Below are positions 1 through 64,000 of a stretch of 64,000 nucleotides of DNA, one piece after another. How positions within the stretch are numbered: position 1 is the stretch's first letter; each line of letters starts with the position of its first letter. Under the pieces are notes generated by a model. The model had not been told where the DNA came from, ran no database searches, and saw nothing but the letters and a program-made list of their open reading frames with translations. This DNA is from Pseudomonadota bacterium (GTDB lineage Bacteria; Pseudomonadota; Alphaproteobacteria; UBA11222): contig JBMOMX010000008.1 of the NCBI GenBank assembly GCA_049323435.1, forward strand, positions 40,609 to 104,608, in the 5' to 3' direction. The translations under genes and the position numbers were made by a program.

Positions 1-359
1 TTCGGGTGATATGGACACATGCATTGAAGACCCCCGGTTTCACAGTGCGATTTTGCAACAAATTATCACGCCCCGCCCCCTGACGCATGCCCTTAATCCC
101 CTCCATCCGCTCAAGCCTGGCCTCGATGCGGGCCAGCGCTTCCAGAATATGGCGCAGTTTTTCTTCCTGGCGCGCCAGACGCTCCGCCATATCGCTCTGC
201 GCGGCCGCAACGCTTTCCAGCCGCGTCACCCGCTCGCTCATGCCCCCGGCCCAGATCAGCGCGGTGCCGATCTGCACGCCCAATATCAGAAACAGCATCA
301 CCGGCACGCGGCGGTCAATGCCCCAGCCGTTCTTTCCCATGCTCTCGATCGTGCTCATG
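1..359 (-). CDS. Small membrane/coiled-coil protein, partial (runs off the window start), immediately downstream of the portal gene (position equivalent to GTA g3.5 / phage head accessory gene)
   Basis: Minus-strand ATG at 357-359 preceded by AGGTG RBS, 14 bp after the portal stop. Translation MSTIESMGKNGWGIDRRVPVMLFLILGVQIGTALIWAGG... has one TM helix then a coiled-coil segment. No stop before position 1. Not in the ORF track because it is incomplete. Confidence 0.45.
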
Positions 360-373
360 TCACACCTATATGT

Positions 374-1621
374 TTATGATTTGTTCTTAACATCGGAAAG
401 CCGGTCCCCATCCGCCAGCGGCGCATAGCCGGCCGCCGCGCGCTTTTCATTGAGCGTCAGAAAATCGGCAGCGCGCACCCGTTCCCACAGGCTGTCGCGG
501 TCCGCCGCCAGCGCCTCCACCTGATCGGCGTCATACCAAAGCCGCAGCCCCGTCCCGAAACGCGGCCCCAGCCACTGGTTCAGTGCCGCACAGGCTTTTC
601 CCACTAACGGCAGAACCGTCTGCCGGTGAAACGCCAGATTGGCTTCGCGGTAATTGGCATAGGTATTATCCCCCTGAATGCCCAGCAGCATCGGCGGCAC
701 GCCAAACGCCAGCGCAATTTCACGCGCCGCCACATGTTTTGACTGAATGAAATCCATGTCTTTTGGATTGAACGACATTTCCTTCCAGTCCAGCCCGCCT
801 TCCAGCAGCAAAGGCCGCCCCGCATTTGAGGCGCCCTGATAATTATCCGACAATTCCTGTTTCAGGCGCGCCACCTGATCCTGGCTCAGATTTGGGCTTC
901 CATCCGTACCCTGATAAATCAGCGCGCCCGATGGCCGCGCCCCGTTATCCAGCAGCGCCTTGTTCCACCCGGCGGCCGCATTATGCAAATCAATGCCAAG
1001 CGCTGCCGCTTCAATGGGCGAAAATCCATAATGGTCATTACTGGGATGAAACAGCTTCATATGCAAAATAGGCGCGCGCCCGCGCATGGCGTCCATTTCA
1101 AAACGCACCGATTTGCCGCCCGCTGAATATTCATACGCCGCCGGCCATCCCCGCGCGCCTGGAACCAGTTTCATCCGGTCCGGGCGCAGCGCATATAATT
1201 CACGCGGCGCGCCGCGCACTTCCACCGCTTCAAGATAGGCATTGCCCGAAATCTGCAAAAATCCGAACCAGGCTTCTTTCAGCTCCACCCCGCTTTGCAG
1301 CGGGTTGGGCCGCGCCAGCAAATCCAGCAGCGGATGGGTGTCCAGTTCCTGCTCCCGCCTTCCTGCGCCTTGATACAATATCCACGGCACGGCAGCCGCC
1401 GTTTCGCTGATCATCCGTACACAGCGATAGGCAATGGCGTTGCGGGCAAATCCTTCCTGCGCCAGATCGCCATATTGGCGCGGCGTCCACACGGGCGCGC
1501 CCTGCCCATGCAACGCAATAAGCGCGCCCGCCGCACTTTGCTTTTCATCAAGCTGCGGACGCAGGCCAAGCCTGCGTAATATGCTGAATGGATCCCTCAC
1601 GCTCGCTCCTTTCAAATTCAC
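374..1621 (-). CDS. Phage portal protein (HK97/GTA-type)
   Basis: 415-aa ORF. Size and sequence character match HK97-family portal proteins. Start overlaps the terminase stop (operon). Confidence 0.75.
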   Translation of the reverse strand: MNLKGASVRDPFSILRRLGLRPQLDEKQSAAGALIALHGQGAPVWTPRQYGDLAQEGFARNAIAYRCVRMISETAAAVPWILYQGAGRREQELDTHPLLDLLARPNPLQSGVELKEAWFGFLQISGNAYLEAVEVRGAPRELYALRPDRMKLVPGARGWPAAYEYSAGGKSVRFEMDAMRGRAPILHMKLFHPSNDHYGFSPIEAAALGIDLHNAAAGWNKALLDNGARPSGALIYQGTDGSPNLSQDQVARLKQELSDNYQGASNAGRPLLLEGGLDWKEMSFNPKDMDFIQSKHVAAREIALAFGVPPMLLGIQGDNTYANYREANLAFHRQTVLPLVGKACAALNQWLGPRFGTGLRLWYDADQVEALAADRDSLWERVRAADFLTLNEKRAAAGYAPLADGDRLSDVKNKS

Positions 1622-2958
1622 TATAATCGCTGCACGCGCGGCTCGCCCGCTTCTCCGGTAAGCATCAGTTCAGTTAACGCCCACACCAGCGCGTCCACCC
1701 GGTCCGGGCTCCATCCGGCTGCGGCCCGGTTGAAACTCCGGGTGAATTCCGCCATCTCATCTTCCAGCAGCGGGAATGCCCCGACATGATGCACCCGGCC
1801 CTGTTCATACAGCGCAGATACCGGTTCCGCGCGCGACGCCTTGCCCCGGCTGGCGCGCACAGACCGCACCGGCGCATTGGCGTCCACCTGCCGGATCACC
1901 GCTTCCACCATATCGCCGCCCTGATTGACCTCCGCCACGATCCGGTCCGCTGCAAAATCCCGGAACGCCGCAACGGCACGGCTGGCCCAGATATGCGGTG
2001 AAACTCCCTGTACGGAATAATCGGCCAGCACATAGCCATGCCCATTCCCGCCCAGTCCCGCAACAAGTATCCCGCAAGTGTCGCTATTGGCGGTGCTGGT
2101 TGCAGGCGGATCAACCGCCACCACAATGCGGATCAAATCCGCTGCCGCCGCCACCCGGCAGGCCTCTATCTGTCCCCGGCTCCACAGCGCGTCAGGATTA
2201 TCTTCCAGCAGTTCCGCCAGCAATTCCTGGCGGCCCAGCCGCGTGCCTTCATACTGCGCCGTGATGCGTTCAAAAAATTGCGGCGCCAGATTGGCCGCAT
2301 TGTCATAACTTGTTGCGCGCGACACCCGTATATTGGGATCGGCCAGAAGATCGCGCAGCAGGCGCACCGGGCGCGGCGTTGTTGTAATCACCTGCCTGGG
2401 ATCGGTGCCCAGCCGCAATCCGAATTGCAGCATGTCCCAGGTTTCGCGGCCATGCCGCCATTTGGTTAATTCATCCGCCCACGCCCCGTCAAATTGCGGG
2501 CCGCGCAACCCGTCCGGATCTTCGGCGGAAAATAATTGCGCCTGTGCGCCATTGGGCCAGATCACCCGGCGCTTTGATGCTTCATATTTTGGCCGCGCCC
2601 AGGGCGGCGAAATGGCCAGAATGCCGCTTTCGCCTTCCACCATGACATCACGCGCGGCGCTGATGGTTTCCCCAATCAGCGCCAGGCGCGCCCGCTGCCC
2701 GCGCGCCAGCGGCGTCCGGCCCATAACCGAGCTGCGCACCCATTCCGCACCTGCGCGCGTTTTGCCTGCCCCGCGCCCCCCCAGTAAAAGCCAGCCTACC
2801 CATTTACCTTCCGGGGCCAGTTGATCCTCACGCGCCCAGAATGGCCACAGCCAGTTAATCTGCCCGCGGATGCTTGCCGGCAGCGCGTCAAGAATCTCAT
2901 CCCTCTGCTTTTGCGGCAGCGAGGCGAGCCAGGCGGCGTTGTACTTCGTCCCAGCCAT
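1621..2958 (-). CDS. Phage terminase large subunit (GTA TerL-like, ~445 aa)
   Basis: Walker A-like GGRGAGKTRAG near the N-terminus. C-terminal nuclease-domain character. Overlaps the upstream small ORF and the downstream portal. Confidence 0.8.
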   Translation of the reverse strand: MAGTKYNAAWLASLPQKQRDEILDALPASIRGQINWLWPFWAREDQLAPEGKWVGWLLLGGRGAGKTRAGAEWVRSSVMGRTPLARGQRARLALIGETISAARDVMVEGESGILAISPPWARPKYEASKRRVIWPNGAQAQLFSAEDPDGLRGPQFDGAWADELTKWRHGRETWDMLQFGLRLGTDPRQVITTTPRPVRLLRDLLADPNIRVSRATSYDNAANLAPQFFERITAQYEGTRLGRQELLAELLEDNPDALWSRGQIEACRVAAAADLIRIVVAVDPPATSTANSDTCGILVAGLGGNGHGYVLADYSVQGVSPHIWASRAVAAFRDFAADRIVAEVNQGGDMVEAVIRQVDANAPVRSVRASRGKASRAEPVSALYEQGRVHHVGAFPLLEDEMAEFTRSFNRAAAGWSPDRVDALVWALTELMLTGEAGEPRVQRL

Positions 2959-3441
2959 CTTCCGCCTCCGCTATCATTTCTGGCGCGCCTTGATCCTGTG
3001 CGGGCTTCGCGCCCTGCGTGGCGTCACGCTCCAGCACCGTCAGTTTCTCCAGCGCCCGCGCCAGCGATGTCAGAATATCCGCAGCGCCCTTTTTTTCCGT
3101 CGCGCTCATGCCTGGCTTTTCCGGATGATCCAGATGCTGCTCCAGCTCATCCGCCAGGCGGTTGACAATCCCCATCATCCGCCCCAGCGCCCGTCTGGCA
3201 TTGATATTTTCCTGCGGTTTGGCGCGGCCTTTGCGTGACACGCTGACACTTGCGGGACGCGCTGGCGCCTTGGCGGCCTGTGCCGTAATAACAGGTGATG
3301 GCCGCGCCCACCCGTCGCGTTTGGCCTTTGCATGAATCGTGATTGCCGCCATCCCATGTTTGCGTGCAATCTCCGCCACCGGCACATCGCGCGTATGATA
3401 GTCCCGCGCGACAGAATCCCAGTCGATACTCCGCTGTGTCA
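2897..3441 (-). CDS. Terminase small subunit-like HTH protein (GTA g1-like)
   Basis: ATG at 3441 with AGGGAG RBS. N-terminal HTH (VAEIARKHGMAAITIHAKAKRDGW). 3' end overlaps the terL start. The track ORF extends to 3583, but that extension contains a terminator hairpin, so it is not coding. Confidence 0.45.
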
Positions 3442-3480
3442 TTCCCGCTCCCTGTATAAATTGCGCTGCGTGCCGCCCAT

Positions 3481-3508
3481 AAAAAAAGCGCCCGTTACAC
3501 TGGGCGCT
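3481..3508 (-). terminator. Rho-independent terminator on the minus strand, between the upstream regulator-like gene and the packaging genes
   Basis: Minus-strand RNA: AGCGCCC-AGUGUAAC-GGGCGCU followed by U7. A 7-bp GC stem plus T-run. Lies about 40 nt upstream of the terS-like ATG. Confidence 0.55.
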
Positions 3509-3627
3509 GTTTGTAATCCTGCTGCTGATCATCCCGTGCCGCCCGCCTGTACCAGAATTGGCGGCGGACGCAATTTCGACCATGGATAAATTTATAACTT
3601 ATATCGTTATGATTAGCAAGAAAAAAA

Positions 3628-4479
3628 TTACGTATAATGTAAATTATTTTTTTTGTTCTTATTCAGGGGCGCGGAACGCATGGAATCTGGCTGCGCTTCA
3701 GCGGCCTGCTCCGGCCTGATGCCATAATGCACCGCCAGCAATGACAGCGCGATACCCAGCACCACCTTGCCCGACCGCACCGGCCAGCCCAATTGCTTTT
3801 CGGCCTCGGCCAGCCCGTTCAGATGACAACATACCTGCAACAACACACTGCCCAGATCGGAGCCCACCGCCTGTAACGCTTTCCATACCCGGTCCTTGGC
3901 GCCGATCATGGCGTCATTCATGTTGGCTGCGCCGCCATTGCCGCTGCGTCCTGCATGATTGACCGGCATGCCCCATAGGGCCGTCACCCTGGGGTCCAGA
4001 TTTGCCAGCGTAAAATCCCGCCGCAACCGCTCGCCTGCTGTAAATTGATCAAGGCTTATCAGTGTCTTGCCTTGCCGGTCTTTATGGCGGAACAACCAGC
4101 TCAGCGGGCTTTCCGCATGATTGACCCGGACCATGACCGTGCCGCCCGTTTCTGACTTTATCTCGCCAATATCCAGATCTTGATGCTGGCTGCGAAAGGG
4201 CGAATCATTTGCAGTGGCACGGCGCAGCCTTGCACGCCCCAGCGGCGAAATCACCCATTGCAAGGCCTGGCCAGCCTGCGCCACAATCAGCTCCTCACGC
4301 GACAGATGCGTAAATATTTCCTGCGAAATACACAGAACCGGAGCAGCAAATTTGTTGCGCGCCACAAAAATTCCCAGCCCCCCATCCCCATCCTGGCGGC
4401 CATAGGCCTGGTGTTCCGCCAGCCGCCGCAACGCAGTTTCCAGCAAAGGAAATCTATCACTAATAGGTGCGTTAGACAT
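3628..4479 (-). CDS. Hypothetical HTH-like regulator candidate, co-oriented with and directly upstream of the phage/GTA head genes (possible GafA-type activator)
   Basis: 288-aa ORF, start MSNAPI with GGGGG RBS. C-terminal LGSVLLQVCCHLNGLAEAEKQLGWPVRSGKVVLGIALSLLAVHYG resembles a sigma-region-4/HTH-like segment. 3' end runs into an AT-rich tract. Confidence 0.4.
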   Translation of the reverse strand: MSNAPISDRFPLLETALRRLAEHQAYGRQDGDGGLGIFVARNKFAAPVLCISQEIFTHLSREELIVAQAGQALQWVISPLGRARLRRATANDSPFRSQHQDLDIGEIKSETGGTVMVRVNHAESPLSWLFRHKDRQGKTLISLDQFTAGERLRRDFTLANLDPRVTALWGMPVNHAGRSGNGGAANMNDAMIGAKDRVWKALQAVGSDLGSVLLQVCCHLNGLAEAEKQLGWPVRSGKVVLGIALSLLAVHYGIRPEQAAEAQPDSMRSAPLNKNKKNNLHYT

Positions 4480-4611
4480 ATTACCCCCATACATTGCAGG
4501 TTTTTATTCCTTTTATAGGACTTTTTACTGAATTGCAAGTGAAAGCTATAACCTATAGAGTTAGTTAATGATTTAAATAATCTCATTTTACGTAAATTTC
4601 CGGTTAGCGAA

Positions 4612-5196
4612 ATGACCCTGATGCACAATAAAATCCGCACTTTCCGCAAGCAGCGCGGCATGACCCTGGCGGCGCTGGGGGCAGCGATTGGTCTCACGCC
4701 GCAATCCGTTTCGCGTATTGAAAACGGCAAAATGCGCCTGTCCACGGACTGGATGGTGCGCATCGCCGGGGCTTTGAATGTCAGCCCGCTCGACCTGCTG
4801 GATGCCGGCGCTCCCGGCGGCGCGGAATTAATCGGCGAGGCTGGCGCCGACGGGGCCTGCACGGCGCTCACCCCGCAACTGTTCCGCATGGCCTTGCCAG
4901 GCCCGGGCCAGTTGGTATTACGCCTGGCTCAGGATTGCGGCCCCTATCGCGCGGGCGAATATCTGGTCTGTGCGCGCCTGGCGCAATATGAACTGGTATC
5001 GGCGCTGGGATGCGACTGCCTGGTGGAATTATCCGGGGGCGGACGATTTTTATGCCGTGTGGTGTCGCGCAGCGCCGGCGCACGCGCAACCGCAGTCTTC
5101 ACTCTCGCCGCTCTGGCATCCGGCGGCTGGGTACTGGAAAATCAGTCCTTGGCCTGGATCGCCGCCATCCGCATGCGCCTGCAATTTGTAAGCTGA
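4612..5196 (+). CDS. XRE-family HTH transcriptional regulator (CI/Cro-like) with C-terminal domain
   Basis: N-terminal RGMTLAALGAAIGLTPQSVSRIENGK is a canonical XRE HTH. Divergent from the 288-aa gene across an AT-rich 118-bp region. Confidence 0.75.
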   Translation: MTLMHNKIRTFRKQRGMTLAALGAAIGLTPQSVSRIENGKMRLSTDWMVRIAGALNVSPLDLLDAGAPGGAELIGEAGADGACTALTPQLFRMALPGPGQLVLRLAQDCGPYRAGEYLVCARLAQYELVSALGCDCLVELSGGGRFLCRVVSRSAGARATAVFTLAALASGGWVLENQSLAWIAAIRMRLQFVS

Positions 5197-5233
5197 GCTG
5201 GAACAATTGCATCCGGTCCGGCCAGGGGCTGGC

Positions 5234-6637
5234 CTACAGATACCAGTCATATTCCTGCGGCGAAATGGTCTGCATGAATTTTTCCAGCTCCCGGCGCTTG
5301 GCGTCCACATATAACGCCGTGTAATTTCCGGGAAAATAGCCAGGTAAAATCGTACCAGCCGACATGGCCTCCAGCGCGGCCCAGAAATTATGCGGCAGGT
5401 CCGGCGCTAACTGCGCCGCTGCATTTCCCGCCACCGGCGGCCCCGGATCCGCTTTGCTAACCAGGCCATGATGCATCCCCGCCAAAATCGCCGCGACCAG
5501 CAGATAGGGATTGGCCTCCGCGCCTGCCACGCGATGCTCGATGCGGCGGCCCGCATCCGGCCCCGGCGGCACACGGATGGCGGCTGACCGGTTGTTATAG
5601 CCCCAGCATGTGGACAGCGGCACGAATATATTCGGCCCAAAACGGCGAAAGGCGCCCAGATTAGGCGCGAAAATAGCCATGCTCTGCGCCATCGCCGCGC
5701 GCAACCCGCCAATGGCATGGCGCAGTTCGGCGCTGCCCGCGGCGCCATTGCCGGCAAAAATATTTTGACCCGCGGCATCCACAACACTGACATGCACATG
5801 AAAGCCGCTTCCGGCCTTGTCACTATAGGGCTTGGACATAAAACTGGCTTCCAGCCCGCGCGCCTGCGCCGCCGCCCGGACCAGCCGCCGCAACAGCGCT
5901 GCATCATCCGCCGCGCGCAGTGCATCTGCCCGGTGCTGCAAATTTATCTCAAACTGCCCTGGCCCGAACTCGGCGCTGGCCATGCTGGCGGGCACATTCT
6001 GCATGGCGCTCCATTTTTGCAGATCGGTCAGAAAATCCTGGTAATAATCCAGCTCCTCCAGCCCGTACACCTGATTATTGACATCGCGCCGGCCGGAACC
6101 GCTAAGCCGCGGCGGCTGCGGCGCGCCCTGTTCGCCGCGCACAGCGTCAATCAGATAAAATTCCAGTTCACACGCCACCACAGGGGTCAGGCCAAGATCC
6201 GCAAAACGCGCCACCACTGCCGCCAGAATATTGCGCGGATCGTAACATATTTCGCGCGTATCCGGCTCATAGAGTTGCATCAGCACCTGGCCAAGACCCG
6301 GCCCGGACCCCGCCTTCAGCCAGGGCGCGGGCGCAAGCGTACCGGCAATGGGAAAGCCGGTCGCATCCGGATCACCATCGCTGAAACCGCGCCCCAGCAC
6401 GTCAAGCTGATCCCCCGTTACATCCAGCAGATAAAGGCTGGCTGGCAGGTTCATGCCCTGTGTATACAGCCCCGCCAGTTCCGAAACCGGCAGGCGCTTG
6501 CCCCGCGCCACTCCGGACATGTCAATAAAGATCGCATCCACATGGCGAATTTCGGGATGACGCCTGCAGAACGCCTCCGCCTCCTGCACACCGCCACCGT
6601 CAACCGGTCCGGCAGGCGCATTGCTCAGTTTGGACAT
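5234..6637 (-). CDS. Glutamine synthetase family protein (GlnT / gamma-glutamyl-polyamine synthetase-like)
   Basis: 467 aa with the GS catalytic-domain architecture (beta-grasp N-domain plus catalytic C-domain motifs). Confidence 0.8.
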   Translation of the reverse strand: MSKLSNAPAGPVDGGGVQEAEAFCRRHPEIRHVDAIFIDMSGVARGKRLPVSELAGLYTQGMNLPASLYLLDVTGDQLDVLGRGFSDGDPDATGFPIAGTLAPAPWLKAGSGPGLGQVLMQLYEPDTREICYDPRNILAAVVARFADLGLTPVVACELEFYLIDAVRGEQGAPQPPRLSGSGRRDVNNQVYGLEELDYYQDFLTDLQKWSAMQNVPASMASAEFGPGQFEINLQHRADALRAADDAALLRRLVRAAAQARGLEASFMSKPYSDKAGSGFHVHVSVVDAAGQNIFAGNGAAGSAELRHAIGGLRAAMAQSMAIFAPNLGAFRRFGPNIFVPLSTCWGYNNRSAAIRVPPGPDAGRRIEHRVAGAEANPYLLVAAILAGMHHGLVSKADPGPPVAGNAAAQLAPDLPHNFWAALEAMSAGTILPGYFPGNYTALYVDAKRRELEKFMQTISPQEYDWYL

Positions 6638-6920
6638 AAATCACCAGAACAGCCTATATTCCCGCCAGGCCGCCGCCTCGCATTGCTATCCTTGCCCGCC
6701 ATGAAAGTGAAGCAAAAGGGAAAGCCCGAGGCGAGAGGACAAGCCGCCAGCTAAGCAAGCTGATAAGGCCTAGCATCATCAAGCCAAATCATACAGGTGA
6801 TAACACACTGTTAGCAACCGGCTTTCATGCCGCCCGCCGCCGCCGCGCGGCCAGCGCGGTCAAGGATGGCGGACAGGTAACTCAGAATTTTATAATCCTG
6901 TACCCGCCCTGCTCATTGCG

Positions 6921-7745
6921 TCAGGTCATAACCTGACCCCGATTTTCCTGACTGAATAGTTCGCGGCCTTGCGCCGATGAAAGCATCCTGTCAATGCCGC
7001 CGGAAATGTGGGAACGGCACGCCGCCGCAAGCGTTTTCCGGCAGGGAAAATCCGAAGCCGTCAGCAGGGGATGAAATTGCAGCCTTGCAGGCGCATCAGC
7101 CCGGCCAAGCACGGACCACAGATGCGGCAGCATCCGGGTTTCCCCGTACCAGGCCAGCGACGTATCGGCGCCGCCATTCACCGGATCGGGATAGGCGATA
7201 GAAACCGCCTGCACCCTGACTTCCGGCAGGCCATCGACTGCGGCCAGCAGGGATGATTTAAATGGCAACAATCTGCCGCCTTCGCCTGTCGTGCCTTCAG
7301 GGAACAGAATCACATTGCAGCCAGATGCCAGGCGCTCCCGGATCATCCGCACCTCCCGCTCTACCTGCACCGGTTGCCGGCTTACAAAGATGCATTGCCG
7401 CATACTGGCCAGCCGGCCAAGCAGCGGCCAATCCGCTACATCCGATTTGGCGACAAACACCGCATCCAGTTTCATACCCAGCACAATTATGTCCAGCCAT
7501 GAAACATGATTGGCGACATACAGCACAGGAAATTCCGGCCTGTTACCTTTATCCACAGGATAGGCCTGACCCCTCGCCTGTAACTTCACACCGATAATAT
7601 GACCCACGCAGCGAAACCACAGTCCGGCGACAAGCCGCTGAAAATCTGGGCTGCGGCCGAACTTGTAAAACGGCATAAGAAACAGGGTCGTAACCAGAAA
7701 GGCGCTGAAACGGCCAGTGGCGCGTAGCTTGGCGGCGACTGGCAT
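6921..7745 (-). CDS. olsA: Lyso-ornithine lipid O-acyltransferase (PlsC-family acyltransferase)
   Basis: HxxxxD motif (NHVSWLDI) and FPEGTT motif of the PlsC family. ATGA overlap with the upstream olsB stop. Confidence 0.65.
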   Translation of the reverse strand: MPVAAKLRATGRFSAFLVTTLFLMPFYKFGRSPDFQRLVAGLWFRCVGHIIGVKLQARGQAYPVDKGNRPEFPVLYVANHVSWLDIIVLGMKLDAVFVAKSDVADWPLLGRLASMRQCIFVSRQPVQVEREVRMIRERLASGCNVILFPEGTTGEGGRLLPFKSSLLAAVDGLPEVRVQAVSIAYPDPVNGGADTSLAWYGETRMLPHLWSVLGRADAPARLQFHPLLTASDFPCRKTLAAACRSHISGGIDRMLSSAQGRELFSQENRGQVMT

Positions 7746-8539
7746 TATGCCGCATCCCGGTAGCGTTTGGCATAGCCCGCGCTTAACGACAAGGGCATCA
7801 CCATCACGCAAACATCAACCGTATTGAATATATTATCGACAACCGCACCGTCCCCAACCATGGCGCCGGCGCCAATATAGCCGCGAATCAGCGGCGGCAT
7901 CTGGCGCAGCGCCTGGCGCCGGTCAATGGCGGTTTCACACCGGCGGCGCATTTCCACATACTGCCCGGGATGGGCGAATGGTCGCAGTTCCTCCGGCGCA
8001 AGATGGTGGTGGTGCAGAAAAGTCAGCGCCTCAGCGGCCGCTTCCGGATTGGTGCCTGGAAAGCTGGCGCAGCCGAACATCACTTCTATCTGGTGTGCAG
8101 CGATATAGTCGCCAAGGCCGCGCCACAGCATGTCCAGCACCGCACGATTGCGATATTCAGGATGCACGCAGGAACGGCTCAGTTCCAATATTTCGCCCGG
8201 CAGGGATTTTATGGAAGTCAGATCAAATTCCGACTCAGTATAAAAAATCTGCCCCTCCGCAAGCACGCTGCGGCGCGTCAGGCGATAGGTGCCGACGACA
8301 TTGGCGGCGCCTTTTTCATTTTCATATGGTGATTCGTTGTCGATGACCAGAAGATGGTCGCAGATCCTGTCATAGCAGTCCGCATCCCGGCGCTCTTCAA
8401 GTTTCCATTGGTTTGGACGCGCCTGCATTTCTTCGTAAAAGACCTGATATCGCAGGCGCTGTGCGGCGCGAATTTCAGCTTCATTCTGCGCCAGGCGGAC
8501 ATCAAACCGGCATTTACTTTTTGTAACATGTTCAAGCAT
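7745..8539 (-). CDS. olsB: Ornithine-acyl-ACP N-acyltransferase (GNAT / hemolysin-like)
   Basis: GNAT-like hemolysin-type family. Conserved olsB-olsA gene order with translational coupling. Confidence 0.65.
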   Translation of the reverse strand: MLEHVTKSKCRFDVRLAQNEAEIRAAQRLRYQVFYEEMQARPNQWKLEERRDADCYDRICDHLLVIDNESPYENEKGAANVVGTYRLTRRSVLAEGQIFYTESEFDLTSIKSLPGEILELSRSCVHPEYRNRAVLDMLWRGLGDYIAAHQIEVMFGCASFPGTNPEAAAEALTFLHHHHLAPEELRPFAHPGQYVEMRRRCETAIDRRQALRQMPPLIRGYIGAGAMVGDGAVVDNIFNTVDVCVMVMPLSLSAGYAKRYRDAA

Positions 8540-8912
8540 GCCATACCTCTTCTTCTCATGTGGAAGCCGGGTAAGCCTTGACGCTTGCATATGTAGTTTG
8601 TGTCACGAAGCGATGAATCCTTCATGACAACAGCCGCATTTGCCCAAAATCTCAGACTTTTAGGCCATTTCAGGACGCATACGGAAGGTTTCGGGAAGGC
8701 TGCGGGGGGGCCATTTTACCCCCCCGCAGGCAAAAATTTGCTGTCCAAAGACATAATCCCGCCCGCCTGGCGAATCACTTCCGGTCAGAAATGCACCAGA
8801 CCGCCGCCCGCGCCGCCCTGAAAAACAGGCCAAAAACCGGCGGCGCGGCGGCTTTTGCAGTCAGGAATTTTACCATTCAGCAAGTCCTGAAAACGCTGTT
8901 TGACGCTTGCGA

Positions 8913-9659
8913 TCAGCCAGACTGATGCGCCGGCAGGCTAAGCAATTCGCGCTGCAAATTCGCTGTGAAGGCGGGCTCCAGCTTCAGCGCGTCGCCAAGC
9001 GAAGCAAGGTATTTTTGCTCGGCCTCGCACTGGCTGCCGCAAACCAGCAGCGCCGCCAGATAAATCTGGGCGCCGTCCTGGGGCGTTGCGGCCCCGCGCG
9101 CAATCACATGGACATCCTGCGTATTGGCAATCTCCTGCATCAGCAGCGCTTTCTCCTGCACAGTGGCGCCAGACGCTTCCAGTTGCCCTGTAATTTTCTG
9201 GCTCTCCGCCGCGTCCATATGCCCGTCGGCTTTGGCCGCGCCAATCATGGCGCGTATGACGGCCAGCGAAAGATCGGGGTTTGTCTGCCCCGCTTCAGGC
9301 GCCGGCAGCGCCGCCGCCGGGTTTTGCCCGCCGCCAAGCAGATCCGACAACAGACCCTTACCCTGTAGCGTCATATCCTGCGCAGAGTTTTTGACAGCAT
9401 CCAGGATGTTGCCCGGCCCGCCCGCCGCCTTTTGCTGCTGATAATTTCCGAACGCCTTGTAAGCAAGCGTTCCCAGCAGCGCCAGCCCGCCAACCTTGAC
9501 GATGGATTCAACCGTATTTTTGCCGCCGCCCAGAAGCGATGTGGCGACGCCGCCGGTCAAAAGGCCGGCCGCAAAATTTTTGGTGGCCATGCCGCCCAGC
9601 ATTTTACCCACCAGGCTGTTTGAATCTATGTTGGCGAGCAGATTTTTAGGGTCCAGCAT
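8913..9659 (-). CDS. DUF533 / TerB-like domain protein (YebE family)
   Basis: Gly-rich TM N-terminus and a C-terminal TerB-like domain. Immediately downstream of the TerC-family gene. Confidence 0.6.
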   Translation of the reverse strand: MLDPKNLLANIDSNSLVGKMLGGMATKNFAAGLLTGGVATSLLGGGKNTVESIVKVGGLALLGTLAYKAFGNYQQQKAAGGPGNILDAVKNSAQDMTLQGKGLLSDLLGGGQNPAAALPAPEAGQTNPDLSLAVIRAMIGAAKADGHMDAAESQKITGQLEASGATVQEKALLMQEIANTQDVHVIARGAATPQDGAQIYLAALLVCGSQCEAEQKYLASLGDALKLEPAFTANLQRELLSLPAHQSG

Positions 9660-9694
9660 TTATGTCTCCTTTAAGTGATGACTGGTTGAAAAGA

Positions 9695-10672
9695 TCAGAC
9701 CGGGGCATGTGCCTTTCTGGTCTTGTAGAGAGAAACCACGATACCTGCCGCGATCAGCGCAAGCGTCACGCCGAGCGAAACGCTGGCGGGAAATTTTTCC
9801 CAGCCCATCGCGCCTGCGATAAAACTTTTTGATCCGATGAAAATCAGCACGCAGGCCAGCGCCTGCTTCAGATATTTAAAGCGGTGAATAATCACGGCCA
9901 GCGCAAAATACAGCGCCCGCAAACCGAGAATGGCGAATATATTGCTGGTGTAAACAATGTAAGGATCAAGCGTGATGCTGAAAATGGCGGGAACGCTGTC
10001 CACCGCAAAAATCAGATCCACAATCTCTATCATAATCAGCGCCACCATCAGCGGCGTCATATAGGTGGCGCGCTTGCCGGTATTGGGATCCGTCAAATGC
10101 ACGGTGAATTTTTTTCCGTGCAATTCGTTGACCACACGCATATTGCGCTGCAGAAATTTAAGTATTGGATTGTCCGCGATATTGGGCATCGCATCTTCGA
10201 TCCACAGCATCTTGATGCCGGTGAAGATCAGAAACGCCGCAAAAATATAGAGAACCCAGCTAAACTCCGACACCAGCGCCGCGCCCAGGCCGATCATGAT
10301 CGCGCGCAGTACGATCACGCCAAGAATGCCCCAGAACAAGACGCGATGCTGGTATAGCGGCGGGATCGCCAAATAAGTGAAAATCAGCGAGATTACGAAT
10401 ATATTGTCTAGCGCCAGCGTTTTCTCGATAATGAAGCCGGTCAGATATTCCCTGCCGCTTTGCGCCCCAAGCTCAATCCAGACCCAGGCCCCGAATATCA
10501 GTGCGATGCAGATATAGAATGCGCTCATCCACAGGCTTTCGGATATGGAAATCTTGCGCTCCTTCCGGTGCAGTACCCCAAGGTCGAATGCCAGCAGCAG
10601 AATGACAATGCCCAAAAAAATAGCCCACATCCAAATGGGCTTTCCAATCACGACATCATAAAATAATTCCAT
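9695..10672 (-). CDS. TerC-family integral membrane protein
   Basis: Multiple TM segments and the conserved EKTLALDNIFVI motif. Confidence 0.85.
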   Translation of the reverse strand: MELFYDVVIGKPIWMWAIFLGIVILLLAFDLGVLHRKERKISISESLWMSAFYICIALIFGAWVWIELGAQSGREYLTGFIIEKTLALDNIFVISLIFTYLAIPPLYQHRVLFWGILGVIVLRAIMIGLGAALVSEFSWVLYIFAAFLIFTGIKMLWIEDAMPNIADNPILKFLQRNMRVVNELHGKKFTVHLTDPNTGKRATYMTPLMVALIMIEIVDLIFAVDSVPAIFSITLDPYIVYTSNIFAILGLRALYFALAVIIHRFKYLKQALACVLIFIGSKSFIAGAMGWEKFPASVSLGVTLALIAAGIVVSLYKTRKAHAPV

Positions 10673-11026
10673 ATAAAATCATTCCCGCAATTGCCATCAG
10701 AACGGTAATCCGGTCTGATAGCGCATGAATATTGCCCCATCCGCCGGATTGGCATTTATGATCAGAAACAGCTTCGCAATCCGAAATCCCGGCGCGCTCC
10801 CGAATTGAAGCAGCCGGTCGGTTACGAAGTGGTGATGAAAATCACAAAGTCAAGATCTGCCGCCGCTGGTTGCAGCAGGCATATTCAGTTTTCCTGTCGC
10901 CACACAGTCCGGCGGCATAACAGAACTTCATCAGACCGACACGGCTTTGTAACAGTCGCTAACTAGAAGTTAATTTGCGGTCATCGCGGAACCCCCCGGA
11001 CTTAACGATAGTTGGAGATTGCTCAA

Positions 11027-12399
11027 TGCGTCAGCTTATTTATTCTACGGCACTCGTCTCTGTGCTTGCATTCTCGCCTGCATATGCGGGAACTTTTGAT
11101 TCCTTTACCCCGCTGGCGGCATCGGTTGCCGGCGGCTCGCTGCCGGAAGACAAGCCGTTTCAGCTTTCATCCCCGGATTTCAGGCAAAAAACCCTCAATG
11201 CCAATGATCTCGGGCCGCAAAATGGCAATGTCAAGCTCGGCGATAATTGGGACATGAACACGCTGAACGAAAACGGCGCACAGGCCGGCCGTTTCTTGTT
11301 TACCCCTTATGAAACCGGGTCCGCCGGGGTTCGCCGCCTCGATGTGCAGACCGGCTTTGCGGAAACCATTGTCGCCAACGGCACGCAGGGTTTTGTTGCC
11401 GGTGATGCCTCACGCTGGACGCCCTTCGGCACCTATTTGACGGCTGAAGAATCCTGGGGCGCCGGCAGCAGCAAGGGCCGTTTGTTCGAGGTGACCGATC
11501 CGCTGGCTCCGGCAGGGAGCACGGGATTTAACGCCCGCACGATTCTGCCGCGCGTCTCGCATGAAGGCCTCGCCTTCGATGCTGAAAACAATCTGTACTT
11601 CATTGATGAGTTCAACAGCGGCAGCATTTACAAATATGTGTCATCCACACCGGGTATCGGCGCTACATATTTTAATGCCGGCGAAACCTATGTCTTGAAG
11701 GCGGATTTAGCGGGCGCAGATGCCACCGGCGCTGCAAGCTGGGTCAAGATCACCAATGCAGATGGCACGGCAGTCAATGCCGCCGCCAATGTGGTGATAG
11801 ATGGCGTGACCCATGTCGATGGCCGTGTGGCGGCCGATCTGGCCGACGGCACCGCCTATAACCGGCCGGAAGATCTTGAGATCAAAACCGTGGGCGGGGA
11901 GCAAAAACTTTATTTTGCCGCCACGGCTTCCAGCACCGGCGGGGCTGGCGCTGTTTTCGCCATCGGCCTGACCAATGCAACCGATGCGAATATCACGCTT
12001 TTTGCTAACAGGAATACGAATAAAAAGGGAACCGCAAATGAGGTTGGCCTGGAATTCCTGAATCCGGACAATCTGGCGATTGATGGATTTGGCAATATTT
12101 ACATCATCGAAGATCAGCCGGGCGGCGCGGCGGATATCTGGTTTGCCTTTGATATCGATTTTGATGGCGTAGCCGAATCATTGGGCCGTTGGGCGTCGCT
12201 CTCCACGCAGGGCGCGGAGCCGACCGGCCTCTATTTCGATCCGTTCCGTAGAAATGTCGCCTATGTCAATGTACAGCACGCCGATAGCGACATTGACCGC
12301 ACGATAATGATTACGGTCATTCCCGAGCCTGTGACGATCAGCCTTCTGCTGGGCGGGCTGGGAATGCTGGGCGGTATGGTCAGCCGCCGCCGCGCCTAA
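11027..12399 (+). CDS. Secreted PEP-CTERM-anchored protein (beta-propeller-like)
   Basis: Signal peptide MRQLIYSTALVSVLAFSPAYA. C-terminal IPEPVTISLLLGGLGMLGGMVSRRRA is a PEP-CTERM sorting signal. Start inferred at the internal Met, not track coordinate 10975. Confidence 0.75.
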
Positions 12400-12422
12400 G
12401 CGGCGCCGCCATTAAAATTCGC

Positions 12423-12461
12423 GCCCCGCATTCAAACTGCAATGCGGGGCCGTAATTTTTT
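12423..12461 (+). terminator. Rho-independent terminator after the PEP-CTERM gene
   Basis: 10-bp stem GCCCCGCATT/AATGCGGGGC, 8-nt loop, then CCGTAATTTTTT. Confidence 0.7.
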
Positions 12462-12571
12462 ACGTCCCGAAAAAAAGAAGTCAGGTCAGGTCAGGTCAAG
12501 ACCTGTCTTCCATCTGTGCGCGGCGCGCGGGTGCTGCGCATGATCTGAAAATTCCCGTTTGGGGTGCGGCC

Positions 12572-13588
12572 TTACCCCCTTGCGGTCACCCGGCCGCTCA
12601 GGCGTTCCAGCACCCGGCTTGCTTCCGCCATGATGTCGCGCACGATTTCGCCGGCGGGTTTCACTTCGCGGATAAGCGCCGAACTTTGGCCTGCCGCCAG
12701 CGCGCCGATATCGGTCTTGCCATCGCGGCGGCCCGCCATATAGGGATCTATTCCCAGCCATTCGGTGACATTGCGGGTCTGATGCGGGAAGGGTTTCAGC
12801 CTGGCCTGCATCTCCGGCGTTTCCCATGCGCGGGTGGTGTCGTTCTGGATCATGCGGCAGGGCTTGCCGGAAAAACATTTGGTGCGGATAGTGTCTTCAT
12901 CGCCGATCTCGACAATACGGTTTTTGTAATTGTCATGGCCCCAGGCCTCCGGCGTGGCGATGAATCTGGTGCCCAGCCACACGCCGATGGCGCCCAGCGC
13001 CAGACTTGCCGCCAGCCCGCGCCCGTCCGCCAGGCCGCCTGCCGCCAGCACCGGAATCTCCACCGCGTCAATCACCGAAGGCAGCAGCGTCATGGTGCCA
13101 ACCGTGCCGGTATGGCCGCCGCCATCATAGCCCTGTGCGATCACCGCATCGACGCCGCTCGCCGCCAGCCGCACGGCGTTTTTGGTGCTGCCGGTCAGGC
13201 TCAGCACCTTCATGCCCGCAGCATGCGCCTCGGGAACAATGGGGCCGGGATTGCCCAGCCCGCTGACCAGCACCGGAACTTTTTCGTTGAACACCACCTC
13301 GATCAGCGCCTGGGTGTCGCTGCTGAACATTTGCGCGCTTTTGCCGCCCGCCGTCGCGAACAGCAGATCAACCGCAAAAGGCTTATCGGTCATGCTGCGC
13401 ACAATGGCGATTTCCGCCGCCAGTTCCGCAGGCGTCATGGTGCCAGCACCTATACAGCCAAGCCCGCCCGCCGCAGACACCGCGCCCGCCAGCGGCCCGC
13501 GCGCCACAAAGCCCATGCCCGCTTGCAGGATAGGATAGTCAATGCCCAGCATTTCACATAATGGCGTTTTCAGTGCCGGATGATACAT
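12572..13588 (-). CDS. Nitronate monooxygenase / NAD(P)H-dependent flavin oxidoreductase (2-nitropropane dioxygenase family)
   Basis: N-terminal LGIDYPILQAGMGFVA and TIM-barrel FMN-binding family hallmarks. Confidence 0.8.
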   Translation of the reverse strand: MYHPALKTPLCEMLGIDYPILQAGMGFVARGPLAGAVSAAGGLGCIGAGTMTPAELAAEIAIVRSMTDKPFAVDLLFATAGGKSAQMFSSDTQALIEVVFNEKVPVLVSGLGNPGPIVPEAHAAGMKVLSLTGSTKNAVRLAASGVDAVIAQGYDGGGHTGTVGTMTLLPSVIDAVEIPVLAAGGLADGRGLAASLALGAIGVWLGTRFIATPEAWGHDNYKNRIVEIGDEDTIRTKCFSGKPCRMIQNDTTRAWETPEMQARLKPFPHQTRNVTEWLGIDPYMAGRRDGKTDIGALAAGQSSALIREVKPAGEIVRDIMAEASRVLERLSGRVTARG

Positions 13589-13698
13589 AATGCAACTCCC
13601 TTTAGTTTCTGTTGGCGCCTATAGGATCCGGATAGAGTCTGGCGCCATTCAGCCTATGCGGGCCAGGCCCGCCCGGCAAGGGTTTTGGCAGCAGGATT

Positions 13699-15516
13699 TT
13701 ATTGCGGTGCGCTATTGTGCTGCCGGCCGTCCCACCAGGCGGTCATGTCAAAACCATATAGCGGCGCACGCGGCGGAAACCGCAGATGGGCGCGGTACGC
13801 CACATTATCCGTAGACTGATAATAAAGCGGTATGACATAGTGCCCGGCCATCAGTACCCGGTCCATGGCGCGCGCGGCGGGGATGAATTCCGCCTGTGTG
13901 CGCGCCGCCAGAACATGTTCAATCATGGCGTCCAGTGCCGGGCTCTCAATGCCGGGATAGTTGCGCGTGCCGGGTGTGCTTGCGGCCGCCGATCCCCAGT
14001 AATATTTCTGCTCATTGCCCGGCGACAGCGAGGCGTACCAGTCATTGATGATCATGTCGAAATCATAATTGCGCAGGCGTTCTTCATACTGGCTGGCGTC
14101 CACCGTGCGCACTGCCGCTTTAACGCCGATGCGCTGCAATGATCTGGCGAAGCTCAGCGCCAGCTTTTCCTCTTCCGGCCGCACCAGCAGAATTTCAAAC
14201 TGCAATGGCGCACCTGTCTGCGCCTGCACCATCTGCCCGTCTTTCAGTTCCCATCCCGCATCGCGCAACAATTCCAGCGCGCGTTTTGCGCCCGCGCGGT
14301 TACGCCCGGAACCATCACTGACCGGCGGCGCATAGCCTTTATTCATGATGGCTTCGGGAACCGCGTCTGCATAGGGGGCCAGCAAGGCGCGTTCGCGTGC
14401 GCTGGCGGGATTATCTGCGGCGGACAGCTGGCTATTGTCAAACAGGCTGCGGGTGCGCCGGTACGCGCCATAAAAAAAGCTGCGATTGACCCATTCAAAA
14501 TCAAACATGAATGTTAATGCCTGGCGGACGCGCAAATCGTCAAAGGGCGCATGACGGGTGTTGAACACGAAACCCGCCAGCCCCGAGGGCCGCCCATGCC
14601 GGATGGCGCATTTAAGGATCGCACCCTCACGCACCGCATTAAAATCATAGGCGCGCGCCCAGCGGGCCGGATCTTTTTCCTCCCACAAATCTATCTGCCC
14701 GGCCTTGAACGCCTCAAAGGCGGTGTTTTCGTCGCGGTAAAAATCCACCCGGATAATATCAAAATTATGCTGCCCGCGATTGACCGGCAAATCCGCCGCC
14801 CAATAGTCCCGGTTGCGCACATAGCTGATGCTGCGGCCGGGCGAAATCTGCGCCACTTTATATGGCCCCGAGCCCAGCGGCGGGCGCAGGCTGGGGGCGC
14901 TGATATCCTGCCCCGCATAATGGGCCCTGGAAAGAATTGGCATCAGCCCGATGATCAACGGCATTTCCCGGTCGATAGTGGCGGGATCAAACTCAAAGCG
15001 CACCTGACCCAGTTCCGGCTGCGTGATGCGGATGATTTTTGCGTAATAGCTGCGATGGTTGGGGCGTCCTTTTTCGCGCAAAATTTCCGCCGAAAAAATC
15101 ACATCCTCCGCACGCACCGGCGTGCCATCGGAAAAACGTGCACGCGGATCAAGCGTGAAACTGACCCATGAACGGTCGGCGGCCAGCGCGACGGATTGCG
15201 CCACCCAGGCATAAAGCGAAAAGGCCTCGTCATTGCTGCGTTTCAACAGGCTTTCATACACAAATTCCCGGATGCCCAATGGCGCAACACCGCGCACCGT
15301 GAACGCATTCAGCGTATCAAAAGCGCCGCGTTCCCCCAGCACCAGCGTACCGCCTTTCGGGGCGGCCGGATCGGCATAATCAAAATGCGAAAATTCCGGC
15401 CCCTGCCGGAGATCGCCATGCATGGCAATGCCATGACGCGGCGCCGCCACCGCCGATGCGGCGCACAAAATACCAGCAGCGAGAAACCAGAGCGGCAGAA
15501 GGCGGAAAAGGGACAA
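13699..15516 (-). CDS. ABC transporter periplasmic substrate-binding protein, family 5 (YejA-like)
   Basis: Signal peptide. 605 aa, SBP_bac_5 architecture. Confidence 0.85.
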   Translation of the reverse strand: MSLFRLLPLWFLAAGILCAASAVAAPRHGIAMHGDLRQGPEFSHFDYADPAAPKGGTLVLGERGAFDTLNAFTVRGVAPLGIREFVYESLLKRSNDEAFSLYAWVAQSVALAADRSWVSFTLDPRARFSDGTPVRAEDVIFSAEILREKGRPNHRSYYAKIIRITQPELGQVRFEFDPATIDREMPLIIGLMPILSRAHYAGQDISAPSLRPPLGSGPYKVAQISPGRSISYVRNRDYWAADLPVNRGQHNFDIIRVDFYRDENTAFEAFKAGQIDLWEEKDPARWARAYDFNAVREGAILKCAIRHGRPSGLAGFVFNTRHAPFDDLRVRQALTFMFDFEWVNRSFFYGAYRRTRSLFDNSQLSAADNPASARERALLAPYADAVPEAIMNKGYAPPVSDGSGRNRAGAKRALELLRDAGWELKDGQMVQAQTGAPLQFEILLVRPEEEKLALSFARSLQRIGVKAAVRTVDASQYEERLRNYDFDMIINDWYASLSPGNEQKYYWGSAAASTPGTRNYPGIESPALDAMIEHVLAARTQAEFIPAARAMDRVLMAGHYVIPLYYQSTDNVAYRAHLRFPPRAPLYGFDMTAWWDGRQHNSAPQ

Positions 15517-15534
15517 ACTGTTCCGTCCTCTGTC

Positions 15535-15816
15535 CTAATATTGGTTGACATCGGGGGTCTTGCTGGAAACTTTCAGCAGCAGCTTGCGCGACAGCGGAAT
15601 AAGGCAGACGCCGAGAATGGAGAATATCAGCCCCTGCCACAGCAGTCCCATCGGCAACAGCTTGAGCCAGACCAGCAAGGCCACAATGAAAGCTGCGGCT
15701 GAGAAGGGAATCAGAAAACTTGTGGTGATCAGCACTTCGGCGATCAGCAGCAGGACGCCCGCAATCGCCCAGCCGATGGCCGGATGCATATTCATCAGAT
15801 TGTCAAACAGGCTCAT
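15535..15816 (-). CDS. NfeD-like small membrane protein
   Basis: 93 aa with two TM helices plus a short C-terminal beta-domain. Overlaps the stop of the upstream SPFH gene (classic SPFH-NfeD pair). Confidence 0.6.
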   Translation of the reverse strand: MSLFDNLMNMHPAIGWAIAGVLLLIAEVLITTSFLIPFSAAAFIVALLVWLKLLPMGLLWQGLIFSILGVCLIPLSRKLLLKVSSKTPDVNQY

Positions 15817-16676
15817 TTTGCGCGGAAACTTTCCAGCAGAACCGCCAGGCCGCCAAGCGATTTGGTAATGTCGGTCGGGATCACCAGAAGTTTCGAATTG
15901 GGCGATTTGGCGATTTCAGCGATGGAGCTGATCTGCTGCTTCATAATTTCAAAATCCACGGCGGGCTGGCCATTGGCCTGAATGGCCGTGCCCACCTGCG
16001 TGGTGGCATAGGCCTCCGCATCCGCCAGCACACGCCGGCCTTCGGCATGTTTTTGCGCGGTGTAAAGTTCCGCATCCGCCTTGAGCTGCTGCGCCTGGCG
16101 GTCGCCTTCCGCCTTGGTCACGACGGCGCGGCGTTCGCGTTCGGCGTTCAATTGCTGCTGCATCGCGACACGGGTGGCGGCGTCAACCGACACGTCCAGC
16201 ACCTCGGTGCGTGTAATTTCTATGCCCCAGATCGCACAGGCCTCGGACAGCGATTCCTTGATTTTCTCACTGATGAAATCGCGCTTGGACTGGACCTCGT
16301 CAAATTCCATCTGGCCGCCGGTGGAACGCACAATACTGGTCACCGTGGTTTGCACCGCCTGATCAATATCCATGATCCGGTAGACCGATTTAGCCGCGTC
16401 AATGATGCGGAAAAACACTGCGGCAGTCAGATGAATTTCCACATTATCCTTGGTGATGACGCTGATCTGCTGCGGCTCCAGCTGGCGCTCAAGGATGCTG
16501 ACCTTGCTGGCCACCAGATGAATGACCGGGATAATGAAATTCAGGCCCGCCGGAAGCGTCTTGATATATTTGCCGAATTGCTCAACCACATAGACCTGCG
16601 ATTGCGGCACAACCTTGATGCCGGAAATGGCGATGGCCAGCATCAGGCCGATCACTGCCAGAAGTAATGTGCTCAT
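15813..16676 (-). CDS. SPFH/band-7 (stomatin-like) protein
   Basis: N-terminal TM (MSTLLLAVIGLML). SPFH domain and coiled-coil C-terminus. Confidence 0.85.
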   Translation of the reverse strand: MSTLLLAVIGLMLAIAISGIKVVPQSQVYVVEQFGKYIKTLPAGLNFIIPVIHLVASKVSILERQLEPQQISVITKDNVEIHLTAAVFFRIIDAAKSVYRIMDIDQAVQTTVTSIVRSTGGQMEFDEVQSKRDFISEKIKESLSEACAIWGIEITRTEVLDVSVDAATRVAMQQQLNAERERRAVVTKAEGDRQAQQLKADAELYTAQKHAEGRRVLADAEAYATTQVGTAIQANGQPAVDFEIMKQQISSIAEIAKSPNSKLLVIPTDITKSLGGLAVLLESFRAK

Positions 16677-16790
16677 CCGCGCCCCCGTTACGCCGCCATC
16701 CGCAAGCTGGCGCAAGCATGCACGCAACGGCGCAATTGATCAAATGGAATCAGCCGCATGAACCGCCGGTATGGATTGCCGCGGGTTGCG

Positions 16791-17636
16791 TCAGTCGCGC
16801 AGTAATTCGTTGATCGAGGTTTTGGAGCGGGTGCCGGCATCGACCTGTTTGATGATCACGGCGCAGGACAGGCTCGGGCGCGCATGCCCATCGGCATGGG
16901 CAGGGCCGGGCAGCACACCGGGCACGACAACGGAATAGGCCGGCACCTCGCCCTGATGGATCTGTCCGGTGGCGCGATCCACGATCTTGGTCGATGCGCC
17001 CAGAAACACGCCCATGGAAATGACGCTGCCCTCGCGCACGATCACGCCTTCTGCCACTTCGGAACGCGCGCCGATAAAGCAGTTATCTTCAATGATCACC
17101 GGATTGGCCTGCAGCGGTTCCAGCACGCCGCCAATGCCAGTGCCGCCTGATATGTGACAATTCTTGCCGATCTGCGCACAGGAACCGACCGTCGCCCAGG
17201 TGTCGATCATGCTGCCTTCGTCCACATAGGCGCCCAGATTGACAAAGCTGGGCATCAGCACCACGCCTTTGGCGATAAACGCCGACCGGCGCACGATGCA
17301 GTTCGGCACGGCGCGAAATCCGGCGGCGGCGAACCGGCCCGCGTTCCAGCCGTCGAATTTTGACGGCACCTTGTCCCACCAGGACGTGTCCTGGCCCGGC
17401 CCGCCCGCTATCAGGCGCATATCATTCAGCCGGAACGACAGCAGCACCGCCTTTTTCAGCCATTGATGCACCACCCAGTCCTGCCCGTGCTTTTCCGCGA
17501 CCCGCGCCTTGCCGGTATCCAGAAGATCCAGCGCCATGTTCACCGCCTCGCGGGCCGCACCCGTGGTTTGGGCATTGATGGCGTCCCGGCCTTCCCAGGC
17601 AGCCTCGATCTGGACTTGCAGGTCTTGAAAATTCAT
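16791..17636 (-). CDS. dapD: 2,3,4,5-tetrahydropyridine-2,6-dicarboxylate N-succinyltransferase
   Basis: 281 aa. Hexapeptide-repeat left-handed beta-helix region ([36 protein letters not shown]). Confidence 0.9.
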
Positions 17637-17665
17637 CGGGTTTCTCTCTCGCTAAGGGGGTTGTA

Positions 17666-18817
17666 CTAGCTATAGGGATCAGCGGCGTCGCGCAAGCCAT
17701 CACCAAAGAAATTGAACGCCAGCACCACCAGAATGACCGGCAGCATCGGCAGCATAATCCAGGGATAAAAGCTGATCGCAGCAATATTTTGCGATTCATT
17801 CAGCAGCACCCCCCAGCTGGTGACCGGCGGCCGCAGGCCCAGCCCAAGAAATGACAGCGCCGTTTCGCCCAGAATCATTGCCGGAATCGACAGTGTCGCG
17901 CTGGCGATCAGATGGCTCATGAAATTGGGCAGAAGATGACGCCCGATCAGACGCCCCGGCCCCGCCCCCATCAGCACCGCCGCCGTGGCGAAATCCTCCT
18001 CGCGCAACGACACTAATTTAGCGCGCACCGCACGCGCCAGCCCCGGCCAGTCGAGCAGCCCCAGAATGACTGTCATCCCGGCATAGACCGCAACCGGGCT
18101 CCACTGCACCGGAAGCGCCGCCGACAGCGCCATCCATAGCGGCAGTTCCGGCATGGCGCGCAGAATTTCGATCAGCCGCAAGGTCAGATTGTCCACCCAG
18201 CCGCCAAAATATCCCGCCATGCCGCCAATCAACAGGGCCAGCGCAAAACTGATGCTAACCCCGATCAGACCGATGGTCAGGGAAATCCGGGTGCCATAAA
18301 TAACCCGCGACAGCATATCGCGGCCCAGCCGGTCAGTGCCGAACAGATATAGCGTACCCGTGGCAGAGGGGCAGACCAGATGAAATCTGCCAGCCCACAC
18401 ACCCCACAGATTATAGCTGGCGCCGGAACAAAAAAACCGCAATGGCTGCACCTGCTTTTTATCAATCACATAATCCCATTTGAACAGATCCAGATTGGCT
18501 ACGCCCTTATAGCCATAGACAAAAGGGCCGATAAATTCGCCCTCGTGAAACAGATGCACGCGCTGCGGCGGCGCGAACAGATAGTCTGCATTGCGGTCTT
18601 CCAGCCCGTAGGGCGCGATCATTTCGCTGAAGGGCAGGCTGGCATATATCAGCAGCAGGAATATGCCGCTGGCATAGGCCAGCCGGTGGCGCTTCAGCTT
18701 TTGCCAGACCAGCCACCATTGCGGGTGCGCCGGTGCGGCCGCTGGCGGCGTTCCCGCCGGATCATAGGGCGCCTCACTGACATAATGGGGCAGACGGTCC
18801 TGGCTGGGCGCGGTCAT
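17666..18817 (-). CDS. yejE: Peptide ABC transporter permease (YejE-like)
   Basis: Long N-terminal periplasmic extension followed by the ABC TM permease domain. Confidence 0.8.
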   Translation of the reverse strand: MTAPSQDRLPHYVSEAPYDPAGTPPAAAPAHPQWWLVWQKLKRHRLAYASGIFLLLIYASLPFSEMIAPYGLEDRNADYLFAPPQRVHLFHEGEFIGPFVYGYKGVANLDLFKWDYVIDKKQVQPLRFFCSGASYNLWGVWAGRFHLVCPSATGTLYLFGTDRLGRDMLSRVIYGTRISLTIGLIGVSISFALALLIGGMAGYFGGWVDNLTLRLIEILRAMPELPLWMALSAALPVQWSPVAVYAGMTVILGLLDWPGLARAVRAKLVSLREEDFATAAVLMGAGPGRLIGRHLLPNFMSHLIASATLSIPAMILGETALSFLGLGLRPPVTSWGVLLNESQNIAAISFYPWIMLPMLPVILVVLAFNFFGDGLRDAADPYS

Positions 18818-19853
18818 TGCACTGGCCTGCCGGTTAAACGGATGCGCGGGTCGAGCAGCGCCAGCAGCAGATCGGAAAGCGCCATTCCCGCCACCGTCAG
18901 CACCGCGATAAACAGCAGGATAAATCCTGAAAGATAATGGTCCTGGGCCCGCAATGCCTGCAACAGGATCGGGCCCACCGTCGGCAGGTTTAACACCACC
19001 GACACAATCACAGAGCCTGAAACCATCTGCGGCAGCAGATCCCCGATATCCGCAATAAACGGGCTAAGCGCGTTGCGCAGCGGATATTTGATCAGCAGCG
19101 CCAGTGGCGCCATGCCTTTGGCGCGGGCCGTCGTCACATAAGGTTTCTGCAATTCATCCAGCAGATTGGCGCGCAACCGGCGGATCATGGCGGCCGCGCC
19201 GCTGGCGCTGATCACTAGCACCGGGATGATCAGATGCGTCAGGATTGACAGCATTTTGGCCGGCGACCAGGGGGCGTCAATAAATTCCGGCGCCATCAAT
19301 CCGCCGATCGGCAGGCCAAACCACTGGTTGGAATAATATAGCAAGATCAGCGCCAGCAGAAAATTCGGCATGGCCAGCCCCAGATATCCAAGCAGGGTGA
19401 AACCATAATCGGTAATGCTGTACTGGCGCGCGGCGGAAATAATGCCGATGGGAAACGCGATCAGATAAATTGTCAGAACCGCCGCAAAATTCAGCACAAT
19501 GGTCATCATCAGACTGCCGCCCAGCACTTCTGATACCGGCTTGTTATATTCAAACGACCAGCCCCAATTGCCCTGAAGCAGGCCGGAAAACCCCTTTTCT
19601 CCCGGCCACACGCCCAGCCACAGGCCATAGCGCTCGATCAGGGGGCGGTCAAATCCAAACTCGGCGCGCAGAAAGGCGATTTTCTCTATGCTGGCATCCT
19701 CGCCCTGGGCCTGTAATTCCGCCACTTGATTGGACAGATAATCGCCGGGGGGCAGTTGAATGACAATAAAAATCAGTACACTGATGGCAATCAGTGTTGG
19801 TATCATCATGGCGGTACGGTTGAGAAAATAACGTCCCATATGGCTCATTGCTC
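18814..19853 (-). CDS. yejB: Peptide ABC transporter permease (YejB-like)
   Basis: Start MSHMGRYFL with GGAG RBS. The track ORF has a spurious N-terminal extension overlapping the binding-protein gene. Confidence 0.8.
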
Positions 19854-21761
19854 CGGACCCGGTTCGCCCGGGGCCTCGAACCAGAATTGATCGGGCCTGT
19901 AGATGCCAAAAAATGCGCCGGGGTTCCAGCCATAATGGGCCTGCGCCGGCACGTTGCGCAGTTTTCTGGACACGACAACGGGTTGGCGCACCTGCGAGAT
20001 GACACCGATACTGAACTGCTGGTCCGCATGGATCGCCAGCATTTCCAGCCATATTTCGCGGCGGCGCGCGCCATCCGCACCGCGCCATTCATCCAGCAGC
20101 GCCAGCAGCTCGCGCGCGGGCGCCAGATCGGGCGCCGTGCCGGTGTTCCCCCCGGTCTGATAATGCTGGCCCCATATCGGCCATTGCAGCTGATCCTGCG
20201 TGACAGGGGCCAGCTCGTCCGGGCTCATATCCGGGGTGGGGATGCCGGTGTCGAAACCGGACCATACCGTCATCATGGAGCGCCCGGCATAGGCGCGCGC
20301 GCGCAACGTATCACGATCGGCCGGCTTGATGAACAATTCAACCCCGATGCGCCGCCAGTCCATGGCGATCAGTTGCAGCACATCGCTTTGTTCGCTGGAC
20401 TGGTCCGCCGTCTCGACGATCAGTTCCAGCCTGGATCCATCCGGCAGCAGCCGCACGCCATTGGCGTCGCGTTTCAGCAATCCCATACTGTCCAGCAATT
20501 GATTGGCCTGGACAGGATCGTGCATGGCCCAGCTTTGCGCCAGATGCGGCGAATACAGCTCAGATTGCGGCAGCACCATATTATTGCTTTCCGACGCCAT
20601 GCCAAAATATAGCGAGCGGTTGATCAGATGCCGGTCAATGCCCATCGACAGCGCGCGGCGAAAGCGCACGTCACGGAATAATTTCTGAAACTGCGGCCGC
20701 TCATAATTCAGATTCGGATAAAGTGCGATATGCGCGCCCGACGCCCCCGGCCACAGGCGCGTAGCATAACCGCCTTGCTGCTCGCCCTTTTTCAATGCGG
20801 TAATGTCGGAAAAAGACAGGCCGCGGGCCTGCAAGTCCGTTTCGCCCGCCATGCTTTTTGCCGGGATCAGCCGCGCCTCGGCCACATGCATGATCACCGT
20901 ATCAATATAAGGAAGCTGGCGGCCCATCGGGTCGATCCGGTGATAATAGGGATTGCGTTGAAAGACATACCGGCTGGCAGGCGAAGGCGTTGTATTGATC
21001 CAGGGCTGCAAGCTGGGCAGATCCGCATTGTCGAAATTATACATATTGTCGAGGCGGTTGTGCAGGCCCGCCCAGTTACGCACCTTGGCCGCCTGCACCT
21101 GCGCCTCCAGCCAGGCCGGATCGCCATAACGGCGATGGAATTTTTTCAGATAATGCGCCGGACGATAGATGAACAGCGGGCTGGCGCCTGCCTGTAATGC
21201 AAGAAATTTAGGATTGGGCTTCGGCCAGCTGTAACGCACGCGCAACGCATCGGGGAATTCCACCTTTGGCGGCACGCCATCCACCAGAAACGCGGTCCCC
21301 GGCCCATTGGGGCTAAGCTCTGGATTATTGGCCACATCTTCCCAGAAATACCGGAAATCCTCCGACGTGAACGGATGCCCGTCAGACCATTTATGTCCGG
21401 GGCGCAGATGCAGGGTAAATATCCGGTCATCAATATTCTCTACACGAAGCAAAATATCCGGCACAAGATTGAGCGCCCGGTCATGGCCCACAAGCCGCGC
21501 ATAGCCAAACACCACCATATGCCGCACTTCGCGCGGATTGCTGATCAGCGTGCGCAGCGTACCGCCCTGCCGGCCCGGCACAGTATCGGGGCCGTCCATC
21601 GGCGCGATCAGGGGCGTCTGCGGCAGCCGCCCGGAAATCGGCTGAAGCGTGCCTGCCGCCACCTGCGCCGCCAGCATGGGCGTCTCGGCCGGAACCGGTA
21701 CCTGCGCCGCAGCCGCACAAGGCAGGATGCACAACAGCATGGCGGCCATGCGCATCAGCAC
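19845..21761 (-). CDS. yejA: ABC transporter substrate-binding protein family 5 (YejA-like)
   Basis: Signal peptide MLMRMAAMLLCILPCAAAA. 638 aa. Confidence 0.85.
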   Translation of the reverse strand: MLMRMAAMLLCILPCAAAAQVPVPAETPMLAAQVAAGTLQPISGRLPQTPLIAPMDGPDTVPGRQGGTLRTLISNPREVRHMVVFGYARLVGHDRALNLVPDILLRVENIDDRIFTLHLRPGHKWSDGHPFTSEDFRYFWEDVANNPELSPNGPGTAFLVDGVPPKVEFPDALRVRYSWPKPNPKFLALQAGASPLFIYRPAHYLKKFHRRYGDPAWLEAQVQAAKVRNWAGLHNRLDNMYNFDNADLPSLQPWINTTPSPASRYVFQRNPYYHRIDPMGRQLPYIDTVIMHVAEARLIPAKSMAGETDLQARGLSFSDITALKKGEQQGGYATRLWPGASGAHIALYPNLNYERPQFQKLFRDVRFRRALSMGIDRHLINRSLYFGMASESNNMVLPQSELYSPHLAQSWAMHDPVQANQLLDSMGLLKRDANGVRLLPDGSRLELIVETADQSSEQSDVLQLIAMDWRRIGVELFIKPADRDTLRARAYAGRSMMTVWSGFDTGIPTPDMSPDELAPVTQDQLQWPIWGQHYQTGGNTGTAPDLAPARELLALLDEWRGADGARRREIWLEMLAIHADQQFSIGVISQVRQPVVVSRKLRNVPAQAHYGWNPGAFFGIYRPDQFWFEAPGEPGPEQ

Positions 21762-23584
21762 GCCGCATCCTCCGCCATACGGACAAAATGCCCTGGCGCC
21801 AGCTGTACCATGCGGCCCCCTTGCCCGGCTGTCAGCCGGAATGGCGCGGGCCAGGCCAGCGGGTCCGTCATGCGTTCGGCCTGAAGACGCTGAAAATCCA
21901 GCGGCGTTGCAATATCGGGTTCCGGAACGGCGGCCAGCAAGGCCATGGTGTAAGGATGCGCGGCGCCGTCAAAAAGCTGCTGCGCGGTTGCGCTTTCAAC
22001 AAGGCGGCCCTGGCACATCACAAGTATCCGTCCCGCGATCGCCCGCACAACCGCAAGATTATGGCTGATAAACAGATAGCTCAACCCCAGATTTTCCTGT
22101 AAATCCTTCAGCAGGCTGATGATCTGCGCCTGCACCGACACATCCAGCGCCGACACCGGTTCATCGCAGATCAGCAGTTCCGGCCGCAGCGCCAGGGCGC
22201 GGGCAATTACAATGCGCTGGCGCTGGCCGCCGGAAAATGCATTGGGATAGCGCTCCAAATGCTGCGGCTCCAGCCCGACAAGCTGCATCAGCTCCCGGGC
22301 GCGTAGCACCTGGCTGGCGCGATCGCCGATGCGGTGAATGATCATGGGTTCGCGCAGCGTGTCGAGAATGGTCATGCGCGGATTTAGCGCCGACTGGGGA
22401 TCCTGAAAAATGAACTGCGCACGGCGGCGATAGCGCAACAGGTTCGCGCCCCGCATCGTCAGCACATCCTCGCCGTCAAAACGGATTTGCCCGCTATCGG
22501 CGGTGACGGCGCGTAAAATCAGCTTGCCCAATGTTGTTTTGCCGCAACCCGATTCCCCCACCAGCGCCACACATTCCCCGCGCGGCAGGGTAAAGCTGAC
22601 ATCGCGCACCCCCGCCAGGGCGTCAGAATCAGCCGCGCCATTTGCGCCATATTGTTTGCACAGTCCCTGCACTTCCAGCAGGGCGGGTGCGGCTGTCTGT
22701 GTGCGCACCGGCTGGGCCGGTCCCTTAAGGCGCGGCGCTGCATCCATCAGCGCGCGCAGACAGGCATGGCCGGGGCGCAGAAAAATATCTTCACGGCTTC
22801 CGGCCTCCATCACTTTTCCCCGATGCAGCACCACGACTTCATCCGCAATATTCGCCACCACCCCCAGATCATGGGTGATCATCAGCGCCGCCATGCGCAA
22901 TTGCTGTTGCAGATTTTGCAGCAATACCAAAATCTGCGCCTGCATAGTGACATCCAGCGCCGTCGTCGGCTCGTCCGCTATCAGCAGCGCGGGGCGGCAG
23001 ATCAGCGCCATTGCGATCATGGCGCGCTGACGCAATCCGCCCGACAGCTCAAACGGATAGGCCCGGCAGGCCTGTTGCGGATCGCTGAAACCGCTCAGGC
23101 GCAACATATCAAGGGTGCGCGCGCGGCGTTCTTTGGCGGAAAGCCGCAGATGCTGGCTCAGATTTTCACTGACCTGATCGCCGATCCGGTGCACCGGCGA
23201 AAGTGCGCTCATCGGTTCCTGAAATATCACCGATATATAACGCCCGCGCAGCGCCCGCATTGGCGCGCTGTTTGGCGCCAGTTTGGCCATATCAATGCGC
23301 GGGGTAGTTTCATCCTCGTCGTGATCGAACAGAATTTTACCGCCGGTCACTCTGCCATTGCGCGGCAGCAATCCGGTGATGGACTGGCCGATGACGGTTT
23401 TGCCGGACCCCGATTCGCCCACCAGTGCTACGATCTTGCCGCGCGGCACGCGAAAACTCACCCCGTCAACTGCGCGCAGCGTCCCGGCAGGCAGGGTGAA
23501 GTCAACCGTTAAATCCTCAACGCGCAGTAAATCGTGCAAGGTATCACTCAAAGATAGGTTTTCTGCTATATAGCGCGGAAGCAT
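21755..23584 (-). CDS. yejF: ABC transporter ATP-binding protein with duplicated ATPase domains (YejF-like)
   Basis: Two Walker A motifs (GESGSGKT, GESGCGKT), ABC signature and Walker B motifs in two tandem halves. Confidence 0.85.
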   Translation of the reverse strand: MLPRYIAENLSLSDTLHDLLRVEDLTVDFTLPAGTLRAVDGVSFRVPRGKIVALVGESGSGKTVIGQSITGLLPRNGRVTGGKILFDHDEDETTPRIDMAKLAPNSAPMRALRGRYISVIFQEPMSALSPVHRIGDQVSENLSQHLRLSAKERRARTLDMLRLSGFSDPQQACRAYPFELSGGLRQRAMIAMALICRPALLIADEPTTALDVTMQAQILVLLQNLQQQLRMAALMITHDLGVVANIADEVVVLHRGKVMEAGSREDIFLRPGHACLRALMDAAPRLKGPAQPVRTQTAAPALLEVQGLCKQYGANGAADSDALAGVRDVSFTLPRGECVALVGESGCGKTTLGKLILRAVTADSGQIRFDGEDVLTMRGANLLRYRRRAQFIFQDPQSALNPRMTILDTLREPMIIHRIGDRASQVLRARELMQLVGLEPQHLERYPNAFSGGQRQRIVIARALALRPELLICDEPVSALDVSVQAQIISLLKDLQENLGLSYLFISHNLAVVRAIAGRILVMCQGRLVESATAQQLFDGAAHPYTMALLAAVPEPDIATPLDFQRLQAERMTDPLAWPAPFRLTAGQGGRMVQLAPGHFVRMAEDAAC

Positions 23585-23614
23585 GGATGTGATCTAGGAT
23601 CGAATGGGGCCCGT

Positions 23615-24514
23615 TTGTTCAGTATTGCACATATGACCGATCCGCATTTGCCGTTGCTGACGCAGGAAATGGGAATCCGCGCGGCCAGGCCCGGCAAACG
23701 GCTGAGCGGCATCCTGTCCTGGCGCATGAAACGGTGTCATATCCATCTGCCGGAAATTCTGGCGGCATTGGTTGCAGACATCAACGCCCACACGCCTGAT
23801 CATATTGTGCTGACCGGTGATCTGGTGAATGTGTCGCTGCCTGCGGAGATCGCCCGCGCATCGCATTGGCTGCAAATGCTGGGCCCGCCCGGCCGGATCA
23901 GCCTGATACCCGGTAATCATGACGCCTACCGGGCCGATATTCTGGATGCGATGCACAAGCAGTGGCAGGCCTATATGCAGGGCGATGCGCCGGGTAATGG
24001 CGCAATGTTTCCTTATTGCCGTATCCGTAATGAGATTGCGCTGATCGGTGTTTCAAGCGCCGTGCCGACACGGATTTTTTCAGCAGCGGGAACCATTGGG
24101 CCCGGCCAATTATCCGCGCTGGACGCAGTGCTGGCGCAACAGGAAAAAGCCGGGCGGATGCGCATTGTGATGATCCATCATCCGCCGGGAACAGCGGGCG
24201 CGTCACGGCGCAAAGGCCTGACGGATCGCGCGGCACTGCTGGATGTCCTTGCCCGCCGGGGTGCGGAACTGCTGCTGCATGGGCATACGCATCGCGCCGT
24301 GCTGGACCGGGTTGCGGGCCCCCGCGGCCCGATCCCGGTACTAGCGCCCGCATCGGCATCTGCGCTGGATCCCCACGGTGAAAATGCCAGCTGGCATTTA
24401 GTGGAAATTTCCCGCACGCCCGCCGGCCAGTGCCGTGCGCAGATTACTGTGCGCGCCTACCGGCCCGCTGCGCAGCAATTTTGCACTATGGCGCAGTTCG
24501 CGCTTTTGCTCTAG
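23615..24514 (+). CDS. Calcineurin-like metallophosphoesterase
   Basis: N-terminal HMTDPHL. GDLVN and GNHD motifs. Confidence 0.75.
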   Translation: MFSIAHMTDPHLPLLTQEMGIRAARPGKRLSGILSWRMKRCHIHLPEILAALVADINAHTPDHIVLTGDLVNVSLPAEIARASHWLQMLGPPGRISLIPGNHDAYRADILDAMHKQWQAYMQGDAPGNGAMFPYCRIRNEIALIGVSSAVPTRIFSAAGTIGPGQLSALDAVLAQQEKAGRMRIVMIHHPPGTAGASRRKGLTDRAALLDVLARRGAELLLHGHTHRAVLDRVAGPRGPIPVLAPASASALDPHGENASWHLVEISRTPAGQCRAQITVRAYRPAAQQFCTMAQFALLL

Positions 24515-24652
24515 ATTTCAACATCGAACAGGGGCTGGCGCTGGTGCGTATTTGCAGCCATGATGGGGCCGATTAAATAGCGCGGCATCCTCCTTCGCTT
24601 ATGCAATGGAGGAGCTTGAGCTTTGAATAAAGAAAGAATGGGGAGTTTAATC

Positions 24653-25450
24653 ATGAACCGCCTTGACGGAAAAATTGCATTGATTACTGGCGGCGCGCGC
24701 GGCCTTGGCGGGGCATCTGCAAAATTGATGGCTGCCGCCGGCGCCAGCGTGCTGATTACCGATCTGCTGGATGAAGCGGGCGCGGCCACAGTGGACGAAA
24801 TCAAGCGCGCGGGCGGAAAGGCGGCCTACCTGCACCATGATGTGGTAGAGGAAGATGCCTGGATCAAGGCGGTCAAATTCGCTACGGACAGTTTTGGCGG
24901 GCTGGATATTCTGGTCAATAATGCGGGCATTGCCGATGCGGGAAAGCCCATCGTGGACACCACATTCGAATCCTGGCGGCGCGTTATTTCCGTTGATCTG
25001 GACAGCCTGTTTCTAGGCATAAAATATGCGATCCCGGCGCTGGCCGCGCGCGCCCCCAAATGGCCGGGTGGCGGATCGATTATTAATATTTCCTCGATCA
25101 TGGGGCTGATCGCCATGCCCAACGCCGCCTCTTATATCGCAGCCAAGGGCGGCGTGCGGCTGTTGACCAAGGCAGCGGCGGTTGAACTGGCGCCCAGCAA
25201 AATTCGCGTTAATTCCGTGCATCCCGGTTTCACCGAAACCGATATGGTGAAAAACGCATTGAAGGATCTGGGCCGGGGTTCTGGCGCGGGCGAGAATATG
25301 GTGAAGGAAATGATCACCGCGCGCCATCCGATCGGCCGCATGGGCGTGCCGATGGATATTGCCAATGCGGTATGTTTCCTCGCCTCGGATGATTCATCTT
25401 TTATGACCGGATCGGAAGTGGTGGTCGATGGCGGTTATGTTGCGCAATAG
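24653..25450 (+). CDS. SDR-family oxidoreductase, paralog 1 of 3
   Basis: TGGARGLG Rossmann motif. NNAG. Catalytic S...YxxxK (ASYIAAKGG). GGAG RBS 8 nt upstream. Confidence 0.85.
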   Translation: MNRLDGKIALITGGARGLGGASAKLMAAAGASVLITDLLDEAGAATVDEIKRAGGKAAYLHHDVVEEDAWIKAVKFATDSFGGLDILVNNAGIADAGKPIVDTTFESWRRVISVDLDSLFLGIKYAIPALAARAPKWPGGGSIINISSIMGLIAMPNAASYIAAKGGVRLLTKAAAVELAPSKIRVNSVHPGFTETDMVKNALKDLGRGSGAGENMVKEMITARHPIGRMGVPMDIANAVCFLASDDSSFMTGSEVVVDGGYVAQ

Positions 25451-25459
25451 GAGGTCAAA

Positions 25460-26257
25460 ATGAACAGAGTGGATGGAAAAGTGGCGCTGATCAGCGGCGG
25501 CGCGCGCGGCATTGGCGGCATGTCGGCGCGCAAGCTGGCCGAGGCGGGCGCAAAAGTGGTGATCACCGATCTGCGCGAAGACGAGGCGCAGGTGACCCTG
25601 GCCGCGATCAAACAGGCGGGCGGCGAGGCGAAATTTTTCAAGCATGATGTGGCCATTGAAGAACAATGGGAAGCCGCGGTGAAGTTCGCGGTGCAAACCT
25701 ATGGCGGCGTGGATATTCTGCTGAACAATGCCGGTGTCGCGGGCGCGGCCAAGCCGCTGGAGGATTTAAGTCTTGATAGCTGGCGCCGCCTGATGTCGAT
25801 CAATCTGGATGGGGTGTTTCTGGGCATGAAACATGTCATTCCCAGCATGAAATCGCGCGCCCATCTATGGCCGGGCGGCGGATCGATCATCTCGATTTCA
25901 TCCATCATGGGTTTTATCGGCGGCGCGCGCGCCGTGGCCTATTGCGCCAGCAAGGGCGGCGTGCGGCTGATGACAAAGGCGGCGGCGATCGAACTGGCGC
26001 CCGCAAAAATCCGCGTCAATTCGGTGCATCCCGGCTTTATCAATACGCCGCTGCTGCGCGCGGGCGAACAGGCGATGAACCAGCGCCAGGAAGGCGGTTT
26101 TCAGAAATTCGTCGATGATGTGGTGTCGCGCCATCCGCTTGGGCGGCTGGGCGAGGAACAGGATATTGCGCACGCCGTGCGGTTTCTGGCGTCGGATGAT
26201 TCCGCCTTCATGACCGGCACGGAAGTGGTCGTTGATGGCGGCTATCTGGCGCAATAA
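25460..26257 (+). CDS. SDR-family oxidoreductase, paralog 2 of 3
   Basis: Same motif set (SGGARGIGG, NNAG, VAYCASKGG). About 55-65% identical to its neighbours by eye. Confidence 0.85.
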   Translation: MNRVDGKVALISGGARGIGGMSARKLAEAGAKVVITDLREDEAQVTLAAIKQAGGEAKFFKHDVAIEEQWEAAVKFAVQTYGGVDILLNNAGVAGAAKPLEDLSLDSWRRLMSINLDGVFLGMKHVIPSMKSRAHLWPGGGSIISISSIMGFIGGARAVAYCASKGGVRLMTKAAAIELAPAKIRVNSVHPGFINTPLLRAGEQAMNQRQEGGFQKFVDDVVSRHPLGRLGEEQDIAHAVRFLASDDSAFMTGTEVVVDGGYLAQ

Positions 26258-26290
26258 CAATAAGTATAATCAACAGGAAGGAACGCCGTA

Positions 26291-27082
26291 ATGAATAGAA
26301 TGGATGGCAAGATTGCCTTTATTTCCGGCGGCGCACGCGGGCTGGGGGCGGAAACCGCGCGCATGATGGCGGCTTGCGGCGCCAGTGTGGTGATCGGCGA
26401 CATATTGGATGATGCGGGCAAGAACACCGCGGCGCAGATCGTCAGCGATGGCGGCAAGGCGCTCTATACGCATCTGGATGTAACGCAGGAAGACAGCTGG
26501 CAGGCGGCCATCAAGGCAGGCGTCGATAAGTTTGGCGGGCTGGATGTGCTGGTGAATAATGCCGGTATTTTCTTTATGAAAAGCACCGAGGATATGACGC
26601 TGGCCGATTGGCATCGCATGAGCGCCGTCAATCTGGACGGCGTGTTTCTGGGCACCAAAACCGCGCTGCCGCATCTGAAGGCGCGCGCCGCCAAGGCCCC
26701 GGTGGGCGGGGCGATTATCAATCTGTCCTCGATCGCGGGCATTATCGGCATCGCCAATTTCACCGCCTATCATATGTCCAAGGGCGGGGTGCGGATTTAC
26801 ACCAAGGCCTGCGCCATGGAATTTGCGCCCTATCGCATCCGGGTCAATTCCATTCATCCCGGCCTGATCGAAACCGACATGGCTAAACAGGTGGTGAAGG
26901 AAATGAGCGGCGTGATGGGTTCCGACAATGCGGTGCGCGACATGTTTGTGCAAAGCCATCCGATCGGGCGCATTGGCGAACCCAAAGACATTGCCAATGG
27001 GATTGTGTTTCTGGCGTCGGACGACAGCGCCTTCATGACCGGATCGGAACTGGTCGTCGATGGCGGCTGGACCGCGCAATAA
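26291..27082 (+). CDS. SDR-family oxidoreductase, paralog 3 of 3
   Basis: SGGARGLGA, NNAG, TAYHMSKGG. Confidence 0.85.
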   Translation: MNRMDGKIAFISGGARGLGAETARMMAACGASVVIGDILDDAGKNTAAQIVSDGGKALYTHLDVTQEDSWQAAIKAGVDKFGGLDVLVNNAGIFFMKSTEDMTLADWHRMSAVNLDGVFLGTKTALPHLKARAAKAPVGGAIINLSSIAGIIGIANFTAYHMSKGGVRIYTKACAMEFAPYRIRVNSIHPGLIETDMAKQVVKEMSGVMGSDNAVRDMFVQSHPIGRIGEPKDIANGIVFLASDDSAFMTGSELVVDGGWTAQ

Positions 27083-27180
27083 GCTATCGACGTGCGTAGA
27101 TTGACGCATTGACTCACGCAATTCTCAGTGTCACCCCGGACTTGTTCCGGGGTCCAGGGCCGCACGTTAAGGCCTTACAA

Positions 27181-27471
27181 TCATGAAATCAGCGCCGGAT
27201 ATAAATCCCGCCACTGGGGGTTATGTGCCTCAATGACATTAATTTTCCACGCGCGAGGCCATTTCTTCATGCGTTTTTCTTGTCGAATGGCGTCGGCAAT
27301 ATTCGGCGCTTCCTCAAACCATACGAGAGTCTTGACGTTATAGTTGCTGGTGAACCCGCCGGTGACACCATTCTTGTGTTCGTAAACGCGCCGCACAATA
27401 TCATTGGTGACGCCGATATACAGGGTTCCATTTCTATGGCTCGACAGCATGTAAACGTAATAGCTTTTCAT
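27181..27471 (-). CDS. GIY-YIG nuclease family protein (UPF0213/YhbQ-like), cargo of the hairpin-TIR element
   Basis: MKSYYVYMLSSHRNGTLYIGVTNDIVRRVYEHK is a canonical GIY...YIG motif block. About 96 aa. Confidence 0.85.
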   Translation of the reverse strand: MKSYYVYMLSSHRNGTLYIGVTNDIVRRVYEHKNGVTGGFTSNYNVKTLVWFEEAPNIADAIRQEKRMKKWPRAWKINVIEAHNPQWRDLYPALIS

Positions 27472-27541
27472 TGCTGTACGTTCCGGCAAAGGCTTTATAC
27501 CCGTCAACCATTTTCGTATGCGGCCCCTGGACCCCCCTGAG

Positions 27542-28595
27542 TTCACGAATCAAGTGCAACACCCTACAAAGGTGTTGCAATGGGAACAAGCTATGGCCAG
27601 CTCGGCCTTAACGAGCGGATAGAGATTTATCGTTTGCATGCAGACGCTCACTCTCTTCGGTTTATCGCTAAAACGCTTGGCCGGGATGTTTCGACGATCA
27701 GCCGGGAACTGAAGCGTAACAGCAAAAATTCACACCGTTGGCGCGGCGGATACGACCCAGTCCGGGCGCAGGAGCTGACGCAACGCCGCCATGCGCGGGG
27801 ACGAACCTATAAGCTGGAACGCCAGCCGGAACTCCGCAAACAGGTCTTCGGCCACCTTGCAATGGGATGGTCGCCTGAACAGATCGCGGGCCGGCTGACG
27901 CTGGCGCAGGGTAAATCTGTAATCAGCCATGAGTCAATCTACCGTTATATTTATTGGCGCGTCTGGTCGTTCAACGAGAACCTGCATTTGCTGCTGCCAC
28001 GCCATAAACGCAGGCGCGGCAGGCAGCGGCGCAAGGACGGTGGAAGATGGGCAGAGCGCATCCACCGCCGGGTTTCCATTGCAAAACGGCCAAAAAGCGT
28101 CAATGCCCGCCAATGCATCGGCCACTGGGAGGCGGACACAATGGCGTTCTCAAAACAGCAACAGGCCGTGCTGGTCCTGATTGAGCGGCGTTCGCGCTTT
28201 ACCATCCTGCAACCACAAAAAGACAAATCGTCCGTATCAACTGTCAGCATAATGGGCGATGTTCTCAAAGCCTTTGCCCCGTCCAAACGCCGCTCCGTGA
28301 CCATGGATAATGGGCCGGAGTTCACCAAACATTATCTGCTGGCAGATCAGCTTGGCCTCAAAACATGGTTCTGCGACCCGCGCTCACCCTGGCAGAAAGG
28401 CGGCGTCGAAAACACCATCGGACGCTTGCGCCGTGTCTTGCCGAGAAAAACAGACCCAGCCCTGCTAAGCTTCGATGACTTCGTCCGTTTGAGTGAACAA
28501 CATAATACTACACCCAGAAAATGCCTCGGTTACTTGACCCCGAAAGAAGTCTTCCTTAATAGAAAGCCTCAACGTGTTGCACTTCAAACGTGAAT
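27542..28595. mobile_element. IS30-family insertion sequence
   Basis: Imperfect ~23-bp terminal IRs (TTCACGAATCAAGTGCAACACC ... CGTGTTGCACTTCAAACGTGAA, 18/23 matches). 1054 bp. The right IR overlaps the transposase stop, as is typical for IS30. Confidence 0.8.
27580..28593 (+). CDS. IS30-family DDE transposase
   Basis: N-terminal HTH region, IGHWEADTM (IS30 GHWEGD motif), rve-type DDE core. 337 aa. Confidence 0.9.
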   Translation: MGTSYGQLGLNERIEIYRLHADAHSLRFIAKTLGRDVSTISRELKRNSKNSHRWRGGYDPVRAQELTQRRHARGRTYKLERQPELRKQVFGHLAMGWSPEQIAGRLTLAQGKSVISHESIYRYIYWRVWSFNENLHLLLPRHKRRRGRQRRKDGGRWAERIHRRVSIAKRPKSVNARQCIGHWEADTMAFSKQQQAVLVLIERRSRFTILQPQKDKSSVSTVSIMGDVLKAFAPSKRRSVTMDNGPEFTKHYLLADQLGLKTWFCDPRSPWQKGGVENTIGRLRRVLPRKTDPALLSFDDFVRLSEQHNTTPRKCLGYLTPKEVFLNRKPQRVALQT

Positions 28596-28976
28596 CCACA
28601 CCCGCAACAAGTGCGGGGTGACACCGGGTGTGGCAAAGCTTCAAGCTAAAAATAATTTCAGTTCGTCCTCCGACGAAACCTAACCGGGCTTTATGACTCG
28701 TATGTCATTGCCATTGCATTCGGAACACACCCAATTTTCTCTGATTTAGCCTTTCGCGTCAGTCCCCCCAGCACCACTGTATAGTCTGGCCGCCCGGGCT
28801 CCACAAAAACGGCAAATATCTGCCGGCCATTTTCCTCCGAGTTTTGCCTCAAGCGCGCTGATGCGGGCTTTGAGGTCATCTACCTCCTCCGGAACTTGAT
28901 GAAGCCGCTTCCAGATAGGAATGCGATCCAAAGCACTGAGCATGTCCTCAACTACGCCTATAGACCCCTCCCCTCA

Positions 28977-29885
28977 TCACCCCGCCGAATAAACCGCATC
29001 CGGCCCCGGCGCGCCCGCGCATTTGGCGCGGCCGGTTTCCACCATGTGCAGCAGATGCGCCAGCACGGAACGCCCGGCGGCGGGCCATAATTTTGCGTCC
29101 ACATCCTTGTACATCACCGGCACCATATCGGTGATCTTGCCGATACCATCGCGCAGGCAGGCGGCGATCTGCGCTTCGCGGTCATGGCGGTGGGCAATAT
29201 AGGCGCGCACAAAATTCTGCGGGTCGCGGATCGCCGGGCCATGCGTCGGCCAGTAAATTTCATCATCGCGCGGCAGCAATATTTCCAGGCTCGCCATATA
29301 ATCCTTCATGTCGCCATCGGGCGGCGAGATGACGGTGGTGGACCAGCCCATCACATGATCGCCGGTGAACAGCGCCTTTTCCTCACGCAACGCAAAACAG
29401 ATATGGTTCGAAGTGTGCCCCGGCGTGTGCACGCATTCCACGGTCCAGCCTTCGCCCCTGATCACATCGCCGTGCCGCACCGTGACATCGGGAACAAAGT
29501 CCTTGTCGCCGCCCGCCTCCACCTGCTGGCCTTCCAGAATGCCCTTGCCGGAACCATGCGGGCCAAAGCCATAGGATTTCGGATTGCCCATCAATTTTTT
29601 CAGCGGCGTGGTGGCCGGCGAATGGTCCATATGCGTATGGGTGATCAGAATATGGGTGATGGTTTCGCCCTTCAGCCCGTTCACGATCGCCTGCACATGA
29701 TCATTATCCAGCGGCCCGGGGTCGATCACCGCCACCTTGCCCTTGCCGATAATATAGGTGCCCGTGCCATGCTGGGTAAAACCGCTGGGGTTATTTGCGA
29801 TCACCCGGCGGATCATCGGCGTGATCTGCTGCATCGCGCCATATTCAAACGTCAGTTCACGGACATAGGGAATGGTGACAGCCAT
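28977..29885 (-). CDS. MBL-fold metallo-hydrolase
   Basis: HTHMDH (HxHxDH) metal-binding motif. 302 aa. Immediately downstream of the mutase gene. Confidence 0.8.
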   Translation of the reverse strand: MAVTIPYVRELTFEYGAMQQITPMIRRVIANNPSGFTQHGTGTYIIGKGKVAVIDPGPLDNDHVQAIVNGLKGETITHILITHTHMDHSPATTPLKKLMGNPKSYGFGPHGSGKGILEGQQVEAGGDKDFVPDVTVRHGDVIRGEGWTVECVHTPGHTSNHICFALREEKALFTGDHVMGWSTTVISPPDGDMKDYMASLEILLPRDDEIYWPTHGPAIRDPQNFVRAYIAHRHDREAQIAACLRDGIGKITDMVPVMYKDVDAKLWPAAGRSVLAHLLHMVETGRAKCAGAPGPDAVYSAG

Positions 29886-29893
29886 AATGATTC

Positions 29894-32041
29894 CTATTCT
29901 GCCGCCAGCGGGCGGTGTGCGCGGATAAGTTCAAGAATTTTTGCGGCCGCCAGCGGAATATTGGTGCCGGGGCCGAAAATGCCCGCAACGCCCGCTTTGT
30001 ACAGGAAATCATAATCCTGCTGCGGAATGACGCCGCCGCAAATAACCATGATATCTTCCGCGCCCTGTTTTTTCAGTTCCGCAATCAGTTCCGGCACCAG
30101 GGTTTTATGCCCCGCCGCCTGCGATGACACGCCGACCACATGCACGTCATTTTCCACCGCGTCGCGCGCCACCTCGGCGGGCGTCTGGAACAGCGGCCCG
30201 ACATCCACGTCAAAGCCGATATCGGCGAAGGCGGTGGCGATCACCTTGGCGCCGCGGTCATGCCCGTCCTGGCCCATTTTCACAACCAGCATGCGCGGCC
30301 GGCGGCCTTCGTCCCTGGCGAAACTTTCCACGTCGCGCTGGATTTTCTCAAAGCCCGCATCGCCGTCATAGGCCGCGCCATAAACGCCCGCAATGGATTG
30401 CACCTGGGCGCGATGGCGGCCAAACACTTCTTCCATCGCATCGGATATTTCACCAACCGTGGCGCGCGCGCGCGCCGCATCCACCGCCAGCGCCAGCAGA
30501 TTGCCATTGCCTTTGGCGCCCTCGGTTAATGCCACAAGCGCTGCTTTGCATTTGGCTTCGTCGCGCGCCGCACGGGTTTTTTTAAGCCGCACAATCTGGC
30601 TGTCGCGCACGGCGGCGTTATCCACATCCAGAATATCCATCTGTTCGCGGCTGTCAGTCTGATAGCGGTTGACGCCGACAATCACTTCTTCGCCCCGGTC
30701 GATGCGGGCCTGACGGCGCGCCGCAGCCTCTTCGATTCTCAGCTTGGGCATACCGCTCGCCACCGCCTTGGTCATGCCGCCCAGTTCCTCGACCTCGGCC
30801 ATCAGCTTGCGTGCGGCCACGGCCAGCTCATTGGTCAGCGCCTCAATGTAATAGGAACCGCCAAGCGGATCGACGACGTTACAGACGCCGGTTTCTTCCT
30901 GCAAAATAAGCTGCGTGTTACGCGCGATGCGCGCCGAAAAATCCGTAGGCAGAGCAATCGCCTCGTCGAGCGCGTTGGTGTGCAGGCTTTGCGTGCCGCC
31001 CAGAACCGCGGCCATCGCCTCAAACGCCGTGCGCACGACATTATTGTACGGATCCTGTTCGGTCAGCGATACACCGCTGGTCTGGCAATGGGTGCGCAAC
31101 ATGCCGCTTTGCGGATTTTTGGCGTTAAAGCCAGCCATGATTTCTGCCCATAACAGGCGCGCGGCGCGCAGCTTGGCGATCTCCATGAAAAAATTCATGC
31201 CGATGGCGAAAAAGAACGAAAGGCGCGGTGCAAATTCATCCACATCGAGGCCCGCCGCCAGCGCCGCGCGGACATATTCCTTGCCATCGGCCAGCGTAAA
31301 GGCCAGTTCCTGCACTTGCGTGGCGCCAGCTTCCTGCATGTGATAGCCGGAAATCGAAATGGTGTTGAATTTCGGCATATGTTTGGAGGCATAGCCGATA
31401 ATATCGGCGACAATGCGCATACTGGGTTCGGGCGGATAGATATAGGTATTGCGCACCATAAATTCTTTCAGAATGTCATTCTGAATGGTGCCGGAAAGCT
31501 TATCGGCCGTAACGCCCTGTTCCTCGGCGGCGACAATATAATTGGCGAGGATCGGAATGACCGCGCCGTTCATGGTCATCGACACTGACATTTTATCGAG
31601 CGGAATACCGTCAAACAGGATTTTCATATCCTCGACGGAATCAATCGCCACGCCGGCCTTGCCGACATCGCCGGTGACGCGCGGATGGTCGCTGTCATAA
31701 CCGCGATGGGTGGCCAGATCAAACGCGACCGATAGGCCCATCTGCCCCGCCGCCAGATTGCGCCGGTAAAAGGCGTTGGATTCCTCGGCCGTGGAAAAGC
31801 CCGCATATTGACGCACCGTCCAGGGCCGCCCGGCATACATGGTGGCCTTGACGCCGCGCACATAGGGCGAAAAGCCTGGCAGGCTATCGGCGAAATCCAG
31901 CCCGGCCACATCCGCCGCCGTATAGAGCGGGCGGACATCAATGCCTTCGGGCGTATGCCAGACAAGATCGTCCAGCGGTTTTTTGCCCAGCTCTTTGGCC
32001 GCCAGCGCGCGCCATTCATCCATTGTCGGTTTCTTCGCCAT
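29894..32041 (-). CDS. Methylmalonyl-CoA mutase, large (alpha) subunit with C-terminal B12-binding domain
   Basis: 715 aa. N-terminal mutase barrel. C-terminal [21 protein letters not shown] cobalamin-binding (DxHxxG-type) region. Confidence 0.9.
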
Positions 32042-32097
32042 ATGCTGTCCTACGCGTCCTGATTATGCTTTGCGCCAGTATAACATGACCGGATGGA

Positions 32098-33765
32098 TTA
32101 TTCACCTGCCGTGGCGGGTCTGGGCCCGCCCAGCGGGGGCGGCGCGGCGGGCAGGGCGGCGGCCTTGGCCTTGCGGGCGCGCAACAGCAGCAGGGCCGGG
32201 ATAATAGCCAGCGCAAATACATAGCTCATGATCAGAAAACAGTCGCGGAAGGCCAGCATATAGGCCTGGGAATAGATCATCCGCCCCAGATAGAACAGCG
32301 CCACATCCTGTTGCGCTAACTCTGTCAGTCCCGCCAGATCAAAGGCGCCGGACAGCCGGTCCAGCAGTTCCTGCGTCGCGGTATTGGCCGCCGTCTGGGT
32401 GGCGGTCATCGCCTCCAGAAAGAAGTTGGTGCGTTGCGACAGCATGATCGAGGACAGATTGACCCCGAACGCGCCGCCAAGCTGGCGCACGAAATTATTG
32501 ACGCCCGAGGCCTGTGACATCAGATGCAGCGGCATCGCCCCCATCGCGGCGGCCGTCATCGCGGGCATCACCATGCCCAGCCCGACACGCCCGACCATAA
32601 TCCAGATGGTGATCGCCACAAAGGGCGCATCCAGATCAAGCCCGGTCATCAGATAACAGGAGAAAGAAAAAATCAGCATACCCGTGACGATGGGAATGAC
32701 CGGGCCGTAGCGGTCGCTCATCGCGCCCGCCACCGGAAACACAAACACCATAATCAGGCCTGGCGCCATCAGCATCAATCCCGCCGATAGCGCCGTGCTG
32801 CCCTGCACGGTCTGTAAAAACAGCGGCGCCAGATAGGTTGAACCGAACAGGCCGCCGCCAAAGACAAATAATATAATCGCCACCAGCCCGAACGAGGGCT
32901 GCATAAACACCCGCAATTGCAGCAACGGCTGCGGGGTCATTATTTCAACAAGGATGAAGGTCACAAACGACACGCCCGCCGTGATCAGCAGCGCCAGCAC
33001 ATGATTTTCATGCCAGCCTTCCTGCTGTCCCTCGCTTAGCCCCACCAGCAGGCAGAAGACAAAGATGGACGCCAGAAAAAGCCCCGCCCAATCGAATTTT
33101 TCGCGCGGCCCGGTGGCTTCGCGGTCAATCAGAAATATCGAACCCAGCGCAATCGCCACAAACAACAGCGGCAATTCCAGAAAGAAAATATACCGCCAGC
33201 CCAGCGCATCAATCACCAGGCCGCCAATGCTGGGGCCAAGGGCGGGCGCCATAACCGTGCCCATGGCGAAAATGCCCATGGCGCGGCCGCGCTGTTCGGG
33301 CGGAAACACCTGAAACATGATCAGCATGGTCAGCGGCGTCATCAACCCCGCCGCCGCACCCTGAAACACGCGGATGGCGATCAGCACATCCTCATTGGGC
33401 GCAAACATGCCCGCAATTGAACCGGCCATGAATATGGTCAGCGAGGTCAGGAAAGTGAAACGCACGCCAAAGGAATGCACCATCCAGCTATTGGCCAGCA
33501 TGGTGATCGTGCTGGACGCCATAAAGCCGGTGGCCAGCCATTGCGCCTTGTCCTGGCCAATGCCGAACGCGCCGATAATTTCCGGGATCACCACATTGAC
33601 AATGGTCGCGGGCAGCAGCGTCGCCAGCGTGCCGAACATTGCCGTCATCACCACCAGCATCCGGTAATTGGGGCCAAATTCTGCGAATTTCGCAGCGATT
33701 GCCGGGCTGGTATGGGGGCCGGCCCCGGCGGGTGCCGCCGCCGGGCTACCGGCCTGGGATGTCAA
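32098..33765 (-). CDS. emrB: MFS transporter, DHA2 (EmrB/QacA) family, 14-TMS drug efflux
   Basis: 555 aa polytopic. MFS motifs. Overlaps the emrA-like gene upstream. Confidence 0.85.
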   Translation of the reverse strand: MTSQAGSPAAAPAGAGPHTSPAIAAKFAEFGPNYRMLVVMTAMFGTLATLLPATIVNVVIPEIIGAFGIGQDKAQWLATGFMASSTITMLANSWMVHSFGVRFTFLTSLTIFMAGSIAGMFAPNEDVLIAIRVFQGAAAGLMTPLTMLIMFQVFPPEQRGRAMGIFAMGTVMAPALGPSIGGLVIDALGWRYIFFLELPLLFVAIALGSIFLIDREATGPREKFDWAGLFLASIFVFCLLVGLSEGQQEGWHENHVLALLITAGVSFVTFILVEIMTPQPLLQLRVFMQPSFGLVAIILFVFGGGLFGSTYLAPLFLQTVQGSTALSAGLMLMAPGLIMVFVFPVAGAMSDRYGPVIPIVTGMLIFSFSCYLMTGLDLDAPFVAITIWIMVGRVGLGMVMPAMTAAAMGAMPLHLMSQASGVNNFVRQLGGAFGVNLSSIMLSQRTNFFLEAMTATQTAANTATQELLDRLSGAFDLAGLTELAQQDVALFYLGRMIYSQAYMLAFRDCFLIMSYVFALAIIPALLLLRARKAKAAALPAAPPPLGGPRPATAGE

Positions 33766-34894
33766 TGGCGACCTCCACCATCATGCCCGGCTTCAAAAGA
33801 TAGTCGCGCTGCGCCACATCAATGCGCACCTCAAGGCGCTGCGCGATTTTGGTGAAGTTTCCGCTGGGATTGGGATTGGGCAGCAGCGCGAACTGGCTTG
33901 TCGCCGCATTGCCGATGCGCACCACCTTGCCGTCAAATTTTTCACCTGGATAGGCGTCCACCGAAACCGTGGCGTGCGCGCCAATTTTAACATGACGGAT
34001 TTCGTTTTCCTTGATATTGGCATTGACCCAGATATTGTTCTGATCATGGACCATCAGCAGCCGCTGGCCGGGGCGCACATATTCACCCGGATTGGCGAAG
34101 GTTTCATCAACGACGCCGGAGATCGGGCTTTTCACCGCGCGATCCGAAATGTCCAGGGCCTGACGTTCACGCTGCGCCGTTAGGCGCATCACCTGCGCAT
34201 CCAGAATGTTCAGCCGTTCGCGCAGCACCTCCAATTCCATGCGCGCCGACTGCGCCGACGCACTGGATGCGCGCGCGGCCTCAACCGCGGCCTGGGCGCG
34301 CTCATATTCCTGTTCCGACCTGGTGGCGCGGTTGCGTTCGGTCTCCCAGCGCTGCCTGGAAATTACTTTATCCGTGTACAGCGTATCTATGCGTTTGAAA
34401 TCGGCGCGCGCCAGTTGCAGGTCGGAGGCGGCGCTGTTGGCGCGGGCCTGCGCCTCAGCCAGCATTGCCTGCGCCATGTCGAACTGGCTTTTGGTGCGCT
34501 GATCCACCTGATCGCGGTTCAGCACCAGTGCGGCCCTTTCGGCGCGCGCCGCACTCAGCCCCGCATCTATTTCCGTCAGCATCAGGCCTGCTTCACGCGG
34601 ATCAATTTCGACCAGCAGATCGCCCTTCAGAACCGTTGCACCTTCTTTGGCCGGAAAACTGGTGATCCATCCCGCCACCCGGCTGCTGACCGACACCATG
34701 GTGGCGGAAAGTCTGGAATCCTGCACATAGACATGGGAATAGCGCCCATAGAGCCAGACGCCGATCACCAGCAAGGCGATGAGCCCGGCGCCGCCGAGCA
34801 GCAGCATCCGCGCTCTGGGCGTTCCGGCCACTTCACCGATCAGACCCTGGCCACGGGCGCGCATCCTGGCGATGCCGTTTGACATATCGTTCAT
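33746..34894 (-). CDS. emrA: HlyD-family membrane fusion protein (EmrA-like)
   Basis: N-terminal TM. Long coiled-coil and biotinyl/lipoyl-like and beta-barrel domains. Confidence 0.85.
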   Translation of the reverse strand: MNDMSNGIARMRARGQGLIGEVAGTPRARMLLLGGAGLIALLVIGVWLYGRYSHVYVQDSRLSATMVSVSSRVAGWITSFPAKEGATVLKGDLLVEIDPREAGLMLTEIDAGLSAARAERAALVLNRDQVDQRTKSQFDMAQAMLAEAQARANSAASDLQLARADFKRIDTLYTDKVISRQRWETERNRATRSEQEYERAQAAVEAARASSASAQSARMELEVLRERLNILDAQVMRLTAQRERQALDISDRAVKSPISGVVDETFANPGEYVRPGQRLLMVHDQNNIWVNANIKENEIRHVKIGAHATVSVDAYPGEKFDGKVVRIGNAATSQFALLPNPNPSGNFTKIAQRLEVRIDVAQRDYLLKPGMMVEVAIDIPGR

Positions 34895-35272
34895 TGCATA
34901 CCTGACGGGTGATCTGTCTGATCAGACGGTTATATCCGTATTATCTGTATGGTCTCAGATTAGACCAGATTACGGGCTTTGCTCAAACGAATCTTTGATC
35001 ATGGATTCAACAGGTTTGCGCCACTTAATGATTTGAGCTTTCCCTTTGATATGAATTGGTGTTTAATCGCAGTGAGCTACTACATTTAGTGCGTGAACGA
35101 ATCACGAAGAGCGTGAACTTGCCGATTCGGGCTTGGCTTGTTCCAGTTTGGTTCCGGCATATGGGTGGGTTGTGAATAAGTTTGTTAACCTCTTCCAGTC
35201 ACTACCGGCGCTCTATTTTCTCAGGCTGAATGACGGTTGCTTCCGTCTTTGTGCCGGGGCATGGTCAGAACC

Positions 35273-38200
35273 ATGAATATTCATCCCCAGAGCCGGTTTC
35301 GGCGCGCCGGATACGCGGCGGAGCGCGGGGATGTCACCGCCATTCTGGGGCCAACCAATACCGGCAAGACCCATCTGGCGGTTGAACGTATGCTGGGTCA
35401 TGCCAGCGGCATGATCGGGCTGCCCCTGCGCCTGCTGGCCCGGGAAATCTATGACCGGGTGGTGCGGATGCGGGGCGCGGCCTCGGTCGCGCTGATCACC
35501 GGCGAAGAAAAAATCCTGCCCGCGCGGCCTGCATATTACGTCTGCACGGTGGAATCCATGCCGGTCAGCATCGAAACCGAATTTCTGGCGGTCGATGAAA
35601 TCCAGCTTTGTACAGATGCCGAGCGCGGGCATATTTTCACCGACCGGCTGCTGCATGCACGCGGGCGGCGCGAGACCATGTTTCTGGGCGCTGAAACCAT
35701 GCGGCCGCTGTTGCGCCAATTGCTGCCCGAGGCGCGTTTTATCTCCCGCCCGCGTTTTTCGCATCTCAGCTATGCAGGTTCGAACAAGCTCAGCCGCATG
35801 CCGCGGCGCTCTGCGATCGTCGCCTTTTCCTCCGATGCGGTTTATGGCATTGCCGAATTGATCCGCCGTCAGCGCGGCGGCGCCGCCGTGGTGATGGGGT
35901 CGCTCAGCCCGCGCACCCGCAATGCGCAGGTGGCGCTGTTTCAGTCCGGTGAGGTGGATTTTCTGGTCGCTACCGACGCCATCGGCATGGGCATCAATAT
36001 GGATGTGGATCATATCGCCTTTGCATCTTTAAGCAAATTTGACGGCTTCGGGCATCGCGATCTGCGTGCCACTGAAATTGCGCAGATTGCCGGGCGCGCC
36101 GGACGTTATCTGAATGACGGTACTTTTGGCACGACCGGAGACGCCGGCCAGATGGATGAAGATCTGATAGGTCAGGTGGAGAACCATCAGTTTGATCCCA
36201 TCCGCAGCATCAAATGGCGCAATTCGGCGCTGGATTTCGGCAGTGTGGCGCGGCTGGTCGCCAGCCTGGAAATGGCCCCGCCGCTGCGCGGGCTGGGCCG
36301 GACACGGGAAAATTGCGATCTGACGGCATTACGTCTTCTGGCGGCGGATGCGGGCATGGCCCGGATGGCCACGGCGCCCGCCGCCGTGAAACGCCTGTGG
36401 CAGGTCTGCCAGATCCCTGATTTCCGCAAGCTCGGCCCGGAACTGCATGCCCGCATGCTGGCGGAACTGTACCACCATTATATGAGCCCTTCAGGCGTGA
36501 TCCCCGAAGACTATGCCGCGCGCCATATTGACTGGCTTGACAAAGTGGACGGGGACATAGACACCCTGTCCACCCGGATCGCCCATATCCGCACCTGGAC
36601 CTTTATTGCCAACCGGTCCGGGTGGCTGGCTGATTCTAACTATTGGCGTGAGCGCACCCGCGGGATAGAAGATAGATTATCTGATGCGCTGCATCAGCGA
36701 TTGACCCAGCGCTTCATTGATCGCCGCACCAGCGTGTTGATGAAGCGGCTACATCAAAAGGAAGAGCTTATGGCTTCGCTCACCCCTGAGGGCGATGTAA
36801 TGGTTGAAGGCGAATTTGTCGGCCGTCTTGACGGCTTCCGCTTTTCGGCCGATCCCAGCGTTGACGGCATTCATGCACACACGCTGCGCAACGCCGCTGC
36901 ACAAGCCTTGCAGGGCGAAATCGGCGCGCGCGCGTTCCGGCTGGACCGCCATGCGCGCATTGATGACGGCAAGATCATTGCCATCGGGGATGATGGCTTG
37001 ATCCGCTGGGAAGGCATGGTAGTGGCGCGGCTGTGCCCTGGCCCGGAAATACTGAGCCCGGGCGTGGAATTGATCGCCGATAGCGACCTGCTGTCCGGCC
37101 CCTCGGAAGCAGCGGTGCGCGAGGCGCTGGAAGGCTGGCTGACACGGCGCATCCGCACGGTGCTGGAGCCGCTGATTGCGCTCAGGGACGCAACGGATCT
37201 GACTGGAACCGGTAAGGGCCTGGCCTTTCAACTGGTCGAGGCGCTGGGCCTGCTGCCCCGTGCCGGTGTGGCCGCATTTGTGAAGAATGTCGATCAGGCA
37301 GAGCGCGCCAAATTGCGTAAACTGGGTGTGCGCTTTGGCGAACATTATATTTACATGCCGGCGCTGCTCAAACCAGCCGCTGCCAGCATGAAACTGCGCC
37401 TGTGGCGGGTCGCCAACCGCATTGAAGGGCCGCTCAATATTCCCGCCGCCGGCCTGTCCTCGGCGCCTGTCGATCCGGCCATGCCGGAAGGTTTTTATCT
37501 GACGGCCGGATATGGTGTGTGCGGGCCGCGCGCCATCCGGATCGACATGCTGGAACGCCTGCTGGTGCAATTGCGCCAGAAAAATGCCAGCGGCCCGTTC
37601 GCGCTCAGTGCGCAGCTCTGGTCGCCGGTAGGTTGCGGGGTGCGTGATTTTGAAAATGTCATGCGCGCGCTGGGTTATGCCCCTGTGGCGCAAGCGGCGC
37701 CCACGGCGGATATGCAGCCGGAGGTGCCGGAATCCCTTCCTGATGAACCGGCTGAGCCGCAGGAAGAACAATTGGTTATGGCGCTGGAAACGCAGGACGA
37801 GGATATGCCGGAGGCGCCGCCGCCCGCTGAAATGCTGGAAGAAAATCTGGAGCTGGACCTTGGCTTTGCGTCCGAAACCTCCGAAGCCCCGGCAGCCGGC
37901 CCCGCAGACGAGACCGGCCCGGCCCCGCAATTATGGAAATTTCAGCCGCCGCGCGCCCCCAGGCATACGCCCCGGCCAAAGTCCCCAAAGCCGCACCGCG
38001 AACACCATATTCCAAAACGCGATACGGGTGAAACACGCCTGCTAGATCCCGCCACCCTCCAGGCCCGTGAGGCCGCGCGCGAGGCCGCAAAAGCCAGGCA
38101 GACGCAAAAACCCAACCCCAAACCGAAGCAGAAGCAGAAATTTCAGAGCGGCGCTGAAAAATCGCCCGGCACCGTCAGGTTAAGCAACCCGCAACAGACA

Positions 38201-38299
38201 CAAAAGCCGCGCCCGCCCGCCACCGAAAAACCCATTGATCCGGACTCGCCCTTCGCGAAGCTGCAGGCCCTGAAGGAGCGCATGCAGAAATCCGCCTAG
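35273..38299 (+). CDS. SUV3-like DExH-box RNA helicase with ~330-aa low-complexity Pro/Glu/Ala/Lys-rich C-terminal tail
   Basis: ILGPTNTGKTH (Walker A), VDEIQL (DEIQ), GSLSPRTRNAQVALFQSG and LVATDAIGMGINM closely parallel mitochondrial SUV3 motifs. Tail from about aa 690 is disordered. Confidence 0.8.
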   Translation: MNIHPQSRFRRAGYAAERGDVTAILGPTNTGKTHLAVERMLGHASGMIGLPLRLLAREIYDRVVRMRGAASVALITGEEKILPARPAYYVCTVESMPVSIETEFLAVDEIQLCTDAERGHIFTDRLLHARGRRETMFLGAETMRPLLRQLLPEARFISRPRFSHLSYAGSNKLSRMPRRSAIVAFSSDAVYGIAELIRRQRGGAAVVMGSLSPRTRNAQVALFQSGEVDFLVATDAIGMGINMDVDHIAFASLSKFDGFGHRDLRATEIAQIAGRAGRYLNDGTFGTTGDAGQMDEDLIGQVENHQFDPIRSIKWRNSALDFGSVARLVASLEMAPPLRGLGRTRENCDLTALRLLAADAGMARMATAPAAVKRLWQVCQIPDFRKLGPELHARMLAELYHHYMSPSGVIPEDYAARHIDWLDKVDGDIDTLSTRIAHIRTWTFIANRSGWLADSNYWRERTRGIEDRLSDALHQRLTQRFIDRRTSVLMKRLHQKEELMASLTPEGDVMVEGEFVGRLDGFRFSADPSVDGIHAHTLRNAAAQALQGEIGARAFRLDRHARIDDGKIIAIGDDGLIRWEGMVVARLCPGPEILSPGVELIADSDLLSGPSEAAVREALEGWLTRRIRTVLEPLIALRDATDLTGTGKGLAFQLVEALGLLPRAGVAAFVKNVDQAERAKLRKLGVRFGEHYIYMPALLKPAAASMKLRLWRVANRIEGPLNIPAAGLSSAPVDPAMPEGFYLTAGYGVCGPRAIRIDMLERLLVQLRQKNASGPFALSAQLWSPVGCGVRDFENVMRALGYAPVAQAAPTADMQPEVPESLPDEPAEPQEEQLVMALETQDEDMPEAPPPAEMLEENLELDLGFASETSEAPAAGPADETGPAPQLWKFQPPRAPRHTPRPKSPKPHREHHIPKRDTGETRLLDPATLQAREAAREAAKARQTQKPNPKPKQKQKFQSGAEKSPGTVRLSNPQQTQKPRPPATEKPIDPDSPFAKLQALKERMQKSA

Positions 38300-38314
38300 A
38301 CAGACAGGAGACCC

Positions 38315-38695
38315 ATGACCGCAGCCAGCCTGGTGCAATCCGAACCCTGTTTTAGCAGCCTGCGCGTGGATAAATGGCTATGGCATTGCCGGATTTTCAA
38401 AAGCCGGTCTGCTGCCGCCCGTTTTGTCAGCACCGGCAGGATGCGTGTCAACAGCCGGCCAATCGCCAAACCGGCCCATATATTGAAGCCCGGCGATATA
38501 TTGACCTTTGTATGGCGCGACCGGGTTCATGTGCTTCAGGTTCAGGCGCTTGGCGTGCGGCGCGGCCCGCCCTCCGCCGCGCACAGCCTTTACACCGATC
38601 TGTCCGATCCCGTACTTGCGCCCGCGCCATGCCCCATGCTAGATCGAGAATATGGTCAATCGTATTCTGGCGCTACTCACGCGGCTACCGGCTAG
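38315..38695 (+). CDS. S4-domain RNA-binding protein (Hsp15/HslR-like)
   Basis: LRVDKWLWHCRIFKSRSAAARFVSTGRMRVNSRPIAKPAHILKPGDIL is an S4 domain. Confidence 0.7.
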   Translation: MTAASLVQSEPCFSSLRVDKWLWHCRIFKSRSAAARFVSTGRMRVNSRPIAKPAHILKPGDILTFVWRDRVHVLQVQALGVRRGPPSAAHSLYTDLSDPVLAPAPCPMLDREYGQSYSGATHAATG

Positions 38696-39119
38696 GCAGG
38701 CGGCGCAAAATCCCGTTAATACCCCAACGGAAAAGCATCTGGCAGCCGTGGCGCTGCTGGTTGAGGCGGCATGCCTTGACGGGCATTTCGGCGCGGTGGA
38801 ACAGGACGCCATTCAGCGCATCGCAGCCGAACGGTTCGCGCTGAATGCCGAGGAAGTTGCGACCCTGTTTACGCTGGCCCAACAGCGCCAGGACAGTTCC
38901 AACCAGCTTTTTCGCTTCACCCACGAAATCAATCAGTCCTATACCCCTGAGGAACGGGTCGAAATAGTGGAAATGCTGTGGGAAGTCGTTTATGCAGACG
39001 GGGTTTTGCATGATTATGAAGCCAATCTGATGCGCCGGATTGGCGGACTGATTTATGTATCGGACATGGATCGCGGCAATGCCCGAAAACGGGTTATGGC
39101 GCGATTGGGAATTGAGTGA
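38652..39119 (+). CDS. TerB-family (tellurite-resistance-like / DjlA N-domain-like) protein
   Basis: 155 aa helical protein with the TerB-like fold signature. Overlaps the S4 gene 3' end. Confidence 0.6.
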   Translation: MVNRILALLTRLPARQAAQNPVNTPTEKHLAAVALLVEAACLDGHFGAVEQDAIQRIAAERFALNAEEVATLFTLAQQRQDSSNQLFRFTHEINQSYTPEERVEIVEMLWEVVYADGVLHDYEANLMRRIGGLIYVSDMDRGNARKRVMARLGIE

Positions 39120-39170
39120 TAAGCAGTGCCGCCAGTTATTCTGGACAGGGCGCGATTTACGGAGGATTGG

Positions 39171-39503
39171 ATGACTTATATCGTCACAGAGGCCTGCATT
39201 AAGTGCAAATTCATGGACTGTGTGGAGGTCTGTCCCGTGGACTGTTTCTACGAGGGCGAGAACATGCTGGTGATTCACCCGGATGAATGTATTGACTGTG
39301 GCGTTTGTGAGCCGGAATGCCCGGCCGAGGCCATTGTCCCGGACACCGAGCCGGGCCATGAGAAAATTGCCGGGGTTAACCGCGAATATGCCCTGAAATG
39401 GCCCAATATCACCGTCGCGGGCACCCCGCCCGATGATGCCGAGGATTTCAAGGGCGTGGACGGCAAGTTTGACAAATATTTCAGCCCTAAACCGGGCCAT
39501 TGA
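39171..39503 (+). CDS. fdxA: 7Fe ferredoxin ([3Fe-4S][4Fe-4S])
   Basis: [55 protein letters not shown] is the canonical FdxA cysteine pattern. Confidence 0.9.
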
Positions 39504-39627
39504 TGCTGTTTGCGGCGGGCCGGCCTAACATGTGCGCCCGCCTGTCTTTTTTTGCGCTGTAACCAGTTCTTAGGAAAAATCCGGCATAGTGCGTGCCGTG
39601 AATTCATCCAAAAGGGCGGGTAGACTG

Positions 39628-40419
39628 ATGGCGCAATTTAAAACTCGGCCGTTTAGCGCCGAGATCCAGCTTATGAACCAGACAAATGGCGCAGCAGGGG
39701 CGGCGGGATCATTTAACGCCGTCCCGCCTGTGGTGCTGCGTCCGGCCGCTTTTTCCGGCCAGGCCGAAATATTGGCGGCCATCGCGGCGCTGCGTGAAGA
39801 GCTGTTCAACAGATCAGGCGATAGCGATACCGGCGCCGCAATGGCGATGGTCACCGATAAAATGCTGCAAACCCATAGCCGCGATATTGAAGACGCCAAA
39901 AAGCTGAAGGCGGAAATTGATTCGCTTTCTTCGGCGATTGACACGACAAAACGTGAAATCGCGTCCATGCGCTACAAGGACGCGAACCGTTATGAACGCA
40001 TAACCGATGTCACCCACGAACTGGATGAAGTTGTGTTCGACACCGAACGCGCGACAGAAAATATTCTGTCCAGTTGCGAAGAAATCGAACGCCATATCGA
40101 CCAGATTGAGTTGCAGGCCAGCTCACCCGATGAGCGCGCCGAAATTCAGGCGCTGGGACAGAAGGTTGTCAAGATTTACGAAGCCTGTAACTTTCAGGAT
40201 ATTACCGGCCAGCGCATAACCAAAGTCGTGAACACCCTGAAATTCATTGAACAGCGTCTTGATGTCATGATGTCTATCTGGGGCGGCCGGGAGGAATTTG
40301 ATTCCATCGAATTGCCGGAAGCAGAAGTCGCGCATGAAGATGATTTATTGCTGAACGGCCCCGCCCGCGAAGGCGGCGACAGTGTCAGCCAGGCCGATAT
40401 CGACGCGCTGTTCGATTAG
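39628..40419 (+). CDS. cheZ: CheZ-like chemotaxis phosphatase (distant CheZ homolog)
   Basis: NFQDITGQRITKVVNTLKFIEQRL matches the CheZ catalytic helix ([24 protein letters not shown], catalytic D/Q). C-terminal LLNGP...DIDALFD matches the CheZ CheY-binding tail. Confidence 0.6.
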   Translation: MAQFKTRPFSAEIQLMNQTNGAAGAAGSFNAVPPVVLRPAAFSGQAEILAAIAALREELFNRSGDSDTGAAMAMVTDKMLQTHSRDIEDAKKLKAEIDSLSSAIDTTKREIASMRYKDANRYERITDVTHELDEVVFDTERATENILSSCEEIERHIDQIELQASSPDERAEIQALGQKVVKIYEACNFQDITGQRITKVVNTLKFIEQRLDVMMSIWGGREEFDSIELPEAEVAHEDDLLLNGPAREGGDSVSQADIDALFD

Positions 40420-40457
40420 AGCGTTTTGTGATCAAGTTGAAGCAAGCCGCCTAATTT

Positions 40458-40687
40458 GTCATTGCTGTAAGAGTCAGACAATTCGCTGACAAGATTGCGG
40501 CGTTAATGGACTTAAAAAACGCTGTCACCCCGCACTTGTTGCGGGGTCCAGGGTTACAAACTCAGGCCTTCATTTGAGACTCCTGGACCCCGGAATAAAT
40601 CCGGGGTGACAATCTTTTTTAAGTCTTCGAACCTTCACTTAACCCAGGTTTCTTGTCAGCGAATTATCTGACTTCTACAGCAATGAC
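40458..40687. repeat. 230-bp nested palindromic element. 36-bp outer inverted repeats (GTCATTGCTGTAAGAGTCAGACAATTCGCTGACAAG / rc) enclose an 89-bp MITE.
   Basis: Outer arms 40458-40493 and 40652-40687 match 34/36 as reverse complements. Inner flanks ACTTAAAAAA / TTTTTTAAGT are also inverted. Confidence 0.75.
40523..40611. repeat. 89-bp MITE with hairpin TIRs (TGTCACCCCGCA...TCCGGGGTGACA) and internal GGTCCAGG/CCTGGACC repeat. Miniature derivative of the GIY-YIG element at 27.1 kb.
   Basis: Termini identical to the ends of the 27129-28623 element. Each end is itself a 8-9-bp-stem hairpin. Confidence 0.75.
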
Positions 40688-40744
40688 GCAGAAGATGGAG
40701 CGATTCCATCTGATCCGAATAGGGTCTAGGGACAAAACGGTCTT

Positions 40745-41572
40745 TCACCCGCCCTGCCATTTGGCCGGGCGTTTTTCCAGCCAGGCGGCAATGCCTTCCA
40801 CCGCGTCCGGGTGATTGACCGCTTCATCCAACAGCCGCTCTGATTCTTCCACCGCCGCATTCAGCGGGCGGTGCAGATCGGCGTAAAGCTGGCGCTTGGT
40901 CATACGCAAGCTGCCCGGCGAATTTTTCTCCGCCAGCATGGCGGCGTAATCGCGCACATGCGCCATCAATTCGCCTTCCGGCAGAACCTTGTTCAGCAGC
41001 CCCATCGCAAACGCTTCTTCGGCCAGAAACACCCGGCTGGACAGCAGAATATCCGCCGCATGGGTGACCCCAACCAGCCGCGGCAGCACCCACGAGAGAC
41101 CAAATTCCGCCGGATAGTTCAGCTTGCCATGCGCGGTGGTGAATTTCGCCCCCGCCGCCGCAAAACGCAGATCCGCAAAGCAGGCCAGCACCAGCCCTAC
41201 CCCCGCCACCGCGCCGTTAATGGCGGCGATCACCGGCTTGCTCAGCCCATAATGATAGGCAAAAGTGGCGTCAAATTCCGGCTGCACGCCAAAGCCTGGC
41301 CTGGCAATGTCATCGGTTGTGCCGCTGTCATAGCCGCCGCGTTCGGCATGGCCGCTGACCGCCGCCGTATCCGCGCCGGGGCAAAAGGCGCCGCCTTCCG
41401 GATCGCCGGTCACCACAATGACCCGCACCGCCGGATCGTTTTCCGCCAGGGCCAGCACATGGCGGTATTCCATATGCATGCGTCCGGTCCAGGCGTTCTT
41501 GCGCCGGGGCCGTGACAGCGTGAGTGTGGCGATCTGATTTTCAACGCCGTAGCGGATGGTCTTGAGTTCCAT
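40745..41572 (-). CDS. Enoyl-CoA hydratase/isomerase family protein
   Basis: Crotonase fold motifs (VVTGDPEGGAFCPGAD). Confidence 0.85.
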   Translation of the reverse strand: MELKTIRYGVENQIATLTLSRPRRKNAWTGRMHMEYRHVLALAENDPAVRVIVVTGDPEGGAFCPGADTAAVSGHAERGGYDSGTTDDIARPGFGVQPEFDATFAYHYGLSKPVIAAINGAVAGVGLVLACFADLRFAAAGAKFTTAHGKLNYPAEFGLSWVLPRLVGVTHAADILLSSRVFLAEEAFAMGLLNKVLPEGELMAHVRDYAAMLAEKNSPGSLRMTKRQLYADLHRPLNAAVEESERLLDEAVNHPDAVEGIAAWLEKRPAKWQGG

Positions 41573-41624
41573 GGCCCGTCCCTATATGACAGCTTCAGCC
41601 ACTAATTTTTGTGCGAGGCACCTC

Positions 41625-42404
41625 ATGGCCGAAGAGAAGCGCCCATCCTCTATCCCCAGTCTGGCCGCTGTCAAGCTGGATACCCCGCCAGACAGGGTTT
41701 TTGCGGATGCAAAACCGCAGACCGATTTCAAATTCGGCGCGGAAACCGTGCGCGTATTTGACGATATGGTCAGCCGCTCCGTGCCCTATTATGATGAAAT
41801 GCAGCGCATGACGGCGGAACTGGCGCGCGATTTTGCGCAACCCGATACCCGTCTGTATGATCTTGGCTGTTCCACCGCCACCACATTGGCCATGCTGCAT
41901 TATACGGTGGACCCCGGCGTGCAGTTTGTGGGCGTGGATAATTCGCCCGAAATGCTGGCCAAGGCGCGCGAGAAACTGACCAGCCTTGGCATCACCCGGC
42001 CGGTCGATCTGCAACTGTCGGATATTGAAAAAATGCCGCCTTTGCACGACGCCAGCGTGGTGGTGATGAACCTGACTTTGCAATTCGTGCGCCCGCTGCA
42101 CCGCGAACGCCTGGTCAAGCAGATTTATGACGGCATGCTGGATCGCGGCGCCTTTATTCTGATCGAAAAGCTGACCGTATCGGATGGCGATCTGAACCGG
42201 CTGTTCATCAATTATTATTACGACATGAAACGGCGCAACGGATATTCAGAACTGGAAATTGCGCAAAAACGCGAAGCGCTCGAAAATGTGCTGATCCCCT
42301 ACCGGCTGGAAGAAAATGTAGAATTGCTGAAAGGTGCTGGCTTTCGCAGCGTCGAGATGTTTTTCCGCTGGTATAATTTTTGCGGACTGGTCGCCGTGAA
42401 ATGA
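41625..42404 (+). CDS. cmoA: Carboxy-S-adenosyl-L-methionine synthase
   Basis: Strong colinear similarity to E. coli CmoA: VFDDMVSRSVPYY, YDLGCS, VDNSPEM, NLTLQF, NGYSELEIAQKREALENV, YNFCGLVAVK. Confidence 0.85.
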   Translation: MAEEKRPSSIPSLAAVKLDTPPDRVFADAKPQTDFKFGAETVRVFDDMVSRSVPYYDEMQRMTAELARDFAQPDTRLYDLGCSTATTLAMLHYTVDPGVQFVGVDNSPEMLAKAREKLTSLGITRPVDLQLSDIEKMPPLHDASVVVMNLTLQFVRPLHRERLVKQIYDGMLDRGAFILIEKLTVSDGDLNRLFINYYYDMKRRNGYSELEIAQKREALENVLIPYRLEENVELLKGAGFRSVEMFFRWYNFCGLVAVK

Positions 42405-43141
42405 GCTTTCAGGACAGGATCATTCAAACCGGCGGCTGGTTTTTCAAATACCGCAATATTGCATTTCCCGCGGTGCTGCTGGCGCTCTTCATCTTGCTGC
42501 CGCCCAGGCCGTTTATGGGCAGCCCGGTGATTGACGCCTGGCTGGATATGCTGGGCCTGTTGCTGGCGCTGGCCGGTTCGGGCCTGCGCGCCTGGGTGAT
42601 CGGCCTGGCCTATATCAAGCGCGGCGGGCTGGATAAAAAAGTCCATGCCGATACGCTGGTCAGTTCCGGCATGTTCGCGGTGTGCCGCAATCCGCTTTAT
42701 GTGGGCAACGCGCTGGTGCTGCTGGGCCTGTTTGTGGTGCATAATAATGCGCTGGCCTATCTGCTTGGCCTGATATTTTTTGGCGCAGCCTATTGGGGCA
42801 TTATTGCCGCCGAAGAAAAATTTCTGGCGGAAAAATTTGGCGAAGACTATCGCGCCTACTGCGCCCGGGTTAACCGCTTCTGGCTGAATTTCAGCGGCTA
42901 CAAAGACGCCGTGGAAGGCATGCGCTTCAACTGGCGCCGCGTTGTGATCAAGGATTACTCCACCCTTTATACCTGGATTGCCGGCATGATGGTGCTGATC
43001 GCCTGGGAACATGCGCATTGGGGCGGCGGGTCATTTATTGACGCGCTGGAATCCGTTCTTATCCCGCTTGCCATCGCCACGGGGGTCACTTTGCTGGTGC
43101 GCGTCCTGAAAAAACGCGGCGTGCTGTCGGAACAGGTGTAA
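42401..43141 (+). CDS. ICMT/PEMT-family integral membrane methyltransferase, translationally coupled to cmoA
   Basis: ATGA start/stop overlap with cmoA. Multi-TM. RNPLYVGN (RHPxY-type) and EEKFLAEKFGEDYRAYCARV (EE..L...FG..Y..Y) motifs of the isoprenylcysteine carboxyl / phospholipid methyltransferase family. Confidence 0.7.
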   Translation: MSFQDRIIQTGGWFFKYRNIAFPAVLLALFILLPPRPFMGSPVIDAWLDMLGLLLALAGSGLRAWVIGLAYIKRGGLDKKVHADTLVSSGMFAVCRNPLYVGNALVLLGLFVVHNNALAYLLGLIFFGAAYWGIIAAEEKFLAEKFGEDYRAYCARVNRFWLNFSGYKDAVEGMRFNWRRVVIKDYSTLYTWIAGMMVLIAWEHAHWGGGSFIDALESVLIPLAIATGVTLLVRVLKKRGVLSEQV

Positions 43142-43202
43142 CGCATTGCGCCCCGCACCAGCGTGGCCGCTTGATTATATCAAACTTTAGACGGGAATTT
43201 TT

Positions 43203-43748
43203 TCAGGCGAATTGCGGTGCGCGGTTGCGCGCCAGCGCGTTGCGCAGCGCTTCGGCAAATTCAAGCCGCTCGCCGGCGGTCAGGAATTTTCCGAACACCA
43301 GATATTTCCCGTGCGAGCGCACCGCAAGCAGCGGCGCGTCCGGGTTGGCGGTGATCAGTTCGACCTGCGCCCAATAGGCCTGTAAATTCCAGCTCAGGAT
43401 GCGCCCATCCGGAAGAAAGCGGCGGATCAGCAGCGAAGCGTCATCAAGCTGCACCGTTTCATAAATTCTGGCCGCCCGGAAATTCACCTGGAACGCCACA
43501 TAAATCAGGATCACATCCAGCCCGAAAAAACCCAGCACCGGCCAGGCGCCCATCGTGAAGAAGCACAGGCCGGCAATAAAGCTGAACACCGTAATGCAGG
43601 TCATTACGGTCATGAAACCGCGCCGGCTGAGCGAGCGCTGCGGGTACAGCACCGCATCAAAACGCAGGCCCCCGGCAGTGCGGCCCACCGCGCTGTCCGT
43701 TGAAATTTCCGGTGTGATTTCCAGTGTCATAAGCTCTGCCCGTTGCAT
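43203..43748 (-). CDS. Hypothetical membrane protein (DUF2244-like, 2 TM + PH-like domain)
   Basis: Two adjacent TM helices followed by a soluble domain. No catalytic motifs. Confidence 0.5.
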   Translation of the reverse strand: MQRAELMTLEITPEISTDSAVGRTAGGLRFDAVLYPQRSLSRRGFMTVMTCITVFSFIAGLCFFTMGAWPVLGFFGLDVILIYVAFQVNFRAARIYETVQLDDASLLIRRFLPDGRILSWNLQAYWAQVELITANPDAPLLAVRSHGKYLVFGKFLTAGERLEFAEALRNALARNRAPQFA

Positions 43749-43808
43749 GGCTTCAGATTAGGACAGTCAGGCATTCCGCGCGAGTAAAAAATGCGTTAAG
43801 CATATTTC

Positions 43809-44471
43809 ATGGTTAATTCAGAAGCTGCGCCGGTACAGATGACGCCGGCGGAAATTTCAAAATTTTTTACGCGCCTGCGCGCGCGTGATCGCGAACCGCA
43901 AAGCGAATTGCAATATCGTAACGCCTTCACGCTTCTGGTTGCGGTGGTGCTGTCCGCACAGGCGACCGACAAGGGCGTGAACAAGGCCACGGGCCCGCTA
44001 TTTGCGGTCGCGGATACGCCGGAGAAAATGCTGCAACTGGGCGAAGCGGGCCTGCGCTCCTATATCAAAAGCATCGGCCTGTTCCGCACCAAGGCGAAAA
44101 ATATTATCGCACTTTCGGCCAGGCTGCTTGAAGCGCATGCAGGTCAGGTGCCGAAGTCCCGCGAAGCACTTGAAACCCTGCCGGGGGTTGGCCGCAAGAC
44201 CGCAAATGTGGTTCTGAACATTGTGTTTGGCGAACCCGTCATGGCGGTGGATACGCATATCTTCCGGTTGAGCAACCGCACCGGGCTGGCCCCCGGAAAA
44301 ACGCCGCGCCAGGTCGAGGACGCGCTGGTTGCGCGCATTCCCAAACGTTTCATGCGCCATGCGCATCACTGGCTTATTCTGCATGGGCGCTATGTCTGCA
44401 AGGCGCGCGCGCCGGACTGCCCCGCCTGCGCCGTGCGCGATCTGTGCCATTACCCGCACAAGACCGCCTGA
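43809..44471 (+). CDS. nth: Endonuclease III (DNA glycosylase/AP lyase)
   Basis: HhH-GPD motif (LPGVGRKTANVVL) and C-terminal CxxxxxxCxxCxxxxxC 4Fe-4S cluster loop. Confidence 0.9.
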   Translation: MVNSEAAPVQMTPAEISKFFTRLRARDREPQSELQYRNAFTLLVAVVLSAQATDKGVNKATGPLFAVADTPEKMLQLGEAGLRSYIKSIGLFRTKAKNIIALSARLLEAHAGQVPKSREALETLPGVGRKTANVVLNIVFGEPVMAVDTHIFRLSNRTGLAPGKTPRQVEDALVARIPKRFMRHAHHWLILHGRYVCKARAPDCPACAVRDLCHYPHKTA

Positions 44472-44493
44472 TCCGGGCGAAGGCGCGCCGGTG

Positions 44494-45276
44494 CTAGCCG
44501 GGGCTGGACGCGTGGCGCGCCAATATTGCTCCGACACACTGTCCGGGCTCCGGGGTTTTACCGCCATCGCGGGCGCCGGTTTCGGCATGCGAGACCCGCG
44601 CCTCGCCGCCGTCCTGGGCATAGATAAACACAAACAGCACACAATCCCCGTGCGCATATTGCCAGACTTCCGCGAACGGTTCCTTACGGCTGAGATCGGG
44701 TTTGCCCAGCAGCCGCTCAACGGCCGGGGCATCGAGGCCGATAAGATCAGCGGGGCTGTAGCCGCCCTTGCCCTGGGCGCGTGGCGGTTTGGCGGGCGAT
44801 GGCAGAACCGCCAACGCCTGCGGGGTTTCGGAGGTGACCTTTCCCTGTGGTGCGCTGGCTGGCTGTTCCTTTGTTTCCATGACAGGGCTTTTGCGCGGAA
44901 TCGGCGTCGAGGCGGCGGTCCGGGAAAGGGACCGCCAGGGCTTTGGCCTTGGCAGATTGCTGCGCAGCATGGGCGCATCGCTGGTGCGGCCGGTATCTGC
45001 GGTCCGGGCTGGCGCTGCGGCTTGTGATAGGGGCACGGCTTTTGCCGGGGGCGCGGCTGATGGGGCGGCCGCGCTTTGTTGTGGCGCCGCCGAAGCCGGG
45101 GCGCGCGCGGGCGGTTTGTCCCTGTCCCACTGCAACCAGCCAGGCTGTTTAAACTGCATCTTCGAAAGATTTTTCAAATCCAGCCGCCCGTCACTGGCGC
45201 AGCCGTTCACGCTCATGCCCAGCAGGCACAGTACCAGCACTGACCGGATTACAGAAAAATGGTTTCTCCGACTCAT
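44494..45276 (-). CDS. Lipoprotein with Pro/Ala-rich linker and conserved C-terminal domain
   Basis: Signal peptide plus lipobox (LLGMSVNGCAS). Low-complexity middle. C-terminal domain ...WQYAHGDCVLFVFIY. Confidence 0.6.
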   Translation of the reverse strand: MSRRNHFSVIRSVLVLCLLGMSVNGCASDGRLDLKNLSKMQFKQPGWLQWDRDKPPARAPASAAPQQSAAAPSAAPPAKAVPLSQAAAPARTADTGRTSDAPMLRSNLPRPKPWRSLSRTAASTPIPRKSPVMETKEQPASAPQGKVTSETPQALAVLPSPAKPPRAQGKGGYSPADLIGLDAPAVERLLGKPDLSRKEPFAEVWQYAHGDCVLFVFIYAQDGGEARVSHAETGARDGGKTPEPGQCVGAILARHASSPG

Positions 45277-45412
45277 GGCCTTTAACCCGTCTGTTACATT
45301 CTCTGTTATGCGACGATTAAGCCCTATCCGGCAACAAGGATTCTAATCATGACGCCGCTTGCATGGGCTACGCACGGCACTATACTGCGGCGCAACAAGA
45401 AGGAGCCGCCGG

Positions 45413-46408
45413 ATGACCCAAACTGCTAGCCTGGATGTTACAGGCATAGGTAACGCCATTGTCGATATCATCGCCCAGGCCGATGACGCTTTTCTGGCGC
45501 GCAATGCCATTGCCAAAGGCGCCATGACGCTGATTGATGCTGCGGGCGCCGAAAAAATCTATGGCGCAATGGGCCCCGGCATTGAAACCTCTGGCGGATC
45601 CGCCGCCAACACCGTTGCCGGCGTCGCAGCGCTTGGCGGCCGCGCCGCCTTTATCGGCAAAGTGCAGCACGACCAGTTGGGCGAAGTCTTTGCGCATGAT
45701 CTGCGCGCGCTGGGTGTGCGTTTTGACACACAAGTCAGCGTCAGCGAAAATCCGACGGGGCGCTGCCTCATTCTGGTAACCCCGGACGCGCAGCGCTCAA
45801 TGAGCACATTTCTCGGAGCCGGGCAGGAATTGCACCCGCGCGATGTGGATCCCGCGCTGATCGAAGCGTCGCAGGTGACTTATCTGGAAGGCTATTTGTG
45901 GGATCCCCCGCATGCGAAAGAGGCGTTCCGCAAGGCTATGGGCATTGCGCGCGCAGCCGGGCGCAAAGTCGCCATGAGCCTTTCGGATGCATTTTGCGTC
46001 GAGCGTTACCGCGAAGAATTTCAGCAATTGGCCAATGGAAGTGTGGATATTCTGTTTGCCAATGAAGCCGAGATCCTGTCGCTGTACCAGGCTGAAACTT
46101 TTGATGACGCTTTGCAGGCGGTGCGCGGCAAATGCCCCATCGTGGCGTTGACCCGTTCGGAAAAAGGCTGCGTCATTCTGGCCGGTGAGGAAGTGCATGT
46201 CATCGAAGCAGCAAAGCCTGCGCGCGTGCTGGACACAACCGGCGCGGGCGATCTGTTCGCAGCCGGTTTTTTATATGGCTATACAAATGGCCGGAATATA
46301 GCCAGCGCCGCCCGTATTGGCGCCCTGGCTGCGTCTGAAGTCATCGCACATATCGGCCCGCGCCCGCAAAGCGACCTGAAGGCGCTTGTGAAAAATGCCG
46401 GATTGTGA
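45413..46408 (+). CDS. PfkB-family carbohydrate/nucleoside kinase (adenosine kinase-like)
   Basis: N-terminal GIGNAIVDII. C-terminal DTTGAGDLFAAGFLYG (PfkB signature 2). Confidence 0.8.
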   Translation: MTQTASLDVTGIGNAIVDIIAQADDAFLARNAIAKGAMTLIDAAGAEKIYGAMGPGIETSGGSAANTVAGVAALGGRAAFIGKVQHDQLGEVFAHDLRALGVRFDTQVSVSENPTGRCLILVTPDAQRSMSTFLGAGQELHPRDVDPALIEASQVTYLEGYLWDPPHAKEAFRKAMGIARAAGRKVAMSLSDAFCVERYREEFQQLANGSVDILFANEAEILSLYQAETFDDALQAVRGKCPIVALTRSEKGCVILAGEEVHVIEAAKPARVLDTTGAGDLFAAGFLYGYTNGRNIASAARIGALAASEVIAHIGPRPQSDLKALVKNAGL

Positions 46409-46529
46409 CCCCTGTGGATACTGACGGCGCTGACGGCGCGGCCATTAGCGCTTTTCGCATCGCGCGCTGTGCGCTATGCTTGCATCTGTCCAATAGCGCA
46501 TATTGCAGCATTTTCACGGTAAGAGGCAG

Positions 46530-47489
46530 ATGAGCGAGACTAAAAAACCCGGCCGGGGCCGTATCTATGACAATATCACCCAGACCATCGGCGATACGCC
46601 GCTGGTGCGGCTGAACCGGCTTGCGAAAGAGGCGGGCGTTGGCGCGGATATTCTGCTGAAGCTGGAATTTTTCAATCCGCTGGCCAGTGTCAAGGACCGT
46701 ATCGGCGTCGCCATGATCGAGGATATGGAGACGAAAGGAAGGCTCAAGCCCGACACGGTGATCATTGAACCGACATCCGGAAATACCGGTATCGCGCTGG
46801 CCTTTGTGTGCGCCGCAAAGGGTTATAAATTAATTCTGGTCATGCCGGACAGCATGTCGATTGAACGGCGCAAAATGTTCGCCCTGCTGGGCGCGGAACT
46901 GGAATTGACGCCGGCCGCAAAGGGGATGCGCGGCGCCATCGCCCGCGCCGAGGAATTACTGGCCGCCCATCCGGGCTCGGTGATGGCGCAGCAGTTTGAA
47001 AATCCCGCCAATCCGGAAATTCACCGCCGCACCACGGCGGAAGAAATCTGGAACGACACCCAGGGCAAGGTCGATGTGGTTATTTCGGGGGTCGGCACCG
47101 GCGGCACCTTTACCGGCGTGGGATCTGTGTTGAAGGCGCGCAAGCCCGGCATGAAAATGATCGCCGTCGAACCCGAAGACAGCCCGATCCTGTCGGGCGG
47201 CCAGCCCGGCCCGCATAAGATTCAGGGCATCGGCGCGGGCTTTGTGCCGGACAATCTGGACCGTGCGCTGGTGGACGAAGTGATCACCATCGGCAATGAA
47301 AATGCGTTCGAGATGGCGCGCAGGCTGGCGCGGCTGGAAGGCATTCCCGGCGGTATTTCATCGGGCGCGGCGGTGGCGGCGGCGCTGGAGGTCGGCGTGC
47401 GGCCCGACATGAAAGGCAAAACCATCGTCGTCATCATACCGTCATTCGCGGAACGCTATCTATCGACGGCGCTGTTCGAGGGGCTGTGA
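46530..47489 (+). CDS. cysK: Cysteine synthase A (O-acetylserine sulfhydrylase)
   Basis: PLP-lysine region ([11 protein letters not shown]), [18 protein letters not shown] motifs. Confidence 0.9.
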
Positions 47490-47504
47490 GCAGCCGTTTT
47501 CTTT

Positions 47505-47529
47505 TGTCACCCCGCACTTGTTGCGGGGT
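47505..47529. repeat. Solo 25-bp REP-like hairpin (TGTCACCCCGCA-CTTGT-TGCGGGGT), the minimal unit of the MITE family
   Basis: Identical to the MITE terminal hairpin. Sits 16 bp after the cysK stop. Confidence 0.7.
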
Positions 47530-47558
47530 AATTAACTGGAGCATAATGATCTCGGATT

Positions 47559-47678
47559 GACCCAACCCCCTCCCTGTCCCTCCCCCTTTCAGGGGGAGGG
47601 AACGCAAGATGGAACGCCTCCCTCCCCCTGAAAGGGGGCCTGAAGATGCAGGTACCAATAAGGGTTGGGGTGGGGGTC
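47559..47678. repeat. Complex C-run/G-run palindromic element with three interlocking hairpins
   Basis: CCCTCCCCC-TTTCA-GGGGGAGGG (47578-47600, perfect 9-bp stem). GGGGGAGGGA ... TCCCTCCCCC (47592-47628, 10-bp stem). CCCCC-TGAAA-GGGGG (47624-47638). Flanked by CCCAACCCCCTCCC and GGGTTGGGGTGGGGG. Confidence 0.7.
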
Positions 47679-47757
47679 CATTTTGCGAAAAATGGGGCCG
47701 GTAAATTGATCGATCGAATAGCATTACGCACCGGACTATGCGTAGAGGTCTTTCAAT

Positions 47758-48564
47758 ATGAGCCAACCACTCACCGAAACCCAGATCGAACGTTACGCCC
47801 GCCATATCATGCTGCCGGAGGTGGGCGGCGCGGGCCAGGCGAAACTGCTGGCGTCGCGCGTGCTGCTGGTTGGCGCGGGCGGGCTGGGTTCGCCGCTGGC
47901 TTTGTATCTGGCGGCGGCGGGGGTGGGAACCATCGGCATCGTGGATGATGATGTGGTGTCGCTGTCCAATCTGCAACGCCAGATCGCGCACAAGACCCGC
48001 GACATTGGCAGGCCCAAAACCCAAAGTGCTGCCGAAAGCATTGCGGACATCAATCCGGATGTGAAAATTGCGCAGCATCCGGTCCGGCTGAATGCCGGAA
48101 ATGTCCGTGAACTGATCAAAGACTATGATCTGGTGGCCGATGGCTGCGATAATTTCGCCACCAAATTTCTGCTTAATGACGCCTGCTATCTGCTGCAAAA
48201 GCCGCTGGTCGCAGCAGCCCTTGGGCGCTTTGAAGGCCAGCTTTCCACCTTCCGCGCTTATGAGGGGGAAAAGCCCTGCTATCGCTGTATCTTCCCCTCG
48301 CCGCCGCCCGCAGACAGCATGCCCAATTGCGCGGAAGTGGGCACGCTGGGCCTGGTTGCGGGGGTGATGGGCACGTTACAGGGCATCGAAGTGGTCAAGG
48401 AACTGCTCGGCATCGGAACCAGCATGACCGGGCAGTTGCTGATCTATGACGCGCTCGACACCACCTTCCGCAAAATCAAGGTGCGGCGCGACCCGCAATG
48501 CCGCCTGTGCGGGCCGCAACCGGCGATCACATCGCTGGATGCGGCGGAATATGCGCCGGGATAG
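47758..48564 (+). CDS. moeB: Molybdopterin-synthase adenylyltransferase / ThiF-MoeB family E1-like enzyme
   Basis: ERYARHIMLPEVGGAGQAKL. Rossmann GAGGLGS. C-terminal CxxC pair (CYRC ... CRLC). Confidence 0.85.
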   Translation: MSQPLTETQIERYARHIMLPEVGGAGQAKLLASRVLLVGAGGLGSPLALYLAAAGVGTIGIVDDDVVSLSNLQRQIAHKTRDIGRPKTQSAAESIADINPDVKIAQHPVRLNAGNVRELIKDYDLVADGCDNFATKFLLNDACYLLQKPLVAAALGRFEGQLSTFRAYEGEKPCYRCIFPSPPPADSMPNCAEVGTLGLVAGVMGTLQGIEVVKELLGIGTSMTGQLLIYDALDTTFRKIKVRRDPQCRLCGPQPAITSLDAAEYAPG

Positions 48565-48600
48565 GCGGAATCTTATTTTGACTTAATCATTATCCCATAG

Positions 48601-48696
48601 CGTCATTGCGAGCGGAGCGAAGCAATCCAGAGTCAAACAAACAGGCTTTACCGTGTGGCTCTGGATTGCCGCGTCGCTTCGCTCCTCGCAATGACG
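48601..48696. repeat. 96-bp near-perfect palindrome (32/38-bp arms, 26-nt loop) between convergent moeB and gst
   Basis: CGTCATTGCGAGCGGAGCGAAGCAATCCAGAG ... CTCTGGATTGCCGCGTCGCTTCGCTCCTCGCAATGACG. Termini GTCATTGC/GCAATGAC are shared with the 40458-40687 element. Confidence 0.75.
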
Positions 48697-48733
48697 AATT
48701 AAGGGCGGTGATTCAATCCAACCTCAACAAACT

Positions 48734-49369
48734 CTATGCCTGCGCCTGCGCCAGGGTCTTTTTCCATGCGGGCAATGCTTGCAGCTCCGCCAGCCAGCGG
48801 CGGATTTCCCCATAGGGCGCGAGCGGAATTTTCGCTGCCTCCGCATGCACGAGATCGCCGCCAAGCGCAAAATCGGCCACGGTAAGTTTATCACCCGCCA
48901 CATATCTGGTTTTCGCAAGTTGCGCGTCCAGCACTTTGGCGCTGCGGTTAAACTGCTCTTCGGCCTTGGCGAGTGCGGCCTTGTCCGGCTCCATGATGCC
49001 CAGCACCTGCGGTTTGGCCACATTCTCGAAGGTGAATGAGCCGGTATGCGGATCCCAATGCGCGAGATCCCAGAACTGCCATCGGGTTACATCGAGGCGC
49101 GCGCGCTCGTCTTTCGGCAACAGACCGCTTTCGGGTTTTTGCAGCGCCAGATATTGCAGAATGGCGTTCGATTCCCACACCACATAATCGCCATCCTTCA
49201 GGGTGGGCATCCGCATATTGGGATTGATGGCCGCATATTCCGGTTTTTGAAAATCACCCCTGCGCGGATCAAGCACGCGCAGCGTGTAATCCACGTCGGC
49301 ATGATTTGCCGTCAGCAGCACCTTGAAAGCGCGCGGGCTCAGCGGAAATGCGAAAATTTCAATCGCCAT
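48734..49369 (-). CDS. Glutathione S-transferase
   Basis: N-terminal thioredoxin-like GST domain (SPRAFKVLL..., VVWESNAILQYL) and C-terminal helical domain. Confidence 0.85.
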   Translation of the reverse strand: MAIEIFAFPLSPRAFKVLLTANHADVDYTLRVLDPRRGDFQKPEYAAINPNMRMPTLKDGDYVVWESNAILQYLALQKPESGLLPKDERARLDVTRWQFWDLAHWDPHTGSFTFENVAKPQVLGIMEPDKAALAKAEEQFNRSAKVLDAQLAKTRYVAGDKLTVADFALGGDLVHAEAAKIPLAPYGEIRRWLAELQALPAWKKTLAQAQA

Positions 49370-49370
49370 G

Positions 49371-49742
49371 TCATCCTCCTTTAGTGGTTTTCGGTTTTTT
49401 CACTTTCACCGGCAGCGTGGCCGCATATTCCATGGAGCGTTTCAGCCAGCGTTTGGCGGCGGCCTTGTCGGCGAGAATATGCCCGGGTATCGCCGCATAT
49501 TCGCGCATGATTCGCCCCGGCATCGGCATGAAGCTGTCCGCGCCTTCCTTTTGCTGCATGATCACCCGGTCCTTTTCGGACAGGCGCAGGACAAAGCTTT
49601 CCTGATGCAGGCCCGCAAACATATTACCATTGACGAATGCGGCGGGATAGCCAAACATCTGGCGGCGTTCCACGCGCGCATCATCGGGAACAACCGCGCC
49701 AAACAGCGCCACCAGTTCCGGGGGTGATTTTCGCCAGGCCAT
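49371..49742 (-). CDS. TfoX N-terminal domain-like protein
   Basis: RRQMFGYPAAFVNGNMFAGL matches the TfoX_N family core. Confidence 0.55.
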   Translation of the reverse strand: MAWRKSPPELVALFGAVVPDDARVERRQMFGYPAAFVNGNMFAGLHQESFVLRLSEKDRVIMQQKEGADSFMPMPGRIMREYAAIPGHILADKAAAKRWLKRSMEYAATLPVKVKKPKTTKGG

Positions 49743-49753
49743 CCTGTCCCCTC

Positions 49754-50323
49754 TCAGTAATTGAACCTGGGCTGCCAGCCATTGGCGCCCTCGGGAAGCA
49801 GGTCAAACAGATGCCAGACGGCGCAGAAATCATCTCCCGGCCCTTCGCTGAGATCAGAGACGCGTAAAATTTTTCCATTGCGGCGCTGAAACACAGAAAT
49901 TCCCGGCAGCCAGCCGCCGCTCTCGCTGCGATAGCCCATATCCTGTGCGAAGCTTGATTCCTGATGGCTGGCCATCGGGAACCGCCATCCGCGCTCTGCT
50001 GCAAATTTCTGCTGTGTCTGCGGCGCATCGGGGCTGATCACCACAAATGCCGCGCGGTTCGCCAGATGCGCATAGACGCCATTATAGCCATCCGCCCACA
50101 GGGTGCAGTAAGCGCAGGACGCCCCCATATTGTGAATGACGAACAGATCGTCCTTGCCGCCAAAAAGCGCCGACAGGTTTTTATCGCCGTCCAGGGTCTT
50201 GAAGGTGTAATCGCTGACCTGTTGCGGCTCAATCTGCGCCTGAATTTTGCGCATCGCGCCGCGGATTTCCATGATCTGCTGGCGGTAACCATTCAGCTTG
50301 CCAGTTGCATCTTGATATTTCAT
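49754..50323 (-). CDS. DUF899 thioredoxin-like protein
   Basis: 189 aa with CxxC (ASCAYC). Typical partner of ArsR-family regulators. Confidence 0.65.
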   Translation of the reverse strand: MKYQDATGKLNGYRQQIMEIRGAMRKIQAQIEPQQVSDYTFKTLDGDKNLSALFGGKDDLFVIHNMGASCAYCTLWADGYNGVYAHLANRAAFVVISPDAPQTQQKFAAERGWRFPMASHQESSFAQDMGYRSESGGWLPGISVFQRRNGKILRVSDLSEGPGDDFCAVWHLFDLLPEGANGWQPRFNY

Positions 50324-50757
50324 GGCTTTTTCCTTTCTGATCCAGGGGGTTTTCCCGAATTTTTCCCGGCCGCTGCTTTTTCCTTGCGGCGTTCAATCTT
50401 GTTCAGGGAGTGGGCAAGCATATCAAATTGCGCCTGCCAGTAATGGCTGTAGCGGTTGATCCAGACGGCGGCGGCGAATATCGGATCAACATCCAGGCTG
50501 CAGGTGCTGATACGTCCTGTGCGTTCCTGCTGCACCAGCCCCGCCCGCACCAGAACCTGGATATGTTTTGACACGGCCTGAAGCGAAATATTGAAAGGCG
50601 CCGCAAGCTCAGACACCAGCATTGGCTGCACGCGCAGCCGTTCCAGAATGGCGCGGCGCACCGGATCCGACAATGCAAAGAATGCGCGGTTCAGCATTTC
50701 TTCCGCATGCGCCTCTTCATCGCCCCCAACGGGCCGTATCGCCTGGTGTGACTTCAT
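50320..50757 (-). CDS. ArsR/SmtB-family transcriptional regulator
   Basis: FFALSDPVRRAILERLRVQPMLVSELAAPFNISLQAVSKHIQVL is a wHTH of the ArsR family. Overlaps the DUF899 start. Confidence 0.8.
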   Translation of the reverse strand: MKSHQAIRPVGGDEEAHAEEMLNRAFFALSDPVRRAILERLRVQPMLVSELAAPFNISLQAVSKHIQVLVRAGLVQQERTGRISTCSLDVDPIFAAAVWINRYSHYWQAQFDMLAHSLNKIERRKEKAAAGKNSGKPPGSERKKP

Positions 50758-50822
50758 GCGGCGATATTATCAATGTAGCAGTTGATAGTCAACCAATATA
50801 TTGATTATTGGCCCGAAAAAAT

Positions 50823-50862
50823 AACGGCCCCTTGCTGATCATTTACAAGGGGCCGCGCGTTG
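50823..50862 (-). terminator. Rho-independent terminator after the 2-hydroxyacid dehydrogenase gene
   Basis: Minus-strand GGCCCCUUG-UAAAUGAUCAG-CAAGGGGCC followed by GUUAUUUUUU. Confidence 0.6.
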
Positions 50863-50865
50863 CAG

Positions 50866-51849
50866 TTACAACATGCTGGGGATCACCCGGTCGGGCGGCG
50901 CGTGGCCATCGACGAAGGTTTTGATATTGATGATGACCTTTTCGCCCATATCGACACGGCCTTCCATCGTGGCCGATCCCATATGCGGCAGCAGCAGCAC
51001 ATTTTTCAGATTGAGCAGCTTCGGGTTCACGGCCGGCTCATGTTCGAACACGTCCAGGCCCGCGCCTGCGATCTTGCCGCTGGCGAGCATGCGGGTCAGC
51101 GCATTTTCATCAATGATTTCGCCGCGCGCCGTATTGACGATATAGGCATGCGGTTGCAGCAATTGCAGCCGCCGCGAAGACAGCAGATGAAATGTCGCCG
51201 GCGTATGCGGGCAGTTCACCGAAATAATGTCCATGCGGGCCAGCATCTGATCCAGGCTTTCCCAATAGGTCGCCTCCAATGTCTCTTCGATGCCGGGGTT
51301 CAGCCGTTTGCGGTTATGATAATGGATTTGCAGGCCGAAGGCGCGGGCGCGCTTTGCCACCGCCTGGCCGATGCGGCCCATGCCGATAATGCCCAGACGT
51401 TTGCCATAAATCCGCCGCCCCAGCAGCCCGGTCGGCGACCAGCCGCCCCAATCGCCCGCGCGCAGCAGATCGAGCCCCTCGGTGATGCGGCGCGGGACTG
51501 AAAGGATCAGCGCCATGGTCATATCCGCCGTGTCCTCGGTCAGAACGCCCGGCGTATTGGTGACGATAATGCCGCGCGAACGGGCCGATTCGACATCAAT
51601 ATGATCGACACCGGTGCCGAAATTGGCGATCAGCTTCAGCCTTTCACCCGCCTGGGCCAGGATGCGGCTTTCCAGCCGGTCGGTCAGGGTCGGCACCAGA
51701 ACATCGGCAACCTTTAACGCTTCGGCCAGTTGTGCGGGCGTCATGGGCTTATCGTCGAGGTTCAATCGGGCATCAAACAATTCGCGCATGCGCGTTTCAA
51801 TCGCATCGGGCAGTTTACGGGTTACGATGACAAGGGGTTTTGTGGTCAT
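50866..51849 (-). CDS. D-isomer-specific 2-hydroxyacid dehydrogenase (glyoxylate/hydroxypyruvate reductase-like)
   Basis: GIIGMGRIGQAVAKRA NAD-binding motif. Catalytic R/E/H arrangement. 327 aa. Confidence 0.85.
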   Translation of the reverse strand: MTTKPLVIVTRKLPDAIETRMRELFDARLNLDDKPMTPAQLAEALKVADVLVPTLTDRLESRILAQAGERLKLIANFGTGVDHIDVESARSRGIIVTNTPGVLTEDTADMTMALILSVPRRITEGLDLLRAGDWGGWSPTGLLGRRIYGKRLGIIGMGRIGQAVAKRARAFGLQIHYHNRKRLNPGIEETLEATYWESLDQMLARMDIISVNCPHTPATFHLLSSRRLQLLQPHAYIVNTARGEIIDENALTRMLASGKIAGAGLDVFEHEPAVNPKLLNLKNVLLLPHMGSATMEGRVDMGEKVIINIKTFVDGHAPPDRVIPSML

Positions 51850-51983
51850 TTGCCGGATACCTGTGGTTAACCGCCTGGCGCGGCTTTGAAACTGTCCCCT
51901 CTATCTAACAGAACTTGACGCCTGAGACAAACTACCACATTGACCGGTGCCGCGATTGCAGGCGATAAGCAGAGATCAGGATA

Positions 51984-52580
51984 TTGTTCCATTTCAATCG
52001 GCAATGGCAGGGCATGATCAGTCGGGGCTTTGTTTCAATTTGCCAATTTGCGGGCTGTCTGGTTTTTGTGATGGCATTGGCGGCGCCACCCGTTTGGGGC
52101 GAAACCCCGCCTGCGGCGCCCGTGCCGGAAACAAATGCGCCGAATATTGGCGTATCGGGTTTGCCATTGCCGCGATTTGTCAGCATTACATCAGCGCGCG
52201 TCAATCTGCGGGTGGGTCCCGGACGGCAATATCCGATTTCCTGGATTTTGCAACGCCGCCATCTGCCGGTAGAGGTGATCGGCGAATTTGAACATTGGCG
52301 CAGAATCCGGGAACAATCCGGCGATACGGGCTGGGTACACAAAACCATGCTCAGCGGCCGGCGCACCGGGATGGTCATTTCTCAGAGTAAAACCGGCGAT
52401 CTGATCCCGGCCTATGCCAGCCCCGGCCCGGGCAAACCCGTATTAATGACCGAAAACGGCGCCATCGGCGAACTTACCGAATGCCGGCAGGAATGGTGCC
52501 ATATAAGCTTTAAAAAAGGCAGCGGATGGATATTGCGCGATAATCTGTGGGGCGCCTATCCGACCGAGGAATTCGATTAG
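51984..52580 (+). CDS. Bacterial SH3-like (SH3b) domain protein, secreted
   Basis: Signal peptide. Two SH3_3-like segments (VNLRVGPGRQYPISWIL..., ...LIPAYASPGPGKPVL...). Confidence 0.6.
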   Translation: MFHFNRQWQGMISRGFVSICQFAGCLVFVMALAAPPVWGETPPAAPVPETNAPNIGVSGLPLPRFVSITSARVNLRVGPGRQYPISWILQRRHLPVEVIGEFEHWRRIREQSGDTGWVHKTMLSGRRTGMVISQSKTGDLIPAYASPGPGKPVLMTENGAIGELTECRQEWCHISFKKGSGWILRDNLWGAYPTEEFD

Positions 52581-52586
52581 ATCATA

Positions 52587-53111
52587 TTATTGTTCGCTGG
52601 CCACACGCGCAACAAGCGCCGCATTCATCGCCGCCATGGACTGGGCATATCTGTCGAACTGCCACTGTGACAGCGGTCCGGACAGCCATCCCGTGAATTC
52701 GATTTCGTGACGAAGACTGGTCCCGCCAGTTGCCGATGGCGTCATGATCAGCTTGCGTTTGGCGCTCAGCAAACGCGGCAGCAAATATAATTCCGCCTCC
52801 CAGATAAATTCATAATCCGTGGCCATGCTTTTCATGCCCACCTGGCGTATTGTTTCACTGCCATCGGGGAAAATTTCAACCAGGCGTGTCCGGCTCCGCG
52901 GCCTGGGCTGCCCGTCAAGGGCGCGCAAATGCGGATTCCATTCGGGATAGGCTTCAAATGCGTTTAACACCCGCCACACCCGGTCAGGTGTCACGTCAAA
53001 CGCCACAAGGCTGTTGATATCATGATTTTTCTGCAGGAAGCCGATCACCACAGCCCCCGCAAGGCCCAGCCCAACAAACGCCAGCAGCAATTTCAAAACC
53101 GGCCGTCTCAT
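52587..53111 (-). CDS. SRPBCC (START/Bet v1-like) family protein with N-terminal TM anchor
   Basis: 174 aa. N-terminal TM. Polyketide-cyclase/dehydrase-like fold signature. Confidence 0.55.
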   Translation of the reverse strand: MRRPVLKLLLAFVGLGLAGAVVIGFLQKNHDINSLVAFDVTPDRVWRVLNAFEAYPEWNPHLRALDGQPRPRSRTRLVEIFPDGSETIRQVGMKSMATDYEFIWEAELYLLPRLLSAKRKLIMTPSATGGTSLRHEIEFTGWLSGPLSQWQFDRYAQSMAAMNAALVARVASEQ

Positions 53112-53130
53112 AGCGCTTTCACAGGGTCAC

Positions 53131-53243
53131 GCGGCATCACACCGGATTTGGAACGGCCGTGCGGCATTACGCCGCGCTTGCAGTTAGCGCGCGGCATTAC
53201 GCCGCGCTTGCAGTTAGCGCGCGGCATTACGCCGCGCTTGGGG
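53131..53243. repeat. Tandem array of ~4 x 30-bp units (GCGGCATTACGCCGCGCTTGCAGTTAGCGC), each with a GCGGC-N5-GCCGC hairpin
   Basis: Perfect copies at 53161-53190 and 53191-53220. Partial third copy at 53221-53243 contains the pckA stop codon. Degenerate leading copy at 53131-53160. Confidence 0.8.
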
Positions 53244-54831
53244 CAGCGGCGCGTACATCTTCACCCACATGGTCCACGAATTTTTCGAAATTCTTGACGA
53301 ACATGGCAACCAGTTTCTTAGCCTGGGCGTCATAGGCCGCCTTGTCGGACCATGTGCTGCGCGGATCCAGCAAGGATGCATCCACGCCTGTAACCGCTAC
53401 GGGTACCTGGAAGCCGAAATTCGGATCCAGACGCATACCGGATTTGGCCAGCGAACCATCCAGCGCCGCCGCCAGTAACGCGCGGGTTTCCTTGATCGGC
53501 ATGCGTTTGCCAACCCCATAGGGGCCGCCGGTCCAGCCGGTATTGATCAGCCAGCAATCGACATGCTGCGCGGCGATTTTATCGCGCAGCAGATTGCCAT
53601 ATTCACTGGGATGGCGCGGCATGAACGGCCCGCCAAAGCAGGTGGAGAAAGTAGCCGAAGGTTCGGTCACGCCTTTTTCGGTGCCCGCCACCCGCGCGGT
53701 ATAGCCGGACAGAAAATGATACATGGCCTGGCTTGGCGTCAGTTTGGCGATTGGCGGCAGAATGCCGAACGCATCGGCGGTCAGCATGATGATATTTTTG
53801 GGGCTGCCCTTGGCGACGCCGGTGCGGCTGGCATTGGGGATATAACTGGTGGGATAGGCACCGCGTGAATTTTCAGCAAGGCTGGCGTCATTCAGATCCA
53901 GTTTACGGGTCACTGGATCAATCACCACATTTTCCAGCACGGTGCCAAACATGCGGGTGGTAGCAAAAATTTCCGGCTCCGCCTCCGGCGACAGATTGAT
54001 CATTTTGGCATAGCAGCCGCCTTCAAAATTGAACACGGCGTCATCGGCCCAGCCATGTTCGTCATCGCCGATCAAAGTGCGGCTGGCATCGGCGGAAAGT
54101 GTCGTTTTGCCGGTGCCGGAAAGGCCGAAGAAAATCGCCGAATCCCCGTTCGGCCCGACATTTGCCGAACAATGCATCGGCATAATGCCGCGTTCCGGCA
54201 ACAGATAATTGAGAATGGTGAAAACCGATTTCTTGATTTCACCGGCATAGCTGGTGCCCGCGATCAGAACTGTGCGGGCGGCGAAATTTACGCCGATCAT
54301 GGTTTCGCAACGCCCGCCATGGCGCGCCGGCGTGGCCTCGAAATCCGGCAGATGCAGGATCGTGAATTCCGGCACAAAGGCGGCCAGTTCCTGCAATTCC
54401 GGTTCCACCAGCAGATGCCGGATAAACAGCGAATGCCAGGCATGCTGGGTGATTACCCGGACATTCAGGCGTGTTTTACTGTCGGCCCCGCCATATAAAT
54501 CCTGAACCCATAATTCCTTGCCTTCGGTATAGGCCAGCATATCCTTGTGCAGGGCGTCAAAATGCTCCGGTGTCATGGATTTGTTATTTTCCCACCACAC
54601 ATTCCTTTCGGTCGTGGCGTCGCGCACGGTAAATTTATCCTGGGCAGAGCGTCCGGTATGGGCGCCGGTGCGCACAACCAGCGGGCCGCCTTCGGCGATC
54701 AGGCCTTCATTGCGCTCCACCGCCATCTGGTACAGCGTGGCGGCGCACTCATTCCAATGCACGCGCGCGGCCTTGGTGATGCCCTGATTTTCAAGACCCG
54801 ACTTGCTGATAAAACGTCCCGAATGTTTCAC
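53227..54831 (-). CDS. pckA: Phosphoenolpyruvate carboxykinase (ATP)
   Basis: 534 aa. Kinase-1a loop [14 protein letters not shown]. Strongly conserved PEPCK-ATP family sequence. Confidence 0.92.
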
Positions 54832-55108
54832 GCTTCTCTCCCTCTGGCCGTATTCTTTCAGCTGAGCTGCGACACGGCTTAGACAAAATAATACTGCACT
54901 TGGCAGCTTCCGGATATCACGGTCCTAGGTCTGAATAAACCCCTAGCTACGCTGCCATATTTAATCATTCTTAGATTAAAGCGGCGTAAGGGGCAAAAAT
55001 AATTTCCTGCCCCATAGCACGCATCTGCAATGACCCGTAGAAACACAGTCATGCCTGCTTTTTGCAGAATATGCAGTAATCACCGTCACATTAATCCGCA
55101 ATAATCAG

Positions 55109-55158
55109 GGGACAGTATATATTTAATTCCGGCCGCAAGTATAAATATATGCTGTCCC
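55109..55158. promoter_or_regulatory. AT-rich palindrome (15-bp arms GGGACAGTATATATT / AATATATGCTGTCCC, 20-bp spacer) abutting the stop of the PNPOx-like gene and ~300 bp upstream of pckA
   Basis: 14/15 arm complementarity. Located in the 330-bp AT-rich pckA upstream region. Confidence 0.45.
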
Positions 55159-55161
55159 TAA

Positions 55162-55647
55162 TTAAGCCGGGCGGCTCAGTAAATCCGCCGCTTCAATCCA
55201 GAGGATCTGTCCAAATCCGGCGACCAGATGGGCGCGATCCGGCTGCAAGCGATAAAACCGGAAATCACCGAAGGAGGCATAGGCCGCCGCATCGGGATGG
55301 CGGGCCAGAAAGCGGTTGCGGCAAAGCTCCAGCTCAGGCTCCGGCACGCGGCTGATGCTGCCAATAAGGCTCAGCCGGGCCCCGGTCAGGGGGTCCGTAT
55401 GCGCATGCGAGGCGTCATAAAGCAGACAGGCGCGCGGATCATGCATCAGATTGGCCGTATGCACCGCCAGGCTGGAAAGCAGCAGCATCGGTGCGCCATC
55501 CGGAAAAGTGGCGCAGATCACCAGACTGCCATAAGGCCCCGCATTATCGGGCATAAGCGTGCTGAGCGCAGCGGTGCGCGACTCCTGGATCAAATTCCGG
55601 GCCTGTTGCGCCAGCTGCGTAATTTTGGAAGACGGTTCGCCCTGCAT
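55162..55647 (-). CDS. Pyridoxamine 5'-phosphate oxidase-family FMN-binding (split-barrel) protein
   Basis: 161 aa. PNPOx-like split barrel signature (ALSTLMPDNAGPYGSLV...). Confidence 0.65.
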   Translation of the reverse strand: MQGEPSSKITQLAQQARNLIQESRTAALSTLMPDNAGPYGSLVICATFPDGAPMLLLSSLAVHTANLMHDPRACLLYDASHAHTDPLTGARLSLIGSISRVPEPELELCRNRFLARHPDAAAYASFGDFRFYRLQPDRAHLVAGFGQILWIEAADLLSRPA

Positions 55648-55736
55648 GCGATAGATATAAACCCGTTACATGAAATCAGCTATATTTCGCCACATTTTTG
55701 GCTCAGTTGCAGCAAATCATTGCATAATTTCAACCC

Positions 55737-56474
55737 TTGAGTCTCCGGGAGGCTTTGGCCATGCCAATGATCGCGCTTGTTGATGACGATCAGAATATTC
55801 TGACCTCGGTAACGGTCGCACTGGAGGCCGAAGGGTTTCACGTGCGCACCTATACCGATGGCGCGACCGCATTAAGCGCGCTGGAAGCCAATCCGCCGGA
55901 CATGGCGGTGCTGGATATCAAAATGCCCCGTATGGATGGCATGGAATTATTACGCCGGTTGCGCCTCAAAAGCAGTTTCCCGGTTATCTTCCTGACCTCC
56001 AAGGATGAGGAAGTGGACGAGGTGCTGGGGTTGAAAATGGGCGCCGATGACTATATCCGCAAACCCTTTTCGCAACGCCTCCTGATCGAACGCATTCGCG
56101 CCGTGCTGCGCCGTGCCGAAACGCCCGGCAGCCGGGGCGATGCGGACACGGAAGAATCCAGGCCGATGGTCCGCGGGCGTCTGGTGCTCGATCCGGTGCG
56201 CCATGCCTGCACCTGGGACGGCGAAGATGTGGTGCTGACCGTGACTGAATTTCTGCTGCTACAGACACTGGCGCAGCGCCCCGGCCATGTCAAAAGCCGC
56301 GATCAGCTTATGGATGCCGCCTATGATGATCAGATCTATGTGGATGACCGCACCATTGACAGCCATATCAAGCGCCTGAGAAAGAAATTCAAAATGGTGG
56401 ATGATTCATTTTCCGCGATAGAAACCCTTTATGGCGTGGGCTATCGCTATAACGAAGCTGGAACCCGAAGCTGA
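55737..56474 (+). CDS. chvI: OmpR-family response regulator ChvI
   Basis: Receiver domain (DD...D...[15 protein letters not shown]...[35 protein letters not shown]) nearly colinear with rhizobial ChvI. Winged-helix C-terminus. Confidence 0.85.
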
Positions 56475-56497
56475 AAATCCGCGCCTTTATCAGACGC

Positions 56498-58135
56498 TTG
56501 CGCGGCCGCTGGCGGCTGTGGCGGCGGCCTGCGCCTGCCACCGCAACCGTTAACCGGGCGCGGCGGCGCTGGCCTTTTTCTTCCCTCACCCGGCAGATCC
56601 TGATCGTGAATGTGGCGGGGCTGGGGCTGTTTGTGGGCGGGGCGCTGTATCTCAATCAGTTCCGCACCGGCCTGATCGAATCACGCATTGAATCGCTGAC
56701 CACGCAGGCGGAAATCATTGCCAGCGCCATCGCCTTTACCAGCGCGCGCGGCCTGGACGTGTACCAGATCAATCCGGCGCTTGCAGCCCAGATACTGAAC
56801 CGGCTGGTTTTGCCCACACAGACACGGGCCCGGCTTTTCCGGGCGGACGGGGTGCTGATCGTGGACAGCCGCAAACGGATTTTACCTGAACCGGTGCGCA
56901 GCTTTTCCCTTGAGGAACCCCGCCTCAGTGAGAAGATCGCCGGCTATATTGAAAAACTTTATTCGCGCCTGAGCAGGCAGCTGAGCAGCGGGCAAAGGCC
57001 GCTATATCACGAGGAGGAAAATGCCCATGGCCGCGAATTCATTGAAGTGATGCTGGCCATGCAGGGGCAGCCCGCCAATACGGTTCGCGAAAACAGCATG
57101 GGCGAGCCGATCCTGTCGGTTGCCGTGCCGGTGCAGCGTTTCAGAATGGTGCTGGGCAGCCTGATGCTGACAACCGAGGCAGGCGATATTGACGAAATCG
57201 TGCGCGCCGAGCGGCGCTCGATACTTGAAGTGTTTCTGGTGGCGCTGGCCATCGGCGTGGTGATGTCCATTGTCATGGCGGGCACGATTGTGCGGCCGAT
57301 CCGCCGGCTGGCGCAGGCCGCCGAGAATGTGCGCAACCGGAAAGGCGGGCGTTCATCCATTCCCGATTTCAGCAGGCGCAATGATGAAATCGGCGATCTG
57401 TCCGCGGCGCTGGCGGATATGACCGCGGCACTGTATGACCGGATCGACGCCAACGAGCATTTCGCCGCCGATGTCGCCCATGAAATTAAAAATCCGCTTA
57501 CCTCGATCAGCAGCGCGGTGGAAAGCATGCCGCGCGCCAGGGACCAGGCGACCCGCGACAAGCTGCTGCAAATCCTTCAGGACGATGTGCGCCGTATGGA
57601 CCGCCTGATCAGCGACATATCCCAGGCGTCACGGCTGGATGCGCAGCTTTCCCGCGCCCCGATGGAGCCGGTTGAACTGGCCAGCCTGCTCAGTGCACTG
57701 ATCGAAATTTTTTCCGAAACCCGCGATGACTTGCCAAAAATAAATCTGCAATATAATCCGCAGGACCGTTTTGTCGTTTTGGGCGGAGAGGGCCGCATCG
57801 GCCAGGTGATACGCAACCTGCTGGAAAATGCCGCGTCATTCAGCCCGCCTGGCGGGACCATTACGGTTACCCTGACACGGACGGGCAGGGATGTGCACGT
57901 CATCATAGATGATGAAGGGCCGGGCATTCCCGAAGATAATCTTGAGACGATATTTGAGCGTTTCTACACCCAGCGCCCGCTGGGCGAAGCCTTTGGCCGT
58001 CACTCGGGACTGGGCCTGAGCATTTCAAGACAAATCACCGAAGCCTATGGCGGCAGCCTGAGCGCAAGCAATCGTAAGGGTACAGATGGAAAAATAGCCG
58101 GCGCGCGGTTTACCGTTCAGTTTCAGGGCGCGTGA
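56498..58135 (+). CDS. chvG: Sensor histidine kinase ChvG/ExoS-like
   Basis: Two TM segments flanking a periplasmic domain. HAMP. H-box HEIKNPLTSI. HATPase_c. True start may be a non-ATG codon overlapping the chvI stop. Confidence 0.85.
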   Translation: MRGRWRLWRRPAPATATVNRARRRWPFSSLTRQILIVNVAGLGLFVGGALYLNQFRTGLIESRIESLTTQAEIIASAIAFTSARGLDVYQINPALAAQILNRLVLPTQTRARLFRADGVLIVDSRKRILPEPVRSFSLEEPRLSEKIAGYIEKLYSRLSRQLSSGQRPLYHEEENAHGREFIEVMLAMQGQPANTVRENSMGEPILSVAVPVQRFRMVLGSLMLTTEAGDIDEIVRAERRSILEVFLVALAIGVVMSIVMAGTIVRPIRRLAQAAENVRNRKGGRSSIPDFSRRNDEIGDLSAALADMTAALYDRIDANEHFAADVAHEIKNPLTSISSAVESMPRARDQATRDKLLQILQDDVRRMDRLISDISQASRLDAQLSRAPMEPVELASLLSALIEIFSETRDDLPKINLQYNPQDRFVVLGGEGRIGQVIRNLLENAASFSPPGGTITVTLTRTGRDVHVIIDDEGPGIPEDNLETIFERFYTQRPLGEAFGRHSGLGLSISRQITEAYGGSLSASNRKGTDGKIAGARFTVQFQGA

Positions 58136-58164
58136 GCGGTTTTCGCCTGAGCTTGAATTGCGCC

Positions 58165-58644
58165 CTATCTCTTGCGCATCACCGTTGCATTCAGAAGCAG
58201 GACTTTGGCTTCCGTGCTGCCCAGCACCATATCCGTGACGCGCTGAAGCTGATTTTTTATGGCGATCACATTTGCCGGCGCGCCCGCATCCTGAAATGCA
58301 GCGGCCCATTTCCCCAGCGCTTCGGTATAGCCAGCACTCAGGCGTGACTGATAGGTGTTGAGTTGCGCCATGCTTTGCGGGCTTGGAATATCCAGCATCA
58401 TCTCAATCATCAGATTGCCCGCAACACGGTTTTTTTTCAGCATCACAATATGCAGCGCGGGCATTTCCACAATAGCGGGCGTCACAAGTTCCTGGTCAGC
58501 CCTGGCGGCATGACCGGCGGCCGCATTCTCTGGCGGCTCAGGCGGGGCGGAATTGGCAGGCGCCTTTGATGGCAGCGCCGCTATCATCAGCACGGCCAGG
58601 GTGCAGGACGCTAAAATTTGCTTTACACCGGTTTTATATTTCAT
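58165..58644 (-). CDS. Hypothetical periplasmic protein
   Basis: Signal peptide MKYKTGVKQILASCTLAVLMIAALPSKA. No recognizable catalytic motifs. Confidence 0.5.
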   Translation of the reverse strand: MKYKTGVKQILASCTLAVLMIAALPSKAPANSAPPEPPENAAAGHAARADQELVTPAIVEMPALHIVMLKKNRVAGNLMIEMMLDIPSPQSMAQLNTYQSRLSAGYTEALGKWAAAFQDAGAPANVIAIKNQLQRVTDMVLGSTEAKVLLLNATVMRKR

Positions 58645-58739
58645 ATGAGTGACCTTTATCGCCGCCACATATTTTAACGCATAAGGGATAAACGAATGGT
58701 TATTCGCCCCGCCAGCGGGTCATCCGGCCAGGGCCTGCA

Positions 58740-59480
58740 ATGCCGCTAGAGGTTTCGCCGGACCAGCAGACCGGGAAGGCCGGACGTGATTATTTGCCGC
58801 GCTGGCTCTGGCTGGTGGCGGCGCCTGGCATTCTGCCCCTGCTGTATCTGGTGCGCTATCTGGATCTGGATTTCTATCTGGCCTGGATGGAGGGCGAGCA
58901 TGGCGTGATCGAGAATCTGGCGCCGCTGTTTCTGCTGCCTGCGATTTATTGTGGAATTATGCTCTGGCGGCGGCGCAGCATCTTTCCCGCATCCTGGATT
59001 GCGGTCTGGTTCCTGTTGCATGGCGTGGGCGCGTTGTATTTTGCGGGCGAAGAAATCAGCTGGGGGCAGCATTATTTTGACTGGCAGACCCCGCAAACCA
59101 TCGCTGCCATCAATGACCAGAACGAAACCAATCTGCATAATATGAGCAGCTGGCTTGATCAGAAGCCGCGCATCGCTTTATGGCTATGGGCGGTCACTGG
59201 CGGCTTTTTCGCCCCCCTGCTGATTGGCGCGGGGCTGGTGCGCCTGAAGGGGCGGCAGGACTGGCGCTACTGGATTTTACCGCCGGCAGCCTGCATGCCC
59301 GCCGGTTTGCTGGTGGGTCTGGTGCGTATACCCGAATATCTGTCTTTCTATCTGGGCGTCACCCCCCCATTTCCCTTTGATATCCGCGCCAGCGAGTTGC
59401 AGGAGCTGTTTATTACCCTGTTTTTAAGCTTTTACCTGGTGTCGGTCTATCGCCGGGCCCGCGCAGTGGCTTATTTGTGA
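58740..59480 (+). CDS. Hypothetical polytopic membrane protein
   Basis: 6-7 predicted TM helices. Conserved AGEEISWGQHYF segment. Function unknown. Confidence 0.5.
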   Translation: MPLEVSPDQQTGKAGRDYLPRWLWLVAAPGILPLLYLVRYLDLDFYLAWMEGEHGVIENLAPLFLLPAIYCGIMLWRRRSIFPASWIAVWFLLHGVGALYFAGEEISWGQHYFDWQTPQTIAAINDQNETNLHNMSSWLDQKPRIALWLWAVTGGFFAPLLIGAGLVRLKGRQDWRYWILPPAACMPAGLLVGLVRIPEYLSFYLGVTPPFPFDIRASELQELFITLFLSFYLVSVYRRARAVAYL

Positions 59481-59525
59481 CGGATGAACTTGCTCCGCCG
59501 GGGGATGGGCCCCCATCTGTAATGC

Positions 59526-59846
59526 ATGAATATCGTATCAAATATCGCCGTAGCAGGCCTGCGTTCAGCCGAAAACAGGTTTTCGGCCCGCGCCGAAAAT
59601 ATCGCCAACGCCACCAATGCCGGTTATACGGCGTTGCGCGCGGAACAATTTTCCACTGCTGCCGGTCCGGTTGTACGGATCAGTAAATCGGATAAACCGC
59701 GCCCGCAGGAGGCACGCCAGCCTGAGAGTGACCTGGCGGAAGAACTGGCCGGTCTGATTGTCATTAAAAATGACTTCCGGGCTGCGGCGAAGCTGCTGAA
59801 AACGGCGGATGAGCTGAGCGGAAGCCTGCTGGATATTCTGGTCTGA
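59526..59846 (+). CDS. Short flagellar basal-body rod protein-like protein (FlgB/FlgC family motifs, 106 aa)
   Basis: N-terminal IAVAGLRSAENRFSARAENIANATNAGY matches the rod-protein N-motif (ANN.AN..T.GY). C-terminal SDLAEELAGLIVIKNDFRAAAKLLKTADELSGSLLDIL matches the rod C-terminal motif. Confidence 0.55.
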   Translation: MNIVSNIAVAGLRSAENRFSARAENIANATNAGYTALRAEQFSTAAGPVVRISKSDKPRPQEARQPESDLAEELAGLIVIKNDFRAAAKLLKTADELSGSLLDILV

Positions 59847-59869
59847 ACCCGGCCGGCGGCGCCGGTCTA

Positions 59870-60500
59870 TTACAGAAACTCCCGCAATTTCGCTGCAATC
59901 TGCTCGGCGCTGGCGTCCATGCTGAAATGCGCCAGAAATTTACCATCGCGCCCCATCAGATAAATGATGTTGGAATGATCCATCAGATAGGATTGCGGGT
60001 CCGATTGGGCTTCGGCCTTGTTGTAATAAACCCGGTAGGCTTTGGCCACAGTTGCAATCTCATCTGCGCTGCCGGTTAATGCGGCAAGGCCGGGATGAAA
60101 ATGCGACATATAGTCGGCCAGCGCCGCCACGGTGTCGCGGTCTGGATCAACCGTGATCAAAAACCCCTGCACATCCTGAATTTTCCCAGCGTTTGAAGCT
60201 GCCAACAGATCCAGCGCCGCACTTAGTGTCTGCAATTCGGTCGGACATATATCCGGACAGGAGGCATAACCGAAATAGATCAGGCTCAAACGGCCCTGCA
60301 ACACTGCCTCGGTCACGCGCGTGCCGCGATGATCGGTCAGTGCAAATGGGCCGCCAATGGTGGCCGTACCCGTCCGGGTCTCGGCCGTGCGTGCAATCCT
60401 GGCCTCCGGCATGGCCTGACGCCACCAGAGATAGACCCCCGGCGCCGCCGCCAGGCCCGCAAATGCAAGAATGAGAATACGAACAGTGGATAAGGACATA
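59870..60500 (-). CDS. SCO1/SenC-family copper chaperone (thioredoxin-like)
   Basis: N-terminal TM. CPDICP (CxxxCP) motif and downstream conserved His region. Start MSLSTVRILILAF. Confidence 0.8.
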
Positions 60501-60556
60501 ACAGCGTCTATATTATATTTTCGCGGGAAAGAACAGAAGGGCTGAGGGGACCGGCA

Positions 60557-61216
60557 ATGGCGATGAGGAAAATGGGACTCGCAAGGATAGCTGTTATGGC
60601 CGTGCTGACCGGCCTGCTGCTGTCTGGCGGGCAAGGTCTGGCGCAAATTTCGAACGCGCGCGACGAGGGTACGGCCAAACGCGGTTACGGCGATCCGCTG
60701 CCGGAAAAACAGCGGGATGGGTCCGGGCCGGGCGGCCAGACCCTGACGCTGGTCGAGGCGGCGCAATCGGGTGGCGTGGCCGAAGCGCGCGGTGCGTTCC
60801 TGCTGGGCGAAAGCGTGAACAGCCGGGACCCGCGTGGTAAACCGGCTTTATTGATTGCAGCACATGCAGGCAATATTTCGGTGCTGCGGTTCCTGCTTGA
60901 AAAAGAAGCCAATCCCAATCTGTTCGAAAAAGCCACGGGCAAGACCGCCTTGATTGCCGCCGCCGAACGCGGCGACAGCGCCATGCTGCGCATATTGCTG
61001 GATTATAAGGCAGATCCTGATCATCAGGACCGCCAGGGCGAAACCGCCCTGATCAAGGCGGCGCGCATCGGCGATTTGCAATCTGTCTCGGTTCTGCTGG
61101 GCGCCGGTCTGAACGTGAATCTTACCGATTATGCAGGCCATACCGCGCTCTGGCACGCTATGGAGGCCCGCAACACCAAGATCGTCCAGCTAATCCAGAC
61201 GGCGGGCGGCAGTTAG
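60557..61216 (+). CDS. Secreted ankyrin-repeat protein
   Basis: Signal peptide. Four-five ANK repeats (GKPALLIAAHAGNISVLRFLL, GKTALIAAAERGDSAMLRILL, GETALIKAARIGDLQSVSVLL, GHTALWHAMEARNTKIVQLI). Confidence 0.75.
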   Translation: MAMRKMGLARIAVMAVLTGLLLSGGQGLAQISNARDEGTAKRGYGDPLPEKQRDGSGPGGQTLTLVEAAQSGGVAEARGAFLLGESVNSRDPRGKPALLIAAHAGNISVLRFLLEKEANPNLFEKATGKTALIAAAERGDSAMLRILLDYKADPDHQDRQGETALIKAARIGDLQSVSVLLGAGLNVNLTDYAGHTALWHAMEARNTKIVQLIQTAGGS

Positions 61217-61663
61217 CTAAACCGGGCTGATATCGGCTCCCACGGCCAGGCGGACAATGTTCCAGCCGTCCTGATGGACATGGCTGGCATCGGTGCCATA
61301 GGTCTGAATGAGCCGCAGTCCCATACCGCCGACCCGTGTGGGCGCCCGCCCGCTGGCCCGCATTTTTTTAGTGTGGACCGGGTCAAAAGGCGGCGCCTGA
61401 TCGCGGTAATCCAAAACCGCGCGGCCGTCACACACCCGCAGTGAAATCTGCACCGGGCAGTTGCTTTCCGCGTGATATCCGTGCTTTATCGTGTTCGTGA
61501 ACAGTTCCTCGATCACAAGCACCAGACGCATTACCAGTATTTCCGGAAATCCGGCTTCGCGCGCCCAGTTTTCCGCGCGCGCGCAGGCGTCGCAGCTGGC
61601 GGCATTGGTGGCGGCGAAAGTCCATTCTATCTTGCTGTCGGGGGACATGCTGTTGGAAGACAT
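61217..61663 (-). CDS. Anti-sigma regulatory factor-type GHKL ATPase (RsbW/SpoIIAB-like HATPase_c)
   Basis: LVLVIEELFTNTIKHGY N-box and downstream G-box-like GGMGLRLI. Confidence 0.6.
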   Translation of the reverse strand: MSSNSMSPDSKIEWTFAATNAASCDACARAENWAREAGFPEILVMRLVLVIEELFTNTIKHGYHAESNCPVQISLRVCDGRAVLDYRDQAPPFDPVHTKKMRASGRAPTRVGGMGLRLIQTYGTDASHVHQDGWNIVRLAVGADISPV

Positions 61664-62183
61664 GAGGCAGGCTGTCTATCTATTGGAAGGAATCATTACC
61701 GTGAGGGCAATCATAACTGTTTCCACGAAAAGCACCACCCGCCGCATCGCCGGAATCTTTGTGCTGATGGCGGCCGGGCTGGGCCTTTCCGCAAACGCCT
61801 ATGCCGCCGATATGATCGGCCTGATCAAAACCAGCAAGGGCGCGGTCAGCATTATGCGCGGCGGCCAGAAGCTCGAAGGCGCGTCAGGCGTCAAACTGTA
61901 TCAGTCCGATCAGGTGCTGACCGGTGAAAACGGCGCCGTGGGCATGACCTTCATTGATAATAGCCGCCTGTCCCTGGGCGCCAACAGCAATCTGGCGCTG
62001 GACAGGTTCCGCTTCAATACGACCACGCATGAAGGCGAATTTGTCAGTTCGGTCAAACACGGAACCCTGGCCGCCGTGTCGGGCAAAATCGCCAAACAGA
62101 CACCCGAAGCCATGCAGGTGCGCACGCCTTCTGCTATTCTCGGGGTGCGCGGCACCAAATTTGTTGTAGAAGTGCCGGAATAG
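61664..62183 (+). CDS. FecR-domain periplasmic protein
   Basis: Signal peptide (...AGLGLSANAYAADM). FecR-like beta-rich domain. Start uncertain: ATG 61664 or GTG ~61702. Confidence 0.55.
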
Positions 62184-62184
62184 A

Positions 62185-62772
62185 ATGATGAAACCTGTCA
62201 GACCCCTTATCGCCTCCACCCTGGCCGTATTTCTCACCGCCTGTGCCGGTAAAGATCTGGTCGTCGTTTTGCCGCATGAAGATGGCAGCGTCGGCGCTGT
62301 GGTTGTGCGCCAGAACGGCAAGGACACTGTGCTCGACAAGGCCAATAGCGCCGTAAAAGCTGGCGATGACAAAGCCTTCACCCTTGCCAGCAAGGATATC
62401 GAGCAGCGTTTTGGAACGGCCCTGACCGGCCTGCCGCCCGCCGCGCGCAGCTATACCCTGTATTTCAAGGAAGGCACCGTTACCCTTGAAGAAGGCTCAG
62501 CGCCGGTCATGGCGGAAATGCGCCAGGATGTTGCATCACGCATAGCCGGCGAGATCATGGTCATTGGTCACACCGACCGGGTTGGCACGCTCGCAGATAA
62601 TGATTTGCTGGCCTATGGCCGCGCATTATCCGTCAGTGATCTTCTGATTGCCAGCGGCATTCCCAAAGACACCGTGATTATCGCAGGGCGCGGCGAACGC
62701 GAACCGCTGGTCCCGACGGATGACGAAGTTGAGGAACCCCGCAACCGCCGGGTCGAAATCAGCGTCCGCTAG
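62185..62772 (+). CDS. OmpA-like domain lipoprotein
   Basis: Signal peptide with lipobox (LTACAG). C-terminal OmpA_C-like domain ([32 protein letters not shown]...RRVEISV). Confidence 0.8.
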
Positions 62773-62801
62773 ATCATTTTTCAGGAATAACACCCCCAAT
62801 C

Positions 62802-64000
62802 ATGCCCGACACCAAAGACGAAAAGATTTCGCGTTACAAAGACACGATTTTTCTGCCGCAGACTGATTTTCCCATGCGCGCGGGTCTGGCGCAGCGCGAG
62901 CCGGAACTGCTGGCGCGCTGGCAGGCGATGGATCTGCATGGCCGGTTGCGCGCCGATGCGAAAGGCCGCGAAAAATTCATTCTGCATGATGGTCCGCCAT
63001 ATGCGAACGGCCATCTGCATATGGGCCATGCGCTGAACAAAATTTTGAAGGACATTATCAACCGCTCGCGCCAGATGATGGGCTTTGACGCCTTTTATGT
63101 GCCGGGCTGGGATTGCCACGGCCTGCCCATCGAATGGATGATCGAGGAAAAATACCGCAAGGCCGGCAAGAACAAGGACGAAGTGCCGCTGGTCGAGTTC
63201 CGCAAGGAATGCCGCGACTTCGCCGCCAACTGGATCAATGTGCAGCGCGAGGAATTCAAGCGCCTTGGCGTGCTGGGCGATTGGGACCATCCCTATTCCA
63301 CCATGGCCTATGACGCCGAGGCGCAGATCGTGCGCGAGTTCATCAAATTTGTGATGAATGGCGGGCTGTATCGCGGCAGCAAACCCGTGCTGTGGTCGGT
63401 GGTGGAAAAAACCGCGCTGGCCGAGGCCGAGGTTGAATATCACGATCATGTGTCGAACACGATCTGGGTGAAGTTTCCGGTTGTTACATCAGATGACGCC
63501 GTGCTGCGCGATGCAAATGTGGTGATCTGGACAACAACGCCCTGGACCATTCCGGCCAACCGCGCCATCGCCTTTTCGCCGCGCATCGCCTATGGCCTGT
63601 ATCAGCTCGCGAGCGGCGAAAAACTGGTGCTGGCCGATGCGCTGGCCGAACAGGTCCGGACCGACGCGAAGATTGAAAGCTGGAACAGATTGCAGGATGT
63701 GTCTGCGGAAACGCTGGCGCAGATCATCTGCGCGCATCCGCTGCGTGGTCAGGGGTTTGAAGTGGATGTGCGGCTTTATCCCGCCGATTTCGTCACCGAT
63801 GACACCGGCACCGGCTTTGTGCATATCGCGCCCAGTCATGGTACGGATGATTTTGAACTGGGCGTGAAACATGGCATTGATGCGCCGTTCATGCTGGATG
63901 CGGCGGGCGTCTATCTGCCCACTGTGCCGCTGTTTGCGGGCAAGCGGGTGCTGAAACCCGATGGCAAACCGGGCGATGCCGACACCGCCGTGATGCAGGC
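62802..64000 (+). CDS. ileS: Isoleucine--tRNA ligase, N-terminal part (continues beyond window)
   Basis: [13 protein letters not shown] (HIGH motif), [10 protein letters not shown]. No stop before 64000. Confidence 0.9.

Follow-up and report, generated by a model that had tools for sequence, protein, structure and literature searches.

A GafA/GafZ-family gene, a RogA-like gene and a conserved leader terminator at the packaging end of a GTA cluster from an uncultured alphaproteobacterium

Positions 1-5196 of the window (the whole 64-kb stretch of DNA analysed, 64,000 nucleotides) are the front end of a gene cluster for a gene transfer agent (GTA, a domesticated phage) in an uncultured alphaproteobacterium. 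The explanation we favour, with somewhat better than even confidence, is that they carry the regulatory and packaging genes at one end of an RcGTA-type head-tail cluster, with the control genes in cis and a leader terminator that is relieved by a GafZ-like protein. The layout is unusual in that the predicted activator and repressor genes adjoin the cluster, and in that a conserved terminator stands just before the first packaging gene. The features are listed below.

1..357, minus strand: first 119 codons of a gene at the g3.5 position for a small membrane/coiled-coil protein, running off the window start
374..1621, minus strand: HK97-type portal gene, 415 aa as the longest ORF, 408 aa from GTG 1600
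1621..2958, minus strand: large terminase gene terL, 445 aa
2897..3442, minus strand: small terminase gene terS, 181 aa, with an N-terminal HTH-like region
3481..3508, minus strand: intrinsic terminator in the terS 5′ leader, 7-bp stem (6 G-C), 8-nt loop, U7
3539..3567, minus strand: first leader hairpin, CCGCCGCC...GGCGGGCGG, from single-sequence folds
3566..3585, minus strand: conserved box CCATGGTCGAAATTGCGTCC, which includes A3583, the predicted transcription start
3591..3619, minus strand: predicted GTA-cluster promoter, sigma-70-type, between the DUF6456 stop codon and the terminator
3624..3643, minus strand: two tandem TTTACRTAAT-like sites, upstream of the -35 and over the last codons and stop codon of the DUF6456 gene
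3628..4494, minus strand: GafA/GafZ-family gene (DUF6456), 288 aa, or 283 aa from ATG 4479
4495..4611, no strand: intergenic control region separating the divergent DUF6456 and repressor-like genes
4612..5196, plus strand: XRE-family, RogA-like gene, 194 aa, divergent from the DUF6456 gene

Every feature of the original prediction was found on the minus strand and at its coordinates. The order it had given (HTH-like protein of 288 aa, terminator, small terminase-like gene, terL of 445 aa, portal of 415 aa, small TM protein) held, and Pfam, NCBIfam and PHROGs profile searches confirmed the identities of the portal, TerL, TerS and DUF6456 proteins. The portal matched PF04860 (E = 1.7e-92) and TIGR01537 (1.4e-68); its 408-aa start is the one called on other contigs. 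TerL matched Terminase_6N/6C in Pfam and phrog_979 in PHROGs, and had at least 8000 homologues at E ≤ 1e-30. Among the matches listed, its named relatives were alphaproteobacterial (Parvibaculum, Methyloligella, Afifella and Kiloniellaceae, at ~57-64% identity), some of them on Mb-scale contigs. The terS gene overlaps terL by 62 nt and is preceded by a GGGAG Shine-Dalgarno sequence at 3452-3448. Its product matched phrog_1206, 'terminase small subunit', over residues 3-161 (E = 3.5e-12), with a weak Terminase_5 match in Pfam at residues 21-57. TerS is of phage size and has an HTH, in contrast to RcGTA, whose 'GTA-type' TerS is short. In the small membrane protein, a hydrophobic stretch, VPVMLFLILGVQIGTALIWAGG, leads into heptad-like sequence; at full length the protein has 142 aa on the near-identical contigs L004, L088 and L095, and the PHROGs search gave it only weak matches to families of unknown function.

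The region past the window start was read from contigs with an identical TerL or portal (L088, L095 and L096). Downstream of the small membrane gene, these carry an embedded acyl-CoA dehydrogenase gene, then prohead protease and HK97 capsid genes, and further on connector/adaptor, head closure, tail completion, major tail, Phage_TAC_11, Phage_TAC_6, DUF2460 and BR0599 genes. Phage_TAC_11, DUF2460 and BR0599 are RcGTA-type tail genes, and Phage_TAC_11 and Phage_TAC_6 are GTA-type chaperones. The protease, capsid, adaptor and tail genes that were to be looked for are present on these contigs. Five extra genes lie between capsid and connector on these contigs. Of the RcGTA-type size and order originally proposed, the g1-g2-g3-g3.5 order stands, but the acyl-CoA dehydrogenase gene and the five extra genes break the cluster up in a way that RcGTA is not, and its TerS departs from that type. 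On the visible side, the flank holds host genes only: GlnA-like, two acyltransferase genes (Pfam Acyltransferase and Acetyltransf_5), DUF533, TerC and PhoX. As in the original prediction, no integrase or replication genes were seen on that side.

The position of the cluster is conserved. MAGs in which the DUF6456 protein shares only 58-67% identity with that of the window retain the order GlnA-like, XRE, DUF6456, terS, terL, portal. At ~50% identity, L099 keeps DUF6456-terS-terL-portal and L097 keeps XRE-DUF6456. Lineages that differ by dS of around 0.5-1.3 have the cluster at one fixed chromosomal position, with the same host genes on its flanks. Against relatives, dN/dS was 0.08-0.11 for portal and 0.11-0.14 for terL (about 0.1), and dS for both genes was similar in magnitude to that of the flanking host gene, though mostly lower. 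The GTA genes are intact and under purifying selection.

These data bear on whether the locus might be a defective or still specific HK97-like prophage, in which the regulators are a lysogeny/late switch and the HTH-bearing TerS packages its own DNA. The grouping of a cI-like repressor gene with a late-gene activator and a terminator resembles that of a phage, the HTH-bearing TerS has phage-like size, and one IMG/VR contig of the clade is filed as viral. However, a position fixed over such distances under strong purifying selection, a visible side free of integrase and replication genes, RcGTA hallmark tail genes, a GafA-family regulator that has no PHROG family, and named TerL relatives that are alphaproteobacterial and in part lie on chromosomal contigs of Mb scale all argue against it. 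We regard the prophage reading as improbable; the original view that a GTA fits better than an intact prophage is upheld.

The upstream gene, first described only as regulator-like, proved to be a member of the GafA/GafZ family. Its product matched PF20057 (DUF6456) at E = 4.6e-46; 264 homologues were found, with PF20057 in all 120 of the matches listed. A GGGGG Shine-Dalgarno-like run precedes the ATG at 4479, and on related contigs the gene is called from this ATG. Published work equates DUF6456 with gafA (PMC9638019, PMC9765227), and Caulobacter GafZ is a member shown to anti-terminate (PMC11150451). The structure model suggests an N-terminal winged-helix-like domain and C-terminal helices resembling sigma region 4, the latter with weak Foldseek scores (E > 0.5). 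No PHROG family was matched in the PHROGs search. No gafY-like gene was found in the 64-kb window or beside any cluster-linked gafZ.

The divergent XRE-family protein combines an N-terminal HTH_3 domain (Pfam, 8.7e-14) with a beta-rich C-terminal domain. Its model (pLDDT 86.7) best matched lambda/186 and lambda repressors in the PDB, C-terminal domain included. Among 25 homologues, no invariant Ser or Lys occurred after residue 70. The protein has lambda-cI-like architecture without the conserved Ser/Lys pair of a catalytic dyad. The GTA repressor RogA is an HTH protein with an S24-like domain lacking catalytic residues (PMC9632790). Because the cI-like gene fits this description, its presence does not amount to an ordinary prophage switch. 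Many distant loci have a homologue upstream of, and divergent from, their DUF6456 gene, and the gene at 4612-5196 belongs to the module.

Between the DUF6456 stop codon and the terminator, a sigma-70-type promoter was predicted, with -35 TTGCTA (3619-3614), a 17-nt spacer and -10 TATAAA (3596-3591). A dyad-symmetric element, TAACGATATAAGTTATA (3609-3593), lies in the spacer and -10. The promoter motif is unique in the window (0 expected) and is kept in all related loci; in L060 it lies directly upstream of terS, with the DUF6456 gene 1.9 kb away. In the control region at 4495-4611 the dyad recurs as TAACTCTATAGGTTATA (4547-4563), and there is a TTACGTAA palindrome at 4588-4595. These are the only two occurrences of the 17-nt dyad pattern in 64 kb, with 0 expected, and all near-identical contigs have both. 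The tandem TTTACRTAAT-like sites are also kept in relatives; the window matches this pattern 11 times where 2.7 would be expected, and 5 of the 11 fall in the two regulatory regions. Given a predicted promoter between regulator gene and terminator, the design is promoter, leader terminator, terS. The read-through/anti-termination control first suggested gains a GafZ-family candidate, though it would not consist only of read-through from the regulator gene.

The predicted hairpin with U7 between the regulator-like gene and the packaging genes was found at 3481-3508. Its stem is AGCGCCC/GGGCGCT (3508-3502/3493-3487), with T7 at 3487-3481 and about -12 to -14 kcal/mol, and its last T lies 38 nt ahead of the terS ATG. 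Matches to the simple terminator pattern are not rare (8 found against 8.4 expected in 8 kb). This site, however, is among the four strongest hairpin-plus-T-run sites in 64 kb, and a hairpin with a T-run adjoins terS in nine of ten related lineages, which indicates more than chance. The hairpin is homologous in sequence, with T7-8, in L001, L009, L089, L090, L091, L092 and L098; L099 has a different stem with T6, L008 lacks the hairpin, and the distant L060 has none. The sequence is conserved among close relatives, with no compensatory stem changes. The terminator stays with terS even where repeat elements or an insertion part it from the promoter.

It is possible, though unlikely, that the hairpin is a mere end-of-gene insulator of the DUF6456 gene and gates nothing, the cluster being driven by a promoter overlapping or following it. 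Its place after the DUF6456 stop codon is where such a terminator would be expected; in the long-leader relatives L001, L008, L089 and L092, a TATAAT-like hexamer precedes the terS ATG by ~20 nt, and L008 does without the hairpin. Against this, the U-tract lies only 38-52 nt from the terS ATG in the window, L009, L089, L090 and L091 (38-47 nt leaving aside L089), and no conserved -35/-10 was seen in that gap, so that RNA polymerase has to cross the terminator in order to transcribe terS. It is upstream of the hairpin that the conserved promoter-like motif is found, and L060 has this motif next to terS without an adjoining DUF6456 gene. In L098, the hairpin remains with terS ~1.1 kb from the DUF6456 gene, past two inserted genes.

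The leader is ~140 nt long, with the conserved box, a hairpin, and the terminator at its end. The box CCATGGTCGAAATTGCGTCC is a unique match in the window (0.01 expected). Its ATG opens frames that differ widely among relatives, from 8 codons up to an in-frame fusion with terS, and its changes are not mainly synonymous (both by eye). A conserved leader peptide from this ATG was ruled out by the frame lengths. Most relatives have a G+C-rich hairpin with another stem sequence at the position of the first leader hairpin, which is tentative because automatic alignment could not confirm covariation.

Such elements raise a further alternative, to which we give slightly less credence than to the insulator: the terminator gates the cluster but is relieved by an RNA-structure or translation-coupled attenuator (start box, ATG and first hairpin) or by host factors, the DUF6456 protein being an initiation activator only. 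The conserved box, with its ATG at the predicted +1, and the sequence-variable hairpin after it would suit this, as would the description of R. capsulatus GafA as a promoter-binding activator (PMC6363796) and the missing gafY partner in the window and next to cluster-linked gafZ. The variable frames and box changes noted above speak against it, as do alternative anti-terminator pairings that are not kept between relatives (by eye), the lack of an Rfam match, and the ability of Caulobacter GafZ to bypass even a foreign terminator (PMC11150451).

Relief by the GafZ-like protein, the reading we prefer, has a specific candidate because DUF6456 is the family shown to anti-terminate in Caulobacter. 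There, the palindrome bound by GafZ stands between the -35 and -10 of the GTA promoter; GafZ moves along with RNAP/NusAEG and enables it to bypass terGTA as well as the foreign rrnB T1 terminator. GafZ acts together with GafY, and the characterised terminator follows the first gene rather than lying in the leader (PMC11150451). Here, the RogA-like repressor would hold the gafZ-like gene off. Once repression was relieved, the GafZ-like protein would bind the promoter dyad, aid RNA polymerase in starting, and remain with it. The resulting elongation complex would ignore the leader terminator and any later ones, and the long cluster would be transcribed. Without this protein, transcripts from the promoter or the gafZ-like gene would stop at 3481. 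The leader terminator would then act as a second lock on a lethal programme. The promoter dyad could instead be an operator of the cI-like repressor.

A close parallel in control is CcGTA of Caulobacter crescentus. Both have a GafZ-family DUF6456 protein and a cI/LexA-like repressor without catalytic residues (PMC11150451, PMC9632790), a sigma-70-type GTA promoter with a dyad between -35 and -10, a long 5′ leader, and a terminator early in the cluster that must be bypassed (PMC11150451). In CcGTA, however, rogA, gafYZ and the cluster lie apart from one another at three loci, whereas here both regulators adjoin the cluster, and gafY accompanies gafZ there but neither adjoins it nor occurs in the window here. 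The CcGTA terminator consists of three 150-bp repeats after the first gene, gtaT (TerL), in place of a canonical hairpin with U7 in the leader before terS. The CcGTA dyad (AAC-N2-TATA-N-GTT) is unrelated in sequence to that found here (GCGCCCG-CTGGCGC), and the DUF6456 protein here has an extra N-terminal winged-helix-like domain of ~100 aa, unlike CcGTA GafZ.

RcGTA of Rhodobacter capsulatus shares the head-tail order g1-g2-g3-g3.5-g4-g5, onward to homologues of g10, g12 and g13, and an activator of the same DUF6456 family, whose binding sites are the -10/TSS region of the cluster promoter and the promoter of its own gene (PMC6363796). The gafA product of RcGTA is a 42-kDa fusion that includes a DnaA-like N-terminal domain, and its gene is remote from the cluster, whereas the DUF6456 gene here is adjacent. 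RcGTA TerS has 108 aa and no DNA-binding domain, which its authors consider the defining trait of GTA-type TerS (PMC6854486), against 181 aa with an HTH here. The cluster here is also interrupted by the acyl-CoA dehydrogenase gene and five post-capsid genes.

The lambdoid late-gene switch (Q, PR′ with its Q-binding element, tR′) is alike in outline: a regulator gene directly upstream of a promoter with a presumed loading site, an intrinsic terminator ~100 nt downstream, then a long head-tail operon, with a divergent cI-like repressor nearby. It differs in that the regulator here has no sequence or family kinship to Q (no Pfam or PHROG match), no integration or replication genes were seen, and loading, pausing and anti-termination are putative. 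HK97-like prophage head modules share the TerS-TerL-portal-protease-HK97 capsid families (TIGR01537, TIGR01543, TIGR01554). Unlike them, the present cluster has no visible integrase/replication module, is chromosomally fixed, and carries a GafA-family regulator and RcGTA-type tail genes.

Five co-oriented ORFs on the minus strand filled positions 1-4500 of the window, and profile searches identified four of the five as portal, TerL, TerS and a DUF6456 protein. The order regulator-like gene, terminator, terS, terL, portal and small gene had been predicted for this strand, and both order and positions were confirmed by the ORFs and their profile matches.

3628-4494, minus strand: DUF6456 ORF, 288 aa, or 283 aa from the ATG at 4479, which has a GGGGG run before it and is the start of public gene calls; residues 122-258 of the protein match PF20057 (4.6e-46, profile search)
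2897-3442, minus strand: terS, 181 aa; phrog_1206 (3.5e-12) over nearly the full length, and a weak Terminase_5 HTH match at residues 21-57
1621-2958, minus strand: terL, 445 aa; Terminase_6N (2.9e-35) and Terminase_6C (2.4e-20)
374-1621, minus strand: HK97-type portal gene, 415 aa (408 aa in public calls); PF04860 (1.7e-92) and TIGR01537 (1.4e-68)
From 357 and running off the window start, minus strand: small gene in the g3.5 position; one hydrophobic helix, then heptad-like sequence

The small last gene encoded 142 aa on near-identical contigs. At least 8000 TerL homologues were found at E <= 1e-30, and the named relatives among the matches listed were alphaproteobacterial (Parvibaculum, Methyloligella and Afifella, ~57-64% identity), some of them on Mb-scale contigs. 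Inside the terL coding sequence, at 2272-2309 (minus strand), a hairpin of ~-10 kcal/mol was followed by T6; this is possibly an internal terminator that a processive anti-terminator would need to pass, or else a chance occurrence.

The continuation of the cluster past the window start was read from contigs with an identical TerL (L088) or an identical portal (L095, L096); contigs L002-L007 had ~99% DNA identity to the window where compared. The protease, HK97 capsid, adaptor and tail genes expected there were found across L088, L095 and L096. The 142-aa gene was followed by an acyl-CoA dehydrogenase gene, an S78 prohead protease and the HK97 major capsid protein, and then by five genes without informative match (123, 125, 390, 130 and 91 aa, the last matching Pfam Gp77). 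Next came Phage_connect_1 (faint), Phage_HCP, Tail_completion_gp17, Phage_tail_2, Phage_TAC_11, Phage_TAC_6, a 212-aa gene, DUF2460 and BR0599. We take the families from Phage_connect_1 to BR0599 to be the RcGTA g6-g13 set, with Phage_TAC_11, Phage_TAC_6, DUF2460 and BR0599 presumably the homologues of g10, g10.1, g12 and g13, respectively. Of the RcGTA-like size and order proposed in the original prediction, the collinear head-tail set was upheld, running from terS to g3.5 in the window and on to BR0599 in L095 and L096, but extra genes interrupted the cluster and its TerS was longer than that of RcGTA. The RcGTA TerS (gp1) has 108 aa and no DNA-binding domain, which its authors treat as the defining trait of GTA-type TerS (PMC6854486). 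The window TerS, at 181 aa, was phage-sized and carried an HTH, and bears on which features truly define a GTA.

The five extra genes in the gap between capsid and connector (L095:14877-17528) were also present in L096 and in the related contigs L090 and L091; RcGTA has none there. PHROG searches with the 123-, 125-, 390- and 130-aa products were uninformative, and PADLOC had no match for the 390-aa one. The acyl-CoA dehydrogenase gene (L088:5577-6635, L095:11679-12716, L096:2157-3215; also L001:16419-17558 and L091:10379-11518) followed the small membrane gene on the same strand, overlapping or abutting it, and preceded the gene for the prohead protease. It encoded an intact protein of 345-352 aa with all three ACAD domains, for which the best NCBIfam match was pimC-like and below cutoff. 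L090 had no such gene there and carried a DUF2335 gene in its place; the portal-protease junction looks like an insertion hotspot. In L001, another related contig, an ATPase (AAA_15/AAA_21) and a DUF3226 protein were inserted between portal and acyl-CoA dehydrogenase genes (L001:14501-16331). The pair matched the PADLOC candidate defence pair PDC-M38A/B (5e-85 and 3e-56; AbiL-like), which makes it a candidate anti-phage system inside a GTA cluster. Host-like and defence-like genes within the cluster bear on how freely GTA clusters take cargo.

The regulator-side flank, as seen in L095 and L002, consisted of host-type genes: a GlnA-like gene, two acyltransferase genes (Pfam Acyltransferase and Acetyltransf_5), DUF533, TerC and PhoX. 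As predicted for the visible side, no integrase, replication or lysis genes were found on this flank, which held only host genes for ~8 kb beyond the regulators. The order GlnA-like, XRE, DUF6456, terS, terL, portal was repeated in six MAG or metagenome contigs (L001, L008, L009, L089, L090 and L091), with DUF6456 proteins 58-67% identical to that of the window. On a deeper branch (~50% identity), L099 retained DUF6456-terS-terL-portal and L097 retained XRE-DUF6456. Pairwise dN/dS between the window and five relatives was 0.08-0.11 for portal, 0.11-0.14 for terL, 0.30-0.40 for terS and 0.28-0.34 for the DUF6456 gene, and 0.12-0.22 for the flanking GlnA-like gene. Values of dS for terL and portal (0.47-0.83) were of the same order as those for the GlnA-like gene (0.71-1.31), though mostly lower. 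Synteny, selection and the TerL relatives together indicate that the element is chromosomally fixed, vertically inherited and selected, and not a recently integrated or decaying prophage. With shared flanks, terL and portal under purifying selection and tail genes found downstream, the preference for a GTA over an intact prophage in the original prediction was well placed. An ordinary or specifically packaging prophage would have to be reconciled with the fixed site, vertical inheritance and purifying selection, and we consider it very improbable. A further contig, that of P0026 (ENA ERZ1305449; gene table only), held GlnA-like, XRE, DUF6456 and terS genes and then a 217-aa gene, a Hydrolase_2 gene and host genes; it appears to represent a lineage with most of the cluster deleted.

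[quoted passage not shown] BLAST searches started from the R. capsulatus protein recover DUF6456 proteins (PMC9638019), and Kogay et al. describe gafA as a DUF6456 protein that 94% of GTA-bearing genomes possess and that R. capsulatus encodes away from its head-tail cluster (PMC9765227). By its PF20057 match the window protein belongs to the GafA/GafZ family, and we refer to it as GafZ-like. In Caulobacter, GafZ binds a palindrome between the -35 and -10 elements of the cluster promoter and travels with RNA polymerase and NusA/E/G, so that terGTA and even the foreign rrnB T1 terminator are bypassed (PMC11150451). The window protein matched no PHROG family and had no meaningful PDB sequence match; DUF6456 was its one match in the Pfam, NCBIfam, PHROG and PDB sequence searches, with no homology seen to the Q, Q21, Q82 or AlpA families. 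Its AlphaFold model (mean pLDDT 74) had two parts. The N-terminal alpha/beta domain (residues 11-96) gave weak winged-helix-like matches. For the C-terminal helices (residues 194-256, pLDDT ~90), the best local Foldseek matches were to sigma-factor region 4 (SigD/SigL); their probability was 0.9-0.97 and TM reached 0.87, but E exceeded 0.5. This modelled likeness lends weak support to the literature view of GafZ.

Divergent from the DUF6456 gene lay a candidate repressor gene.

4612-5196, plus strand (divergent): XRE gene; HTH_3 and a beta-rich C-terminal domain

The best fold matches of its product were a lambda/186 hybrid repressor, lambda repressor and a lambda C-terminal fragment (E 7e-6 to 2e-4), so that the RogA-like architecture of N-terminal HTH and C-terminal S24-like beta domain was recovered at the level of fold. 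The protein had no Peptidase_S24 Pfam match, and the XRE alignment showed no similarity to E. coli LexA in hhalign; the S24-like assignment is therefore one of fold. The catalytic Ser-Lys dyad was absent, with no invariant Ser or Lys in residues 70-194 among 25 homologues. At least 19 of the 45 loci with enough upstream sequence had an XRE homologue upstream of the DUF6456 gene and divergent from it, next to gafY-gafZ; this is indirect support for the XRE protein as a putative orthologue of C. crescentus RogA that may bind the gafZ promoter.

A small DnaA-domain-IV-like (gafY-like) gene directly preceded the DUF6456 gene in 37 of the same 45 loci. No such gene was found in the 64-kb window (best tblastn E = 0.34) or in any cluster-linked locus, and neither a fused nor an adjacent DnaA-domain-IV-like partner occurred there; the gap of 118-133 nt between the two regulator genes of the window leaves no space for gafY. 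Five of the eight gafY-less loci belonged to this clade or were L060, a distant related locus. In four of these five (L008, L009, L015 and L060) the DUF6456 gene lay beside a GTA cluster, and the fifth, L010, ends too early to show. Of the 40 loci with enough downstream sequence, only 4 had TerL at 6 kb or less past the DUF6456 gene. Linkage of regulator and cluster without an adjacent gafY is therefore a trait of this lineage and not a rule.

A stretch of 186 nt ran from the DUF6456 stop codon (3630-3628) to the start of terS (3442). Alignment of the window with ten contigs (L001, L008, L009, L089, L090, L091, L092, L097, L098 and L099) revealed, immediately beyond the stop codon, a block of strong conservation in which promoter-like elements could be recognized. 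They are listed with the other elements of the two regulatory regions.

3619-3614, minus strand: predicted -35, TTGCTA (TTGCAA or TTGACA in relatives), followed by a 17-nt spacer
3596-3591, minus strand: predicted -10, TATAAA; region reads GTTATAAN
3609-3593: dyad copy in the cluster promoter (pattern scan)
3585-3566, minus strand: conserved box CCATGGTCGAAATTGCGTCC (alignment)
3567-3539, minus strand: G+C-rich leader hairpin; most relatives have a hairpin at the same place with a different stem sequence
3508-3481, minus strand: terminator; stem AGCGCCC/GGGCGCT (3508-3502/3493-3487; 7 bp, 6 of them G-C), 8-nt loop, T7 at 3487-3481
4563-4547: dyad copy in the regulator control region (pattern scan)
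4588-4595: perfect TTACGTAA palindrome in the regulator control region, among similar sites there

The -10 region GTTATAAN presumably fits the alphaproteobacterial housekeeping consensus GCTANAWC, and a transcription start is predicted near A3583. In L060, the same block stood directly upstream of terS; the DUF6456 gene was 1.9 kb away, with two other ORFs apparently between as read from the sequence. The block is thus a cluster element and no part of the regulator gene's 3' end. A dyad, TAAC-N2-TATA-N-GTTA, spanned the spacer and the -10. Its 17-nt pattern TAACNNTATANGTTATA occurred exactly twice in the window, where none was expected, and both copies were present in all near-identical contigs. 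Two tandem TTTACRTAAT-like sites lay upstream of the -35, overlapping the last DUF6456 codons; the window held 11 such sites against 2.7 expected, five of them in the two regulatory regions. The dyad lies where GafZ would be expected to bind, although it might instead be the operator of the cI-like repressor. Between the regulator genes (4495-4611), and likewise in relatives, a conserved block CCTATAAAAGGWATATAAWCCTRCAAT stood just before the DUF6456 start. In it were nested inverted repeats (CCT/AGG) together with TATAAA/TATAAT hexamers, and it probably represents the promoter of the gafZ-like gene and an operator. A search of IMG/VR with the promoter motif returned one true relative (L092) and two chance matches in A+T-rich phage DNA (L093, L094).

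Several other roles for the promoter and leader were considered and rejected. For a leader peptide, the frames from ATG 3583 had 8, 9, 13, 19, 27 or 32 codons or, in the window and L091, ran in frame into terS, and changes in the box were, by eye, not mainly synonymous. A classical attenuator, with the first hairpin 3' arm pairing with the terminator 5' arm, would have five G-C pairs in the window, which by eye were not kept in relatives. Again by eye, the promoter dyad had neither the spacing nor the orientation of a CtrA box (TTAA-N7-TTAAC or GTAAC-N6-TTAAC). Consensus folding of the first 70 leader nucleotides with RNAalifold missed the variable hairpin, for which no covariation is claimed; no Rfam family was found, either in the whole window at the gathering threshold or in 3380-4650 at an E-value threshold.

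The frame from ATG 3583 runs through hairpin and U-tract as a 228-aa ORF (2897-3583, minus strand), and does the same in L091; in other relatives the ATG-in-box frame ends after 8-32 codons. If transcription starts at A3583, this ATG would lie at the extreme 5' end, leaderless. Leader length varied from ~140 nt in the window to ~370 nt owing to inserted repeat elements, and reached ~1.1 kb in L098, which had a toxin-antitoxin-like insertion of one DUF4258 and one HTH_3 gene (L098:2249-3009) between promoter and terminator; the L098 XRE gene appears broken, in two tblastn segments. The repeat elements in the leaders of L001, L008, L089 and L092 read ...GGATTGCCACGGCG...CGCAATGACG... A second repeat, CTGGACCCCGCAACAAGTGCGGGGTGACA, was found in the L090 leader and at 40551-40514 (minus strand) of the window, there followed by T6. 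These repeats look like a dispersed REP- or MITE-like family.

The predicted hairpin and U7 at 3481-3508 were found exactly there, with the anatomy of an intrinsic terminator (G+C-rich stem, short loop, U-tract of at least 6). Simple terminator patterns were no more frequent than in shuffled sequence (8 versus 8.4 expected), and this site was among the four strongest hairpin-plus-T-run sites in 64 kb. It was conserved in 9 of 10 lineages: a sequence-homologous hairpin with T7-8 was present in L001, L009, L089, L090, L091, L092 and L098, and L099 had a hairpin with T6 and a different stem sequence. Two observations are weak points for the model proposed below: L008 had no hairpin at this position, and RNAalifold showed conservation with no compensatory pairs. 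The terminator was always close to terS, ~40-135 nt before the ATG. The hairpin could be a plain gene-end insulator, with the promoter in the same place or beyond. U-tract and ATG, however, are just 38-47 nt apart in the window, L009, L090 and L091, and nothing promoter-like is conserved there, which makes this explanation unlikely. RNA polymerase must therefore pass the terminator to express the cluster, whichever upstream promoter it starts from.

The gene identities, the linkage of RogA-like gene, GafZ-like gene and cluster, the conserved promoter-like block with its dyad, and a terminator in the only path to terS were all observed directly. From these, and by analogy with Caulobacter, we consider it somewhat more probable than otherwise that a RogA-like repressor, a GafZ-like activator and anti-terminator, the dyad promoter and the leader terminator together gate the cluster. 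The repressor would hold the gafZ-like gene off. Once made, the GafZ-like protein would bind the promoter dyad, and possibly the second copy too for feedback, and would load onto RNA polymerase, which would then resist the leader terminator as well as signals further along. In the absence of the protein, transcription begun at the cluster promoter or at the gafZ-like gene would end at 3481. A programme ending in lysis would then be under two locks, at initiation and at elongation. A weak point of this model is that GafZ in Caulobacter needs GafY, for which no candidate was seen in the window. That the gate is real and opened by something other than the GafZ-like protein seems to us quite unlikely. 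A tentative extension of the favoured gating model is that the GTA on-switch in this clade is a compact, self-contained cassette that operates without GafY. It would comprise a cI-like repressor, one GafZ-like activator and processive anti-terminator, a promoter with a loading dyad copied in the regulators' control region for feedback, the box and hairpin as pause or loading site, and the leader terminator gate. If so, the ancestral phage would have passed down a late switch of the Q/PR'/tR' type, one that lends itself as a natural minimal system to work on GafZ anti-termination.

A cell that makes GTAs dies of it, and how a 15-20 kb cluster is first silenced and then transcribed in full is therefore a central question. 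GafZ anti-termination has been shown in one organism only. A presumed repressor, a GafZ-like protein, a promoter and a textbook intrinsic terminator within 2 kb, apparently without GafY, would offer a small portable test system and, if confirmed, would suggest that RcGTA-type elements in general use terminator gating, which would then not be peculiar to Caulobacter. Systems of this kind, and the mechanism likely at work, are already known. What is new is an RcGTA-type cluster with its control cassette attached and a terminator gate in its leader; no description of this linked arrangement was found in the GTA literature searched, where gafA and gafZ lie outside the head-tail cluster. The compact, apparently GafY-less switch and the HTH-bearing TerS would be useful, and somewhat unexpected, to GTA specialists.

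Among known systems, the lambdoid Q/PR'/tR' late switch, with a cI-like repressor nearby, is alike in layout, but there is no homology to Q and the likeness is functional and architectural only. RcGTA differs in that its GafA is fused and remote and its TerS short. The closest system is RogA/GafYZ/PgtaT/terGTA of Caulobacter, in which the same protein families follow the same logic. Unlike in Caulobacter, the regulators here lie in cis to the cluster with no gafY adjacent, the dyad sequence is unrelated, and the terminator takes the form of a canonical leader hairpin ahead of terS, where Caulobacter has a repeat array after TerL.

Follow-up and report, generated by a model that had tools for sequence, protein, structure and literature searches.

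The region between positions 3628 and 5196 of the window (the whole 64,000-nucleotide stretch of alphaproteobacterial DNA analysed here), together with the packaging genes downstream of it, is probably the control region of an RcGTA-type gene transfer agent (GTA) with the parts of its switch linked in cis, a reading to which we assign a probability of about 0.68. Judged by its sequence, the 288-aa protein encoded here is a member of the already known GafA/GafZ family of GTA switch regulators, and a repressor-like gene, a conserved promoter, a terminator and gafZ itself form one compact unit ahead of the packaging genes. The reading is carried by family membership, folds, synteny, conserved DNA islands and conserved terminators. 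No description of a gafZ adjoining a GTA cluster was found in the open-access literature that we searched, and an Rfam scan of the whole window at the gathering threshold gave no matches. The genes concerned are the following.

4612..5196, plus strand: XRE/RogA-like repressor gene, 194 aa, with a Cro/C1 helix-turn-helix (HTH) and a beta-rich lambda-cI-like C-terminal domain
3628..4479, minus strand: gafZ-type gene, 283 aa from the ATG at 4479 (maximal open reading frame 288 aa from 4494)
2897..3442, minus strand: terS, small terminase (PHROG 1206, 3.5e-12)
1621..2958, minus strand: terL, 445 aa (Terminase_6N 2.9e-35, Terminase_6C 2.4e-20)
374..1621, minus strand: portal protein, 415-aa open reading frame (Phage_portal 1.7e-92, TIGR01537 HK97 portal 1.4e-68)

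Both open reading frames of the original prediction, 3628..4494 (minus strand, 288 aa) and 4612..5196 (plus strand, 194 aa), are present as it described them, and the profile matches listed above bear out its statement that terS, terL and portal genes follow co-directionally. The start of gafZ is most likely the ATG at 4479 rather than 4494; a GGGGG ribosome-binding site precedes it, and NCBI entry MFZ5834035.1 gives the product as 283 aa. The conserved start of the XRE gene may be the ATG at 4621, and gene calling in the window's own species gives the portal protein 408 aa.

The gafZ product matches DUF6456 (PF20057) with an E-value of 4.6e-46 (156.7 bits against a Pfam cut-off of 26.3), the match spanning profile positions 1-135 of 136 at residues 122-258 of the 288-aa protein, and PF20057 is carried by 120 of 120 homologs among those listed. 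GafA homologs are annotated as DUF6456 (PMC9638019, PMC9765227). In the predicted fold the DUF6456 part ends in a sigma region-4-like HTH, just as had been proposed for the C-terminal end, and the proposal of a GafA-type regulator is upheld by DUF6456 membership, the sigma region-4-like C-terminus and GTA synteny, which all agree. A family-profile search of PDB sequences gave no match, and no NCBIfam model matched the 288-aa protein. No DnaA-type Pfam domain of the kind that the N-terminal DnaA domain-IV fusion of full-length GafA would show was detected in it, and it is therefore GafZ-type rather than a full-length GafA; at the sequence level it is the GafZ-type half of GafA, that is, the central and C-terminal part. 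Preceding DUF6456 is an N-terminal alpha/beta domain (about residues 11-94, 288-aa numbering) that is also found in the GafZ of Rhodomicrobium, where a separate gafY lies upstream. A tblastn search of the 64-kb window with two GafY proteins returned nothing below E 0.04, no gafY was found within 6-8 kb of gafZ in the flanks of related loci L001-L004 and L093-L100, and the gap between the XRE gene and gafZ is just 132 bp, with no gafY adjacent to gafZ as in a split GafY and GafZ pair. Since this is a GafZ-type half without the GafY module and no gafY lies nearby, the anti-terminator GafZ of Caulobacter is a better functional analogy than the self-sufficient GafA.

Linkage of gafZ to the GTA cluster, which the original prediction had proposed to look for in related genomes, was found in every window-clade locus whose sequence continues beyond gafZ (eight, of which seven are related loci and one is a contig of the same species as the window), in four of four Sphingomonadales-type loci, and in one IMG/VR contig of the window's clade; the cluster is an RcGTA-type head-tail cluster. 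The order XRE, gafZ, terS-terL-portal is kept in 7/7 of the related window-clade loci that have sequence beyond gafZ, protease and capsid genes come next in L001, L002, L093 and L100, and the repressor–gafZ–GTA layout is also that of complete Sphingosinicellaceae genomes. Beyond XRE, on the side away from gafZ, comes the same glnA-like host gene in six of the seven related window-clade loci as well as in the own-species contigs. A CI-like repressor divergent to a regulator beside terminase genes is a phage-like layout, and six related contigs are classed as viral in IMG/VR; the region might thus belong to an ordinary, possibly defective prophage, as its immunity and late-control region, with the XRE protein as CI and the DUF6456 protein as a late activator. 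We regard this as very unlikely. The locus occupies the same chromosomal site by the glnA-like gene (74-76% identity) though the GafZ proteins are only 58-64% identical, no integrase, replication or lysogeny module lies between repressor and terS, and host-type genes are embedded in the cluster. There was also no true phage match to DUF6456 among 50,697 phage records, the sole match being discounted as what looks like a mislabelled bacterial contig.

The original prediction of an XRE repressor-like gene is confirmed by an HTH_3 domain (E 8.7e-14). An AF2 model of the protein (pLDDT 86.6) matched lambda cI structures, full-length and C-terminal, in Foldseek with E-values of 1e-5 to 2e-4, among them the lambda-186 hybrid repressor 7jvt (E 1.2e-5) and the cI C-terminal fragment 2ho0 (TM 0.61 normalised to the target). 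Pfam Peptidase_S24 was not detected in the protein, so that assignment of the C-terminal fold rests on the model, and across 31 homologs the C-terminal domain (residues 70-194) holds no invariant Ser or Lys. An N-terminal HTH followed by a LexA/cI (S24-like) domain without the catalytic Ser-Lys pair is the architecture of RogA of Caulobacter, a protein of 213 aa with an HTH and a LexA/cI-like domain lacking catalytic residues, which binds the core promoter of gafYZ (PMC9632790). For the XRE protein, the best reading is that of a RogA-like repressor, the likeness to RogA (CCNA_00080) being one of described architecture.

Homologs of this gene adjoin gafZ or gafYZ in three lineages. In L095 and in 14 distant Hyphomicrobiales/Parvibaculales loci they lie divergently from gafZ or gafYZ, and full-length homologs are found divergent to gafZ in the Sphingosinicellaceae locus L100 (hhalign E 7.6e-18) and divergent to gafYZ in Rhodomicrobium (E 9.6e-33). 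This distribution bears on the idea that the XRE gene is unconnected with the GTA and is instead an antitoxin, or a regulator of the neighbouring glutamine-synthetase-like gene, as its weak NCBIfam similarity to HipB, HigA or PezA-type antitoxins (in the HTH only) and the adjoining glnA-like gene in most close relatives might suggest. Such a role is most improbable, as full-length homologs stand divergent to gafZ or gafY-gafZ next to a different other neighbour (L004, L089, L031, L100), no toxin partner is present, and a 130-aa cI-like C-terminal domain is conserved.

The region between the two divergent genes had been described as AT-rich (4494-4612), and indeed its GC content is 29% against 58.5% in the window. 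Its features are:

4483..4542, minus strand: conserved non-coding island directly upstream of gafZ, putative gafZ promoter (P_gafZ)
4538..4533, minus strand: putative P_gafZ -35, TTGCAA
4519..4512, minus strand: putative P_gafZ -10, CCTATAAA
4546-4558, no strand assigned: palindrome CTATAACCTATAG of the original prediction

The P_gafZ island has a mean pairwise identity of 0.68-0.84 over seven loci, against about 0.5 elsewhere in the intergenic region. It holds CCTAYA half-sites, a type about 30-fold enriched beside gafZ, and after the -10 comes a block, AGGAATAAAAACCTGCAAT, which is a candidate repressor operator. In the conserved block that covers the putative -10 and start, GGAATAAAAACC matches the Caulobacter RogA site GGAA-N4-TTCC at 6/8 positions in the same register (GG-N8-CC), a weak match. 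Small inverted repeats in this region had been put forward as XRE operators. The palindrome CTATAACCTATAG is present, its TATAGG arm is one of the enriched half-sites, and it agrees at 11/13 positions with perfect palindromes, CCTACA-N3-TGTAGG, found beside gafZ in Sphingosinicellaceae. Small inverted repeats are, however, not above chance here (2 observed, 1.9 expected from shuffles), and six of seven relatives lack the whole palindrome at the corresponding place in the alignment. As an operator it does not hold as proposed.

At the other end of gafZ, the 45-bp spacer reported between it and the packaging genes turned out to be an artefact, produced by an upstream ATG at 3583 that is in frame with terS. 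The 228-aa terS reading frame extending to 3583 is over-extended, as in relatives the upstream ATG opens just an 8-39-codon reading frame or another frame; terS is called there as 180-187 aa. With terS starting at 3442, the two genes are actually 185 bp apart (3443..3627). A conserved leader peptide, MVEIAS, was rejected as coding. Across the end of gafZ and this gap lie:

3555..3659, minus strand: conserved DNA island of 105 bp spanning the gafZ stop codon, putative GTA-cluster promoter (P_GTA)
3643..3627, minus strand: inverted repeat TTTAC-N7-GTAAt within the P_GTA island
3619..3614, minus strand: predicted P_GTA -35, TTGCTA
3611..3605, minus strand: CATAACG (family motif CGTNACG), inside the 17-nt spacer between -35 and -10
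3596..3591, minus strand: predicted P_GTA -10, TATAAA
3586..3566, minus strand: conserved start region TCCATGGTCGAAATTGCGTCC, predicted start
3480..3508, minus strand: leader intrinsic terminator, AGCGCCCAgtgtaaCGGGCGCT then T7, 38 nt before the terS start codon

Identity in the P_GTA island is 0.67-0.79, against 0.31-0.5 in the adjacent gafZ C-terminal tail and about 0 in the downstream spacer, and both non-coding islands match coding sequence in conservation. When promoters from 12 loci of two lineages (with terL proteins about 50% identical) are aligned, the 17-nt spacer is fixed and the CGTNACG-like motif is common. Both P_GTA promoter motifs are unique in the 64-kb window, where none is expected by chance, paralleling the single target of GafZ in Caulobacter. 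A consensus promoter scan called no promoter at P_GTA, and the -10 hexamers of this family lack the canonical final T. The inverted repeat TTTAC-N7-GTAAA is conserved upstream of the P_GTA -35 in relatives and recurs in their P_gafZ regions; it is not over-represented in the window (13 matches, 9 expected), which has one site with a single mismatch, at 3627-3643.

The leader terminator, found by a terminator scan, has an RNA fold of -14 kcal/mol. A hairpin with a T-run is present in 7/7 window-clade loci, with differing stem sequences and dG values of -12 to -18, and also in L094, L095, L100 and L083; three of the four related Sphingomonadales-type loci have it, and altogether 11 of the 12 loci compared, L096 being the one without. 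The whole 151-nt leader folds no better than shuffled sequences (z -1.2), and the terminator hairpin alone stands out. RNAalifold gave no consensus for the seven terminators since their stems cannot be aligned column by column; conservation of the terminator is thus based on each locus folding its own hairpin and not on covariation statistics. A second terminator lies directly ahead of the protease gene in three loci. The half-sites in the leader hairpin (GCGCCC) were considered as an equivalent of the Caulobacter GafZ-binding element (ZBE) and dropped, as the stems vary among relatives and the hairpin is downstream of the promoter.

From these elements we infer which protein binds which site, as well as repression and anti-termination. 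The XRE protein, a non-cleavable repressor of the lambda-cI/LexA type with RogA architecture, would keep gafZ off, most likely by binding the divergent gafZ promoter at the conserved block that covers its -10 and start region. The gafZ gene encodes a long-form GafZ, having the central and sigma-4-like C-terminal part of GafA without the DnaA-like GafY module. The putative GTA operon promoter sits at the 3' end of gafZ, its CGTNACG-like motif in the 17-nt spacer taking the position of the Caulobacter GafZ-binding element, and a predicted intrinsic terminator follows about 100 nt downstream, just ahead of terS. According to this model, GafZ, once made, would load onto RNA polymerase at P_GTA, rendering it terminator-resistant; the polymerase would then pass the leader terminator as well as the second one ahead of the prohead-protease gene, with expression of the packaging and head genes. 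Without GafZ, transcripts from P_gafZ or P_GTA would end at the leader terminator. Repression of gafZ by the XRE protein, and terminator read-through enabled by GafZ at the GTA promoter, is the mechanism we favour as most likely. In Caulobacter, GafZ binds between -35 and -10, after which RNA polymerase bypasses the cluster terminators (PMC11150451). Activation there needs GafY and IHF besides GafZ, and as gafY was not detected in the window, nor within 6-8 kb of gafZ in relatives, the local circuit may differ. Against the mechanism stand the lack of a leader terminator in L096 and the spacer motif, which is AT-rich and unrelated in sequence to the Caulobacter ZBE (GCGCCCG-CTGGCGC).

In R. capsulatus, GafA binds the RcGTA promoter and contacts the omega subunit of RNA polymerase via its central region (PMC6363796, PMC9638019); it is described as recruiting polymerase in this way and not as an anti-terminator. 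If the protein in the window acts similarly, as a conventional or sigma-like activator, no anti-termination is needed and the leader hairpin could simply be the terminator of gafZ, downstream of which it lies, as expected for a gene terminator. The 283-aa protein is also roughly equivalent to the GafA-Cx construct (residues 87-382, central and C-terminal part). We hold this to be unlikely: the only conserved promoter-like island is upstream of the hairpin, in the window the terS ATG follows the T-run at a distance of just 38 nt, a stretch that is not conserved, the promoter-then-terminator arrangement recurs in Sphingomonadales loci, and there is a second terminator inside the cluster.

The favoured anti-termination switch shares much with the RogA/GafY-GafZ/CcGTA system of Caulobacter (Gozzi 2022, PMC9632790; Tran and Le 2024, PMC11150451). 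In both there is a DUF6456 GafZ-type protein with a sigma-4-like HTH, a LexA/cI-like repressor without catalytic residues (compared by architecture), a candidate binding element between the -35 and -10 of the GTA promoter, intrinsic terminators (here predicted) to be bypassed for cluster expression, and a first GTA gene with an over-called start codon. However, rogA, gafYZ and the GTA cluster of Caulobacter are at three separate loci, whereas in the window all abut. The window has no adjacent gafY, and its GafZ has an extra N-terminal domain. Its terminator is a simple hairpin before the first gene, that of Caulobacter consisting of three 150-bp repeats after the first gene. Compared with GafA of R. 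capsulatus (Fogg 2019, PMC6363796; Sherlock and Fogg 2022, PMC9638019), the window protein is of the same DUF6456-annotated family, has a sigma-like C-terminal DNA-binding region, is about the size of GafA-Cx and would likewise directly regulate an RcGTA-type cluster. The 42-kDa GafA, a single protein, carries at its N-terminus a DnaA-like DNA-binding domain that the window protein lacks, and the gafA gene is away from the cluster, between lipA and guaA, rather than directly upstream of terS.

The closest named sequence relatives of the window GafZ (36-52% identity) are from Hyphomicrobiales split gafY-gafZ loci, with the order mucR or an HTH gene, gafY, gafZ, sufE. The long form of GafZ (about 280 aa) also occurs in these loci, for example in Rhodomicrobium (L031), and the same XRE family is upstream in 14 of 78 more distant Hyphomicrobiales/Parvibaculales loci. 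These distant loci differ from the window in that gafY is immediately upstream of gafZ in 66/78 and GTA genes do not follow. Sphingomonadales loci (Sphingosinicellaceae CP081848.1; L100, L095, L096, L099) have the same layout of divergent, homologous HTH repressor gene, gafZ, promoter, terminator and GTA, with a promoter architecture homologous to that of the window P_GTA. They differ in having perfect palindromes CCTACA-N3-TGTAGG upstream of the -35. Their GafZ is a short form of 165-182 aa without the N-terminal domain, and L100, unlike the window, has extra genes between gafZ and terL.

The layout also resembles the late-gene switch Q / PR' / tR' of lambdoid phages: the regulator gene directly precedes the late promoter, which in the window holds a candidate loading site, a terminator shortly downstream would give a short RNA unless polymerase is modified, and terminase and head genes come after it. 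For the window this is an analogy only: its protein, with a sigma-4-like fold, has no relationship to Q in sequence or fold, and no pause element was identified at the locus. One may tentatively speculate that the cis-linked cassette of cI-like repressor, GafZ, late promoter with an internal loading motif, leader terminator and packaging genes is the ancestral late-gene switch of the phage behind RcGTA-type agents, retained in Sphingomonadales and the uncultured window clade and dispersed in Rhodobacterales, Caulobacterales and Hyphomicrobiales, although we consider this doubtful. In the retaining lineages, the cassette may work without GafY, with the CGTNACG promoter-spacer motif as the GafZ loading site. 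The linked arrangement in this lineage further suggests that, for the DUF6456 half of GafA, the conserved function is anti-termination and not plain activation.

GTA regulation has been dissected in two organisms only, both with regulator genes far from the structural cluster. Here, a span of 1.8 kb holds the repressor, GafZ, the target promoter and the terminator, providing a minimal movable cassette for tests of GafZ anti-termination, and the twelve aligned promoters predict GafZ and repressor sites. Annotation gains as well: the start of terS is corrected, and two "hypothetical / DUF" genes receive names.

Both open reading frames of the divergent pair in the original prediction are present, with lengths of 288 and 194 aa:

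Divergent pair (from the ORF listing)
3628..4494, minus strand: gafZ-type open reading frame (288 aa, maximal)
4612..5196, plus strand: XRE repressor-like gene (194 aa)

The proposal that the 288-aa protein is a GafA-type regulator is borne out, since residues 122-258 match the whole DUF6456 profile (Pfam) with a score of 156.7 bits, where the cut-off is 26.3; within the GafA family the protein is of the GafZ type. GafA homologs are annotated as DUF6456 (PMC9638019, PMC9765227), and the NCBI entry for the same protein is a 283-aa "DUF6456 domain-containing protein". Together with a GGGGG ribosome-binding site and the starts in relatives, this length indicates that ATG 4479 is the likely true start of gafZ. 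In an AlphaFold model of the 288-aa protein (pLDDT 82.7, built on 110 homologs), an N-terminal alpha/beta domain (approximately residues 11-94) precedes a predicted helical C-terminal half. The final modelled helices, 228-235 and 242-256, form the segment originally quoted as a helix-turn-helix, and a DnaA domain-IV-like module is absent from the protein. Searches by tblastn with two GafY queries detected no gafY either in the window (64 kb) or around gafZ in the loci of its clade; among 78 more distant loci, the same searches showed gafY immediately 5' of gafZ in 66. The N-terminal domain is not a fused GafY, because Rhodomicrobium carries both a similar 280-aa long-form protein and a separate gafY upstream; it is probably the counterpart of the GafA central region.

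The XRE gene accompanies gafZ in many loci, and its product has, by sequence and predicted structure, the architecture of RogA. Its product has a Cro/C1 HTH (HTH_3, 8.7e-14) and a C-terminal domain of 130 residues that is modelled as beta-rich (pLDDT 86.6); the model matches full-length lambda repressor (7jvt, E 1.2e-5) and a lambda repressor C-terminal fragment (2ho0, target-normalised TM 0.61). No invariant Ser or Lys was found in this domain across 31 homologs. Caulobacter RogA, a 213-aa protein with an HTH and a LexA/cI-like domain without catalytic residues, directly represses the core promoter of gafYZ (PMC9632790); the XRE protein fits this description and is a candidate counterpart. 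Homologs of the XRE protein, with 29-38% identity, are encoded divergently to gafY-gafZ in 14 Hyphomicrobiales/Parvibaculales loci, complete genomes of Sphingosinicellaceae have a full-length one beside gafZ (178 aligned columns, hhalign E 7.6e-18), and another lies beside gafY-gafZ in Rhodomicrobium (E 9.6e-33). The remaining neighbours are not constant among these loci; this synteny points to a functional link between the XRE gene and gafZ. In one relative (locus of P0026) the XRE/gafZ pair is intact, and the genes after it are terS, a terL remnant of 217 aa and a Hydrolase_2 gene; there, the gene transfer agent (GTA) appears to have decayed and its regulators to have been kept.

Beyond gafZ lie three more minus-strand genes, encoding a small terminase (PHROG 1206, 3.5e-12, with the 181-aa version as query), a large terminase (Terminase_6N and Terminase_6C, Pfam) and an HK97-type portal by profile match. 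The window edge falls within the GTA cluster; in same-species contigs the next in line are a small ORF and then the genes for an acyl-CoA dehydrogenase, an S78 prohead protease and a capsid protein. The 45-bp spacer originally described ahead of terS was wrong: ATG 3583 is in frame with terS by chance in this genome, its counterpart in relatives opening an ORF of 8-39 codons or lying in another frame. Gene callers give terS 180-187 aa; it starts at 3442, with GGGAG ahead of the start, and the gafZ-terS gap is 185 bp. Four independent short-read assemblies of the window's species (L084, L085, L091, L092) all break 280-315 bp into terS, the first GTA gene, a sign that strains vary or that a repeat lies there.

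That the cluster is a prophage instead of a GTA is unlikely. A glnA-like gene is the constant chromosomal neighbour in most window-clade loci, even though the GafZ proteins there are only 58-64% identical to that of the window, and no integrase or replication genes lie between the repressor and terS. Among 50,697 phage records, the only DUF6456 match looks like a bacterial contig inside the phage collection. This record (MW462191.1 67124-85735, labelled 'Bacteriophage sp.') encodes a transcriptional regulator, a DNA-binding protein in the gafY position, gafZ and a sufE-like sulfur acceptor in a Hyphomicrobiales-type gene order, along with housekeeping genes and a gene annotated Tet(X4).

In an intergenic alignment of seven loci whose GafZ is 50-64% identical to the window's, two non-coding islands are conserved as well as the best coding stretches:

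Conserved islands, with mean pairwise identity
4483-4542: island 1, directly upstream of gafZ (0.68-0.84)
3555-3659: island 2, spanning the gafZ stop codon (0.67-0.79)

Island 1 has TTGCAA and CCTATAAA at promoter-like positions, followed by AGGAATAAAAACCTGCAAT. Island 2 consists, in order, of TTTAC-N7-GTAAt, TTGCTA, a 17-nt spacer, TATAAA, 7 nt and ATGGTCGAAATTGCGTCC. It is flanked by the GafZ C-terminal tail at identities of only 0.31-0.5 and by unalignable sequence, a pattern suggesting that conservation of the protein's terminal "NNLH(Y/N)T" is probably a by-product of conserved DNA. Past a variable-length spacer, every aligned locus has a GC-rich hairpin with T6-8; these hairpins (-12 to -18 kcal/mol) have unlike stem sequences and end 38-128 nt before terS. 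Three loci, one of them a contig of the window's species, have a second strong terminator directly ahead of the prohead-protease gene.

The best-supported reading is a four-step scheme of repression and anti-termination. According to this scheme, the XRE repressor would keep the putative gafZ promoter off, and GafZ, once produced, would load at the putative GTA promoter (P_GTA) at the 3' end of its own gene. RNA polymerase modified by GafZ would then pass both the terminator in the leader and the internal one, and unmodified transcripts, including read-through from gafZ, would end before terS. The layout resembles that of lambda Q, PR' and tR' by analogy only; Q has no homology with the window's GafZ. 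The observations cover the family, the folds, the synteny and the conservation of islands and terminators; repression, anti-termination and the pairing of proteins with sites are what the scheme infers from them. The chief alternative, in which GafZ simply activates as GafA does and the hairpin serves to terminate gafZ, is weakened by the position of the conserved promoter upstream of this hairpin and by the gap of only 38 unconserved nt between the T-run and terS in the window.

The promoter design assigned to GafZ in the anti-termination scheme recurs in a second lineage. In IMG/VR, three GC-rich, Sphingomonadales-type contigs (L095, L096, L099) encode a GafZ of short form (165-172 aa) that lies directly upstream of terS or terL and portal, with terL about 50% identical to the window's; the homologs of this short form are named Sphingosinicellaceae, Allosphingosinicella and Sphingomonas. 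Two complete Sphingosinicellaceae genomes have a divergent HTH gene, DUF6456, a few genes, and then terL, portal, protease and capsid; gafZ homologs are GTA-linked in the window clade, these contigs and Sphingosinicellaceae. Across twelve aligned promoters of both lineages, the -35 hexamer is TTGnnn in 11 (TTACAA in L001, a related locus), the spacer is always 17 nt with a CGTNACG-like motif at positions 3-9, and the -10 hexamer is TAnnnn; a hairpin and T-run follow in 11/12. The window clade and L099 also have ATGGTCGAA in common at the predicted start. Promoter spacers are usually free to vary, and the fixed motif thus suggests a bound protein. Its position matches that of the Caulobacter GafZ-binding element, between -35 and -10 of the GTA promoter (PMC11150451). 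Both promoter motifs occur once each in the window, with zero occurrences expected by chance.

About 10 nt upstream of the P_GTA -35 is a 17-bp inverted repeat, TTTAC-N7-G(T/C)AAA (3627-3643), aligned in related loci L001, L002 and L086-L088 and with no window-wide enrichment. Relatives have a near-identical copy upstream of the gafZ promoter (14/16 identical in L088), and the repeat may be another operator or the site of a third factor, GafY or IHF for example. The predicted P_GTA transcript start coincides with a conserved ATG at 3566-3583 (ATGGTCGAAATTGCG, MVEIA...). This mini-ORF would be leaderless and is conserved over only ~6 codons; a DNA or RNA element probably accounts for this better than a peptide would.

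The inverted repeats originally proposed as XRE operators stand only in part. The palindrome singled out was:

4546-4558, XRE-gafZ intergenic region: CTATAACCTATAG

The region has no excess of small inverted repeats over chance (2 observed, 1.9 expected), and the whole palindrome is not conserved in the closest relatives. Still, it agrees at 11/13 positions with CCTACA-N3-TGTAGG, a perfect palindrome that Sphingosinicellaceae carry as tandem copies just ahead of their post-gafZ promoter. The half-site CCTAYA, with an overall background of ~0.45 per kb, occurs twice in the ~150-bp XRE-gafZ region of 6/8 window-clade loci examined (once in L087, never in the partial extract L089), and 7/8 half-sites in the Sphingomonadales-type locus L100 flank gafZ. 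Given this concentration and the 11/13 match, CCTAYA may be a real operator element, for the repressor or for GafZ.

Published work already describes this protein family, this type of repressor and the logic of anti-termination. The linked repressor-gafZ-GTA arrangement is present in complete public genomes, and we found no description of it in the open-access literature; the added value is modest, a compact natural cassette with explicit binding-site predictions.

In relatives, the portal-protease gap, beyond the window's left edge, is an insertion hot spot of the GTA cluster, with acyl-CoA dehydrogenase as the cargo in the window's own species:

Portal-protease gap in related loci
L001 12313-15591: AAA_15/AAA_21 ATPase, DUF3226 and acyl-CoA dehydrogenase
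L002 12319-13698: DUF2335
L083 1-1011: DUF2335
L093 5162-6635: acyl-CoA dehydrogenase (window's own species)

A GC hairpin with T7 follows the cargo in L001, L002 and L083, right before the protease gene in the first two. Within the window, 10975-12399 (plus strand) encodes a 474-aa PhoX-family protein whose C-terminal end, a hydrophobic stretch and then RRRA (PEPVTISLLLGGLGMLGGMVSRRRA), resembles a PEP-CTERM sorting signal.

Follow-up and report, generated by a model that had tools for sequence, protein, structure and literature searches.

The 64-kb stretch of DNA that was analysed, referred to here as the window, carries a small gene at positions 27181–27471 of the minus strand, which encodes a 96-amino acid single-domain GIY-YIG protein. 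The ORF had been read in an earlier note as a GIY-YIG nuclease gene, and the Pfam GIY-YIG model PF01541 indeed matches residues 4–78 of its product (E = 5e-16). A second Pfam match, to T5orf172, overlaps the first and is sub-threshold (19.3 bits against a cut-off of 20); no domain besides GIY-YIG was found above the curated Pfam cut-offs, and none of the NCBIfam models matches the protein. A sequence search of the PDB returned the UPF0213 structures 1zg2 and 1ywl as distant matches only (E ~ 1e-4 to 4e-3). Members of the Ssn family are site-specific single-stranded DNA (ssDNA) endonucleases that bind hairpins and cut just upstream of them (Chenal 2025, Nat Commun, PMC11893778), and the published criterion for Ssn homology is a tblastn E value below 1e-10 to Neisseria SsnA (PMC11893778). 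Here, the gonococcal ortholog was used for comparison in place of N. meningitidis SsnA. BLASTP alignment of the window protein with this 94-amino acid N. gonorrhoeae protein yielded 54% identity (E = 8e-38), and tblastn against the N. gonorrhoeae chromosome yielded E = 6e-27. The gonococcal ortholog carries Y6, Y17 and E64, the residues that were mutated in SsnA (PMC11893778), and nine NTS repeats surround its gene within 3.3 kb. In the window protein Y7, Y18 and E65 are intact, and they are invariant in a 30-sequence homologue alignment (A1). The lengths of the 120 listed homologues are mostly 94–99 amino acids. Judged by homology, length, catalytic residues and the flanking Ssn-related motifs (SRMs) described below, the product belongs to the Ssn family, and the gene is referred to as ssn.

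The gene lies between two inverted hairpins that begin with TGTCA. The left SRM (27129–27157, plus strand), which is on the 3′ side of ssn, is a TGTC-tagged REP that comprises the TGTC tag, an 8-bp stem (ACCCCGGA/TCCGGGGT), the loop CTTGT and a CCAG tail, and it folds as ssDNA with an energy of −9.1 kcal/mol. Two subterminal arms, GGTCCAGGGCCGCACG at 27151–27166 and CGTATGCGGCCCCTGGACCCC at 27515–27535, are inverted partners and form the complementary ends of the gene-holding spacer. The right arm, which by alignment with the IS-free allele L005 includes the first bases of the right hairpin, stops at the insertion point of an IS30-family element, and its residues 27533–27535 are one copy of the CCC duplication. 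The terminal and subterminal inverted repeats were recovered as I1 and I17, respectively, the latter corresponding to the inverted subterminal segments that had been noticed earlier. Arms of the form GGTCCAGrGCCrC flank ssn on both sides in the orthologous loci L230 (GCA_023252275.1) and L231, and L228 (GCA_947085295.1) has the upstream arm only. Beyond the IS30 element, the right SRM persists as the remnant TGTCACCCCGCACTTGTTGCGGG (minus-strand reading) at 28601–28623, from which the last stem base and the TCCAG tail have been split away, with loss of the match to the SRM pattern. The right end is complete in the IS-free alleles L005 and L009, where it reads TGTCACCCCGGACTTGTTCCGGGGTCCAGG and matches the pattern. 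Based on L005 (positions 459–885), the intact SRM-ssn-SRM unit with its inverted TGTCA-hairpin ends is 427 bp long; the hairpin-bounded unit proposed earlier thus exists, but its size is not the ~ 441 bp given then. As had also been proposed, each unit end folds as ssDNA into its own hairpin, with an 8-bp stem and a 5-nucleotide loop.

The IS30-family insertion sequence that interrupts the right end, as the earlier note had recognized, spans 1065 bp (27536–28600, plus strand) and contains a transposase ORF at 27580–28593. It is matched by the NCBIfam model transpos_IS30 (E = 6e-70), and HTH_38 and rve domains were also found. Imperfect inverted repeats of 27 bp bound the element, which is accompanied by a 3-bp target duplication, CCC; its boundaries and the duplication were set by comparison with L005 and L009, which are IS-free alleles of the same locus. 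Within the right-end hairpin, the target is the inner arm of the stem, adjacent to the tail and the gene, and the position inside the hairpin is fixed in every junction seen, including junctions with other flanks and one in a different genome. In L002, L003, L006 and L007, ssn is linked to other flanks via the 1-kb IS30 only, and these may be assembly chimeras; the hairpin-IS junctions were used from them, and not the gene context. Because the insertion removes the base that follows the palindrome, which is the most important base for binding according to published mutagenesis (PMC11893778), the right-end motif is probably inactivated. Insertion sequences that target REPs have been described, namely IS1397, ISPpu9/10 and ISRm22, and in Neisseria IS1106 and IS1655 (Tobes and Pareja 2006, PMC1525189). 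The window element likewise occupies one fixed site in a repeat hairpin. However, its target is an SRM/CGTC-type hairpin, and the element probably belongs to an IS30 lineage of its own, in alphaproteobacteria from freshwater or soil.

The 25-mer TGTCACCCCGsACTTGTTsCGGGGT occurs five times in the window (27129+, 28599−, 40523+, 40587− and 47505+), where dinucleotide shuffles predict 0 copies. These five hairpins correspond to the gene-bearing pair, one head-to-head heterodimer and one solo copy. The published SRM pattern, HGTCWYN(0-2)YYVSBRHN(0-5)WNVSBRGN(0-2)RNCYNB, has three matches only in the window, at 27129, 40523 and 40583(−), against a shuffle mean of 0.25. The gene-less heterodimer extends over 89 bp (40523–40611), and both of its halves (40523–40551, plus strand, and 40583–40611, minus strand) match the SRM pattern. 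Its spacer has the complementary ends CCAGG...CCTGG, and the predicted ssDNA fold has an energy of −28.8 kcal/mol (z = −6.9). Copies that are 93% and 91% identical to it are present at unrelated sites in L060 and L228, respectively. The solo hairpin, TGTCACCCCGCACTTGTTGCGGGGT (47505–47529, plus strand), is without the TCCAG tail and does not match the full SRM pattern; its fold has an energy of −9.9 kcal/mol (z = −4.9). The 89-bp version and the solo copy are as the earlier note had described them. In a separate search for a known RNA family, Rfam at permissive thresholds returned only sub-threshold noise at both loci (Hrs1, bxd_2 and MIR1319), and hence no family that fits.

The association of these hairpins with the gene extends to homologues elsewhere. 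Among 84 metagenomic homologues with 51–64% identity to the window protein, 55 have TGTCA-hairpins within 300 bp of the gene, 32 on both sides and 23 on one side, compared with a background rate of 26 sites in 211 kb; in the other 29 no hairpin was detected by the strict detector. These figures resemble the 71% and 42% reported for hairpin association previously (PMC11893778). The orientation is overwhelmingly outward, with 27 upstream matches to the SRM pattern on the plus strand vs 5 on the minus strand and 48 downstream matches on the minus strand vs 9 on the plus strand. A Fibrobacter homologue with 53% identity is bounded by the identical TGTCACCCCGG... hairpin. Compensatory changes in the stem, which had been noted between the window copies, were followed in a covariation check of 140 hairpins that were retrieved by a pattern with both stem positions free. 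The free positions form Watson–Crick pairs in 138 of them, and three pair types are represented (58 G-C, 62 C-G and 18 A-T). The window shows a REP-like hairpin family that is tied to a small GIY-YIG nuclease and not to a tyrosine transposase, which is the arrangement that the earlier note had put forward.

That note had known of no established class of such elements. However, systems of this kind are already published and the window adds no new class: the NTS/SRM-ssnA-NTS/SRM architecture was described and compared with IS200/IS605 and REP/RAYT (PMC11893778), and the hairpins were catalogued as CGTC-tagged REPs with head-to-head dimers (Di Nocera 2013, PMC3733652). The SRMs are CGTC/TGTC-tagged REPs under another name. 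With the Ssn/NTS system (cd10448) the window locus shares a GIY-YIG protein of ~ 95 amino acids with a single domain and common catalytic residues, outward-facing SRM-type hairpins on both sides of the gene, and dispersal of the motif in the genome. The anatomy of the unit motif also parallels that of NTS position for position (GTCA, 7–8 bp stem, loop, TC-YRG). Nonetheless, the window stem is ACCCCGsA with a 5-nucleotide loop, CTTGT or TTTAT, whereas NTS has ATTCCCGCG with a 4-nucleotide loop. Further differences are the host, an uncultured alphaproteobacterium near Parvibaculaceae, the single motif per side in place of the large clusters seen in Neisseria, the splitting of one unit end by IS30, and an activity that is predicted from sequence. 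The substrates of the Ssn enzymes tested so far are NTS, NTSvar and the Wolbachia motif, and the SRM-rich genomes of that study contain over 200 motifs (PMC11893778). The window Ssn/hairpin pair, with its 8-bp stem and 5-nucleotide loop, is distinct from the four tested pairs, which is relevant if Ssn enzymes become ssDNA-cutting tools.

CGTC-tagged REPs are defined by an unpaired CGTC or TGTC, a stem of 8–9 bp that opens with A-T, a loop of 4–5 nucleotides and a short CCA-like tail. The window hairpin has TGTC, a variant of the CGTC tag, an 8-bp stem that opens with A-T, the 5-nucleotide loop CTTGT and the tail CCA. The catalogued repeats are mostly alphaproteobacterial and occur mainly as head-to-head dimers, often heterodimers with complementary spacer ends, and the 40523–40611 element is built exactly so. 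The numbered families CGTC-1 to CGTC-4 include Neisseria dRS3 and Rickettsia RPE-4/RPE-6 (PMC3733652); based on stem and loop lengths, the window hairpins most likely belong to CGTC-2. The REP/REPIN-RAYT and IS200/IS605 systems show a broader likeness, in that short hairpin repeats are scattered as singlets and inverted doublets, a repeat-flanked single-copy gene encodes a product that acts on an ssDNA hairpin, and domestication is debated for both. However, the HUH enzymes of those systems form a covalent 5′-phosphotyrosine link and rejoin the strands, whereas the enzyme here is a hydrolytic GIY-YIG nuclease, and no transposition chemistry is known for Ssn nucleases. Membership in REP/RAYT (HUH Y1 transposase) was rejected because the gene is of the GIY-YIG type and the repeat tag is TGTC, a variant of CGTC, and not the GTAG of REP/RAYT.

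We consider it highly probable that the ORF encodes an Ssn-family nuclease and that the hairpins, both those beside the gene and the dispersed ones, are its cognate SRMs, that is, CGTC/TGTC-tagged REPs. The present analysis shows membership in the family, the match to the motif, the association of gene and hairpins, covariation in the stem pairing and synteny; the activity and cut position come from the literature, through homology to the four Ssn proteins that have been purified. Site-specific cleavage of ssDNA alone, a few nucleotides upstream of the motif, is known for these four homologues (PMC11893778). By analogy, the window protein is predicted to bind the hairpin solely in single-stranded DNA and solely on the TGTCA-stem-loop-stem-TCCAG strand. 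That strand would be hydrolysed a few nucleotides 5′ of the motif, just outside each unit end. Since the unit ends are inverted, each strand carries one outward-facing cleavable motif. Cleavage may restrict motif-bearing ssDNA, shape recombination or promote spread of the repeats; the role of Ssn in natural transformation was shown in Neisseria (PMC11893778) and need not hold for an uncultured alphaproteobacterium. On this reading ssn is an old resident of its locus in this lineage and has been passed on vertically, and the same hairpins are presumably dispersed over the genome, as singletons and as head-to-head dimers.

L230 and L231 have the same gene order as the window (MM-CoA mutase, MBL, ssn, SDR cluster), and in them the Ssn proteins are 79–86% identical to the window protein and the neighbouring proteins 89–95% identical. 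Downstream genes differ next to MBL orthologues of 83–90% identity. The exact SDR protein has no record, and the exact MBL protein is recorded from the same contig only. In L219, both flanking genes are kept, and a toxin-antitoxin module and another gene stand in place of the entire MBL-SDR spacer. The ECH-CheZ spacer, the site compared for the 89-bp dimer, is either 25 bp or 325 bp long, with a 310-bp composite block in place of 10 bp, and its outer palindromic element has no further copy in the compared sequences. Both of these presence/absence polymorphisms replace a block whose ends do not coincide with the repeat termini. The comparison of empty and filled sites suggested in the earlier note, carried out for the ssn unit and the 89-bp dimer, yielded no pair that differs exactly at the repeat termini.

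Two accounts in which the nuclease itself drives spread were weighed against the preferred reading of a resident ssn locus with its cognate SRMs. In the first, which is possible but rather unlikely, an ssDNA nick beside the hairpin, for example at a replication fork, is repaired from another copy with gene conversion, such that hairpins, dimers and occasionally the gene spread in a homing-like manner by conversion rather than transposition. Cleavage that lands just outside the motif, in variable flank (PMC11893778), is consistent with such a process. The two end hairpins of L230 share one derived change, GGACTTGATCC, which points to concerted evolution of the unit ends, and a double change that preserves the pairing separates the IS-free from the IS-bearing alleles at the orthologous right end. 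Tandem partial copies of the hairpin 5′ half, such as those in L044, L015 and L127, are located directly upstream of 17 of 135 hairpins, where the cut is expected, compared with 0 of 124 in a control window. Faster divergence of Ssn than of its neighbours is also in keeping with conversion. However, the half-hairpin arrays could arise by replication slippage at hairpins without any nuclease, the concerted change could mean selection for recognition by a co-evolving protein, and all of this support is indirect, none of it demonstrating site conversion.

The second account holds that the SRM-ssn-SRM unit and the gene-less dimers are actively mobile through nicks that the GIY-YIG nuclease makes just outside the hairpin and that lead to copy-repair or template switching, and we assign it a similarly low likelihood. 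It is left open on account of the L010 unit, the 89-bp dimers in three genomes, the concerted change in L230 and the half-hairpin arrays. L010, a single 516-bp metagenomic contig with one junction only, matches the unit at 100% identity over 424 bp; the match breaks off precisely at ...GGGGTGACA, and the flank beyond it is a different one that occurs neither in the window nor in any compared locus. In a further contig, L008 (Logan), both ends carry the same flank in inverted orientation, which was treated as an assembly artefact of the palindromic ends. The L010 unit and the dispersed dimers suggest that the system is more than a static host gene, and nuclease-dependent mobility of the unit, if true, would be a mechanism unlike every known transposase class. 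The window is natural material for a question left by the 2013 and 2025 papers, namely by what means CGTC/SRM repeats increase in number and whether the Ssn nuclease drives this. Public metagenomes offer IS-free and IS-bearing alleles of one locus and a possible second insertion site, together with orthologous loci that display concerted or compensatory hairpin change and a conserved 89-bp dimer family. The strain is carried by samples ERZ27235084-98, ERZ27299535 and JGI 3300005956, 3300006003 and 3300026838.

A still less likely interpretation, and the one that the earlier note favoured, regards the 427-bp unit as an autonomous mini-transposon, the GIY-YIG protein as its transposase, and the doublets and solos as non-autonomous derivatives analogous to MITEs or REPINs. 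The authors of the Ssn paper also raised this possibility (PMC11893778). The unit is built like an insertion sequence, with inverted ends of ~ 40 bp around a single small gene, and the L010 copy, limited as it is to one short contig, lies in a second context and ends exactly at TGACA. Similarity among the 89-bp dimer copies, which occupy unrelated sites in three genomes, likewise ends sharply at TGTCA/TGACA, and the identical hairpin sequence stands beside homologues in different phyla. However, GIY-YIG enzymes are hydrolytic, and the tested Ssn proteins only cut, with neither strand transfer nor a covalent intermediate reported (PMC11893778). Single-strand excision of the IS200/IS605 type is not obviously possible because each strand has only one correctly oriented motif. 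Moreover, ssn keeps its syntenic position in L230 and L231, the observed polymorphisms are block replacements, and no target-site duplication was found at the flanks of the unit or of the three 89-bp dimer copies, such that a mobilizing role of the enzyme is established neither here nor in the literature.

The notion that the hairpins are ordinary REPs, acting as transcript stabilisers, terminators or structural sites with a functionally meaningless GIY-YIG neighbour, draws on the single GIY-YIG gene found within the 8-kb stretches around 117 hairpin-bearing genomic loci, on the solo hairpin that like many REPs closely follows a stop codon (16 bp past that of the upstream ORF 46503–47489) and on the RNA-level roles suggested for CGTC-tagged REPs (PMC3733652), but it is highly improbable given the strong, oriented and cross-phylum gene-side association, the lack of a T-run at the window hairpins, and the binding and cutting by purified Ssn proteins of their own flanking motif and not of RNA (PMC11893778). 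GCA/TGC and GGATTTATTCC are among the hairpin variants.

The region at 27129-28623 is bounded on the left by TGTCACCCCGGACTTGTTCCGGGGTCCAGGGCCGCACG and on the right by CCCGCAACAAGTGCGGGGTGACA, which is inverted and slightly different from the left border. Between them, the minus strand at 27181-27471 encodes a 96-aa GIY-YIG protein (Pfam PF01541, E=5e-16). The 64-kb window contains five copies of the 25-nt hairpin motif, where 0 would be expected: at both ends of the unit, at both ends of a gene-less 89-bp element (40523-40611), and as a solo copy at 47505-47529. Every copy, folded as ssDNA, forms an 8-bp stem with a 5-nt loop. The same 96-aa protein is encoded, as an exact match, on public metagenome contigs, and two of the contigs (L005 and L009) represent the same locus without the insertion sequence (IS). 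The 25-nt motif is identical at both ends of this IS-free unit (TGTCACCCCGGACTTGTTCCGGGGT), which spans 427 bp (L005 459-885) rather than the ~441 bp proposed in the earlier note; the other sequence statements of that note all hold. Another contig, L008 (Logan SRR22388344_17809), carries the same 20-nt outer flank, inverted, at both contig ends. The palindromic ends of the unit most likely gave rise to this arrangement as a de Bruijn-graph artefact, which cautions against taking such contigs for circular or excised forms.

The window protein is a member of the Ssn family. For SsnA, a 94-aa protein with a single GIY-YIG domain (CDD cd10448), binding to the hairpin repeat CGTCATTCCCGCGMAVGCGGGAATCYRG requires ssDNA and is limited to one strand, and the cut falls a few nucleotides upstream of this repeat (Chenal et al. 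2025, Nat Commun 16:2388, PMC11893778). Four purified Ssn homologues each cleave their own motif, and 71% of homologues across phyla are flanked by at least one Ssn-related motif (SRM), 42% on both sides (PMC11893778). The window protein matches a gonococcal chromosome in PLSDB (E=6e-27), where the corresponding 94-aa ORF contains Y6, Y17 and E64, the residues mutated in PMC11893778, and sits among nine copies of the Neisseria motif (NTS) in 3.3 kb. The two proteins share 54% identity (BLASTP, E=8e-38), and the corresponding window residues, Y7, Y18 and E65, do not vary across 30 homologues. Two 2.17-Mb Neisseria gonorrhoeae records in PLSDB, NZ_CP119140.1 and NZ_CP119142.1, carry the ssnA ortholog with its NTS cluster and are evidently chromosomes labelled as plasmids. 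The published degenerate SRM pattern matches the window at exactly 27129-27157(+), 40523-40551(+) and 40583-40611(-), against a shuffle mean of 0.25. The earlier note knew of no established class of GIY-YIG-carrying REP-like units; in fact, the literature already covers the element class, its architecture, the activity of the enzyme and even the analogy with transposons. Chenal et al. likened NTS-ssnA-NTS to an insertion sequence, to IS200/IS605 and to REP/RAYT, and proposed domestication (PMC11893778). The window copy is a new Ssn member with a hairpin variant that differs from the tested ones.

Before the Ssn work, these hairpins had been described as 'CGTC-tagged REPs'. Di Nocera et al. 2013 (PMC3733652) report a CGTC/TGTC tag, an 8-9 bp stem whose first pair is A-T, a 4-5 nt loop and a CCA tail, a mainly alphaproteobacterial distribution, and an arrangement mainly as head-to-head dimers, often heterodimers, whose spacers have complementary ends; their conclusion was that the family 'apparently lack[s] a dedicated transposase'. 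The window motif (TGTC, ACCCCGGA, CTTGT, TCCGGGGT, CCA) fits this description, and by the same description the 89-bp element is a head-to-head heterodimer of exactly this type.

The association between gene and hairpin was surveyed from both sides. A scan with the pattern TGTCACCCCGNAYTTRTTNCGGGG, one genome per species, returned at least 117 loci; hosts among the matches listed include Alphaproteobacteria, Rickettsiales, Gammaproteobacteria, Fibrobacter, Treponema, Ignavibacteriota, Bacteroidota and Planctomycetota, and the copies listed occur singly, as perfect palindromes or as inverted doublets of 60-120 nt. Only one locus among these matches has a GIY-YIG gene nearby: L080, from Fibrobacter, where a protein 53% identical is encoded between a TGTCA-hairpin and a hairpin-TGACA. 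On the gene side, 84 metagenomic homologues (51-64% identity) were searched with a generic detector (TGTCA, 7-bp stem, 3-7 nt loop, 7-bp stem) that yields one false site in the whole window and a background of 26 sites per 211 kb. Hairpins flank 32 of the homologues on both sides and 23 on one side, with none at 29. The hairpins, located with the published SRM pattern, face outward (upstream, 27 plus versus 5 minus; downstream, 48 minus versus 9 plus). The link between REP-like hairpins and the GIY-YIG gene suggested in the earlier note is thus borne out by 55 of 84 homologues. The commonest hairpin at these loci, TGTCATTCCCGCGAAAGCGGGAA, is the Neisseria NTS.

Pairing within the hairpins is conserved through compensatory change, in agreement with the earlier suggestion that the structure is under selection. 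Two stem positions were unconstrained in the genome-scan pattern, and among the matches listed these pair in 138 of 140 hairpins, by three pair types (G-C 58, C-G 62, A-T 18). Two loop positions in the same 140 hairpins also co-vary (C..G 99, T..A 36, mixed 5). A double change that keeps the pair, GGA/TCC versus GCA/TGC, distinguishes the IS-free from the IS-bearing alleles at the orthologous right end of the window locus. A related locus, L230, has the same derived base at both ends (GGACTTGATCC), a sign that the two ends evolve in concert. Of the hairpins from other genomes among the matches listed, 17 of 135 carry one to three tandem partial copies of the hairpin 5' half in the 60 nt outside the TGTCA end, versus 0 of 124 in a control region; all hairpin copies in the window are free of them. 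Such arrays occur at L044 (about 411-434, minus), L015, L039, L042, L071, L120 and L127, for example as TGTCACCCCGCACTTGTTGCT three times followed by a full hairpin. They are located where Ssn is reported to cut, and may thus record cleavage and repair, or slippage.

By analogy with its relatives, the window protein most likely acts as an Ssn ssDNA endonuclease on the flanking and dispersed TGTC-tagged hairpins. The recognized strand would be the one reading TGTCA...TCCAG, and the predicted nick would fall a few nucleotides outside the hairpins; both cleavage and its position are extrapolated from the four characterized homologues. The nuclease may serve, for example, to restrict ssDNA that carries SRMs, to modulate recombination, or to spread the repeats by nick-and-repair.

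That the unit and the dimers are mobile by a nuclease-dependent mechanism of a new kind appears improbable. Homology of the unit to contig L010 (424 bp, 100% identical) does end exactly at ...GGGGTGACA, beyond which L010 has an unrelated flank absent from the window, and another locus, L228, has a 79% identical ssn gene in a different neighbourhood. However, L230 and a second relative, L231, share the order methylmalonyl-CoA mutase, MBL hydrolase, small ORF, ssn and short-chain dehydrogenase (SDR) cluster, with Ssn identity of 79-86% versus 89-95% for the neighbours, indicating that ssn has been resident since those lineages split. The 89-bp dimer likewise recurs at unrelated sites (L060, 93%; L228, 91% identity) with similarity starting and stopping at TGTCA/TGACA, yet neither the dimer copies nor the unit have target-site duplications. 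The presence/absence polymorphism anticipated in the earlier note exists, but neither of the two cases found is precise to the repeat termini, so transposition is not demonstrated: L219 keeps both flanking genes while its entire spacer is replaced by a YafQ toxin-antitoxin module and another gene, with no hairpin left, and the ECH-CheZ spacer is 25 bp or 325 bp among strains, a 310-bp composite block replacing 10 bp, with no intermediate seen. Furthermore, GIY-YIG enzymes hydrolyse DNA, and no rejoining is reported for Ssn (PMC11893778). The lineage offers useful natural variants for asking whether Ssn drives repeat spread.

The insertion between the ssn gene and the right end is a 1065-bp IS30-family element (27536-28600, boundaries from alignment to L005; HTH_38 and rve domains; NCBIfam transpos_IS30, E=6e-70). 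Its 27-bp inverted repeats are imperfect, and insertion came with a 3-bp duplication, CCC. Of the two stem arms of the right-end hairpin, the element occupies the inner one, which adjoins the tail and the gene, and it leaves the motif without its last stem base and TCCAG tail; the ssn ORF and its 64-bp upstream region are intact. Recognition of the right end is probably abolished, because the base after the palindrome is the most critical for binding in published mutagenesis (Chenal et al. 2025, PMC11893778). One fixed hairpin position, after sCGGG with a 3-bp GGG/CCC duplication, is used in every junction seen: at the window locus, at three further outer flanks in metagenome contigs (L002, L003/L006, L007), and in a Lake Baikal alphaproteobacterial MAG (L099, 5700-6900), where an 87%-identical IS occupies this position in the opposite orientation. 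The pattern suggests an IS30 lineage with specificity for SRM/CGTC hairpins as targets, comparable to REP-targeting IS (Tobes and Pareja 2006, PMC1525189).

The 89-bp dimer lies in the centre of a second palindromic element at 40458-40687 (GTCATTGCTGTAAGAGTCAGACAATTCGCTGACAAG..., 49-nt arms, 84% complementary), which has no further copy in the window or the compared loci; the 310-bp ECH-CheZ block is present or absent as a whole among strains. About 50 nt past the solo hairpin, a perfect 20-nt inverted repeat, CCCCCTTTCAGGGGGAGGGA / TCCCTCCCCCTGAAAGGGGG (47582-47638), constitutes a different REP-like dimer, each arm of which is itself hairpin-forming. Between the MBL hydrolase and the SDR cluster lies a site of variable cassette content (window 28624-28976 versus L219 2867-4516). 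It contains a 62-aa ORF and the ssn unit here, and a YafQ-type toxin-antitoxin pair with a PEP-CTERM protein in L219 (MBL 90% identical), while unrelated genes follow MBL in more distant relatives. Adjoining the unit at 24623-27082 are three tandem SDR paralogues of 275, 265 and 263 aa, the last 51-57% identical to the other two; in L230 and L231, a fourth SDR copy separates ssn from the orthologue of the 263-aa gene.
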